Below, piece after piece: positions 1 to 40,407 of a DNA stretch of 40,407 bases. Below the pieces are notes generated by a model, which did no database searches, was not told where the DNA came from, and was given only the letters and a program-made list of their open reading frames with translations. A program made the translations under genes and the position numbers. The DNA is from an uncultured Gammaproteobacteria bacterium (GTDB lineage: Bacteria; Patescibacteriota; Microgenomatia; Levybacterales; UBA12049), in NCBI GenBank assembly GCA_964598995.1, contig CAZRDR010000067.1, positions 1 through 40,407 of the forward strand. The letters run 5' to 3'. Every line of letters starts with the position of its first letter. The first letter of the stretch is position 1.

Positions 1-387
1 GTGAAAAACGAAATATTTAATATCGGTGCCAAAGATTTCCAGACATGGCGGAAGGATTTAAAATTTGTGATTAAAACTGATAAATCACGCTCAAAGATTA
101 CTGGACTGCCGGTCTTACCAACACAGGTTATTTTACAGTTACTTGAACTTCTCCATTTATCTCCACTAGCTGCCTGGCATTATAAGACAATGCCGGTTGA
201 CTCGTATGTATCGATTACTAAAGCACACGAATTACTTAACTGGACTCCAAAAAAATCTAACCAAGACCTTTTGCTCGAGAGTTATTTATGGTACAAGAAA
301 AACAGGAATAAAATTTTAGATAGGAAAGGAAAGACTCATCGAGTAAACTGGAACTTCCGGTTACTTAATTTAGTCTCCAAAATATAA
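1..387 (+). CDS. NAD-dependent sugar epimerase/dehydratase family protein, C-terminal fragment (5' end outside window)
   Basis: The frame is open from base 1. The tail ...ITKAHELLNWTPKKSNQDLLLESYLWYKK resembles the C-terminus of SDR-type nucleotide-sugar epimerases. The GTG at base 1 is probably not the real start. Confidence 0.45.
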   Translation: MKNEIFNIGAKDFQTWRKDLKFVIKTDKSRSKITGLPVLPTQVILQLLELLHLSPLAAWHYKTMPVDSYVSITKAHELLNWTPKKSNQDLLLESYLWYKKNRNKILDRKGKTHRVNWNFRLLNLVSKI

Positions 388-392
388 AGGCT

Positions 393-938
393 ATGAGGAT
401 AGGCTTTGATTTAGATAAAATATTTGTTGACTATCCCCCACTCATCCCTGATCGATTGGTAGAAAGGCTTTATCGCAAGAAAGCAAATGGTGAGCTACTC
501 TATCGGATGCCTTCTCGACCCGAGCAATTAATTCGACAATTTTCCCATCTCAGTTATTTCCGCCCGCCAATTCATAACAACATCCATTTCCTCAAATCCC
601 TCACAAAAAAGAATTATCATCTCTTCCTCATATCAAGTAGATTTGGTTTTCTACAAAAACAGACTCTCGCGCTTATGCAAAAGCTAGAACTTGATCAGTT
701 ATTTGAGGCTATGTATTTTAACTTCGAGAACAAGCAACCACACATCTTCAAAAATGAGATCCTCAAACAGCTCAAGTTAGACAGTTACGTTGATGATGAC
801 ATTCATCTTTTAAAGTATATTGCTAAACAAAATAAAAAAACTGCGCTTTTTTGGCTCCATCCTGCTCCAACGAGCATCACTCACCCAAAAGAAATTACCC
901 AAATTGTTGAACTATCTGATATGCTGGCTGTCATATGA
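393..938 (+). CDS. HAD-superfamily hydrolase-like protein
   Basis: HAD-like motifs are present: GFDLDKIF (DxD motif I), LISSR (motif II) and YVDDD (motif IV). The stop overlaps the next start (ATGA). Confidence 0.45.
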   Translation: MRIGFDLDKIFVDYPPLIPDRLVERLYRKKANGELLYRMPSRPEQLIRQFSHLSYFRPPIHNNIHFLKSLTKKNYHLFLISSRFGFLQKQTLALMQKLELDQLFEAMYFNFENKQPHIFKNEILKQLKLDSYVDDDIHLLKYIAKQNKKTALFWLHPAPTSITHPKEITQIVELSDMLAVI

Positions 939-3166
939 TACTTTCTGATCTTTTCCTCTCACTTCAATGGTGGTTTTGTCTTTTTATCCTTGGCCTTATT
1001 TTTCTTCCTTTAACTCATTTACTTTTCCCACAATTTATTGATCGCGGTTATATTTTTAGTAAAAGTATCGCTATGGTTATTCTCTCCTATTTGATGCTGG
1101 TTATTGGCATCCTGCATATCCTTCCATTTCATTTTTTTAGTCTGATTACTATCCTTATTATCTTTAGCATAGTTTTCTATTGGGTACTTAAGAAGTGGAG
1201 CAATTTCTCATTACGTGAACTCTATACACCAGTTGTTCGCTGGCTACTTATTGAGGAGATACTTCTCCTTGTTATTTTCCTTCTTTGGGCATATATCAGA
1301 GCATTCTCACCGGATATTAACGGACTCGAGAAATTCATGGACTATGGCTTTGTTAACTCAATTCTCAAGAGTACTTATTTCCCGCCTAAAGACATGTGGT
1401 TTACTCCTTTCTCGATTAACTATTATTATTTTGGCCATCTCGTCACTGCTGTCTTAACTAAACTTTCCCTTATCTCCTCCAACTATACTTTCAATCTCAT
1501 GATAGCTACAATTGCGGGGTTAACCTTTGCGAGCTCTTTTTCTCTCGGCATCAACCTCTACCAGAAAATCTCAACCAAGACTCATGTCTTGAAATATATA
1601 GTAGTCGGATTACTCACTGCCTTTCTGGTAACCTTCGCCGGAAATTTACATACTCTCTACACACTTTTTAAACCATATGACACTGACCATCCAGTTCCTT
1701 TTTGGCAATTACAATTCGCACCAAGCACATTTCCAAACTCCTATTGGTATCCTAATGCCACACGTTTCATCTATCACACAATTCATGAATTTCCTATCTA
1801 TTCATGGACTGTCTCAGACCTCCACGGACATGTAAGTGATATTCCTTTTGTGATCCTTACTATTGCTTATCTCTACTCCTTATTCTTACTATCAGAAGGC
1901 AGACCAAATCAGCAGGTAAAAAAATCTAAAAATCGTTTAGCTTTTTACTACTCAAAACTAAGTAGGGAACTTCCGTTTAGTATTCCTTCCACTCTCTTTC
2001 TGACATTGCTCTTAGGTGTCATGTATATGACTAATGCCTGGGATGGCATCATTTATCTCTTATTAACACTACTGATTACTGTCTATCGAAAATGGCAGGC
2101 TATCAGAAAAACAGCTGGGCATATTATTGTGAAAGTGGGAGCACTAATTCTTGAGCTGGTTATTCCTATCGTTATTTTTGGAGTCAGTTTTTTTATCTTT
2201 ACGCTTCCTTTATCACTTTTCTTTAAGCCGTTCGTCTCAGGGATTGGCATTTTATGTGCCCCTTCTTTTCTAACCAATATTGGTCATCTCGGCCCACTGC
2301 TTTTTGAGCCAAACCATTGCCAACGCTCACCCTGGTGGCAGCTCTTAATTCTGTATGGTTTCTTCGCTTTTTTCGTAGCTCTCTTTGGGCTAACTCTTCT
2401 GAGAGTTAAAAAATTATTGCAGTCTGACCTTTATGTTATATTCCTCATTTTACTTTCAGCACTCTTGATCATTATTCCAGAATTTATCTATGCCAAAGAT
2501 ATCTATCCTGAGCACTACCGTGCAAATACCATGTTCAAACTCGTTTTCCAATCATTCATTATGCTCGCTCTCTCAAGTGGTTATATCATTAGCAGAATCT
2601 CAGGTTTTATAAAGAGTCATCGAAGTTTTTACAGCGGTGTTGTCTATGTCTTTTTCTTTTTCGTAACACTCGGTATGCTGACTATCGTCTTTATCTATCC
2701 TTATTTTGCCGTCATATCATATTATGGAGATCTTAAAACGTATAAAGGCCTCGATGGTACCAAATATCTTTCCGAGAAATATCCATCAGACTACGCAGCT
2801 ATTAAGGCAATGAATGAGTTTATTGAAGGTCAGCCAGTTATCTTAGAGGCACAGGGGGATTCCTATACCGATTATGCACGTGTCTCAGCTAATACTGGTC
2901 TGCCTACGGTGCTTGGCTGGACTGTTCATGAGTGGCTGTGGCGTGGGACGTATGACATCCCAGCCCCTCGCATCGATGAGGTAAAGACGATGTACGAATC
3001 AACCGATCTCGATCTAACAAAATCTCTTCTCAAGAAGTATGACGTGAAATATGTCTTTATAGGCACTCTTGAGAGAGAGAAATATCACGTGAATGAAACC
3101 AAATTTACAAAGTTAGGCAAGATCACCTATCAAAACGGAACGACTAAAATTTATCAGCTTGAATAA
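935..3166 (+). CDS. DUF2298 / 'YYY' domain integral membrane protein (GT-C-like)
   Basis: 743 aa and polytopic. It has the characteristic FSINYYYFGH motif and a C-terminal soluble domain, as in chlor_Arch_YYY family proteins. Confidence 0.75.
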   Translation: MILSDLFLSLQWWFCLFILGLIFLPLTHLLFPQFIDRGYIFSKSIAMVILSYLMLVIGILHILPFHFFSLITILIIFSIVFYWVLKKWSNFSLRELYTPVVRWLLIEEILLLVIFLLWAYIRAFSPDINGLEKFMDYGFVNSILKSTYFPPKDMWFTPFSINYYYFGHLVTAVLTKLSLISSNYTFNLMIATIAGLTFASSFSLGINLYQKISTKTHVLKYIVVGLLTAFLVTFAGNLHTLYTLFKPYDTDHPVPFWQLQFAPSTFPNSYWYPNATRFIYHTIHEFPIYSWTVSDLHGHVSDIPFVILTIAYLYSLFLLSEGRPNQQVKKSKNRLAFYYSKLSRELPFSIPSTLFLTLLLGVMYMTNAWDGIIYLLLTLLITVYRKWQAIRKTAGHIIVKVGALILELVIPIVIFGVSFFIFTLPLSLFFKPFVSGIGILCAPSFLTNIGHLGPLLFEPNHCQRSPWWQLLILYGFFAFFVALFGLTLLRVKKLLQSDLYVIFLILLSALLIIIPEFIYAKDIYPEHYRANTMFKLVFQSFIMLALSSGYIISRISGFIKSHRSFYSGVVYVFFFFVTLGMLTIVFIYPYFAVISYYGDLKTYKGLDGTKYLSEKYPSDYAAIKAMNEFIEGQPVILEAQGDSYTDYARVSANTGLPTVLGWTVHEWLWRGTYDIPAPRIDEVKTMYESTDLDLTKSLLKKYDVKYVFIGTLEREKYHVNETKFTKLGKITYQNGTTKIYQLE

Positions 3167-3168
3167 GC

Positions 3169-4326
3169 TTACTTCGATGTAGTTCTCGTTGTGGGGGATG
3201 GGGTTGGAGTAATTGGGCATCCGACATTCTCTACAAGACACCTAACATAACTCTGAATTTCTGAATAATTGCTTGGTCCTGCTTTAGGAACGAGCACCCA
3301 TGCTCCATTATAATGATTAGGATCTATAGGAGGATTAATGAGTAACTCTGGTCTTCCCACTGACTCATCTCCAGTATCAATAACATAATTTTTGGTCGTA
3401 GCACCTTTCATTTTCTGTGCCAGTTTCACAAAGTCATCATATTCATCTTTTTTAATATCAGTATCGATACTTGCCTGGAAGGTGTCAAAGAGACTGACAA
3501 GTTTTATTGGATTCAAAAGCGTTCCGGCTGAAAAGACTTTATCCTTAAATGCACTGATCACTTTTTCCTGACGCTTGGAGCGAGCAAAGTCGGAGCCTTC
3601 TGGTCCATAGGCATGGCGAGAGCGAACATATTTAAGAGCAGTCTCTCCATCCATATGCTGCAGTCCGGCATCAAAATGCAAGTGTTCAAATCGACATGGG
3701 AAAAGCTCTGAGTCAGTTGCACTCCCTGTTGCGATTTGTGCTGACATACTCGCAATTTCTTCTTCAGTATGTCCACAACTCTCGTCTTCCTTACCACTGA
3801 GTGGATAGGCATAATCATCAAAGGTTCGATCTACATTTATATCTAGACCACCGAGGTAATCTACTGCCTTTTCAAACCCACTAAAGTCAATTCGAAAACC
3901 ATAATCAATCTTTTGACCTAAGATCTTGCCAATTTGCGCTTTTGCGTATAATAATCCCTTGTCTTTTCCTTTGTCTAACCCTAGAGAATATATTGAATTA
4001 ACTCTTCCATTCACATCAGGTACCCAAAGGTCACGCGGAAGAGTGACCATAGTCACTTTTTTATTTTTTGGATCAATACTGGCAAAAATAATCGTGTCGG
4101 TTAAGTTGGGACCGTCATGCTTTCCGCCGCCAATACCTAAGAGCAGGATGTTTACACGCTGATCTTGTGTTTGTTTGAGACTAATGGTCTTGTTAAAAGC
4201 TACCTGATAGGCAACAGGAGCATAACTCAAAATTGCAAGAGCGACTTTGATACCAATCCCAAGCAGGATTACACCAATGACAAGTAAGATGAGTCGCTTA
4301 AGGGGTTTTTGACGACGAGTGGGCAT
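3169..4326 (-). CDS. LytR-CpsA-Psr (LCP) family cell-envelope polymer transferase
   Basis: N-terminal TM anchor followed by NILLLGIGGG...NLTDTIIFASIDPKNKKVTMVTLPRDLWV, which matches the LCP core. Confidence 0.85.
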   Translation of the reverse strand: MPTRRQKPLKRLILLVIGVILLGIGIKVALAILSYAPVAYQVAFNKTISLKQTQDQRVNILLLGIGGGKHDGPNLTDTIIFASIDPKNKKVTMVTLPRDLWVPDVNGRVNSIYSLGLDKGKDKGLLYAKAQIGKILGQKIDYGFRIDFSGFEKAVDYLGGLDINVDRTFDDYAYPLSGKEDESCGHTEEEIASMSAQIATGSATDSELFPCRFEHLHFDAGLQHMDGETALKYVRSRHAYGPEGSDFARSKRQEKVISAFKDKVFSAGTLLNPIKLVSLFDTFQASIDTDIKKDEYDDFVKLAQKMKGATTKNYVIDTGDESVGRPELLINPPIDPNHYNGAWVLVPKAGPSNYSEIQSYVRCLVENVGCPITPTPSPTTRTTSK

Positions 4327-4351
4327 ACGATCTGACTATTATAACAAATAG

Positions 4352-5044
4352 TTATGAGTTTTTTACAATCGCTGCAAAAGCATGCGGGTCAAGACTCTTA
4401 CCTCCAACGAGTACTCCATCGATGTCTTCCTGAGACGTATACGAATGCACATTGGTAGGATCGACACTACCGCCATAAAGAACATACGGTATATGCTTCT
4501 CGTGTTTAAAAAAGTGTGCAACTTCATTAGCAGATGCGGGATCAAGCGGCTTTCCAACACCTGCTGTACTAATCGCATCAAGCGGCTCATAAGCTAGGAT
4601 ATGCACCCCATCTGGGACAGGCGTGTCCTTGCCTTGAACGCAGACAATTGGCTCGAGTCCAAACCTTCGTGCTTCTTTTACCTTAGTTGCGATGAGTTCG
4701 TCTGTCTCCTGCAGCTCAAGCCGCCTCTCAGAATGTCCAACGATAACATAGTTAGCAAATTCTGCTAATTGCGATGCTGCTATCTCACCGGTATGTGGTC
4801 CTTCACTGAAAGGCGAGACATCCTGACCACCAAGAAATATCGGCGTCTGAGCCTCGCTTTTCTCAATCATACGGGCAAGTTCTGGAAGAAGAATTGTTGG
4901 CGGACAAATAATTACTCTTTTCGTCTCACGCTGCGTGTGATACCACGTAATAAATTCGTGATTGAGAAATTCACGTAAAAAACTATGTGCATCACCAACA
5001 GACTTATTTGATTTCCAATTCGCAACTAAGAAGAGCTTTTTCAT
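4352..5044 (-). CDS. tpiA: triosephosphate isomerase
   Basis: Motifs ANWKSNK, VGHSERR, AYEP... and YGGSV are present. At 230 aa it is shorter than typical bacterial TIM. Confidence 0.88.
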   Translation of the reverse strand: MKKLFLVANWKSNKSVGDAHSFLREFLNHEFITWYHTQRETKRVIICPPTILLPELARMIEKSEAQTPIFLGGQDVSPFSEGPHTGEIAASQLAEFANYVIVGHSERRLELQETDELIATKVKEARRFGLEPIVCVQGKDTPVPDGVHILAYEPLDAISTAGVGKPLDPASANEVAHFFKHEKHIPYVLYGGSVDPTNVHSYTSQEDIDGVLVGGKSLDPHAFAAIVKNS

Positions 5045-5088
5045 ATGCTACAATGAGTAACACCTTTCTCCTATTCTCAATATAAGCT

Positions 5089-6924
5089 ATGGACCATTCA
5101 CTTCTCAATGACCTAAATCCAGAACAAAAAAAAGCGGTACTTAATACTGACGGGCCAATGATTATTTTAGCAGGCGCTGGCTCTGGTAAGACACGAGTAC
5201 TTACCTATAAAGTCATGTACCTCATTCTTGAAAAAGGAGTAACGCCTGAGGAGATTCTTATGGTCACCTTTACTAATAAAGCAGCTGGAGAAATGAAGGA
5301 ACGTATGCAGAAATTCTTTGCAACCCTTCATGATGGCCTGCCAACAGGCCAGCCATTTGTCGCGACCTTTCACTCTCTTTGCGCCCGTATTTTACGTTTT
5401 GACGGGGAGCACCTTGGTATTTCGCGCAAGTTCACAATCTTTGACAGTAATGATCAGCTTGATGTCGTCAAAGAAGCGATGCACCGACTGATGATCTCGC
5501 CAAAGGATTTCAAACCTGCATCTGTCTTAGCAACTATATCTCAAGCAAAAAATGAATTAATTTATGAAGATGAATATGCGACCTTCGCTCGCGGGATTTT
5601 CCAACAGACTGTCGCTAAGATCTACCCTCTCTACCAAAAAATTCTTAAGGAGAATGATGCCTTAGATTTCGATGACCTGATCTTACGAACAGTAAAATTA
5701 TTTAAGCAAAACCCTGAGATTTTAGAAAAATATCAAAACCGTTTTCGCTATATCCTCATTGATGAATATCAGGATACCAATCGAGCTCAATATATTTTGA
5801 CCAAATTATTAGCAGACAAGTACAAAAATGTCTGTGTCGTTGGTGATTTTTCTCAAAGTATCTACAGTTGGCGAGGAGCAGATTACCGCAACCTTATTAA
5901 ATTCAATAATGATTTTAAAAATACGCAGACATTCTCACTCTCACAAAACTATCGCTCGACCCAAAAAATTCTTGACGCCGCCTCAACCGTGATCTCAAAA
6001 AATACGTCTCATCCTGTTCTCCAGCTCTGGACAGAAAATCCAACCGGTGATCCGCTTGAGATTTATGAGGCAACCAGTGAGCAAGATGAAGCAGATTTCA
6101 TTATCAGAACCATTATTAGTCTAGGTGTCAGTAAATTAAGCGATGTAGCTGTCCTGTATCGAACTAACGCCCAGTCCCGCGTCGTCGAGGAAGCTTTTCT
6201 TCATCATGGTATTCCATATACACTCATCGGCGGCACACGCTTCTATGAGAGAAAAGAAGTTAAAGATGTGCTTTCCTATCTTCGCCACACCGCCAACCGC
6301 AATGAGACGATTTCTTTGAAAAGAATTGAAAAACTCGGTAAAGGTCGGCTTGAGAGATTCCTTCTTTATCTCGAGAAGCACCCTAATACCGAGGATGTCC
6401 CAACCATTGAGATACTCGATAGTGTCATTGAGGCTACACGCTACCTTGAGATATATGACGAACACGATGAAGAGGATCGAGCTCGTCTTGAGAATATTAA
6501 AGAGTTGCGATCAGTTGCTATTAATTTCCCAAACATCACTGAATTCTTAGAAAACGTCGCTCTCGTCGAACAGGAATATACCTCAGGCCCTAAAGAAAAA
6601 CAGTTCAAAAATACGGTAACACTCATGACTCTTCACGCTGCCAAGGGACTCGAGTTCCCGGTAGTCTTTATGATCGGCATGGAAGAAGGCCTTTTCCCTC
6701 ATTCACGCGCACTAATGGATAAGCAAGAATTAGAAGAAGAACGACGACTCTGTTATGTCGGTATGACGAGAGCCAAAGAAAAGCTTTTCCTGACCCACGC
6801 TCGACGTCGTCTCTTTTTTGGTCAAAGAGCTACCAATACCATTTCTCGTTTTCTTATCGAGCTACCTGAGCACGTCATCGAACACAATGTCCATCGAAGT
6901 ATTCTGGTTGGTGACGAGTTCTAA
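5089..6924 (+). CDS. uvrD: UvrD/PcrA-type SF1 ATP-dependent DNA helicase (short, 611 aa)
   Basis: Motifs seen: Walker A GAGSGKT, DEYQDTN, VGDFSQSIYSWRGA, QNYRST, TLHAAKGLEFPVVF and YVGMTRAKEKL. Confidence 0.88.
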   Translation: MDHSLLNDLNPEQKKAVLNTDGPMIILAGAGSGKTRVLTYKVMYLILEKGVTPEEILMVTFTNKAAGEMKERMQKFFATLHDGLPTGQPFVATFHSLCARILRFDGEHLGISRKFTIFDSNDQLDVVKEAMHRLMISPKDFKPASVLATISQAKNELIYEDEYATFARGIFQQTVAKIYPLYQKILKENDALDFDDLILRTVKLFKQNPEILEKYQNRFRYILIDEYQDTNRAQYILTKLLADKYKNVCVVGDFSQSIYSWRGADYRNLIKFNNDFKNTQTFSLSQNYRSTQKILDAASTVISKNTSHPVLQLWTENPTGDPLEIYEATSEQDEADFIIRTIISLGVSKLSDVAVLYRTNAQSRVVEEAFLHHGIPYTLIGGTRFYERKEVKDVLSYLRHTANRNETISLKRIEKLGKGRLERFLLYLEKHPNTEDVPTIEILDSVIEATRYLEIYDEHDEEDRARLENIKELRSVAINFPNITEFLENVALVEQEYTSGPKEKQFKNTVTLMTLHAAKGLEFPVVFMIGMEEGLFPHSRALMDKQELEEERRLCYVGMTRAKEKLFLTHARRRLFFGQRATNTISRFLIELPEHVIEHNVHRSILVGDEF

Positions 6925-6952
6925 ATCTTTTCTTATTTTTACCTCTTCCTGC

Positions 6953-6958
6953 TACAAT
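6953..6958 (+). promoter_or_regulatory. -10 box (cTGCTACAAT) 7 nt upstream of the femAB-like ATG; leaderless configuration
   Basis: Sequence is TGCTACAAT-agagtgc-ATG. There is no Shine-Dalgarno. Confidence 0.5.
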
Positions 6959-6965
6959 AGAGTGC

Positions 6966-7988
6966 ATGAGTACTCATGAAGTTACCAAAGACGAAAGGAA
7001 AGCATACAACAAACTCGTTAACCACCCTCTCCAGTCGTATGAATGGGGAGTATTCCGCGAAAAAACTGGTCTAACAGTTCTCAGAGAAGGATTTTATGAT
7101 GGAGACAAACTCATCTCTGGCTTTACTCTTACACTCCATCCTATACCTAAAACTAAATGGAATATCGGATATTTACCAAAAGGTGAGATGCCGACTAAAG
7201 AACAGCTCCAGGTACTTAAGGAATTAGGCAAAAAACATCATTGTATTTTCATCCAGCTTGAACCTAACGAAAGGTATTCTGAAGAAAACGAAAAAAAACT
7301 CTATGCACTTGGTTTACAAAAAGCTGCCCATCCACTTTTTACGAAATATACCTTCATTCTCGACCTCACTCAGTCAGAGGATGAGTTATTTAAAAATCTC
7401 CACCCTAAAACCCGTTATAACGTAAGAGTCGCCCAGAGACATAGTGTAAATGTAAATGAGAAAAACACTGATGACGCTTTTGAGATGTATCTTAAAATAA
7501 CTGATGAGACAACCAAACGGCAAAAATTCTATGCTCATACACATTCCTATCACAAGCTTCAGTGGGAGACCTTAACCCATACAGCAACAAGTCCTTATAA
7601 CGAACTATCCTCTCACTTACTTGTCGCTACCTACAATATGAAGATGCTCGTGACATGGATCGTCTTTGTCTTTAAAGATACGCTTTACTATCCTTATGGT
7701 GCGAGTAGTAACGAACATCGTGAGACGATGGCATCAACGCTCATGATGTGGGAAGCCATAAAATTTGGGAAAAAGTTAGGGCTTAAGAAATTTGATATGT
7801 GGGGAGCATTAGGCCCTGAGCCAGATCCACTAGATCCATGGTTTGGATTTCATAGATTCAAACAAGGATTCCATCCTGAGCATGTCGAGTTCGTAGGAAG
7901 TTATGACCTCGTCCTTAATCCTGTTCTTTATTCACTTTACAAAGTAACTGACAAACTTCGCTGGCTTTATCTGAAAATAAAACACTAA
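6966..7988 (+). CDS. FemAB-family peptidoglycan bridge-formation aminoacyltransferase (FemX-like)
   Basis: N-terminal NHPLQSYEWGVFREKTG and an overall length of 340 aa are typical of the FemA/FemB/FemX family. Confidence 0.78.
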   Translation: MSTHEVTKDERKAYNKLVNHPLQSYEWGVFREKTGLTVLREGFYDGDKLISGFTLTLHPIPKTKWNIGYLPKGEMPTKEQLQVLKELGKKHHCIFIQLEPNERYSEENEKKLYALGLQKAAHPLFTKYTFILDLTQSEDELFKNLHPKTRYNVRVAQRHSVNVNEKNTDDAFEMYLKITDETTKRQKFYAHTHSYHKLQWETLTHTATSPYNELSSHLLVATYNMKMLVTWIVFVFKDTLYYPYGASSNEHRETMASTLMMWEAIKFGKKLGLKKFDMWGALGPEPDPLDPWFGFHRFKQGFHPEHVEFVGSYDLVLNPVLYSLYKVTDKLRWLYLKIKH

Positions 7989-9595
7989 TGCAGTCCTTCC
8001 TGTCCAAAATTTCTCAGCTTAACACACTTTACGTCGGTACCATTTTTTTTGTGCTGATACTGTTTTGTTATGGCAACACCTTGAGTAATGGTTTATTTTT
8101 TGATGACGAACAATTTATTTACAACAACACCTACGTAAAAAACTTTGACCTTGGCGGCATTTTGGGTAAAAGTCTTTCTTCCGAGTCAGGACAAATCAGT
8201 AATTATTACCGACCACTTCTTTTCTTGGGTTTTAGTATCGAGTACCAACTTTTTAAAGATGCTGGGATTATCTACCACTTCGACAGCTTTACGCTGCACT
8301 TTTTAGGCAGTCTCCTGCTTTTTCTTTTACTCAAAAAATTATTCCAAAATCAACTTCTCGCATTTGTAACTTCGCTTCTGTTTCTTATCCATCCGATCCA
8401 GACAGAAGCAGTTGCCTATGCGTCCGGTAGAGGTGACCCATTATCATTTGTATTTATCATATTAACTCTTCTGTTGGTAATATCTAAAAATAAAACACAT
8501 CATCTTATAAGTTACCTCTCACTCATTGCAGCACTTCTATCGAAGGAGATCGCACTCATGACACCGGGACTTATTTTTATAGTTCTGTTATTTTCCAAAA
8601 AATCTCTTTCGCGTCACGCCTTGTATAAAAGTATGGTGCAGACGCTTCCTTTTATTTTCATTACCGGTGGTTATTTCCTGTTACGTATCACCGTTCTTAA
8701 TTTTAATAACACACTCAACTTTTATAACTCGCAAAACGTCTACTCTTCAAGTCTACTCGTACGAATGTATACCTTTTTTACCATTCTTCCTTCATATCTC
8801 GGACTGCTTATTTTTCCCAAAGAGCTTTTCATGGAGCGAGATTCTGCGATAAAAATTTTTACCTATCCAGTTCTAAAGACAATTATTAGTTTTGGCTCTG
8901 TCGTGATTTTTTTCATACTCTCACTTTGGAAGAGAAAACAATATCCGATACTGCTATTTAGTTTGCTCTGGATCGGAATTGCATTTATCCCTGCTAGCGG
9001 CATTATCCCGATTAATGGAATTTTTTATGAGCATTTTCTGTACTTCCCATCGGTAGGATTTTTCCTCCTCTTCTCATATGGGATAGTAAAGCTTTTAGAA
9101 AAACTCTCAAGTACCTTCCAATCAGTCGTAGTAATTCTCATCTGTTGTATTGTCCTTACTTTATGTATCAGAACAATTGCACGTAATGTTGAGTGGCATG
9201 ACGCTATCACTTTTTATAACCAAACTCTCTCACATGTTCAAAGCCCACGAGCATACAATAACTTAGCCATGGCTTACGCAGAGACTGGAGATAATAAAGA
9301 CGCAATTACTGCATATAAAAAAGCTATCTCTCTTTCAGATGCATACCCAGAGAGTCATTATAATCTTGGCAATGCCTATGCCAGCTTACATGATATCCAA
9401 AATGCCGAAACCGAATATAAAAATGCTCTGAGAATAAGCCCCAGCTTTTATCTATCGTATATAAAACTTTATTCACTCTATAAAGCAACTAATAATCAGT
9501 CTGGTCTTAACTTTGTCTACGAAAGTCTTACTAATCTAGGCAAAGTTAATCAGCAATTCCTCCTGTTACGAGATCAGTTAAAGGCACAACCATGA
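7988..9595 (+). CDS. GT-C fold membrane glycosyltransferase with C-terminal TPR repeats (TMTC/PMT-like)
   Basis: About 11 TM segments with an FFDDEQFI loop-1 acidic motif. The C-terminus has TPR repeats (AYNNLAMAYAETGDNKDAITAYKKAISL..., HYNLGNAYASLHD...). The start overlaps the upstream stop (TAATG). Confidence 0.65.
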   Translation: MQSFLSKISQLNTLYVGTIFFVLILFCYGNTLSNGLFFDDEQFIYNNTYVKNFDLGGILGKSLSSESGQISNYYRPLLFLGFSIEYQLFKDAGIIYHFDSFTLHFLGSLLLFLLLKKLFQNQLLAFVTSLLFLIHPIQTEAVAYASGRGDPLSFVFIILTLLLVISKNKTHHLISYLSLIAALLSKEIALMTPGLIFIVLLFSKKSLSRHALYKSMVQTLPFIFITGGYFLLRITVLNFNNTLNFYNSQNVYSSSLLVRMYTFFTILPSYLGLLIFPKELFMERDSAIKIFTYPVLKTIISFGSVVIFFILSLWKRKQYPILLFSLLWIGIAFIPASGIIPINGIFYEHFLYFPSVGFFLLFSYGIVKLLEKLSSTFQSVVVILICCIVLTLCIRTIARNVEWHDAITFYNQTLSHVQSPRAYNNLAMAYAETGDNKDAITAYKKAISLSDAYPESHYNLGNAYASLHDIQNAETEYKNALRISPSFYLSYIKLYSLYKATNNQSGLNFVYESLTNLGKVNQQFLLLRDQLKAQP

Positions 9596-10965
9596 AAAAT
9601 CTGAATTTTAAACTATGGCTTCCATTTAGTCTCCTTGGAGTACTTTTCCTCTGCATAAAATTATCCTCCCTTGGTATCCGCGCATCAGATACTAATATTT
9701 ATTTTTATACTGCTAAGGAACTACTTTCAGGCAAAGTGCTTTATAAAGATATCTTCTTTACTAACTTTCCGCTTATTCCTTATATTGGAGCACTCTATTA
9801 TCTTATCTCAGGGGGGAACCTCCTCTTTTACTATTTTACTGCCTCGCTAGAAACCTTGCTTACTGCTGGACTCATTTACTTCCTTGCCTATCGACAAAGT
9901 TCATCTCGACTCGTTGCAACAACAACAGCGAGCCTCTACCTCTTTTCATTTATTCTACTCGCAACGACTGATCACCAAACAGGAGTCTTTTTAGCTACAT
10001 TGTGGATTACCCTGAGTTATTTCTTCCTTAATCATAGAAGGTATTTACTCGTAGGAGTCTTTGCGGCTTTAGCAATGCTGACAAAAGCTTATTCACTTCC
10101 ACTCATCCTTAGTATGCTGGTGTTTCTTTTGCTAAAAGAGCCTCAGCAAGTTATCAAATTTTGTCTTGGAGGTATTATGACAGGTTTTATTGTCCTCCTA
10201 CCATCACTTCTACTTGCTCGAAATGACCTTATTAAAGATGTTATTTTTTACTCCCTCACAAGATCTCAAGGGTTAAGTAAGTCAGGCATTCTTGTATTTG
10301 TATTTCAACATGATTTTCTATTTGTTCTCATTCTGATTGGCACAATTCTCATGATCAAAAAACAGCTCTTCTTTGGCCTATTCTCGCTCTTTAGTATTCT
10401 CTTTTTTACGTTTTATAAAGATGTGTACTATCTATACCTGAATGTTACGCTACCAATACTCTGCTTAGCTTTTCCTGTAAGTGTAGAATTCTTAGAAAAA
10501 AAGCTCTCACTCAATCGATTTCTCATACCAACGATTATTTTTATCGCAATTATCTATAATCTCGCGACTTACTTTTCAGGATACAATAAGCTTCAGGTGC
10601 TCCCAGTTAATGAACTAACTAAGATGATTCATCAAACAAAGGCCCCTGTTCTGTATGGTGTTAATGGAATTACCCCAGCACTCGCGTATATAACTCATAA
10701 GCCTCTTCTTAACAATATCGTTGATACCAATGACAATATTTTTCGGAAAGGCTACCTCAATGCAAATACCTTAACTATGGATGCTATTAAACAACACGCG
10801 CTCATTGTGACACAGGGGGTTTGGTATCCAGAGCAAGGCATTACCCAAGACTTCATGACAGACATCATCGATACCAAATTAGTTAATAATAATTGTCATG
10901 TGGTAAACCGATTTCCGTTTAGATCAGAAGGAGTTATCAACTCAATTACGCTTTCTTCTTGCTAA
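9592..10965 (+). CDS. polytopic GT-C-like membrane glycosyltransferase (ArnT/GT39/GT87-like)
   Basis: 457 aa and multi-TM, with an N-terminal loop motif SDTNIYFYTAKELLSGKVLYKDIFFTNFP. It is translationally coupled to the upstream gene (ATGA overlap). Confidence 0.5.
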   Translation: MKNLNFKLWLPFSLLGVLFLCIKLSSLGIRASDTNIYFYTAKELLSGKVLYKDIFFTNFPLIPYIGALYYLISGGNLLFYYFTASLETLLTAGLIYFLAYRQSSSRLVATTTASLYLFSFILLATTDHQTGVFLATLWITLSYFFLNHRRYLLVGVFAALAMLTKAYSLPLILSMLVFLLLKEPQQVIKFCLGGIMTGFIVLLPSLLLARNDLIKDVIFYSLTRSQGLSKSGILVFVFQHDFLFVLILIGTILMIKKQLFFGLFSLFSILFFTFYKDVYYLYLNVTLPILCLAFPVSVEFLEKKLSLNRFLIPTIIFIAIIYNLATYFSGYNKLQVLPVNELTKMIHQTKAPVLYGVNGITPALAYITHKPLLNNIVDTNDNIFRKGYLNANTLTMDAIKQHALIVTQGVWYPEQGITQDFMTDIIDTKLVNNNCHVVNRFPFRSEGVINSITLSSC

Positions 10966-11497
10966 CTTTTTTACGTGGGATTTCATAAATGGTGATGTGG
11001 TTTTTCTCATCACGTGCGATCTGTGGGAGATAGTCAATCGGATAGACATAACTAATTACTCTCGTTCCAGGACGGAGTTCACGAATAAATTTAGACTCTA
11101 ATTTTCGCAATGTCTGTGGGATGAGATAAACAGAGACGACGGTAGCACGTGAGATATCCTCATCAAAAAGATTTTTTCGTTTTATCGTAATTTTGTCTCC
11201 AAGTCCATCAAGTAAGATACGAACTCTCGCAATAAATACTCGGGAAGGGTCGATCTCAATCCCTACCCCAGTTGTACCTTTAGAAGAGCTCGCAGTCAAC
11301 AAGAGTGTTCCATCACCACAGCCGAGGTCGTAGAGGATATCGTCTTTTGTGATATCCGCTAACTTAATCATTGCTTTAGCGACTTTACTATTAGTCCGCC
11401 ACCATGGAGACCAAGGACTATCTGGCGGCCAAATCATAGATAGGAGAAAAAGAAGAAGTGCTACCGTGATGACAACTAATAAAAAGGCTAACAGCAT
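10946..11497 (-). CDS. N-terminally membrane-anchored class I (seven-beta-strand) SAM-dependent methyltransferase
   Basis: A TM helix (LLAFLLVVITVALLLFLL) is followed by the SAM motif I YDLGCGDGTLLL, then GVGIEIDP. I chose Met-13 of the track ORF as the start because it lies 4 nt after the upstream stop. The alternative start is 11533. Confidence 0.7.
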   Translation of the reverse strand: MLLAFLLVVITVALLLFLLSMIWPPDSPWSPWWRTNSKVAKAMIKLADITKDDILYDLGCGDGTLLLTASSSKGTTGVGIEIDPSRVFIARVRILLDGLGDKITIKRKNLFDEDISRATVVSVYLIPQTLRKLESKFIRELRPGTRVISYVYPIDYLPQIARDEKNHITIYEIPRKKVSKKKA

Positions 11498-11501
11498 ACT
11501 T

Positions 11502-12857
11502 CTAGTATACTGATCCTGCTGCAAGCCGCGCAATCTGTGAATTTAGTTGGTCCTCAAGCTGGAGTAATACCTCACCACGATCTTGCATATGCAACGCATC
11601 TTGTGAATCAGGCGGTAGCACATTTAGAGCACGCAAAACTTTACGTTGATTCTCTTGAACTGCAACAAGTTTTTTAACAAGTTCTATTTCTTGGGCTTTT
11701 GCTGTTTTTTCTTTAGTTGTTGAAATTATCGTCGGCTCAACAGCAACAACATCGGTAATCGATACTACGTCACCATTAAGAGACACCTGCTGAATACCTA
11801 ACTCTGACATTCCATGTCCTTCAACTGAGTGATAAAGAAGCAGCTCTTTAACCCGAGGATCATCACAGTCAATTGCAGGATCAAATTGCCCATGGGTAAT
11901 TATTTGATGGTCTTTATTAGCAACGTCTTGTTGACCAGCTATTTTTTCTACTTGGAATCTAGAGTTAAGCCAGGCAAGGACAATTTCATCAACATCATAC
12001 ATTCTGTCGTACTTTGCATTGAGGAATAACGGAGGTGTACCTTCCCTCTCTGCTACATCTCCCTTTGAGAATTTATACATCCAACCAGTAGCTGTTTTAA
12101 AAAGATCAAAATTTTCAAAAAATGTCGTATCATTCATCAATGCTTCATATTTCTCTTCATCTGTTGCACCTTCTTTGTAATATTGCAAAAAATTACTTAC
12201 TTGAACTGCAACAGTAGGAGAGAGTAAGAGTAAGGCGTTCTGCATCGGAGAAGGATCTCGAAGGACCTGTGGCACTATGTCCAAATCGTCTATCTGGATA
12301 TCTTCACCTGCAACTGTTGTTGAAAAGCGCATCACTACTTCTCCTGGCTTTGTATATTGGAGAGGCACACGTTGCTCAGCATAATGAGGAGTTCTAATGA
12401 TAGGTATGTTATAGGTTAAAGGCTGACCAATTGCTAAGTTAGGTAATAGTTGATTGTCAACCTTGCCTTGAATCCAGGCTAACGATCCTTTGGGATCACC
12501 TTCTGTTCTAACTGAGATAGATGGTAATTCTCCCTCAGGAGCTGAGAAGCGGACTTCACGGACAAGACCTCCATCAAAGAAGATCTCTGACGTATAAGGA
12601 AGATCCTGATAGGCTAACTCTCCAATAGCAGCTCTTTTTTCTTTGTCTGAAAACTTCTGGGAGCCTGCTTCAGCTGCGTGGAGCGATGAAAAAGGATCAC
12701 GCGAAAAATCGATTCTTCGCTGCCACGCTTCAATATCTTCTTGAGGAACCCCTGCCAAGGCTACGCCAATCCCAAAGCCAGCAGCTCTTCTAAAAAGCTC
12801 TCGTCGTGAAAAAGCAGTATCTGGAATAGGTTGACCTTCAACGCTCATACTCTTCAA
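11502..12857 (-). CDS. hypothetical exported protein with twin-arginine-type signal
   Basis: The N-terminus SRRELFRRAAGFGIGVALAG fits the Tat consensus (S/T-R-R-x-F-L-K plus an h-region). I recognise no family for the remaining ~410 aa. Confidence 0.6.
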   Translation of the reverse strand: MKSMSVEGQPIPDTAFSRRELFRRAAGFGIGVALAGVPQEDIEAWQRRIDFSRDPFSSLHAAEAGSQKFSDKEKRAAIGELAYQDLPYTSEIFFDGGLVREVRFSAPEGELPSISVRTEGDPKGSLAWIQGKVDNQLLPNLAIGQPLTYNIPIIRTPHYAEQRVPLQYTKPGEVVMRFSTTVAGEDIQIDDLDIVPQVLRDPSPMQNALLLLSPTVAVQVSNFLQYYKEGATDEEKYEALMNDTTFFENFDLFKTATGWMYKFSKGDVAEREGTPPLFLNAKYDRMYDVDEIVLAWLNSRFQVEKIAGQQDVANKDHQIITHGQFDPAIDCDDPRVKELLLYHSVEGHGMSELGIQQVSLNGDVVSITDVVAVEPTIISTTKEKTAKAQEIELVKKLVAVQENQRKVLRALNVLPPDSQDALHMQDRGEVLLQLEDQLNSQIARLAAGSVY

Positions 12858-12874
12858 TTGAGAAGTATAGCACG

Positions 12875-13486
12875 CTATTGTAGGGTTAACCTGACAGCTA
12901 ATTTGTCAGCTCGTTCGTTATTCTCATCGCCTGAATGTCCGAGAACCTTTTGATAATCTACTTCTAAATTGTTCTGTGTGACGACGTCATGAATGCGTTG
13001 AAAAATATCACGATTTTCTTTGACTAATTCAGGGCGTTTCATAACTCCATGAATCGTAATCTGGCTATCGGTATTTATCTGAATTCGTTTAAAGTCCTTA
13101 GATACCGCCCATTTTAACGCATAGTATATGGCTAAGGCCTCACCCCGATTATTGGTCTGCTTACCATCGACTAACCCCGCCTCTTCATGATCGCCTGACA
13201 CAAATGCCCAGGCGGCTTTAGCATTTTCTCGTCCGTTATTACTGGATGCACCATCGGTCCAAATTTCTACGTCATAACTTCCCCGATCAAGTGAGTTTTT
13301 CGTCGTGAACAAATCGAAGTTCTGATTAACCTGCTTAAAGCTTTCGTCAAAGTACATTCGTCCACACCGAGGACAAAAGTAATAAGCAGTATAGTAGTAA
13401 GGTTTTTTTAACTGTTGGGGAGTTCGTTTTGTATGCTTGACGATAAGTGGAGTTCCATCAACTTTACACTGAAGAGTTTTGTCCAT
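12875..13486 (-). CDS. rnhA: RNase HI with N-terminal ~70-aa Cys/His (zinc-ribbon-like) extension
   Basis: All four RNase H DEDD elements are present: IWTDGAS, NNRGEALA, INTDSQ and NNERADKLA. The N-terminus carries QCKVDG...H...CPRCG. Confidence 0.8.
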   Translation of the reverse strand: MDKTLQCKVDGTPLIVKHTKRTPQQLKKPYYYTAYYFCPRCGRMYFDESFKQVNQNFDLFTTKNSLDRGSYDVEIWTDGASSNNGRENAKAAWAFVSGDHEEAGLVDGKQTNNRGEALAIYYALKWAVSKDFKRIQINTDSQITIHGVMKRPELVKENRDIFQRIHDVVTQNNLEVDYQKVLGHSGDENNERADKLAVRLTLQ

Positions 13487-13490
13487 GCGG

Positions 13491-15632
13491 TTACTCTATA
13501 ACAATCTTCTGGTCTTTGACAAGAAGTTTAACAGTATCATTTGGTTTTATTGAGCCATCAATAACCCGTAATGCGATTTCATCAACGAGTTTCTCCTCAA
13601 TGAGACGGCGTAGCGGACGTGCTCCAAAGACTGCGTCATAACCTTCTTCAGCAAAATACGAGACCAATTCATCAGTTATCACAAGCGTGATATCATTTTC
13701 AGCCAGCCGTACTTTGACTCGCTCTAACTGGAGGCGAGCAATTTCCATGATTTCTTTTGCCCCCAGTGGCTTATAGATGACGACTGAATCAAGACGATTT
13801 AAAAACTCTGGCTTAAAGTAGGTATTAAGTACTTCCCATACTTTGGTATTCATTTCCTGTGGATCATCGATATTTTCTCTAATTACATCGCTTGCGACAT
13901 TACTCGTCATGATAACGATCGTATTTCTAAAATCGACGACTCTCCCTTTTCCATCGGTCAGACGTCCTTCATCGAAAAGCTGCAAAAAGACATTAAAGAT
14001 TTGTGGATGGGCTTTCTCAACCTCATCAAGAAGAATAACTGAGTATGGTCTGCGTCTGACGGCCTCTGTGAGCTGACCGCCTTCCTCATAGCCGACATAA
14101 CCAGGAGGTGCACCGATAAGACGAGCGATGCTATGAGGTTCTTGGTATTCAGTCATGTCGATACGCGTCATGGCATGTGGATCGCTAAACAGAAGCGTTG
14201 CTAAAGCTTTTGCAGTCTCTGTTTTACCAACACCTGTCGGACCAAGAAAGAAGAATGATCCAATTGGTTTATTTTTCTCACCCAGTCCAGAGCGAGAGCG
14301 TCTGATTGCCCGCGCGACGACATCGACCGCTTTGTCCTGACCAATTACCATTTTTTGCAGCTCTTCTTCAAGATTAACTAAGCGATCTGCCTCGGTTGAA
14401 AGGATACGATTGGCTGGAATTCCTGTCCACCGACTCACGACTTTTGCAATATCATCACTATCGACCTCTTCTCGTAAAACTCGCTGCTCTTCTGGAATTT
14501 TTGACCACTCAGTTGTCAGACTAGATAGTTGTTTTTCAAGCTCTGGTAATTTACCAAATTTTATCTCCGCAGCTTTCTGCAGATCTACTTCCCGTTCTGC
14601 CTTTTCTAACTCAATACGTAAAGCATCTATCTTAGCTCGCTGTTCTTGGATTTTTTTAATAATATCTTTTTGTTCTTCCCATCTGCTTTGAAGACTTTTT
14701 GCTTTTTCTTTCAGCTCTTCGAGTTCCTTCTCAGCTTGTTCTTTGCGGTTCTTAGCAATCTCTGTCTTCTCACGCTTGAGCGCTGCTAACTCAATTTCAA
14801 TCTGCGTAATTTTTCGTCTGAGCTGGTCAAGTTCTGTTGGCATACTTTCAGTCTCGATCTTAATAGCTGCAGCTGCCTCATCAACTAAATCAATTGCTTT
14901 ATCAGGTAAGAATCGCTCAGGAATATACTGTGCAGATAGTTTAGAGGCAGCGATCAATGCGTCATCAGTTATGCGAATTCCATGATGAAGTTCATATTTT
15001 TCTTTAATTCCACGAAGAATTGAGATAGTATCCTCAACGGTCGGCTCATCAACAGTTACTGGCTGAAACCTCCGTGCTAATGCCGGATCCTTTTCGATGT
15101 ATTTACGGTATTCATTAATAGTCGTCGCACCGATCATACGCAGAGTTCCACGCGCTAAGGATGGCTTAAGAATATTTGCTGCATCAACTGAACCTTCAGC
15201 AGCACCTCCACCAACTAATGTATGGAGTTCGTCAATAAAAATAATATATTTGCCATTGCCTTCCTCAACTGCTTTAATAACTCCTTTTAGTCGCTCTTCA
15301 AATTCTCCACGAAACTTCGCTCCGGCTAACAACTGAGCGAAATCTAAGACGATAAGTTCTTTATCTTTAAGAGGAGTAGGAACATTCCCTGAGACTATTT
15401 TTTGTGCAAGTCCTTCGACAATTGCTGTCTTACCAACACCTGGGTCACCAATGAGAATAGGATTATTTTTAGTTCGTCGAGAAAGTATTTCCATAGCTCG
15501 ACGAATTTCAATCTCACGACCAATAACTGGATCTAGTTTATGATTGCGAGCAGACTCAGTAAGATTAAGCGTGAATTTCTGAAGAGCCTCCTCAGGTGAG
15601 ACTGGTTTGAGTAAATCATTAATGTTATCCAT
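13491..15632 (-). CDS. clpB: ClpB-type AAA+ disaggregase lacking the N-terminal domain
   Basis: Two AAA+ modules (GDPGVGKT and GPTGVGKT) flank a long coiled-coil middle domain. The protein begins at the ...[13 protein letters not shown] segment that precedes NBD1. Confidence 0.9.
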
Positions 15633-15641
15633 ATTTTACAT

Positions 15642-15671
15642 AGTATATCCACTTTTTAGCACTATTGTCAA
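15642..15671 (-). promoter_or_regulatory. clpB promoter (TTGACA-18 nt-TATACT), -10 ends 9 nt before the ATG
   Basis: The minus strand reads TTGACAatagtgctaaaaagtggaTATACTatgtaaaatATG. The -35 lies inside the CIRCE spacer. Confidence 0.6.
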
Positions 15672-15682
15672 TAGAGTGCTAA
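15656..15682. promoter_or_regulatory. CIRCE element (HrcA operator)
   Basis: TTAGCACTA-ttgtcaata-GAGTGCTAA compares with the consensus TTAGCACTC-N9-GAGTGCTAA. It has one arm mismatch and sits directly upstream of clpB. Confidence 0.8.
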
Positions 15683-15686
15683 ATGC

Positions 15687-15727
15687 TTAAACAAAAAACA
15701 ACCCACTTAAAAAAGCGGATTGTTTTT
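15687..15727 (-). terminator. rho-independent terminator after the yeaQ-like gene
   Basis: The minus-strand RNA has a 10-bp stem, AACAAUCCGC/GUGGGUUGUU (including 2 G-U pairs), with an 8-nt loop. It is followed by UUUUUUGUUU. Confidence 0.65.
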
Positions 15728-15744
15728 AATAATTAGCCACTTAA

Positions 15745-15996
15745 TTATCTATAGAGCACTGTTCGAGCGATGGCAATAACAATCACTGCTCCTAAGACTG
15801 CGACTACAACGGAATAAAGGTTAAAGCCTGTTACGCCAGAAGCACCAAAGAGATTCATCACAAAACCTCCTACTGCTGCTCCGATGATACCTAATATAAT
15901 ATTCATGAATTCTCCTTGCTCAGCATCAGTGTGCATAATCATAGATGCTACCCATCCTGCTAATGCTCCGAGAACAATCATCAGTAAAATATCCAT
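15745..15996 (-). CDS. GlsB/YeaQ/YmgE family (transglycosylase-associated) stress membrane protein
   Basis: MDILLMIVLGALAGWVASMI...GIIGAAVGGFV is typical of the family. The start was chosen at the Met preceded by AAGGAGGTG with 5-nt spacing. The longer track ORF extending to 16056 is unlikely. Confidence 0.8.
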   Translation of the reverse strand: MDILLMIVLGALAGWVASMIMHTDAEQGEFMNIILGIIGAAVGGFVMNLFGASGVTGFNLYSVVVAVLGAVIVIAIARTVLYR

Positions 15997-16113
15997 ATTC
16001 TCACCTCCTTCCAAGAATGATACGAGTGTATACCTGTGGAGTGAAAACCTCATCAAGAGTAGGTAAGAAATAGCTAAGAACTCCTCTATTGGAGGACTTG
16101 AGGTAAGTACAAC

Positions 16114-16139
16114 AAAAGCTACTAGATCTAGTAGCTTTT
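16114..16139. terminator. perfect 26-nt palindrome, bidirectional terminator-like hairpin
   Basis: AAAAGCTACTAGATCTAGTAGCTTTT forms a GC-containing stem flanked by A4 and T4. It lies downstream of the small minus-strand ORF. Confidence 0.6.
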
Positions 16140-16215
16140 GTCATATGCGAAATAATTTCGTTTGTAGTAATCATATCGAAACCTGCATGAAGATTTTGTT
16201 TACCCTTGGCAAAAT

Positions 16216-16365
16216 CTATTTTACAGGTGCCGATAGGACTGTATAGAAAGCTTCGATAAATCGATTCTTTTTAACCTTTTGAGGTACATTTGGAATTTTT
16301 ACCTCAATAACTTTCTCTGCTGTTTGTTTTTTTACTGTTACTGGTACGGGCAGTGATATTACCAT
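16216..16365 (-). CDS. small Lys-rich hypothetical protein (49 aa), not in the ORF track
   Basis: My hand translation gives MVISLPVPVTVKKQTAEKVIEVKIPNVPQKVKKNRFIEAFYTVLSAPVK*. It is preceded by AAGGAGGTG (16373-16381) at 7-nt spacing and followed by the palindromic terminator. Confidence 0.4.
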   Translation of the reverse strand: MVISLPVPVTVKKQTAEKVIEVKIPNVPQKVKKNRFIEAFYTVLSAPVK

Positions 16366-16479
16366 AATTATTCACCTCCTTTATCTATTAACTACTGCTA
16401 AGACCTACTTTACTTGTCGTGCGTGTGAATACATTGTCAAAAAGGGTAAGGAATTTGCAAGAGACTTCATCGGTTTTGC

Positions 16480-16485
16480 TACAAT
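16480..16485 (+). promoter_or_regulatory. -10 box (tTGCTACAAT) 6 nt upstream of the truB ATG; leaderless configuration
   Basis: Sequence is TGCTACAAT-acgctg-ATG. Confidence 0.5.
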
Positions 16486-16491
16486 ACGCTG

Positions 16492-17268
16492 ATGAATGAA
16501 GTTATTTCGCTCTACAAACCTGCTGGACTCACGCCTTCCCAACTTATTGACGACTTGAAGAAAAAATATCCATCCTTCGAAGGAGTAAAAATAAGTCCAG
16601 CCGGGAGACTCGATCCTATGGCAGAAGGCCTGGTATTACTCTTAGTCGGGGATGCCAATAAACGCCGTGATGAATTTCTGAAATTAGATAAGACCTATGA
16701 GTTTAGTATTCTCTTTGGTATCACAACGGATACCTATGACCTCTTAGGTAAAGTTCTAAAAACTGATTTTTCTTATTCCTACCCTGTCCTTAGCGAAAAA
16801 CTTCCAAAGCTCTTAGCTAGTCATATCGGTAAAACGTCTCAACCATATCCTCCTTTCTCCTCAAAACCAGTCAATGGTAAACCGTTATTTCACTATGCAA
16901 GAACTAAGCAACTAGAAGAAATTATCCTTCCTGAGAAAACTGTCACGATTAAAGAGCTCCATCTTATATCTCTATATAAAGATACTACTGATGAGGTGAA
17001 AAAAACTACTCTGGAAAAAATATCTGCTGTCGCAGGAGATTTCCGCCAAGAAGAAATTACAAAAATATGGGAGGAACAGTTCCCGTCATTCCCCACTACC
17101 CTCTCTGTTGCTGAATGTACTGCAACAGTCAGTAGTGGGACGTACATTCGTTCACTCGCTCATACATTAGGAGAAGAGTTAGGCTGTGGGGCACTCGCAT
17201 TTAGTATCAAACGAACAAAAATAGGAAACTATCGAGTGGAAGATGCGCTCTACCTTAACGAGCAATGA
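16492..17268 (+). CDS. truB: tRNA pseudouridine(55) synthase
   Basis: PAGRLDPMAEGLVLLLVG contains the catalytic Asp motif. The TruB-like length and the C-terminal ...SGTYIRSLA motif also fit. Confidence 0.85.
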   Translation: MNEVISLYKPAGLTPSQLIDDLKKKYPSFEGVKISPAGRLDPMAEGLVLLLVGDANKRRDEFLKLDKTYEFSILFGITTDTYDLLGKVLKTDFSYSYPVLSEKLPKLLASHIGKTSQPYPPFSSKPVNGKPLFHYARTKQLEEIILPEKTVTIKELHLISLYKDTTDEVKKTTLEKISAVAGDFRQEEITKIWEEQFPSFPTTLSVAECTATVSSGTYIRSLAHTLGEELGCGALAFSIKRTKIGNYRVEDALYLNEQ

Positions 17269-17776
17269 GTTCAGGATTGCCTCTGCCTTTGTTATCAGTA
17301 TCTAATCCGTATCCCTCTACCCAGACATCATCAGGAACAGTAAACCCAACAAAATCTGGAGTAAATTCTGTCTCTCTTTTACCAGGTTTATCGAGTAAGA
17401 CAACTGTCTTAACTGATTTAGCACCCCGATCATTTAGGATATCGATGAGGATTTTAATACTCCAGCCAGTCTCAATAATATCCTCAACGATGATGACGTC
17501 TTTATTAAGAGGATCAACACTCATGTCTTTAGTAATTTTAGGGTTACGTGAAGATTCACGTCCTTCGCTATAACTTGATATCCCAATAAAATCGATTTTG
17601 CACTCAATACAGCCTTTCTTCCATAAGGCCTTTGCTAAGTCAGAAGTGAACATAAATGCGCCGTTCATTACACCTATGAGGATAAAGTCTTTGTTTTTAT
17701 ACTCGGATGAAATCACCTCTGCCAAATCAGCCACTTTTTTTTCGATTTCGTGTTCACTAAATAATATTTTTGCCAT
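17255..17776 (-). CDS. hpt: hypoxanthine(-guanine) phosphoribosyltransferase
   Basis: The PRPP-binding motif VIIVEDIIETGWS is present and MAKILFSEHEIEKKVADLA is an Hpt-type N-terminus. A TGCTATAGT box at 17789-17794 abuts the Met at 17788, so I prefer the Met at 17776. The track start at 17848 is unlikely. Confidence 0.82.
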   Translation of the reverse strand: MAKILFSEHEIEKKVADLAEVISSEYKNKDFILIGVMNGAFMFTSDLAKALWKKGCIECKIDFIGISSYSEGRESSRNPKITKDMSVDPLNKDVIIVEDIIETGWSIKILIDILNDRGAKSVKTVVLLDKPGKRETEFTPDFVGFTVPDDVWVEGYGLDTDNKGRGNPELIAR

Positions 17777-17827
17777 AAGCTCTTCCATACTATAGCATAT
17801 TTTCTTCCTATTCGTACACAAGTTTGC

Positions 17828-17833
17828 TATAGT
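17828..17833 (+). promoter_or_regulatory. -10 box (tTGCTATAGT) just upstream of the ferric-reductase-domain gene
   Basis: Sequence is TGCTATAGT-aact-ATG. It is divergent from the hpt TGCTATAGT box about 35 bp away. Confidence 0.45.
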
Positions 17834-17837
17834 AACT

Positions 17838-19397
17838 ATGCCTTTCATGCGCTACTCCTCTCTTCGTTTTATCATTTCGTATATTTCACTTCTTCTCGCC
17901 GGTCTCTGCTATGTTTTAGTTATCTCATTTGTTCCTTCTAATCAGCTACGAATCATCCGGCTTGACCAGATCTTCGCCTTTCTCTCACTCATCTATCTGT
18001 ATCTTGCTCTTCTTATTTCTCCACTTTTTACTGTCTTTCCGCAGTTACCCTTTCACAAACAAGCGGTCAAGTCTCGTAGGAGCATTGGCATTTTTTCATT
18101 TATCTATGCTCTTTTTCATGCAAGTTTTGCTTTTTTTGGACAATTACATGGATTTGCAGGACTTAGTTTTCTGACCTCAGATTACTTAATTTCACTTATC
18201 ATTGGCTTTATCGCACTTGAAATCATGCTCGTCTTAGCTCTGACTTCCTTTGATAAAGCGATTGACTACTTATCGTTTTCTCGTTGGAAAATTATTCATC
18301 GATTCGTGTACCTAGCTGGACTATTAGTTCTTATTCATACAGTATTACTCGGAACCCATTACCTAAATTTGGCTGGATTTATACCCGCATTAACCTTTTT
18401 ATTAGTTGCTTTGCTTCTTATAGGTGAGGCACTTAGGTTTGACAGATACCTCAGCAAAAAAAAATATGTAAATTCCAAATTCGGCATCTCTCTAGTCGGA
18501 GTTCTCATTCTGCTAACCATTGGCCTGCTAACTCTTTATGTGCCGACAACTCCTACTTCGCTTGGTATTCATGCTCAACATATTCAATTAGCTAAACTAG
18601 CCCAAAGCTCACCACTTCCTCCTAATGCCCAAGCAATTCCGGGGCTAAATGGTGATCCTCATCTGCGTTATACTGTCAGTCTTAATCACGATACAATTCA
18701 AGCGGGTCAACCAACAAATCTTAATTTCACCGTTTATAACGCCAGCAGCGGTGAGAAAGTAAAATTATTCTCACTCGTCTACACTAAGCTCATCCATCTT
18801 ATTATTGTGGATGAGTCACTAACCTACTTCCAGCATCTCCACCCAACTCAGACAGAAGACGGCTTCCAGATTACAACGACCTTCCCAACTGACGGCAGCT
18901 ATCATTTATATATAAATTTTCAGCCATACGGAGCGATTGAACAACAGATGGCTTTTACGGTCGTTGTGGGTGACAAAGATGCCCTGCCAAAAAGTACTCA
19001 GTCACCAGATACTACTCTTACTAAACAATTTGATCAATACCTAGTCACCCTTGCCTATCCGCAGCCATTAACAGCAGGTCAGCTTTCTCTTGGCCAGCAA
19101 GAGTTGGCCTTCACCCTCAAAGACGCTAAAACCAAACGACCAGTTACCGATCTTAAACCATACCTTGCAGCCTTTGGTCATTTGAGTATGATTAATGAAG
19201 CAACGTTTGATTTTATTCACGTTCACCCTTCTACCCTTACTCCACCAGCGCCTAATAGTAGCGGTGGTCCGACTGTGAAGTTCTTACCACTTGGTCTATA
19301 TGGACCTATTACGCCAGGAATCTATCGTGTTTTCGCAGAATTCAACCCTGATAATTCGTTGCTCACGACTGAGTTTACGATTAAAATTAATCCATAA
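17838..19397 (+). CDS. ferric-reductase-like (MsrQ/YedZ-type, heme b) 6-TM domain + extra TM + two tandem extracytoplasmic beta-rich domains with H-x-H-P motifs
   Basis: The family signatures RRSIGIFSFIYALFHASFAFF and WKIIHRFVYLAGLLVLIHTVLLG are the His-bearing helices. A 7th TM follows. The two repeats end in LIHLIIVDESLTYFQHLHP and GHLSMINEATFDFIHVHP. Confidence 0.7.
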   Translation: MPFMRYSSLRFIISYISLLLAGLCYVLVISFVPSNQLRIIRLDQIFAFLSLIYLYLALLISPLFTVFPQLPFHKQAVKSRRSIGIFSFIYALFHASFAFFGQLHGFAGLSFLTSDYLISLIIGFIALEIMLVLALTSFDKAIDYLSFSRWKIIHRFVYLAGLLVLIHTVLLGTHYLNLAGFIPALTFLLVALLLIGEALRFDRYLSKKKYVNSKFGISLVGVLILLTIGLLTLYVPTTPTSLGIHAQHIQLAKLAQSSPLPPNAQAIPGLNGDPHLRYTVSLNHDTIQAGQPTNLNFTVYNASSGEKVKLFSLVYTKLIHLIIVDESLTYFQHLHPTQTEDGFQITTTFPTDGSYHLYINFQPYGAIEQQMAFTVVVGDKDALPKSTQSPDTTLTKQFDQYLVTLAYPQPLTAGQLSLGQQELAFTLKDAKTKRPVTDLKPYLAAFGHLSMINEATFDFIHVHPSTLTPPAPNSSGGPTVKFLPLGLYGPITPGIYRVFAEFNPDNSLLTTEFTIKINP

Positions 19398-19399
19398 CT

Positions 19400-19924
19400 A
19401 TGCAAAGAATTTTTTCGCTCACGCTTGCACTAGTAATGCTCCTAAGTATCCCGCGACTCGTTTCTGCTCATGTGCTCTTAACCAGTGGCTCAATCGGAGC
19501 AGTCCTCCACATCGATCCTGATGATGACCCGATAGCCAACCAGCCGAGTACTTTTTTCTTTGATTTTAAAGATACTACCAATCACTTCAGTTTGCAGACT
19601 TGTGATTGCCAATTCGGAATCTTTAGTAGTGGCAAACAAATCTTTAATCAGCCACTTCCTGCATCAACAAAAACTACTGCAACTGTGACCTATACCTTCC
19701 TGACTCGCTCTGTCTACACCATAAAAGTAGCTGGTAAGCCAACGGACGGGAGTTCTTTTTCGCCGTTCACCTTAAGTTATGACGTCAGAGTCTCACGAAG
19801 TAGCAATCAACCGCAGACAGAAAATGGTCAATCACCCTATCTTCTCTATATTGTTGGGGTAAGTTTACTTGTTTTTCTTATTATTTTTGTTATTATGAAA
19901 CAGCGAAAAAGTCACGTACACTAA
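19400..19924 (+). CDS. secreted, C-terminally TM-anchored protein maturing to N-terminal His (CopC/YtkA-like Ig-fold suspected)
   Basis: The signal peptide ends ...PRLVSA|HVLL. The mature N-terminus is HVLLTSGSIGAVLHIDPDDDP. The C-terminus has a TM helix plus a basic tail. The gene lies 2 nt after the upstream stop. Confidence 0.6.
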   Translation: MQRIFSLTLALVMLLSIPRLVSAHVLLTSGSIGAVLHIDPDDDPIANQPSTFFFDFKDTTNHFSLQTCDCQFGIFSSGKQIFNQPLPASTKTTATVTYTFLTRSVYTIKVAGKPTDGSSFSPFTLSYDVRVSRSSNQPQTENGQSPYLLYIVGVSLLVFLIIFVIMKQRKSHVH

Positions 19925-20515
19925 ATGAAATTAACTCAAGCTCTTGGCATCATTCTGAGTTCCTTCGTATTTCTCCTTGTCTCCCAGGCGTCTGCCCACG
20001 TTGTCGTCAAACCAAACACTATCGGGATAGGCAGCACTGAGACCTTCAAAGTCAATGTGCCGACTGAGAAAGATATACCAACCGTTGGGCTTCGCCTGCT
20101 GATTCCCTCCGGAGTAACTTCAGTTGTGCCACTGGTAAAACCTGGCTGGACGATATCATTGAAAAAAGATGGTGATACGGTCACTGAGATTGACTGGAGT
20201 AATGGCACAATTCCTCCAGAACAGAAAGATGAATTTAGTTTTAGCGCCAAGGTCCCCGCTAAAGAAACGACTCTAATCTGGAAAGCCTACCAGGAATACG
20301 CAGATGGCAGTATAGTTGAGTGGACTCATGCACCATCAAAAAATGAAGACGACGATGCTAATCCTCCATACTCAACCACGAAAGTCATGAATGACCTCGG
20401 ATCAGCTCCGCCGATAGCTCCGACTACTGACCCATCCCTTCGCGTGATTAGCTACTCAGCTCTTGGGATTGGAATTGTTGCCCTGGGAATGTCCCTAGCA
20501 AAACGGAAAAAATAA
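19925..20515 (+). CDS. ycnI: YcnI family (DUF1775) copper-binding protein
   Basis: SA|HVVVKPNT...TFKVNVPTEKD...PGW...YQEYADGSIVEWTH closely parallels B. subtilis YcnI (AHVSVKP..., YQYYKDGSIVEWTG). It has a C-terminal TM anchor and starts immediately after the upstream stop. Confidence 0.88.
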   Translation: MKLTQALGIILSSFVFLLVSQASAHVVVKPNTIGIGSTETFKVNVPTEKDIPTVGLRLLIPSGVTSVVPLVKPGWTISLKKDGDTVTEIDWSNGTIPPEQKDEFSFSAKVPAKETTLIWKAYQEYADGSIVEWTHAPSKNEDDDANPPYSTTKVMNDLGSAPPIAPTTDPSLRVISYSALGIGIVALGMSLAKRKK

Positions 20516-20522
20516 TCGCGAC

Positions 20523-21380
20523 ATGATCCTCAAAAAATATTTTGTAGTTAGTGTTACTTTCATCGTTCTTCTCTTAACATTGCCTCATCCAGTATCTGCA
20601 CATTTAGCAGGCCAACCGCCATTTTTTTTGATAAACGGTAAATACTCAAGCTACTATCCAATTTATGTCTCATCACTCAAAGATTTTTTATTACCGCAAG
20701 ATAGTGCTCCGGAAAATTATTTGGTTAACCAACCCCTCTCATTTGAAATTGACCAGCAAATGCTTCCTTATCCTGAAGATGTACTCGGCAAGATAATCTA
20801 TATGTGGGATTTTGGTGATGGCACGAAAACAACAGGAGTAAAAACGGAGCATAGCTATACGAAAATGGGATCATATCTCCTAACTATTCATGCAGACTTT
20901 GGTGGATACAGTGATGCCAACACAAAATCACTCATTCAAGCAATACTTATCAATATTTTACCTAAATCTTCTTATCGATTACCAAAAGCCATTATTAGTG
21001 TAAATGACAAGAAAATTACTGACCCAACCACCCAATCGGTAACAATAACCTCACACCCAGTCAGTCTTGATGCAAGGAATTCAGAGAGCGGATCTGCTCC
21101 CATAGTTACGTATATGTGGGATCTCGGCGATGGGAAGAAAAGTGAAGAAAGTAATATTAAACATACATACTCAGATCAAAACCAGCTTTATATCTTTCCC
21201 TTCCTCCGCGTCAAGGATAGAAATGGTTTTATTAGTGACACCTATGTTCAATTCAATAAGACTGTTTCTTCTCCTAAGTCTAATGAGACGAATTCATCAT
21301 CCCTTCCGCTTATTTTGGGATTACTAGGGATAAATATCCTGATAATTACCATAGTAATTACCCTGCTGAAGAAGCGTTAA
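20523..21380 (+). CDS. secreted PKD-domain protein maturing to N-terminal His, C-terminal TM anchor
   Basis: The signal peptide ends ...PHPVSA|HLAGQPPFF. Two PKD-type repeats are present (WDFGDGTKTTGVKTEHSYTKMGSYLLTI and WDLGDGKKSEESNIKHTYSDQNQ). The C-terminus has a TM helix plus KKR. Confidence 0.7.
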   Translation: MILKKYFVVSVTFIVLLLTLPHPVSAHLAGQPPFFLINGKYSSYYPIYVSSLKDFLLPQDSAPENYLVNQPLSFEIDQQMLPYPEDVLGKIIYMWDFGDGTKTTGVKTEHSYTKMGSYLLTIHADFGGYSDANTKSLIQAILINILPKSSYRLPKAIISVNDKKITDPTTQSVTITSHPVSLDARNSESGSAPIVTYMWDLGDGKKSEESNIKHTYSDQNQLYIFPFLRVKDRNGFISDTYVQFNKTVSSPKSNETNSSSLPLILGLLGINILIITIVITLLKKR

Positions 21381-21637
21381 AAGCGAGGCTCTTTAGAGAA
21401 GACAGTTCGCTGTACCATTAAGAGAAGGAGACTCATTGAGAGAACGATAATAAAAGTTGAGATATCTACACCAAATCCTCCGCCTAATAAAAGTGTTGCT
21501 GCTAAGCCGCCTGCAACTGAACCGCTAATACCAAAAAGTATTGATCCGAGGAGTCCACCTTTCGCTTCATTAGTATCAAGAAACCGACTAGCAATTCCTA
21601 TAATGATTCCTAGCCCAATCCAAAGTAATATTGTCAT
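21377..21637 (-). CDS. GlsB/YeaQ/YmgE family stress membrane protein (second paralog)
   Basis: MTILLWIGLGIIIGIASRFL...GSVAGGLAA matches the family. A TAGTAT box lies 7 nt upstream of the ATG and there is no SD. Confidence 0.8.
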   Translation of the reverse strand: MTILLWIGLGIIIGIASRFLDTNEAKGGLLGSILFGISGSVAGGLAATLLLGGGFGVDISTFIIVLSMSLLLLMVQRTVFSKEPRF

Positions 21638-21854
21638 ATACCCTATACTAAACCGTATCTGTGAAAAATTGTGAAAAAAATTGTAAGAGGATCGGAAGAA
21701 GTTACTTATTTAGTCTCTAAAAACATAAAGGATGCGCACTTGTGTGCCCATCCTTCATAGTCAACCAGGGAATATAATAACTATACTTTACTCCCTCTCA
21801 GTAAAAATAAAAACTAAATATGGTAACAAACATGTTAAAGTAATAACAACGAGG

Positions 21855-21860
21855 TATAAT
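21855..21860 (+). promoter_or_regulatory. -10 box (TATAAT) 6 nt upstream of the ATG at 21867
   Basis: Sequence is ggTATAAT-agagcc-ATG. Confidence 0.45.
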
Positions 21861-21866
21861 AGAGCC

Positions 21867-22223
21867 ATGTCACAACCAACAAATTATTATAAAGGTGCTA
21901 TCTGGACGACGCATGCACTTGAGCGACTTGGGCAACGCGGCTTATCGCAAGATCTTGCCTGGCAAGCTTTTTCTCATCCTGACCAACACTTCCCAGGCAA
22001 AAATCCTGGAACTGTTGAGTATCAAAAACGTTTCGGGCCATCTGTTGTTACTGTAATCGCCAAGCAGAATGAAAAACGTGAATGGATTATTCTCTCAAAT
22101 TGGATTGATCCACCCTTACCTGGAACAATTGATTACTACAAAAAAGAAGAGTACAAGAGTTATCAAAAGAAAGGCTTCTGGGGAAAATTTTTCTTTACGC
22201 TTAAAAAACAATTATTTGGCTGA
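21867..22223 (+). CDS. hypothetical protein, DUF4258-like (toxin-fold) N-terminus
   Basis: IWTTHALERLGQRGLS resembles the H-A-x-E-R-x-x-x-R-G-I motif of DUF4258. The start was chosen at the internal Met behind a -10 box. The upstream part of the track ORF (from 21732) runs through a hairpin and looks noncoding. Confidence 0.4.
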   Translation: MSQPTNYYKGAIWTTHALERLGQRGLSQDLAWQAFSHPDQHFPGKNPGTVEYQKRFGPSVVTVIAKQNEKREWIILSNWIDPPLPGTIDYYKKEEYKSYQKKGFWGKFFFTLKKQLFG

Positions 22224-22808
22224 TTTATCAGCATCTCTTGCTTTTTTCAGTGCATCAGCCCACCAGTATAATTGATCATTTAATTTCTGCAGCTTCCTAA
22301 CATTTGCTTCAACTAACATATTGCCTGATTCATCAAAGACCTGTTCGCCGCTGAATAAGCCGATATGGACACCTTCGCGAATCGGTGCCATTTGTAGTTC
22401 TATTGCTACCAAGCGCAGATGTTCAACCGCGCGTGAGCCGTTAGCACTTCCGCCATAACTGAGAAAGGCAACGGGCTTATTACTCCATTCATGATAGATG
22501 CTATCTAGTGCGCTTTTGAGAACGGCTGGGTAACTATGGTTATATTCAGGCGTAATAATTAAAAATGCATCGGCACTTGAGATCTTCTCAGCCCATTTTT
22601 GACGAACCTCTGGAGAATATGGTGGTTTGAGCATCCCGGCTGGAATCGGATCATCATAATACGGGAGTTGATAGTCCCGAAGATCCAACAGCTCGACATC
22701 GAAGTTCTTGCAGTCTTTTAATTCCTGCAGCACCCAGGAAGCAATTTTTTCTCCCTGACGATTTTGTCTCGTACTTGCAAGAATAACTTTTAAGTTCATA
22801 ATTGACAC
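22212..22808 (-). CDS. NAD(P)H-dependent FMN reductase family oxidoreductase
   Basis: MNLKVILASTRQNRQGEKIASWV..., ITPEYNHSYP and LSYGGSANG are FMN_red family motifs. Confidence 0.8.
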   Translation of the reverse strand: MSIMNLKVILASTRQNRQGEKIASWVLQELKDCKNFDVELLDLRDYQLPYYDDPIPAGMLKPPYSPEVRQKWAEKISSADAFLIITPEYNHSYPAVLKSALDSIYHEWSNKPVAFLSYGGSANGSRAVEHLRLVAIELQMAPIREGVHIGLFSGEQVFDESGNMLVEANVRKLQKLNDQLYWWADALKKARDADKSAK

Positions 22809-22819
22809 TGTAACACCTA

Positions 22820-22838
22820 TACTTTAAAATGTAAAGTA
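22820..22838. promoter_or_regulatory. inverted repeat TACTTTA-N5-TAAAGTA in the divergent FMN-reductase/hxlR intergenic region (candidate HxlR operator)
   Basis: Perfect 7-bp arms, nested in GTAAC...GTTAC. It is located between two divergent starts. Confidence 0.45.
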
Positions 22839-22855
22839 GTTACAAAAAATAAAGT

Positions 22856-23161
22856 ATGGAACCAAATCTGTGTGGAGTCTCTACGACAATTAAAATCATC
22901 GGAAGAAAATGGACTATTCTTATTCTTCACCAACTATGCAGCGGTACCAAACGATTTGGTGAACTGCAGCGTTCACTTCCTGGTATTAGTCCCAAAACAT
23001 TGTCAGAACGATTAAAAGAACTTGAAGAAGACGAGATTGTTAGAAAAAAAATATTTCAAGAAATTCCTCTGCATGTCGAGTATTCACTCACAAGAAAAGG
23101 ACAAAGCTTAAAAGATATTATTAATCAGATGGAAACGTGGGGGGAAACCAAAGGGAATTAG
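22856..23161 (+). CDS. HxlR-family winged-helix transcriptional regulator
   Basis: GRKWTILILHQL..GTKRFGELQRSLPGISPKTLSERLKELEEDEIV is canonical HxlR. Confidence 0.85.
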   Translation: MEPNLCGVSTTIKIIGRKWTILILHQLCSGTKRFGELQRSLPGISPKTLSERLKELEEDEIVRKKIFQEIPLHVEYSLTRKGQSLKDIINQMETWGETKGN

Positions 23162-23388
23162 ATTCCTTTTTGTTTTAAACAATCCTTATAGAAAGAATCG
23201 ATTGGATATGTAACTGTTCCCGTGCCATCTTTTCGCTCAAAACGAGCTGATAATGCACAATTATCGATTGCGTTATCTTTCAAAAAGGTATCAACTCTTG
23301 TTAACCCTAAGTAAAATGCCACAAAAAGCAAGATAACAGCAACGAATAATACGCCAACAATTGGTGAGACCTCATTAACTTTTGTCAT
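23158..23388 (-). CDS. small N-terminally anchored hypothetical protein
   Basis: It has a TM helix PIVGVLFVAVILLFVAFYLGL followed by a ~45-aa soluble tail with 2 Cys. The alternative start is 23424. Confidence 0.45.
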   Translation of the reverse strand: MTKVNEVSPIVGVLFVAVILLFVAFYLGLTRVDTFLKDNAIDNCALSARFERKDGTGTVTYPIDSFYKDCLKQKGI

Positions 23389-23445
23389 GTGGCCGATAGT
23401 ATCATAAACACTGGTCCATGTCAATGATCTGAGGCGGTATAGTAA

Positions 23446-23610
23446 TTATTTATTAACAACGAGGTCGTAGGGAATTGGTGACTCAAAAGAGAACTTTAAC
23501 TGTGTTGCTTGCGCGGGGGACGACGCACTTACTTCAGTGAGTGGTTGATAGAAGCTTAATGAAACGTAGAGAGTTAGTCCTAATACTGAACCGATAATTA
23601 CTTTGAGCAT
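23446..23610 (-). CDS. small N-terminally anchored hypothetical protein
   Basis: MLKVIIGSVLGLTLYVSLSF is a TM helix. The start was chosen behind a TACTAT box at 6-nt spacing. The alternative start is 23652. Confidence 0.4.
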   Translation of the reverse strand: MLKVIIGSVLGLTLYVSLSFYQPLTEVSASSPAQATQLKFSFESPIPYDLVVNK

Positions 23611-23680
23611 GTCCTCATAGTAAGGTCTGCACGTAAGAACAACTTCTAACAACTGTAAAAAAAACGCAAGAGACTGATAC

Positions 23681-24127
23681 TTAACGAGGACAGGTCACGC
23701 TAGCAATTTTCCAATTCTCTCCTACTTTTTGTACTCCAACTGTCAAGAGCTTAGTCATACCAGCATATAATGCGTGGACGGTTGCTTGAGCTTGTTTTGG
23801 ATTATTAATAAGCTCATTGACGACAAAGCTGTCAGGGTAGGTGTCAAAACAGATAACTTGCTTATCATCTGAATTCATATCGAACGAATCAACAGCCAAG
23901 TCATGCATGGCTTTACAATTACTGAAATTAAGTCCTTGTCGATGGCAAGCGTTAAGTTCCGAATAGAATGTGATCACTGCGAGTTTTACTTCAGTTTCAG
24001 TGGTATCTTTAACAATAGTTTGTGGAGAGGGTGCAACGAGCTGATGCTTAAATGTTTTATACTTTCCCAAGGTAACAACGCTCATTAGTGCTGCAAAGAA
24101 TACTACCACCTGAACTATACGTACCAT
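23681..24127 (-). CDS. secreted/anchored hypothetical protein (4 Cys, NTF2-like size)
   Basis: It has an N-terminal signal/anchor IVQVVVFFAALMSVVTL. I recognise no family. Confidence 0.5.
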   Translation of the reverse strand: MVRIVQVVVFFAALMSVVTLGKYKTFKHQLVAPSPQTIVKDTTETEVKLAVITFYSELNACHRQGLNFSNCKAMHDLAVDSFDMNSDDKQVICFDTYPDSFVVNELINNPKQAQATVHALYAGMTKLLTVGVQKVGENWKIASVTCPR

Positions 24128-24162
24128 ATGACACTAGTATAGTACTATAGTCAGAGACTCGC

Positions 24163-24168
24163 TATAAT
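24163..24168 (+). promoter_or_regulatory. -10 box (TATAAT) 6 nt upstream of the msrA ATG; leaderless configuration
   Basis: Sequence is cgcTATAAT-agattt-ATG. A palindromic TATAGTACTATA nearby could serve the divergent gene. Confidence 0.5.
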
Positions 24169-24174
24169 AGATTT

Positions 24175-24714
24175 ATGGAGACAGCGACACTTGCAGGCGG
24201 ATGTTTTTGGTGTACCGAAGCCATTTTTAAAAGACTGAAAGGTGTGACTTCAGTTGAGTCAGGTTATTCTGGAGGACAAATGGATAACCCTAACTATGAC
24301 AAAGTTAGTATGGGAACGACAGGGCATGCAGAAGCAGTACAAATCACTTTCGATCCGAACATTATCTCTTACGCGACACTCCTTGATGTATTCTGGAAAC
24401 TCCATGATCCAACGACTCTTAATAAACAAGGCGCTGATGTCGGTACACAATATAGATCAGTCATTTTCTACCATACTGATGAACAAAAGAAAATTGCTGA
24501 AAAATCCAAAAGCGAGCTTGAGAAGTCAGGCATCTATTATGACCCCATCGTGACACAGATCGTACCATTTGAAAAATTCTATAAAGCAGAGGATTATCAC
24601 CAAGAATATTATTATACCAATGCAACTAATCCATATTGCCGCATTGTTATCGATCCTAAAATTACGAAGCTCTATAAAGATTTCTCTTCACTTGTAAAAG
24701 AAGAAAGTAAATAA
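24175..24714 (+). CDS. msrA: peptide-methionine (S)-S-oxide reductase
   Basis: It has the GGCFWCTEA active-site motif and GHAEAVQITFDP. Confidence 0.92.
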   Translation: METATLAGGCFWCTEAIFKRLKGVTSVESGYSGGQMDNPNYDKVSMGTTGHAEAVQITFDPNIISYATLLDVFWKLHDPTTLNKQGADVGTQYRSVIFYHTDEQKKIAEKSKSELEKSGIYYDPIVTQIVPFEKFYKAEDYHQEYYYTNATNPYCRIVIDPKITKLYKDFSSLVKEESK

Positions 24715-24724
24715 GAGGATACCG

Positions 24725-25270
24725 TTATTTCTTTTTCTTATGAGGAAATGAGGTTATAAGTATTGTGAAGAATATTACTGCCTCTGTGACAGCCCAGCCG
24801 AGCATAACATCAGTCTGCAACTTCTCTACTCTATTCTCCACCTCGCGAAGCGACCTGCCTGCTAAGACATAGCCATCGGTTCTGCCACTAAAATGCTTAA
24901 CAACTGCAGCAATACGTACTCCATCTTGAGGCTGCCAGGTAAATCTGTCGTCTGGATGCTCTTTGGCATAGGCAAATACTCCTTTCGGAAGTGCTGGGAC
25001 TTTACCATTGAGTTGACCTGACGATGAGATGATTGTCCCATCTGCATCGTAGATAATCTCAAAAGGTGAGAGACTCTTGCCAATATCGACTCGAGGGAGA
25101 CTGGTAATTTGAAATGTATCTTTCTGAGTTGAAAGCTGTGAAGCAGTATCCTCTGCCATCTGAATCTGAGGGTCATTGGCGCTAAGCCTGAGGCTTTGTT
25201 GGGTAACGAGAAAAATTAACCCGCTGAGTAGGGTCGTGATGAGACTTAAAAGGACAAAACGTCCGAGCAT
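24725..25270 (-). CDS. TM-loop-TM membrane protein resembling a stand-alone extracytoplasmic sensor module
   Basis: There are two TM helices, at the N- and C-termini. Between them is a ~130-aa loop beginning QQSLRLSANDPQIQMAEDTA. No cytoplasmic output domain is present. Confidence 0.5.
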   Translation of the reverse strand: MLGRFVLLSLITTLLSGLIFLVTQQSLRLSANDPQIQMAEDTASQLSTQKDTFQITSLPRVDIGKSLSPFEIIYDADGTIISSSGQLNGKVPALPKGVFAYAKEHPDDRFTWQPQDGVRIAAVVKHFSGRTDGYVLAGRSLREVENRVEKLQTDVMLGWAVTEAVIFFTILITSFPHKKKK

Positions 25271-25393
25271 ACAACCTCATCTTATCTATACGCCTTATCC
25301 AGGTGTTTGTCAAATTTGCCACTCAAACCCCAGACTCCTTCTGTTCTTGCCATGTTCTTACAATTTTTTTATCAGCTTATTGCTGTGATCGCG

Positions 25394-25399
25394 TAGAAT
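25394..25399 (+). promoter_or_regulatory. -10 box (TAGAAT) 6 nt upstream of the ATG at 25406
   Basis: Sequence is gcgTAGAAT-acactc-ATG. Confidence 0.45.
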
Positions 25400-25405
25400 A
25401 CACTC

Positions 25406-25792
25406 ATGGCATCATTATTATTAGCTGTCATCATTGGGACAGGATTTGCAGTCGTAGCGACGCAAAACACAGCCAATGTGGCTGTGCATCTGGGTAACTA
25501 TACCTGGTCGCATATTCCTCTTTATGCCATAGCAATTGGTTCACTTTTCGTCGGGTTAGTTATCGCCTTTTTATTGAGTATTTTTGACTGGGCTGCCTCA
25601 AGTCTCAGCCTTCATCGTAAAGAAGTTCGTGCACAAAAAGCTGAGACGACTATCGCACAACTTCAGACAAAGATCAAAGACCTTGAGGATAGAAATACCG
25701 AACTCAAGGCAAAACTTCATAACACAGGAGATGCAGATACGGGAGATAAACCTTCTCCTTTGCATCGATTTACTCACTCTCTTTCTCGCTAA
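25406..25792 (+). CDS. LapA-domain (DUF1049-like) membrane protein with C-terminal coiled coil
   Basis: It has two TM helices with the ...TQNTANVAVHLGNYTW... motif, followed by a heptad-like region AQKAETTIAQLQTKIKDLEDRNTELKAKL. Confidence 0.55.
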   Translation: MASLLLAVIIGTGFAVVATQNTANVAVHLGNYTWSHIPLYAIAIGSLFVGLVIAFLLSIFDWAASSLSLHRKEVRAQKAETTIAQLQTKIKDLEDRNTELKAKLHNTGDADTGDKPSPLHRFTHSLSR

Positions 25793-25844
25793 CTGCTCAC
25801 CTTGCACTAACTCCTCAAATCTTTCTATACTGGATATAGCCTAG

Positions 25845-26600
25845 ATGAATACCGCCCGATTCACCCTAAACGCGTTGGTTATTGAAGTACTAAGTCTATT
25901 CACAGTCACTAGTGTCCATGGCCAATCGCTCACCCTCACTCAGCCATTTAAGCATGATGGACTCACTTTTTCTGAGCCGTTAAACTTTGATCACTCATCA
26001 AGTCTCATTAAGCCGATCACTCTTGAATTTGGCACGATTGATGAAATTGATGTACAACCAACCACCAAACAGCAAATTGCAGTCGAACTAATCGTTACCC
26101 CGACACCCACACCTGATAAGGATGTAGTTCGCCCAGACTCCAGTACAAGTACTCTCACTCCCTTCCCAAGTCCAACATCACTTCCTTCCCCGCTTCCAAC
26201 TGCTACACCAACTCCTCAAACCCATGTCGTCACCTTACCTAGTAACCCTAGCGGACTAAATGCTGATATTCTTTTTCAAATGGTTAATGATTATAGAGCC
26301 AGTAAGGGATTACCAACTTTTCAGAAAGATGAAAAGTCCTGTTCATTAGCTGCATCTCGAGCACCTGAGGTAGAACAGGAAGTAGCCTCTGGAACAATGC
26401 ACAGTGGTCTGAGAGCTCGCAACCTACCTTACTGGAATACCGAGAACATTATCTCAATGCGAAATGAGACCGAAGCATTTAACTGGTGGATTAATGATCA
26501 GATTCATAAAGAGGCAATCGAAAGTAATAACACTTATAGCTGCATGAGCTGTTCAGGCAATAGCTGCGCCGAAGAATTCACTAACTATCAGCCGAAATGA
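25845..26600 (+). CDS. secreted CAP/SCP-domain protein with Pro/Thr-rich linker
   Basis: It has a signal peptide, a linker TPTPTPDKD...SPTSLPSPLPTATPTPQ, and a CAP-like C-terminus (VNDYRASKGLP..., HSG..., WWINDQIHKEAI). Confidence 0.6.
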   Translation: MNTARFTLNALVIEVLSLFTVTSVHGQSLTLTQPFKHDGLTFSEPLNFDHSSSLIKPITLEFGTIDEIDVQPTTKQQIAVELIVTPTPTPDKDVVRPDSSTSTLTPFPSPTSLPSPLPTATPTPQTHVVTLPSNPSGLNADILFQMVNDYRASKGLPTFQKDEKSCSLAASRAPEVEQEVASGTMHSGLRARNLPYWNTENIISMRNETEAFNWWINDQIHKEAIESNNTYSCMSCSGNSCAEEFTNYQPK

Positions 26601-26775
26601 GTTAGTGCAGGAAATTCACAAGAAGCGTTAAGATAATACTTCCTACGATACTAATAATAAGCATCAATTTCCACGGAAATATAAATTTAATCATGCAAAG
26701 AGAATGCCACACTCAATTAAGAGCACTACGAGAATTCCGTAGGTATACGGTAAAGACTCCTCTGATCAGTCGTAT

Positions 26776-27174
26776 TTATTTCCAAACAGCTAGAAGCGCA
26801 CCCATCACGACAAATAGGACGAGACGATACCCTGAATCGAGATAAAAAAGGTTCATCGGACGGCCATCTGCTAAAAACTCACTTAACTTACCTGCGACAA
26901 CAAAGCCAAGCCATGCCCAAAGGCCTACGAGGGCACCAGATACTATATCTGCTGCTCCCATACCATCGACAAAACGAGCCATAACATAGGAAAGGATCAG
27001 AGAGGTCACCAGCATTAACACATAAAACTTAGCCATTCCTTCTTTACCCATGCCCATCTCTTTAACCCCGGCTAACTTCATCCATTGCTTACCAAATAGC
27101 GGTCCATACCACAGCGAACCAACCACCATAGGAACTAATCCAGCGACGACTACAGCAACAAAATTAACATTCAT
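26776..27174 (-). CDS. DUF1761 family membrane protein
   Basis: The N-terminus VAVVVAGLVPMVVGSLWYGPLFGKQWMKLAG is typical of the family. GAGGAGGTG lies 7 nt upstream of the ATG. Confidence 0.75.
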   Translation of the reverse strand: MNVNFVAVVVAGLVPMVVGSLWYGPLFGKQWMKLAGVKEMGMGKEGMAKFYVLMLVTSLILSYVMARFVDGMGAADIVSGALVGLWAWLGFVVAGKLSEFLADGRPMNLFYLDSGYRLVLFVVMGALLAVWK

Positions 27175-27226
27175 TTTTCTTCACCTCCTCTCATAAGCTC
27201 AACTACTCTGAGGATAGGTCAATGCC

Positions 27227-29182
27227 TTAGGTAATTGCAACTCTTCTCTTTCTCAGAAGAACTGCGAGAGTACAGGCTAAAAAGGGCAACCCTAATAACA
27301 ATGGTGGCAGTATTTGTGGAGCAGACATAACTGTTGTTATCTTGATCATTAAGAAATGGGCTAGTTCTTGTGGGTGAGTAATTAACTCTTTTTTATTTGC
27401 AGGATAAATTATTTTAAAGCTTGCCTGATTCACACGGACAGTCTCATTTGATGCCGAGTTAGCAAGAGAAAGTCTCATTACATATTTTTGATCTTTCGCG
27501 TTAGGAATAACTGGGAATCCAAATGGAAATTCTTCCCCACTATTGAAGTAGTCGAGTGTATAACTCCGCTCTACTATCACCTTCCTCGTATCAGAATCCA
27601 CCAGTTGGAAAAGGAGCTTTTGACGCGAGCCATCTCTTTGTTCTTTATGAGACAGCGTCCCAGCGATAATACCTAAATTATCTTCTTTACTTTCAAACGG
27701 AATTGTTAGCTCGTAATTAGGCCGTAGGATGATATTTCCAGTATTTGGCTGCCTCGTAAGAGGTTTAACAACTGAGAAAAAATTATATCGTGATTGGAAG
27801 ACTAAAAAAATTCCAATTATATAGAGAACACTGAGAGTAACCAAGATTAAACGAGGGTGAGATTTCTTTACCTGATGATCCTCATTTTTTTGAGCTTTCG
27901 TATCTCTGCTGCGAGAAAAATATGGTTTTTCTAAGAGATTATAAAGGCATATCGCCAAGAGTATATCTACAGTGAATGCACTCACAATAAAAAGCATTTC
28001 TTCTGCTGCACTTGCTGGTTTGAAGAATTGCTCAAGGATATGAATTACTAAAGCGTGACTTAAATAAACTGAGTAACTAATTGTCCCAAGGAGAACCAAC
28101 CACTTACTTCGAAAGACTTTGCTCAAATCTGTTGACTCATCCAACAGAAGCACAACGAGAAATGCTAGCGGAATTGAAAAGACCATTCTAATCCATGGTC
28201 CTGATAGACTACTCAAACGATGTTCAAATATGTTCTCTACTAAGAGTACTCCTATAAAAAATGCTATTTGGCCCAGCCCTATTCTCTGTATATGTTGTGA
28301 AACCCTACCTACTATATCCGATTTATAGTGATAGATATGAGCAAGCACAATGCCGACAACAAAATAGATCCACAACGCCGGCTGAATCATACTAATAACT
28401 AATACCTTATAGGTAAGAAGTGTGACCCCAGCTATAAATGTAGCCGTTGCAGTTAAAAAAAATAATTTTATACTTCTTGGCTGTTGACGTAATAACTGAA
28501 CAAGTGGAACAAGTATCGTCGGATACAAAATATAAAAAAGCACCTCAGCAATAAGGCTCCAATATACGCCATCTAGCATCGGGATATAATTCCCTAGGGG
28601 TAATGTCAGTGTCGCATTGACAAGAAAAATCATCCCGTCATGAAAGAGATGGGGCGTCTCAGCAAAAGCAATAGCTGGCCTTCTCATAATCCAAAGCAGA
28701 TAAACACTCCCAACAATTGCTTGAGTCAGTAAGAAAGAAATGAAGATAACTCGTTTATAAGGTACTGCTAGGTTTTTAATAACGTTTGTCCAAAGTGTAT
28801 GACCACATAACGCAAGTATTAGGGTAAGAATAAGGAGAAATCCTGATAATTGTGGGTAAAGATGATATAGCAACATCACTACACACATAGTTAAAAAAAG
28901 AGGAAAGATGCGGGTGTAACGTTTTTGGAGAAAAGCTGACGTGCTTTGAGGATTCGGATAGATTGATGCCATTAAAAATCCTGAGAGAATAAAAAGAAAA
29001 GTCACCCCTGTTACACCATCTCCCAGTAACCAACCCAAAAGATTGAACGGAATTAATCTCTGAAGATGAGTTGTAACAACATGATTAAGGAAAACTAAAA
29101 TAATTGCAAAACCTCGTAACCCATCTAGTGCGAGTAATCGTGAAGATGATTTATCCTTCTCCATACTCGAATATGGTAACAC
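27227..29182 (-). CDS. acyltransferase family 3 (OafA/YrhL-like) membrane protein with non-SGNH C-terminal extracytoplasmic domain and terminal TM
   Basis: The N-terminal motif LDGLRGFAIILVFLNH is followed by about 10 TM segments. A ~170-aa soluble domain and a final TM helix follow. The alternative start is Met-7 (29164). Confidence 0.75.
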   Translation of the reverse strand: MLPYSSMEKDKSSSRLLALDGLRGFAIILVFLNHVVTTHLQRLIPFNLLGWLLGDGVTGVTFLFILSGFLMASIYPNPQSTSAFLQKRYTRIFPLFLTMCVVMLLYHLYPQLSGFLLILTLILALCGHTLWTNVIKNLAVPYKRVIFISFLLTQAIVGSVYLLWIMRRPAIAFAETPHLFHDGMIFLVNATLTLPLGNYIPMLDGVYWSLIAEVLFYILYPTILVPLVQLLRQQPRSIKLFFLTATATFIAGVTLLTYKVLVISMIQPALWIYFVVGIVLAHIYHYKSDIVGRVSQHIQRIGLGQIAFFIGVLLVENIFEHRLSSLSGPWIRMVFSIPLAFLVVLLLDESTDLSKVFRSKWLVLLGTISYSVYLSHALVIHILEQFFKPASAAEEMLFIVSAFTVDILLAICLYNLLEKPYFSRSRDTKAQKNEDHQVKKSHPRLILVTLSVLYIIGIFLVFQSRYNFFSVVKPLTRQPNTGNIILRPNYELTIPFESKEDNLGIIAGTLSHKEQRDGSRQKLLFQLVDSDTRKVIVERSYTLDYFNSGEEFPFGFPVIPNAKDQKYVMRLSLANSASNETVRVNQASFKIIYPANKKELITHPQELAHFLMIKITTVMSAPQILPPLLLGLPFLACTLAVLLRKRRVAIT

Positions 29183-29204
29183 GGATGAGGTAAAGAAGGG
29201 AGAC

Positions 29205-30674
29205 TTATTTTTTCTTTACTGAAGTTTTAAGAGGCAATGTGAAAGAGAACGTTGAACCTTTACCAACTTCGCTTTCAACCCAAATACTGCCATTATGGCG
29301 GCGAATAATTTCCTGATAAATGTATAAGCCCATACCAAGCCCTGATAGTGATTTCCCTTGTTCATCTCTAATCTGGTATAACCTGTCAAAGATTTTTTTA
29401 TGCTGATCCTTAGGAATTCCCATCCCTTGATCCTGCACACTCACTAAGGCTTTTCCTTCACTTCGTTTTACACTTACTCTAATCTCTGTCCCTGGCTCAG
29501 AATATTTAACTGCATTAGTAATAAGATTGGTAAAAACTTGATAAATTCTGAATCTATCAGCGATAACTTTAACAGGAGTTGAGGAAGTCACGACTATTTT
29601 CTGCTGTTTGGTAATTCCTTGCAGCTCTTCTACTGTCTGAGTAATGAGCTCATCGAGTCTAAATTCTTCTTTGGAGAACATCAATTTTCCCGTTTGAAGA
29701 CGAGATACATCTAACAGGTCACTTACCAATTCCTGCAGTCTTTGTGTTTGATATTCGATACTTTTGGTGAGCTTATGCGCCTGCGCGTGTTTGTCCCTAT
29801 CAAGCTGCCTTAAGAGAATATCTATGTAGAGTTTCATACTTGTGATAGGCGTCTTTAGTTCATGCGAGGCCATATTGATAAAGTCGTCTTTTCTTTTTTC
29901 CATTTCCTTCATATTCGTAATGTCTGAGATGATAGAGGCAGCCGCGATAATCTGCCCTTTACGATTGTGGATAGGTGCAGAGCTGACACGCAAATGGACG
30001 TTACGACCATCTTTATGTTGATATATCATCTCTCTCCCCGCAAAAGATTTACCTGACGCTAAAGCTTTAACGAGAGGTGATTGAGAAGGATTAAGTGGCT
30101 TACCATTGATTTGAACTCCCGGGAGAGTGTCTTTACCCATCATAAAGCCTTTCGGAATGCGAATACCTAGTATTGACTCGAGTTGGCGATTAGTCTCGAC
30201 TAACTGCCCACTCTGATCAGTGATGATCACACCGACAGGCAATTGCTGAATGATGGTCTGAAGTCGACGTTTTTCATATGCTTCACGATCGATCAGTCTA
30301 TCAATGGTAATTTTCAACCAGCCAATAATTCCTGCGAGGATGAAGTACAAGATAGTTAAAATCCCTGTTGTTTCTAAGCCTGAGGTTCTCTTATCAAGTG
30401 GAGAATGATTAGTTACGATATAGACGTAATAAAGAATAGTAATCACAGTCGCGATTACCCCACCTCTAATACCATCTCGAAAGGCAAGATAAATGATAAG
30501 TGCAATTGAAACAAATAAAATAAATAAGCCGACGTTGGAAGAATTATTCGTGAGTCTGTAGGCAACTTCAAAGATGACACACATGCCCAACATCACCCCG
30601 ATTGGGAACACTGTTGAATATTTTCTCTTACCAAGTTGCTCGATTGGATTTAGGTAGGAAAGTACTCGTTTCAT
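29205..30674 (-). CDS. sensor histidine kinase (4-TM DUF4118-like, PAS, HisKA, HATPase_c)
   Basis: Motifs seen: H-box MASHELKTPITSM, N-box NLITNAVKYS, G-boxes DQGMGIP and GLGMGL. A PAS-like segment lies between the TM region and the H-box. Confidence 0.85.
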   Translation of the reverse strand: MKRVLSYLNPIEQLGKRKYSTVFPIGVMLGMCVIFEVAYRLTNNSSNVGLFILFVSIALIIYLAFRDGIRGGVIATVITILYYVYIVTNHSPLDKRTSGLETTGILTILYFILAGIIGWLKITIDRLIDREAYEKRRLQTIIQQLPVGVIITDQSGQLVETNRQLESILGIRIPKGFMMGKDTLPGVQINGKPLNPSQSPLVKALASGKSFAGREMIYQHKDGRNVHLRVSSAPIHNRKGQIIAAASIISDITNMKEMEKRKDDFINMASHELKTPITSMKLYIDILLRQLDRDKHAQAHKLTKSIEYQTQRLQELVSDLLDVSRLQTGKLMFSKEEFRLDELITQTVEELQGITKQQKIVVTSSTPVKVIADRFRIYQVFTNLITNAVKYSEPGTEIRVSVKRSEGKALVSVQDQGMGIPKDQHKKIFDRLYQIRDEQGKSLSGLGMGLYIYQEIIRRHNGSIWVESEVGKGSTFSFTLPLKTSVKKK

Positions 30675-30755
30675 ACAAATTTACAACTATTCTTGGTATT
30701 GTACCATGATAAATCTAAAAATGTTTGCAGAGTATCCTCCTATGCAATTCTCTGC

Positions 30756-30761
30756 TAGTAT
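30756..30761 (+). promoter_or_regulatory. -10 box (cTGCTAGTAT) 7 nt upstream of the internal ATG at 30769
   Basis: Sequence is TGCTAGTAT-agagagt-ATG. This supports the shorter start for the transglycosylase-like gene. Confidence 0.45.
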
Positions 30762-30768
30762 AGAGAGT

Positions 30769-31278
30769 ATGTTTGGCAATTTTGCGAATGTTGCAGTTGT
30801 CTCTTTTCTAACTGTCGCGAGTTCTTTTATCTCGCATCGGCCTCATACTCGTGCACACCTCATTAGTCCGCTTCCGCGCACATCCCCCTCACCGACACCT
30901 CTCCCGACAGCAACTCCGACTCCTATCCCGACCGCTACCCCTACTCCGACACCTCTCCCGACAGCAACTCCGACTCCCACCCCTATCATCACTTCCTCAG
31001 ATCTTGAAACACTCTTCACAAAATATGGCCAGCAAAATAATGTCGACACGAATGAACTCAAAAGAATTGCCAATTGTGAGTCTGGCTTTAACACGAATGC
31101 TGAGTATCTCGACTATAAAGGCATGTTCCAGTTCTCACCTGAGTCATGGAGCATTACGCGTCATATAATGGGGGAGGATGCCAATCCAGATCTTCGGACT
31201 AATCCCGAAGAAGCGATCAAGACAGCAGCATATAAAATTGCTCACGGCGGATCGGGTGCGTGGCCTAATTGCCACTAA
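30769..31278 (+). CDS. secreted transglycosylase-like (Rpf/SLT-type) domain protein with Pro/Thr linker
   Basis: It has a signal/anchor FANVAVVSFLTVASSFI and a (TPTP/LPTA) linker. The catalytic-type motif is IANCESGFN...YKGMFQFSPESW. The track start is 30706. Confidence 0.6.
   Translation: MFGNFANVAVVSFLTVASSFISHRPHTRAHLISPLPRTSPSPTPLPTATPTPIPTATPTPTPLPTATPTPTPIITSSDLETLFTKYGQQNNVDTNELKRIANCESGFNTNAEYLDYKGMFQFSPESWSITRHIMGEDANPDLRTNPEEAIKTAAYKIAHGGSGAWPNCH
30892..30977 (+). repeat. in-frame tandem repeat, 54-bp period (32-nt perfect core CCGACACCTCTCCCGACAGCAACTCCGACTCC x2)
   Basis: The core occurs at 30892-30923 and again at 30946-30977. It encodes the PT linker. Confidence 0.85.
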
Positions 31279-31812
31279 CTAAAGAGCGCCTAATTTAATT
31301 AGCGTGTTCCAGTTCCTCGTTGTTATATTCTTGCCAAATAATTTGCCTAAAAATTCCATAAGATCTGTAGTATTTTTCTGAGGGGTAATGTTAATGACAG
31401 AGCAGATCTCTCGCGTTGTGAGGCGAGTAATCTGAGCGTTGTGTACCGCAGCTTTCGCTACATCATCTTTCGTCAAGGCATGCTTTTCTGAGAGGAATGT
31501 CACATAAAGTCTGGTATCTTTCGTAACAGGAATCCCTTTAAATGGATCTTCCTGAAGTAGTCTCTCCAACTCGTCAAAGGGGCGGACTAAGACACGAATC
31601 GGGAAGTTAAACTGTTTCTCTAGAGCCTGTTCTAGTTCTTTCTGCACGATATCTTCTTTAGTTTGGTGTGTTTCAAATACGACATTACCACTATTCAATA
31701 TTGTTTTAACACTAGTAAATCCCAAACCCTCACAGACATGACGCAGCTCCTCCATAGGGACTTTGGTATTCCCACCGACATTTATTCCCCGTAATAATCC
31801 GACGTATTTCAT
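31279..31812 (-). CDS. DUF1697 domain protein
   Basis: The N-terminus MKYVGLLRGINVGGNTKVPMEEL is the family signature. Confidence 0.82.
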   Translation of the reverse strand: MKYVGLLRGINVGGNTKVPMEELRHVCEGLGFTSVKTILNSGNVVFETHQTKEDIVQKELEQALEKQFNFPIRVLVRPFDELERLLQEDPFKGIPVTKDTRLYVTFLSEKHALTKDDVAKAAVHNAQITRLTTREICSVINITPQKNTTDLMEFLGKLFGKNITTRNWNTLIKLGAL

Positions 31813-31813
31813 A

Positions 31814-33010
31814 TTACTTACAAAATTGCAGAGAAGCTACAGCTGCGCCTAATCTCCCAGCCTCAGAAATATTAAGAAAGGTTACCTTTTTCTCTGTCAG
31901 ACTCTGCACTGTGTTCTCTACTTTATCATGATAGCCTGGGATGTTCCAGAAAACCGAGCCTTCAATAGGAATCTCTTCCTCACTGGACGTATATACTTGT
32001 GGGAAAGCAGAGAAGATACTGGCAATCATCAACCCAACTATTTGTGCAGACCTATCCCGCAGTCTCTCACATGCCTCTTTCATGACAACCATTCCTTCAT
32101 CGTGACCAGAATACCCCATGATTTCAGCCATGGCTTCACCTGTTATGGTCTCATCGTAAGGCAGAGTAGTATGCTCAGACTTTAGTAGGCGGACAATCTC
32201 TTTAAGCTGTTCACTAATATACGCTCCAGAGATCTGTTTTTCAGCCAGATAGTTACCAGGATCGAGACTCTTCTTATCGATTGTCTGATGCAGGACGTAA
32301 GTTGGTATCCCATCAAAACCTCCCGATTCACTATTCACAATTCCCTCTGGTGTATGCATGGCTAAATTAAAGCCAGTGCCGTCTACTCCACCGATACGCG
32401 CTCCAATTGAGAACAATGTCGCAACGGTATCATTTAAGACAACCACAGGCTGATTCTGGACGTGGTGGGGATGCTTTTCTGCAAAGGCTCGCATGAACTG
32501 GACGCCTACACCTTCATGACTAATCCCGGGAACAACAAACTCCTTAGTCAGCGTTTCAGCTGACATCACATCCACTCCATTTGGAGTGTTAAGGGGGTTA
32601 CCTACGAAAGAATAAACTAAACTGATAGCATCAGGAACTTTGCCTGAAATAACTGGATCAAGCTGAGAAATGATGGTGTCAAAAAATTCCTCAGCACTAG
32701 TAAAGACGATCTTTTGGATAGGCGTCTTAAAGACACTAGCAATTGTTGGTTTGTGGTGGGTTATGCGGACTCGACCACCATAGAGGTTAGTACCGCCAAC
32801 TTCTAAAATTAACGCTTCAGAATCTTCTTTCAGGCTCTCTAAATGAACAGGACTCAAGCATGAGCGGAACATCTTCAGACTACTTTTCTGTCCAGCAAGT
32901 CCATCCCTAAGTGCACTGATATACTTCTCGCTTGCAGTCTTTATTTCTTGAGGAGTCAATGGTCTTAGACCTAGATCGTCGAGTAACTTCATAGCTCGGC
33001 TGCTAGCCAC
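31814..33010 (-). CDS. hexokinase-family sugar kinase (eukaryote-type fold)
   Basis: Motifs match hexokinase: LILEVGGTNLYGGRV (cf. LDLGGTNFRV), VVVLNDTVATL (cf. NDTVGTL), GGVDGTGFN and SLDPGNYLAEKQISGAYISEQLK (cf. NPG..FEKMISGMYLGE). The start at 33010 is GTG. The alternative ATG is at 32992. Confidence 0.7.
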   Translation of the reverse strand: MASSRAMKLLDDLGLRPLTPQEIKTASEKYISALRDGLAGQKSSLKMFRSCLSPVHLESLKEDSEALILEVGGTNLYGGRVRITHHKPTIASVFKTPIQKIVFTSAEEFFDTIISQLDPVISGKVPDAISLVYSFVGNPLNTPNGVDVMSAETLTKEFVVPGISHEGVGVQFMRAFAEKHPHHVQNQPVVVLNDTVATLFSIGARIGGVDGTGFNLAMHTPEGIVNSESGGFDGIPTYVLHQTIDKKSLDPGNYLAEKQISGAYISEQLKEIVRLLKSEHTTLPYDETITGEAMAEIMGYSGHDEGMVVMKEACERLRDRSAQIVGLMIASIFSAFPQVYTSSEEEIPIEGSVFWNIPGYHDKVENTVQSLTEKKVTFLNISEAGRLGAAVASLQFCK

Positions 33011-33066
33011 AAAGGTATTGTACTCTCTCTAAGACGAAATGCAAACTTACCCTCCAGTAATTCTGC

Positions 33067-33072
33067 TACAAT
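33067..33072 (+). promoter_or_regulatory. -10 box (cTGCTACAAT) 7 nt upstream of the SET-domain gene ATG; leaderless configuration
   Basis: Sequence is TGCTACAAT-atttttt-ATG. A divergent TACAAT (33017-33022, minus strand) serves the hexokinase gene. Confidence 0.5.
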
Positions 33073-33079
33073 ATTTTTT

Positions 33080-33817
33080 ATGTTTTTATTACCCGAGGGA
33101 ACGCTTGAAATGAGGGCAACGCAGCATGGCAGAGGAGTATTTACGACTCGTGATCTTAACCCTGGCGTCATTATTGGTGATTATCTTGGACCGATCGTCT
33201 TTGATAAAGATATTCCACATCTCAAAAACTCTGATCATTTTTATGATATGTATTACGATGAGGGGACTTCTGTTAATCCATCAGGAGATACGCCAGGGAT
33301 TCATCTGATTAATCATTCGTGTACTCCTAATACCTGGATGTATACCTACCATCGTCATACACTCTATTTTGCGCTCAGAAAGATCTTTAAAGGAGAAGAG
33401 TTAACAGTTAACTATCTGATCGGGCCCATAGATGAAGATTGCGATCCTTGCGAACACAAATGTACGTGTGACAGCCCAATTTGTCGAGGAAGTATGCATA
33501 TGTCACAAAGTGAATTTGAGAAATGGACTGAACTTGAAAATAAAGAAGAAATGATGACGACAGCAGTTATGCAAAAACCTGGAGAAGATCTCAAAAAGTT
33601 ACCCCACTACCCGTCGCTTATTCCAGATCATCCGATCTACACGCTATTTGGCAACCCGAACGTCGAGCCTTTACTCCACCAGACTCGCTCTCTTCTGAGT
33701 CTTGATGAGATCCGTCTCCTCATCAGAGACTCAGGACGAGTGATAGATCTGCCACTCATTAATACCCGCATTTTAGGCGTACTCAATGAGTATCTAATCA
33801 GCCTCCCTCTCCGATAA
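33080..33817 (+). CDS. SET-domain protein lysine methyltransferase with post-SET Cys cluster and ~100-aa unknown C-terminal extension
   Basis: Motifs seen: GRGVFT, INHSCTPN, GEELTVNY and post-SET CDPCEHKCTCDSPICRG. Confidence 0.8.
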   Translation: MFLLPEGTLEMRATQHGRGVFTTRDLNPGVIIGDYLGPIVFDKDIPHLKNSDHFYDMYYDEGTSVNPSGDTPGIHLINHSCTPNTWMYTYHRHTLYFALRKIFKGEELTVNYLIGPIDEDCDPCEHKCTCDSPICRGSMHMSQSEFEKWTELENKEEMMTTAVMQKPGEDLKKLPHYPSLIPDHPIYTLFGNPNVEPLLHQTRSLLSLDEIRLLIRDSGRVIDLPLINTRILGVLNEYLISLPLR

Positions 33818-33824
33818 CGTAACT

Positions 33825-34106
33825 TCATTTATTGTGATTGAGAATACCTCTCAATTGATGTTGTGCAGTTCCATCGGGAATAGGTTGCCCTTGTGCAGTA
33901 TGAGCACGTCTAATCTGATCAGGAGTGACCGGTCCATAAAAGTCCTCTCGCTGCAGAGGCACCCTGCCATCACGGTAGGCATTATTACCTGCTAAAAAAG
34001 CAAATCTACTGGGAGTTCTCTCAACGATAGTTCGGGTGATATTGTTTGGAAGAGATGATGAGTGGTCTGGAGAAGGTGAGAGGGATGGGGCACCTTCTTT
34101 ACCCAT
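33825..34106 (-). CDS. hypothetical protein
   Basis: A 93-aa ORF lying 4 nt downstream of the VOC gene on the same strand. It has a low-complexity Ser/Pro N-terminus. I recognise no family. Confidence 0.35.
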   Translation of the reverse strand: MGKEGAPSLSPSPDHSSSLPNNITRTIVERTPSRFAFLAGNNAYRDGRVPLQREDFYGPVTPDQIRRAHTAQGQPIPDGTAQHQLRGILNHNK

Positions 34107-34110
34107 AGAC

Positions 34111-34488
34111 TCAGTTGTTCTCCTCCCAAGGAGTCATGAGCTGGAAATAATTCCCATCGGGGTCAGCAAGTGTTGCGATCCAAACTGACATGCCATTGCC
34201 TTCCATTTGATATGGTTCTTTGATAACTTCCACGCCTTCAATCTTACTAATTCTCTCGAATTCCTCTTTTACTTCCTTAGTTGAGAAATTAAAAAGTACT
34301 CTGTCTGGATTTGGATTCTTCCCATGGACTTTATCATGCTGGCCAATTCCTAAGAAAAATGTTCCGACTAAAAAGCCTGCATACGTATCATCTTCCATAT
34401 CTGGCTTTTTATCAAAGACTTTGCCGTAGAACTCAACAAGGCGTTTAGCATTTTCTGAGGAAAGAAGGATGTTATCAAACTTCAACAT
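34111..34488 (-). CDS. VOC (glyoxalase/bleomycin-resistance) family protein
   Basis: A 125-aa single VOC module, with MLKFDNILLSSENAKRLVEFYGKVF... and ...DPDGNYFQL. Confidence 0.65.
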   Translation of the reverse strand: MLKFDNILLSSENAKRLVEFYGKVFDKKPDMEDDTYAGFLVGTFFLGIGQHDKVHGKNPNPDRVLFNFSTKEVKEEFERISKIEGVEVIKEPYQMEGNGMSVWIATLADPDGNYFQLMTPWEENN

Positions 34489-34529
34489 AACTAGTTACAG
34501 TATAAGTAATAACTCACAATTTGCAAGAC

Positions 34530-34799
34530 TCAATTTCCAAAGCGCTTCTGCGATCTTTCTCGTGCCTTCTGAGCCTCAATTTCACGATTTTTATGCGGAG
34601 CTTTCGTTTGCAGTGAATCAAGTAATTCTTTCGTCGCAAGTGCTATATCATCTACGGCTTGATTAAACGCAATGAGGTTCTCCTCAGATGGCTTATGGTA
34701 ACCAGATAGCTTACGAACATACTGCAATGACGCATCTCGTATTTCCTGATCAGTTGCAGGTGGATCAAAATTAAAAAGTGGCTTAATATTTCGGCACAT
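34530..34799 (-). CDS. DUF2277 domain protein
   Basis: The N-terminus MCRNIKPLFNFDPPATDQEIRDASLQYVRKLSG is the family signature. Confidence 0.78.
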   Translation of the reverse strand: MCRNIKPLFNFDPPATDQEIRDASLQYVRKLSGYHKPSEENLIAFNQAVDDIALATKELLDSLQTKAPHKNREIEAQKARERSQKRFGN

Positions 34800-35337
34800 C
34801 GTAATAAAGCAGTCTATTCCCGTTTTTGAAATTTCTCGTCTTGGTAAGTTTGAGATCTAACTTATGATCTATGCCTTGAAATAAGAGTTTACCTTTACCC
34901 AGTATCACAGGATTAATCATCAGACGGAGTTCATCAAGCAAATTTTCTTTGAGCAAACTTACACACAGATCTGAACTACCAAAGACAGCAATGTCTTTTT
35001 CTGATGTTTCTTTCAACTTCTTAATCTCTTCAGCATTTACCTCATGCTTAAGAGTAGTATTTTGCCAGTCGGCAGATTTTAACGTTTTCGAAAAGACAAT
35101 TTTAGGTGTTTCATTCATCCTGACCGCTTCGGGTTCATCTTTGGCTTGATCTGTCGGCCAGTAAGACGCCATCATTTCATACGTCTTTCGTCCAAATAAA
35201 ATAGTTCCGACCTGGCTTGTCTGCTCAACAACAAATTCGCCCATTTCCTGATCAAAATTGTGCCAGGAGATATCGTGATCTTCGCCTTCGAAATAACCAT
35301 CAAGTGTTACCATCATAAATAAAAATAATTTGGCCAT
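34783..35337 (-). CDS. dihydrofolate-reductase-like (RibD C-terminal domain) family protein
   Basis: Motifs seen: LFLFMMVTLDGYFEG, ILFGRKTYE, IAVFGSSDL and PVILGKGKLLF. Confidence 0.8.
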   Translation of the reverse strand: MAKLFLFMMVTLDGYFEGEDHDISWHNFDQEMGEFVVEQTSQVGTILFGRKTYEMMASYWPTDQAKDEPEAVRMNETPKIVFSKTLKSADWQNTTLKHEVNAEEIKKLKETSEKDIAVFGSSDLCVSLLKENLLDELRLMINPVILGKGKLLFQGIDHKLDLKLTKTRNFKNGNRLLYYDVPKY

Positions 35338-35363
35338 AAAATAATACTACTATATTTTTTTAA

Positions 35364-35786
35364 TTATACTTCAGCTTTTGGTACGCTTTTTATCCATAAA
35401 GGTGAGGTGTCATTCGGATTGCCGTGATTGTAATTCACCGTAATCTCTTCATCCTTACTAATATCTTTTATCGCAATAAACTCGATAAGTTTTTCATCTA
35501 TCAGCTTTTTATACGTCGCGTTGGGGGTATAAGAATGATTGTACAGTGAGCCAAAACCAAGACAGATTCCTGCTTTGTGATGTGCCTCGTCATCCCCCCA
35601 CATAAAATAGTAGTTATGCAGCTCTGTCTTACGGATAAAGGGGACTTGGTGTTCAGGGATGAGAACGACAGGACAGCATTCGATGAGATCTCCTTTCGTG
35701 ATGTCCTCACGAGCAAAAATACCGCGACCTGCGTGGGGGATATGTGACTCAGACAAATAAATCTTATTTGAAGGAAGTACCTTCAT
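35364..35786 (-). CDS. minimal SET-domain methyltransferase (140 aa, no post-SET)
   Basis: Motifs seen: GRGIFA, LYNHSYTPN and EEITVNY. Confidence 0.8.
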   Translation of the reverse strand: MKVLPSNKIYLSESHIPHAGRGIFAREDITKGDLIECCPVVLIPEHQVPFIRKTELHNYYFMWGDDEAHHKAGICLGFGSLYNHSYTPNATYKKLIDEKLIEFIAIKDISKDEEITVNYNHGNPNDTSPLWIKSVPKAEV

Positions 35787-35802
35787 TCTGTTCTGAAGCT
35801 TA

Positions 35803-36372
35803 TCACTTATACACTGGTTCGTAAATAAGCTTTACGACACCGGTGGTAAATGTCTCTGACTCAATAAGCTTCAATTCAGTTTTAGGAGTGCCTTCAAAAA
35901 GCTTTTTTCCCTCACCCAAAACGACAGGATAGACGAGGAGATTAATCTGATCGGCTAAATGGTGTTCCAGCAGAAAGCGAGCTAACTGTCCACTGCCATG
36001 CACATCGATATCTCCCCCCGTTTGTGCCTTTAATTTTTTAACCTCTTCAACGACATTACCTGAGATGATATGAGAATTAGTCCAATCCGCTTTCTTGAGT
36101 GTTTTCGACACCACGTATTTTGGCATGTTATTAAATTTATCAGAGAAAAAATCACCTTTGTGCTTCGGCCATGCCTCGGCAAATCCTTCATAGGTTACGC
36201 GACCTAAAAGCTGCATATCAGAATCCTCTAATTCTTTCGTCTTAAAATCCATGAACTGTTGGTTGGAGTAGGGGAATGTCCAGCCCTCGTATTTGTAACC
36301 TGAACCATCAGGACCTGGAGCCTGAAAGATACCATCCAGTGAGACAAATTCTGTTATGACAAGCTTTCGCAT
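35803..36372 (-). CDS. dihydrofolate-reductase-like (RibD C-terminal domain) family protein, second paralog
   Basis: Motifs seen: ITEFVSLDGIFQAPG, LLGRVTYE, IDVHGSGQL and PVVLGEGKKLF. Confidence 0.8.
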   Translation of the reverse strand: MRKLVITEFVSLDGIFQAPGPDGSGYKYEGWTFPYSNQQFMDFKTKELEDSDMQLLGRVTYEGFAEAWPKHKGDFFSDKFNNMPKYVVSKTLKKADWTNSHIISGNVVEEVKKLKAQTGGDIDVHGSGQLARFLLEHHLADQINLLVYPVVLGEGKKLFEGTPKTELKLIESETFTTGVVKLIYEPVYK

Positions 36373-36379
36373 AAATTAG

Positions 36380-36817
36380 TTATGGGAAGACAACTCCATT
36401 AGAAGTAATTTTCGTACGGGGTTCTGTTTTGTTATCGGTATATTTCCAAAAAGTAGGAATGAATTGAAGAAGAACATACTCAGGACTTGCATGCATTTTA
36501 ATACGATCTGGAAATTTCTCGAGATAATTATTCCACGCTTCTGGCTTGTCTCCCTGGATGAGCTTAACTGTCCCCCGTGCTTGGAATGTTTTAAATTCTT
36601 CCTCACTGAATCCAACGACGAATGCACCCGGACGCTCTTCACCAGTGAGTAATGGTTTACATTTTTCACTCTGTCTCTCTGTCATTACGTAGAATATTGG
36701 CAGAGATTCATCAAATGAATAATGCAGTGCTGCAGAATAAACTACTGGAGTTGTATCCAACGTACTTAAGACTCCTACTCGCTGGTTTTTTAGAAAATCG
36801 CTTACTCTTGTGTCCAT
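36380..36817 (-). CDS. pyridoxamine 5'-phosphate oxidase-like FMN-binding family protein
   Basis: NQRVGVLSTLDTTPVVYSAALHYSFDE... fits a split-barrel PNPOx-like N-terminus. TATAAT lies 6 nt upstream of the ATG. Confidence 0.7.
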   Translation of the reverse strand: MDTRVSDFLKNQRVGVLSTLDTTPVVYSAALHYSFDESLPIFYVMTERQSEKCKPLLTGEERPGAFVVGFSEEEFKTFQARGTVKLIQGDKPEAWNNYLEKFPDRIKMHASPEYVLLQFIPTFWKYTDNKTEPRTKITSNGVVFP

Positions 36818-36880
36818 ATCCTTATTATACTCCCTTTGTCCAGAGCGTTTACAAGAGAAATAATACAGTAGATGCTCTAC

Positions 36881-36910
36881 TTGACAAATGTAGAACGAAT
36901 GTTCTATAAA
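36881..36910 (+). promoter_or_regulatory. TetR-gene promoter (TTGACA-18 nt-TATAAA)
   Basis: TTGACAaatgtagaacgaatgttcTATAAA overlaps operator 1. Confidence 0.55.
36891..36906. promoter_or_regulatory. operator 1: TAGAACgaatGTTCTA
   Basis: A 16-bp inverted repeat with 6-bp perfect arms, lying between -35 and -10. Confidence 0.65.
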
Positions 36911-36912
36911 TA

Positions 36913-36928
36913 TAGAACGATCGTTCTA
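36913..36928. promoter_or_regulatory. operator 2: TAGAACGATCGTTCTA (perfect 16-bp palindrome)
   Basis: It has the same half-site as operator 1 and ends on the A of the TetR ATG. Confidence 0.65.
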
Positions 36929-37518
36929 TGACTACCCGCGATATTATTATTCAAAAAACAACCTCTCTTTTTGCTAAGAATGGATATGAGAATTTTAGCA
37001 TGAGGACATTGGCCCAAGACATTCCCCTAGCACAATCTGTGATCTATCACTACTTCCCAGATAAAGATTCTTTATTAAGAACAATGTTTGAGACATTAAA
37101 TACCTCACTTGGTCAAAAAAGACGTGCATTAGTCGAACCTACTACTGCTTCAGATATGCTCATGCAGCGTATCGAATTTCAGCTTGATAATGCTGAGGCA
37201 ATAGTCGCAGTCCTTAAATATTATCTTGCCTATCGTCGGACGTTCATGAAGTTTGAGGGTGGTTTTGTCCCTGATAAGTCTGCACTCCATATAGAAGAAG
37301 TATTAACAAAAGGTTTGAACACAGGAGAATTCTATGTAGATGATCTCAAAAAAGATGCTAAGGTCATAACGCATGCTGTCAATGGATTCCTCCTTGAGTA
37401 TTATCCAGACATCCCAAAGGGGAAAGCACGTAAAGAGCTCTGTCAAACTATTCATAATTTCCTGATAAGAGCTTTAATGAAAGGAGGTGAATTACATGAA
37501 GAATCTCTCACTTATTGA
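36928..37518 (+). CDS. TetR/AcrR family transcriptional regulator
   Basis: The N-terminal HTH reads LFAKNGYENFSMRTLAQDIPLAQSVIYHYFPDKDSLL. Confidence 0.85.
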   Translation: MTTRDIIIQKTTSLFAKNGYENFSMRTLAQDIPLAQSVIYHYFPDKDSLLRTMFETLNTSLGQKRRALVEPTTASDMLMQRIEFQLDNAEAIVAVLKYYLAYRRTFMKFEGGFVPDKSALHIEEVLTKGLNTGEFYVDDLKKDAKVITHAVNGFLLEYYPDIPKGKARKELCQTIHNFLIRALMKGGELHEESLTY

Positions 37519-37705
37519 TTGGTTAGCACTCGTACTTGTCTTAGTTGGTGGACTAAATTGGGGACTCGTAGGTATTCTCAATTTTGATTTGGTCGCAACT
37601 CTTTTTGGTGACATGTCGGTGATGTCACGCATTGTCTATAGTTTAGTCGGACTTGCAACTATTTATATGGCTGCAATCGCTATGAACCTTGGTAAAAAAG
37701 CCTAA
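37496..37705 (+). CDS. DUF378 family small membrane protein
   Basis: LVLVGGLNWGLVGILNFDLV is the family signature. The start was chosen 6 nt after AAGGAGGTG (37481-37489). The gene overlaps the TetR 3' end. Confidence 0.8.
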   Translation: MKNLSLIDWLALVLVLVGGLNWGLVGILNFDLVATLFGDMSVMSRIVYSLVGLATIYMAAIAMNLGKKA

Positions 37706-37718
37706 TAAAAAATACTTT

Positions 37719-37758
37719 ACTGGCCTAGTGTAATAACCGATTCAGTCACTAGGCCAGT
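37719..37758 (+). terminator. 12-bp stem hairpin after the TetR-DUF378 unit
   Basis: The stem is ACTGGCCTAGTG with CACTAGGCCAGT, separated by a 16-nt loop. No clear U-tract follows, so its function as an intrinsic terminator is uncertain. Confidence 0.4.
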
Positions 37759-37841
37759 AACAGGCTTTATATCATAGAAAATACCTCATATTCAAACAAT
37801 ATTTATTGACATCATTCCCCTATTTCTATACACTCTGATAA

Positions 37842-38312
37842 ATGCAAAAGATTACTCCATTTCTTTGGTTTGACACACAAGCTCGCGAAGCTGCTAAATT
37901 CTATACAACTGTCTTTAAAGACTCCTCTATCAAATCTCCGGTCGAACTCAATGACACGCCATCAGGCAACGTTGAGGTCATCACTATCGAACTCTTCGGA
38001 CAGGAATTTACCTTGATGAGTGCTGGTCCAGAATTTAAATTTAACGAAGCAATATCATTTGTTATTAACTGTAAAGATCAAGAAGAAGTTGATTATTACT
38101 GGGAACAACTGACCTCAGATGGGGGAGAAGAAAGTCAGTGTGGTTGGTTAAAAGATAAATTCGGAGTCTCCTGGCAAGTAGTACCACACCAATTAAATGA
38201 ACTACTTAGTGATCCAAATCCTAAAAAAACCCAAGCAGCTATGAAGGAGATGCTGAGGATGAAAAAGATAGTTATTAGTGAATTAGAACAAGCCGCCGAT
38301 CAGGCCTCATAA
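37842..38312 (+). CDS. VOC-fold protein of the PhnB / 3-demethylubiquinone-9 3-methyltransferase-domain family
   Basis: MQKITPFLWFDTQAREAAKFYTTVF..., CGWLKDKFGVSWQV is the characteristic pattern. Confidence 0.78.
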   Translation: MQKITPFLWFDTQAREAAKFYTTVFKDSSIKSPVELNDTPSGNVEVITIELFGQEFTLMSAGPEFKFNEAISFVINCKDQEEVDYYWEQLTSDGGEESQCGWLKDKFGVSWQVVPHQLNELLSDPNPKKTQAAMKEMLRMKKIVISELEQAADQAS

Positions 38313-38339
38313 AAGTTTTGTCTTTCACATCAGTCCTGT

Positions 38340-38345
38340 TATAAT
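38340..38345 (+). promoter_or_regulatory. -10 box (cTGTTATAAT) 8 nt upstream of the mgtC-like ATG
   Basis: Sequence is TGTTATAAT-actagctc-ATG. Confidence 0.45.
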
Positions 38346-38353
38346 ACTAGCTC

Positions 38354-39691
38354 ATGAATTTTAGCGACATAGGACTCCCATTTTTACTCGCATTTCTCAT
38401 AGGTGCTGCAATTGGAATAGAACGTGAAGTAAATGAAAAGTCAGGAGAATATCAACAAAAACCAAGTGCAACATTAGGACTTAGGACATTCTCTTTGGTA
38501 AGTGTTTTAGGTGCAATAGTAGGGGCACTCATTCCATCCTTTCTTTTAATCGGGGTTACGCTTACCGCTGGTTTTATAGCACTTTTGCTATTCTTTTATT
38601 TTCATGAGGTGGCCAAGACACAAGACCATGGTATCACTACAGAAATTGCACTTCTCTATACATTCATCATTGGACTTCTCCTCATCTTAAAAGTAATTCC
38701 AATTCAAATGACCCTCGCACTCTCAATCATCGTAATGCTTCTTCTATCACAGAAACAATTGATAAAGCAAAAAATGCAAGCTATCACTTCTTCTGAACTT
38801 AATGCCTTCATTGCTTTTGCGATGATCGCGATAGCTGTATTACCTTTTCTGCCAAATATCACTTACTCGCTTAAGGAGATTCCTGGCATCGGAGACTTGA
38901 TTAAAAATGCAAAGTTAGAAAGTAATGAATTACTTTCAATTGAACTGATTAATCCGTTCAAACTCTGGTTGTATGTAGCACTCATCACAGGTGTCGATTT
39001 AATTGGCTATATTCTTCAACGATTGCTCGGAAGAAAAGGCGGGTGGATACTTGCAAGTATCGCTGGGGGATTTGTCTCGTCAACTGCTACAACACAATCT
39101 CTGGCCCAACAAAGTAAAAAGTCAAAAAATGTAAACTCTCTTGTAAGTGCTGCAGTACTTGCGAACGTAGTTAGTTTTGTCCAAATAGGTATACTTATTT
39201 TACCTCTCAATATTTCGCTTTTTATATCACTTGTTCCAATACTCCTACTGATGCTAGTAAGCGGAATTGTAATTACTATCTATTACCTGAAAAAAGAACA
39301 GCGTCAAAGTGAAGATTCAAATGCTTATGAGACGAGTAAAAAAATTATTAACTTAAAAGGGGCATTGGTATTCGTCGGTCTTTTCCTTTTAGTCAACTTA
39401 TTCTCTAAGATTGGTCTTTTACTTTTCGGTGAAGGCGGATTATTACTGACAACTGGGCTTGGAGCAATGGTGGGATTGGATGCAGTCATGATCAATATTG
39501 CTCAGCTTACTACGTCAACGATAACTATCACTTTAGCTAGTATCGCATTTATCATTGCCAATAGTGTTAATTTGTCAGCGAAGATTATGTACTCCTATTT
39601 ATTAGGTACTAAAGAATTTACTAAAAAATTCGGGTTGGGTATGGCAATAATCATAATCTTGAGTATTATTCCTCTTTTCATCAAGTTCTAA
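38354..39691 (+). CDS. MgtC/SapB family domain + DUF4010 membrane protein
   Basis: LLAFLIGAAIGIEREVNEK and GLRTFSLVSVLGA are present. The protein is a 445-aa polytopic fusion. Confidence 0.78.
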   Translation: MNFSDIGLPFLLAFLIGAAIGIEREVNEKSGEYQQKPSATLGLRTFSLVSVLGAIVGALIPSFLLIGVTLTAGFIALLLFFYFHEVAKTQDHGITTEIALLYTFIIGLLLILKVIPIQMTLALSIIVMLLLSQKQLIKQKMQAITSSELNAFIAFAMIAIAVLPFLPNITYSLKEIPGIGDLIKNAKLESNELLSIELINPFKLWLYVALITGVDLIGYILQRLLGRKGGWILASIAGGFVSSTATTQSLAQQSKKSKNVNSLVSAAVLANVVSFVQIGILILPLNISLFISLVPILLLMLVSGIVITIYYLKKEQRQSEDSNAYETSKKIINLKGALVFVGLFLLVNLFSKIGLLLFGEGGLLLTTGLGAMVGLDAVMINIAQLTTSTITITLASIAFIIANSVNLSAKIMYSYLLGTKEFTKKFGLGMAIIIILSIIPLFIKF

Positions 39692-39699
39692 ACCTCTGC

Positions 39700-39705
39700 T
39701 ATAAT
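39700..39705 (+). promoter_or_regulatory. -10 box (cTGCTATAAT) 6 nt upstream of the ATG at 39712
   Basis: Sequence is TGCTATAAT-aacatt-ATG. Confidence 0.5.
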
Positions 39706-39711
39706 AACATT

Positions 39712-40248
39712 ATGAGTTCTCCTACTACTCCTAATGATGTTGCTCTTGTCACCTTCAGACAAAGTATATTCTTCCTGATTTATCGACTCATAGGTATAGA
39801 AATTCTTCTAGCACTTCTTTATTTACTCTTACGAATTCCCAAGACATTTCTCTTTGGGTTAGATATTCCATTTGATACTTTAGTGCAAATCCAATGGATA
39901 GGCGTCGTATATTTTATAATTCTCAGTATCATTCAGACAGCGCTAGTGATTTATGTTGTTATCCAATACGAAAGCCAATCGTATGAGGTACATCAACAGC
40001 TTCTTGCAAAAAACTCTGGAATTATCAATAAAAATACTGAAACGTATTCAATTAGGAATATTGAATCAGTAATAGTGAAACAAGGGATTCTAGGCAGATT
40101 ATTTAAATATGGTGATGTGACTATCCACAACCCAGCATTAAAACAGGATTTTCATTTACCAGGCATCCCTAATCCTCACTATTATGCAGACTTGATTGAA
40201 AACTCAGTTGCACGCATTACACAACTTCGTATGGCTCCTTCTAAATAA
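39712..40248 (+). CDS. membrane protein with bacterial PH (bPH_2/YdbS-YdbT-like) domain
   Basis: Two TM helices are followed by ...YSIRNIESVIVKQGILGRLFKYGDVTIHN, which is typical of bPH_2. Confidence 0.62.
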   Translation: MSSPTTPNDVALVTFRQSIFFLIYRLIGIEILLALLYLLLRIPKTFLFGLDIPFDTLVQIQWIGVVYFIILSIIQTALVIYVVIQYESQSYEVHQQLLAKNSGIINKNTETYSIRNIESVIVKQGILGRLFKYGDVTIHNPALKQDFHLPGIPNPHYYADLIENSVARITQLRMAPSK

Positions 40249-40261
40249 TAAAAAGATTGTT

Positions 40262-40407
40262 TTATCCAATGTTATACCACTGTCGGAATTCTGTACATTT
40301 CCCTTCTTGATCAAGTTTTACTTGGAATATCCCATCTAGAACAGCTCTCTCACCTGATGTTCGATCAAAGGATGCATGCCAGTGAGCTATCCCTATATTA
40401 TCTTTAA
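40262..40407 (-). CDS. C-terminal fragment of a hypothetical protein (possibly NTF2/SnoaL-like); 5' end outside window
   Basis: My hand translation of the minus strand gives ...KDNIGIAHWHASFDRTSGERAVLDGIFQVKLDQEGKCTEFRQWYNIG*. It is not in the ORF track because the visible part is under 60 aa. Confidence 0.35.
   Translation of the reverse strand, partial: KDNIGIAHWHASFDRTSGERAVLDGIFQVKLDQEGKCTEFRQWYNIG

Follow-up and report, generated by a model that had tools for sequence, protein, structure and literature searches.

A ferric-reductase membrane domain encoded with YcnI-type surface proteins: a candidate copper-handling module in Microgenomates-type bacteria

Introduction

Among the described systems for copper at the bacterial surface, one of the closest to the locus considered here is YcnKJI of Bacillus subtilis, in which YcnI, a DUF1775 protein with a signal peptide, an N-terminal His and a C-terminal anchor, is encoded with YcnJ, a CopC-CopD-YtkA protein. 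YcnI supports growth at copper limitation, not excess. To date, it and the members of the CopC family are characterised as proteins that bind or chaperone Cu(II) rather than as enzymes; the roles of the YcnI copper ligands have been described (PMC8424229). No reductase has been reported to accompany the YcnKJI system in B. subtilis.

Membrane redox proteins are known from other settings. Escherichia coli MsrQ (YedZ), the flavocytochrome of MsrPQ, has no fused dehydrogenase, takes its electrons from Fre, a flavin reductase of the cytosol, and normally serves a partner enzyme; the residues that hold its heme and FMN have been assigned (PMC12525009). The eukaryotic ferri/cuprireductases STEAP1-4, with a single outer heme b and an inner flavin, act on Fe(III) or Cu(II) outside the cell and reduce it so that it can be taken up. 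Moreover, CrpH of Bordetella, a PepSY_TM heme protein, and CcoG of Rhodobacter, an iron-sulfur protein, have been proposed as Cu(II) reducers that support copper acquisition or oxidase assembly; their links are with heme-copper oxidases and with an importer of the TonB-dependent type.

Here we describe four genes (g1 to g4) within a stretch of 40,407 nucleotides, hereafter the window, that join a ferric-reductase domain to YcnI and two further surface proteins in a cluster conserved among very small bacteria of the candidate phyla; no description of this combination was found in the literature searched. A preliminary description had suggested an electron-delivering membrane module coupled to copper-binding surface proteins. 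Ligand alignment, N-terminal histidines and synteny support such a reading, and its sequence-level tests all came out in favour. The cluster offers the first candidate, by genetic linkage, for a copper reductase "missing" from YcnI-type bacterial copper systems.

Organisation of the cluster

The four tightly spaced plus-strand open reading frames span 17838-21380 and are separated by 2, 0 and 7 nt, in agreement with the preliminary description (Table 1). The true start of g1 may be the ATG at 17847, which is used by a homolog (P0002) of 80% identity. The promoter-like box noted earlier before g1 was located, and an identical copy precedes the divergent hpt. With up to one mismatch, the 9-mer is not enriched in the window (9 observed vs 9.8 expected), and a scan for consensus promoters did not call the copy before g1.

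Table 1. Coordinates of the cluster and associated features
Feature	Position (nt)	Strand	Description	Basis
Box TGCTATAGT before hpt	17789-17797	-	second, identical box, before divergent hpt	motif position
Box TGCTATAGT 5' of g1	17825-17833	+	putative extended -10-like box	motif position
g1	17838-19397	+	519 aa	ORF analysis
g1, N-terminal half	17838-18545	+	aa 1-236; MsrQ/STEAP-type ferric-reductase domain (six membrane helices) and 7th helix (aa 217-235)	Pfam, BLASTP, hydropathy
g1, C-terminal outer domain	18546-19397	+	aa 237-519; HxxH linker and two beta-sandwich repeats	invariant columns, hhalign, AlphaFold2
g1, outer repeat A	18660-18977	+	aa ~275-380	invariant H320, H333, H335
g1, outer repeat B	19011-19394	+	aa ~392-519	invariant H448, H461, H463
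g2	19400-19924	+	174 aa; signal peptide (VSA/H24), beta-sandwich of ~110 aa, C-terminal membrane anchor	AlphaFold2, Foldseek, conservation
g3	19925-20515	+	196 aa; YcnI/DUF1775; signal peptide (ASA/H25), predicted copper ligands H25, E48, W133, C-terminal anchor	Pfam, 7me6 alignment
g4	20523-21380	+	285 aa; signal peptide (VSA/H27), conserved 'GQPPFF' N-terminal segment, two PKD domains, Ser/Thr-rich linker, C-terminal anchor	Pfam, conservation
FMN reductase	22212-22808	-	NAD(P)H-dependent; tentative cytoplasmic electron donor, outside operon	Pfam FMN_red, E 1.7e-39

The membrane redox domain

Residues 47-164 of g1 match Pfam Ferric_reduct (33.1 bits, cut-off 28), and both His-bearing helices recognised earlier are present, with H94, H154 and H167. 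By BLASTP, g1 is 31% identical to E. coli MsrQ over the four-helix core (E 2e-10). Its predicted heme ligands H94 and H167 align with H91 and H164 of MsrQ, and R80, R81, S137, W150 and H154 are identical to the FMN-pocket residues R77, R78, S135, W147 and H151. These cofactor residues are invariant or nearly so across 22 homologs (H154 in 19/22). STEAP1 aligns at the same two heme histidines with marginal similarity (E ~5e-4), and the histidines of g1 match ligands assigned experimentally in both proteins. Hydropathy gives seven membrane segments. Since the loop at 197-216 carries 4 Lys/Arg, it should face the cytoplasm and residues 236-519 should lie outside the cell, where the preliminary description had placed the C-terminal half on account of the seventh helix. 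This predicted topology puts the residues of the flavin site in loops on the cytoplasmic side and a His-rich domain of 284 aa on the outside.

g1 would bind heme and flavin, in an arrangement resembling that of STEAP proteins. Heme dependence had already been implied for the organism; as the redox domain is of the MsrQ/STEAP type (one heme and flavin), dependence on flavin is implied as well. Microgenomates-type bacteria are generally regarded as incapable of heme synthesis and poor in copper enzymes, which counts against copper reduction as the role of the cluster; organisms bearing g1 are also not known to have quinones or a respiratory chain, a difference from MsrQ.

Like MsrQ, g1 carries no fused dehydrogenase, and a soluble flavin reductase is therefore the presumed electron donor. 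An FMN reductase encoded outside the operon could serve, but a homolog occurs near g1 in only 2/40 other loci (L007 and L035), which makes the link weak and counts against copper reduction as the role of the cluster. STEAP2-4, in contrast, have a fused cytoplasmic NADPH domain and no outer metal-binding domain, and CrpH and CcoG belong to families unrelated to g1, are not linked to YcnI/CopC-like proteins and are not fused to a copper-binding outer domain.

Could g1 be a true MsrQ that repairs oxidised envelope proteins in the manner of MsrPQ? MsrQ is its best NCBIfam match, the cofactor residues are conserved and an msrA gene lies 2.8 kb from the cluster. However, g1 scores 40.7 against an MsrQ equivalog cut-off of 130, differs from MsrQ in its extra seventh helix and its outer domain, and has no MsrP-type molybdoenzyme beside it in the window or in ~40 related loci; its fused partners instead appear to be metal-binding domains. 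We consider a repair role highly improbable.

The anchored surface proteins

As described earlier, g3 is a YcnI homolog (DUF1775, 81.6 bits, cut-off 25, E 1e-22) with the same architecture as its B. subtilis counterpart. Alignment with the YcnI structure 7me6 (E 1.9e-20) matches His27, Glu50 and Trp137 to the predicted ligands of g3, and this triad, present in 31/31 orthologs, would form the same Cu(II) site. Further, g3 is accompanied by two modules reminiscent of YcnJ, a CopC-like fold in g2 and a remotely YtkA-like domain in the outer half of g1. The earlier statement that CopC-CopD/YcnJ and YcnK are absent accordingly stands for CopD, which has no counterpart, and for YcnK, but not for these two modules. 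In place of the CopD permease, the membrane part is here the heme/flavin ferric-reductase domain.

While g2 belongs to no Pfam family, its AlphaFold2 model (pLDDT 90.3) has a CopC/CrdA-like fold, with CrdA (CopC-family, TM 0.73), PmoD, FetP and FtrA (TM about 0.5 for the last two) as the best Foldseek matches. The likeness of the model to CopC-family and periplasmic copper proteins points to copper. Conserved residues are H24 (36/36 orthologs), H37 (35/37), D42 and C68-x-C70 (CxC in 37/37). From the secondary structure of the model, H37 lies across from H24 on the neighbouring strand of the predicted first hairpin. By sequence g2 falls outside the CopC family, and its second His follows the first by 13 residues, whereas in CopC it lies near the C-terminus. 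The family of g2, so far unannotated, comprises 1,745 clusters at 50% identity.

In g4, Pfam detects PKD_4 (E 1.8e-20) and PKD (E 8.3e-15). Profile searches, overall, returned the anticipated Ferric_reduct, DUF1775 and two PKD matches above threshold; the likewise anticipated assignments by Pfam of g2 to CopC and of the g1 outer domain to YtkA were not obtained, which counts against the copper-reduction reading.

The signal-peptide junctions VSA/HVLL (g2), ASA/HVVV (g3) and VSA/HLAG (g4) were all found and obey the -3/-1 rule, and all three proteins end in a hydrophobic helix and a basic tail, as had been noted. Because the Ala/His junction is kept in orthologs from related genomes (all 36 of g2, all 31 of g3 and 21/24 of g4), it appears to be more than chance. 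The proposal of an exposed N-terminal His thus holds throughout for g3 and for g2, the mature form of which should begin with His, and mostly for g4, where Asn takes its place in 3 orthologs.

The resemblance of g2 to FetP and FtrA bears on a different metal. In reductive iron acquisition, g1 would be a surface ferric reductase and g2-g4 Fe- or Cu-binding proteins like FetP, P19 and FtrA; the family name Ferric_reduct, the STEAP analogy and ZIP transporters that adjoin the cluster in 3 loci are in line with this. Nevertheless, g3 retains the YcnI Cu(II) triad, g2 matches CrdA better than FetP, relatives of the g1 outer domain are tied to copZ, copA and csoR rather than iron genes, and no iron permease (Ftr1, EfeU or FetM) was found. 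An iron system is very unlikely.

The outer domain of g1 and its standalone relatives

The outer domain begins with an invariant HxxH linker (H245, H248), followed by two repeats that are homologous to each other (hhalign probability 96.5%, E 7e-10), predicted by AlphaFold2 to be all-beta and only weakly similar to Pfam YtkA. The six repeat histidines are invariant also in archaeal, acidobacterial and Peregrinibacteria relatives. Moreover, an uncharacterised family of standalone secreted proteins is homologous to the domain along the whole tandem repeat, with all six histidines kept. Of the eight standalone genes examined, seven lie in metal-efflux loci, two of them of the RND type and five of the form copZ–X–copA, with CsoR or DUF305 added in three of the five. 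A copZ-like HMA gene and a copA-like P1B-ATPase gene flank the standalone gene in M. smegmatis, Streptoalloteichus, Sphaerisporangium and Amycolatopsis; it adjoins copA, copZ and csoR in Brevibacillus, and RND metal-efflux genes in a cyanobacterium and a Patescibacterium. These copper operons are a second line, independent of the fold of g2, that points to copper as the metal of the cluster. Unlike g1, the standalone proteins are not fused to a ferric-reductase domain, and in place of YcnI and g2 they are accompanied by Cu(I) efflux ATPases or RND pumps.

Such company raises the possibility of copper resistance or sequestration rather than uptake. The surface proteins would buffer or relay copper leaving or approaching the cell, the role presumed for the standalone proteins beside CopA and RND pumps, and the ferric-reductase domain would fix the redox state of sites such as the CxC thiols of g2, or of the copper bound there. 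This would suit the efflux loci, some with CsoR, a csoR-copA pair 2.3 kb from the cluster in one locus (L004), the lack of an importer and a locus without the redox domain (see below). On the contrary, B. subtilis YcnI helps growth when copper is limiting, the window holds no efflux pump or copper sensor, and outward electron flow would yield the more toxic Cu(I). We judge resistance unlikely. The efflux and resistance operons of the relatives, and the absence of any obvious detoxification benefit in making Cu(I) from Cu(II), also count against the copper-reduction reading.

A candidate mechanism

Overall, we consider it somewhat more probable than otherwise that the cluster specifies a module for handling copper at the cell surface, driven by transmembrane electron transfer: electrons from the cytoplasm would reduce Cu(II) to Cu(I). 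Two variant loci lend support, with the csoR-copA pair near the cluster in L004 and a Met-rich linker in L043 (see below). In g1, an MsrQ/STEAP-type flavocytochrome b, the inner-face flavin would be loaded by a cytoplasmic NAD(P)H:flavin reductase, and the electron would then move to the one heme b, close to the outer face, and on to copper at the outward His sites, namely the HxxH of the linker and the three His of each repeat. The membrane-anchored g2 and g3 would capture Cu(II) at their mature N-terminal His sites, a CopC-like fold with His24 beside His37 in g2 and the His/Glu/Trp 'mono-histidine brace' in g3, and pass it to g1. Reduction would free the metal from Cu(II)-selective sites for Cu(I)-competent ones (the CxC of g2 and the His clusters of g1), from where it could move onward to an importer or a copper enzyme of the cell surface, either of them encoded outside the cluster; g4 would be an optional extra surface component. 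We infer the binding of heme, flavin and copper and electron transfer to copper; which way the electrons run, what accepts them and the hand-over between proteins are likewise proposals, and the purpose could be acquisition or detoxification.

Copper bound by three His or by an N-terminal His is characteristic of catalytic centres, and three-His sites are more usual there than in chaperones, which counts against this copper-reduction reading and suggests a surface copper-dependent redox enzyme system rather than trafficking. The heme would then supply electrons to catalytic copper centres, formed in g1 by the three-His sites and in g2, g3 and g4 by sites resembling a histidine brace, which would reduce O2 or reactive oxygen species, or oxidise envelope or host polymers as LPMO and PHM do, by analogy with MsrQ and MsrP or cellobiose dehydrogenase and LPMOs. 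Service to a partner enzyme is usual for MsrQ, no importer is encoded, and PKD domains, as in g4, often accompany polysaccharide-active surface enzymes. However, the YcnI and CopC-family proteins characterised so far were not described as enzymes, the copZ-copA efflux operons of the outer-domain relatives favour trafficking, and searches with the four proteins returned no family with a catalytic or substrate-binding function. An enzymatic role appears rather unlikely.

Conservation and gene neighbourhood

Neither the operon nor the window encodes a copper importer (CopD, CtrA- or Ctr-type) or a copper regulator (YcnK, CsoR or CopY), which counts against the copper-reduction reading. Dozens of genomes of the Microgenomates type share this order of genes. 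In 29 related species-level genomes with enough flanking DNA, g2 lies 3' of g1 in 28; g3 is present in 25 and g4 in 18, and all three genes in 16. The position of g4 varies between downstream of g3 and directly upstream of g1, and with 18/29 loci and the three Asn-bearing orthologs it is the weakest member of the cluster. In a Daviesbacteria locus (L043), the outer domain and g2-g3-g4 occur, but the surrounding 8 kb encode no ferric-reductase domain; at least one lineage can hence dispense with the redox module, a further count against the copper-reduction reading. The L043 variant carries a Met-rich 'MQMSEVMQNMPGM' linker where g1 has HxxH.

The cluster and its immediate surroundings

The four genes lie in one tightly packed plus-strand array and comprise g1 (a ferric-reductase membrane domain, a seventh helix and a six-histidine outer domain), g2 (a protein of CopC-like fold), g3 (YcnI/DUF1775) and g4 (a PKD protein). 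The gaps between successive genes are 2, 0 and 7 nt. The g2, g3 and g4 products each carry a hydrophobic signal sequence ending in (V/A)-S-A with a histidine immediately after it, and each ends in a hydrophobic helix with a basic tail. ORF calls and Pfam searches thus agree with the layout, gaps, domains, Ala|His junctions and C-terminal anchors of the preliminary description. Of the CopC-CopD (YcnJ) partners of YcnI, which that description calls absent, neither CopC nor CopD had a Pfam match in the 24 window proteins scanned, which included the operon and its flanks.

Features of the window and of related loci (L numbers, other genomes)
Feature	Sequence	Position	Strand	Remark
TGCTATAGT box, identical copy	window	17789-17797	-	hpt side
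TGCTATAGT box	window	17825-17833	+	ahead of g1
g1	window	17838-19397	+	ORF, 519 aa
g2	window	19400-19924	+	ORF, 174 aa
g3	window	19925-20515	+	ORF, 196 aa
g4	window	20523-21380	+	ORF, 285 aa
Small Gly-rich membrane protein	window	15745-16056	-	near cluster
Small Gly-rich membrane protein, paralog	window	21377-21637	-	stop overlaps g4 stop by 4 nt
NAD(P)H-dependent FMN reductase	window	22212-22808	-	FMN_red
HxlR-type regulator	window	22856-23161	+	divergent to FMN reductase
MsrA	window	24175-24714	+	near FMN reductase/HxlR pair
H-P-C-C membrane protein	L012	11097-11462
H-P-C-C membrane protein	L005	10048-10407
H-P-C-C membrane protein, fused form	L021	9536-10360
MCYNCGC protein	L031	5840-6118
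MCYNCGC protein	L033	4628-4894
MCYNCGC protein	L035	1157-1441
His-rich membrane-anchored protein	L019	6445-7086
His-rich membrane-anchored protein	L021	6438-7139
His-rich membrane-anchored protein	L022	6428-7075
DUF4396 membrane protein	L045	10047-10925		near standalone six-His protein
DUF4396 membrane protein	L054	7328-7852		near standalone six-His protein
Six-His outer domain on one N-terminal anchor	L043	7773-8759		Daviesbacteria

The 5' neighbour of g1 is a divergent, hpt-like phosphoribosyltransferase gene. Within the 48-nt spacer between the two, the TGCTATAGT boxes stand back to back, and on both sides an in-frame ATG follows 13-14 nt past a -10-like hexamer (hpt 'MAKILF', g1 'MRYSSLRF'). 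This arrangement suggests a pair of divergent promoters giving mRNAs that would be leaderless or have a very short leader; a promoter and terminator scan gave no signal over shuffled background and did not call the TGCTATAGT box. The true start of g1 may be the ATG at 17847, because a homolog 80% identical to g1 (P0002) starts there. On the 3' side, g4 faces a convergent gene for a small membrane protein, one of two paralogous Gly-rich proteins near the cluster that look GlsB/YeaQ/YmgE-like by eye (Pfam assigns no family to the one beside g4); the pair recurs at the syntenic locus L007. The FMN reductase, HxlR and MsrA genes form a small redox/oxidative-stress neighbourhood just 3' of the cluster.

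The gene association is recurrent rather than sporadic, as the preliminary description would lead one to expect. A conservation scan with one genome per species yielded 44 loci, 29 of which had enough flanking DNA for synteny counts. Of these 29, 28 have g2 directly after g1, 25 have g3, and 18 have g4, which sits either downstream or just upstream of g1; the three partners occur together in 16. The full-length g1 fusions belong to Microgenomates-type candidate phyla (Daviesbacteria, Curtissbacteria, Levyibacteriota).

The membrane half of g1: a predicted heme–flavin core

Pfam Ferric_reduct matches g1 at 33.1 bits (cut-off 28) and also matches 20 of 22 homologs. By BLASTP, g1 aligns with E. 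coli MsrQ at 31% identity over 121 residues (E 2e-10). In MsrQ, His91 and His164 hold the outer heme b, and Arg77, Arg78, Ser135, Trp147 and His151 form the FMN pocket (PMC12525009). Each of these cofactor residues has an aligned counterpart in g1: H94 and H167 for the heme, and R80, R81, S137, W150 and H154, respectively, for the flavin pocket. The predicted heme pair lies on helices 3 and 5. Across the 22 homologs, which are 46-80% identical, H94 and H167 are invariant, conservation of R80, R81, S137 and W150 reaches 90% or more, and 19 retain H154. The g1 family profile further aligns with STEAP1, with both heme histidines coinciding, so that the heme ligands expected of a ferric-reductase domain are indeed retained. 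On sequence grounds, residues 1-210 of g1 are assigned to the ferric-reductase superfamily, in the MsrQ/STEAP single-heme subgroup where a flavin pocket replaces the inner heme.

Hydropathy and the positive-inside rule predict seven helices, with the Arg-Arg and Ser/Trp loops cytoplasmic and H167 near the outer face. Helix 7 comes after a Lys-rich loop on the cytoplasmic side (197-216) and would therefore export residues 236-519; hydropathy and charge thus place the C-terminal half of g1 outside the cell, where it had been proposed to lie.

Kinship with MsrQ raises the question of MsrPQ-like repair. The core is MsrQ-like, yet by its sequence g1 is not an MsrQ: it scores 40.7 against an equivalog cut-off of 130 (NF003831). 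An MsrP-like gene was found neither in the window nor in the related loci, and we reject this reading, to which we give a very small chance, because the MsrP partner is lacking.

The outer half of g1 and its standalone relatives

Directly past helix 7 comes an invariant H245-x-x-H248 linker, followed by two domains predicted to be all-beta. The two are homologous repeats (hhalign, 96.5%, E 7e-10), each with three invariant histidines (H320/H333/H335 and H448/H461/H463) in the pattern H…(12)…H-x-H-P. Pfam YtkA matches are weak, at 14 bits for g1 (cut-off 25.9) and in 6 of 22 homologs (best E 3.6e-4); precomputed YtkA matches also exist on several standalone relatives. A sequence search of the outer domain against the PDB returned chance-level matches only, and a fold search with the full-length g1 model gave generic tandem Ig/FnIII matches. 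The Zn/Cu-binding protein Zcp (DUF4198) appeared there at ranks 2 and 4 and was set aside, its TM score being only ~0.26. The idea that g2 is a third copy of the repeat was likewise discarded, as the profile comparison was not significant (17% and 2% probability).

A profile search with the outer half retrieved at least 660 proteins, most of them standalone, ~300 aa long and labelled 'secreted' or hypothetical, from Actinobacteria, Brevibacillus, cyanobacteria, haloarchaea and candidate phyla. The six histidines are invariant down to the most distant members. Gene neighbourhoods were inspected for eight of the standalone genes, here called X. The order is DUF305–HMA–X–HMA-P-type ATPase in M. 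smegmatis, CsoR–CsoR–HMA–X–ATPase in Streptoalloteichus, HMA–X–ATPase–DUF4396 in Sphaerisporangium and HMA–X–ATPase in Amycolatopsis; in Brevibacillus, CopA, CopZ and zf-CopZ lie on one side of X and CsoR on the other. RND metal-efflux pump genes adjoin X in a cyanobacterium and a Patescibacterium, and X in Stackebrandtia has no metal-related neighbour. Seven of the eight are thus in metal-efflux loci and five in textbook copper loci, and HMA and X share 4 nt in Sphaerisporangium and Amycolatopsis and 11 nt in M. smegmatis, where the two genes overlap. This placement in copper-efflux operons ties the outer domain of g1 to copper independently of YcnI. Reductive iron uptake, in which a ferric-reductase core of this kind would serve iron, is in our estimate quite improbable beside these copper-linked relatives. 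The neighbourhoods of the haloarchaeal and Peregrinibacteria relatives were uninformative except for one DUF4396 gene. In one haloarchaeon and one actinobacterium (L045, L054), DUF4396 membrane proteins are encoded close to the standalone six-His protein; the family may be a further, so far unrecognised partner in copper loci.

Three secreted partners with N-terminal histidines

The assignment of g3 to YcnI/DUF1775 is borne out by its sequence: Pfam DUF1775 scores 81.6 bits (cut-off 25, E 1e-22), and an alignment with B. subtilis YcnI (structure 7me6, E 1.9e-20) begins at the first residue of the mature protein. In YcnI, His27, Glu50 and Trp137 are the Cu(II) ligands of a 'mono-histidine brace' (PMC8424229). 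Their counterparts in the alignment are H25, E48 and W133, and the triad, taken as a mature N-terminal His, a Glu 23 residues on and a Trp ~110 residues on, is present in 31 of 31 orthologs from the related loci.

Neither Pfam nor NCBIfam classifies the g2 family, which comprises 1,745 clusters at 50% identity; among the family matches listed for g2 and 29 homologs, none was to Pfam CopC at E <= 1. Fully or nearly invariant in the family are A23|H24, G33-A34-V35, H37, P40, D42, P44, C68, C70, F100, Y106 and R130. Orthologs in the related loci keep H24 in 36 of 36, so that cleavage at the predicted site would expose histidine as had been supposed, H37 in 35 of 37 and the CxC pair (C68/C70) in 37 of 37. 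An AlphaFold2 model (pLDDT 90.3) shows a beta-sandwich flanked by the signal peptide and a membrane helix. The best PDB match is CrdA of H. pylori, of the CopC family (TM 0.73, E 3.5e-5), followed by PmoD, FetP and FtrA; the best matches are copper proteins. The modelled fold is accordingly that of a CopC-type beta-sandwich, in a sequence outside Pfam CopC. The Cu(II) site of CopC consists of His1 and a C-terminal Asp-x-His, whereas g2 offers its N-terminal His and H37 on the neighbouring strand, with D39-D43 after it. Judged from secondary structure alone, H24 and H37 face each other across the first predicted hairpin (strands 25-29 and 32-39), and this adjacency would provide the geometry needed by a histidine-brace-like site; in the canonical brace of LPMOs, an N-terminal His and a second His form a T-shaped Cu site. 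The 532-aa homolog P0359 resembles an acyltransferase–g2 fusion but was set aside: it still has a signal peptide in its interior and appears to be two genes called as one.

The g4 protein has two PKD domains above the gathering score (PKD_4 73.2 bits, PKD 55 bits) and a conserved 'GQPPFF' segment after its mature N-terminus. The proposal that it too exposes an N-terminal histidine holds for 21 of 24 orthologs and fails for the other three, where the residue is Asn. It is the least secure member of the cluster, with no hint of metal binding beyond that histidine.

A proposed copper-handling module with its own electron supply

The best-supported reading, which we hold with moderate confidence, is that the cluster encodes a module for handling copper at the cell surface that has its own source of electrons. 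Electrons would pass from NAD(P)H through a soluble flavin reductase to the inner flavin of g1, then to its outer heme b, and on to copper at the outward-facing histidine sites. Cu(II) would first bind at the N-terminal-His sites of g3 and g2; once reduced, it would leave as Cu(I) for CxC and His sites and then for a target encoded elsewhere. The FMN_red gene, 0.8 kb downstream of g4 on the opposite strand, is a tentative electron donor; it does not qualify as a conserved partner, since such a gene lies near g1 in just 2 of 40 other loci, in L035 directly upstream of g1.

As to the purpose of such a module, YcnI biology favours acquisition, and the operons in which relatives of the outer domain lie speak for efflux. 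A copper resistance or buffering module, which that efflux context would suit and YcnI biology would not, is judged unlikely. A copper redox-enzyme system, drawing on the same predicted heme–flavin core and histidine sites, is rated rather unlikely. A joint reading of all the parts goes further: g1 could be a new transmembrane heme–flavin–copper oxidoreductase whose six-His domain would hold catalytic copper centres wired to heme. We consider this unlikely; if true, g1 and its N-terminal-His partners would carry out extracellular redox chemistry for an ultra-small host-dependent bacterium, for example by reducing O2 or ROS or by attacking envelope polymers of the host or of the cell itself oxidatively, as LPMOs do, and the standalone relatives encoded in copA operons would then be cuprous oxidases or copper enzymes that await discovery.

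The favoured reading, copper handling with an electron supply, bears on a wider problem. N-terminal-His Cu(II) chaperones such as CopC and YcnI hold Cu(II) very tightly, and the reduction and release of copper from them is an acknowledged gap. By fusion and conserved gene order, the cluster joins YcnI to a transmembrane electron-transfer protein, providing a concrete and testable reductase candidate. Every part falls in or resembles a known kind, namely the MsrQ/STEAP redox core, YcnI, a CopC-like fold, a YtkA-like domain and PKD. No description was found in the literature of a ferric-reductase fusion to a copper-operon domain clustered with YcnI and a CopC-like protein, nor of YcnI/DUF1775 in combination with MsrQ, YedZ or a ferric/cupric reductase. 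The only bacterial cupric-reductase candidates, CrpH and CcoG, are both unrelated to g1, and a 2026 B. subtilis study of the YcnJ/YcnI pathway reports no reductase known to act with YcnJ. Two large unannotated families thereby gain a working hypothesis, namely g2 (1,745 clusters) and the six-His tandem domain (at least 660 matches), which occurs in actinobacterial copZ-copA operons, including that of M. smegmatis. Microgenomates-type bacteria are usually seen as fermenters that have neither a respiratory chain nor heme synthesis. The conserved cofactor residues would make the cluster dependent on heme and flavin in organisms usually described as lacking heme synthesis, which implies that these bacteria would keep a heme- and flavin-dependent outward electron route.

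Variant loci

The related loci contain further genes around the conserved core. In 11 loci, a gene between g2 and g3 encodes a small membrane protein of two helices with a conserved 'H-P-C-C' motif and a conserved 'R-S-P-P' at its C-terminus; the ~270-aa forms of g2 carry this protein fused to their C-terminal end, and Pfam has no family for it. Six loci have an adjoining cytoplasmic protein of ~90 aa that starts 'MCYNCGC..PDDDMGHPDNIT'; also without a Pfam family, it is possibly a metal sensor or chaperone because it is Cys-rich. Upstream of the g4-g1 cluster in L019, L021 and L022 stands a membrane-anchored His-rich protein ('HIHANFGVF…HLHD…HIHD'), and downstream in L021, L022 and L036 a Cys-rich protein of ~370 aa, both unannotated. 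Other metal-related genes of the variant loci encode ZIP and HupE/UreJ transporters and a csoR-copA pair. In the window, the H-P-C-C, MCYNCGC and His-rich proteins and ZIP were sought and none is present, and HupE/UreJ, CsoR and CopA-type proteins had no Pfam match among the 24 proteins scanned.

Many cluster-bearing MAGs (L003, L004, L007 and others) are titled 'uncultured Gammaproteobacteria' and one 'Sulfotelmatobacter'; records with a clearly Patescibacteria-type cluster under such titles look mislabelled or mis-binned. Some fusion-bearing genomes are labelled Saccharimonadales. In the Daviesbacteria locus L043, the protein with the six-His outer domain has no ferric-reductase domain; one N-terminal anchor ties it to the membrane, its linker is Met-rich ('HTQMQMSEVMQNMPGM'), and g2-g3-g4 still come after it.
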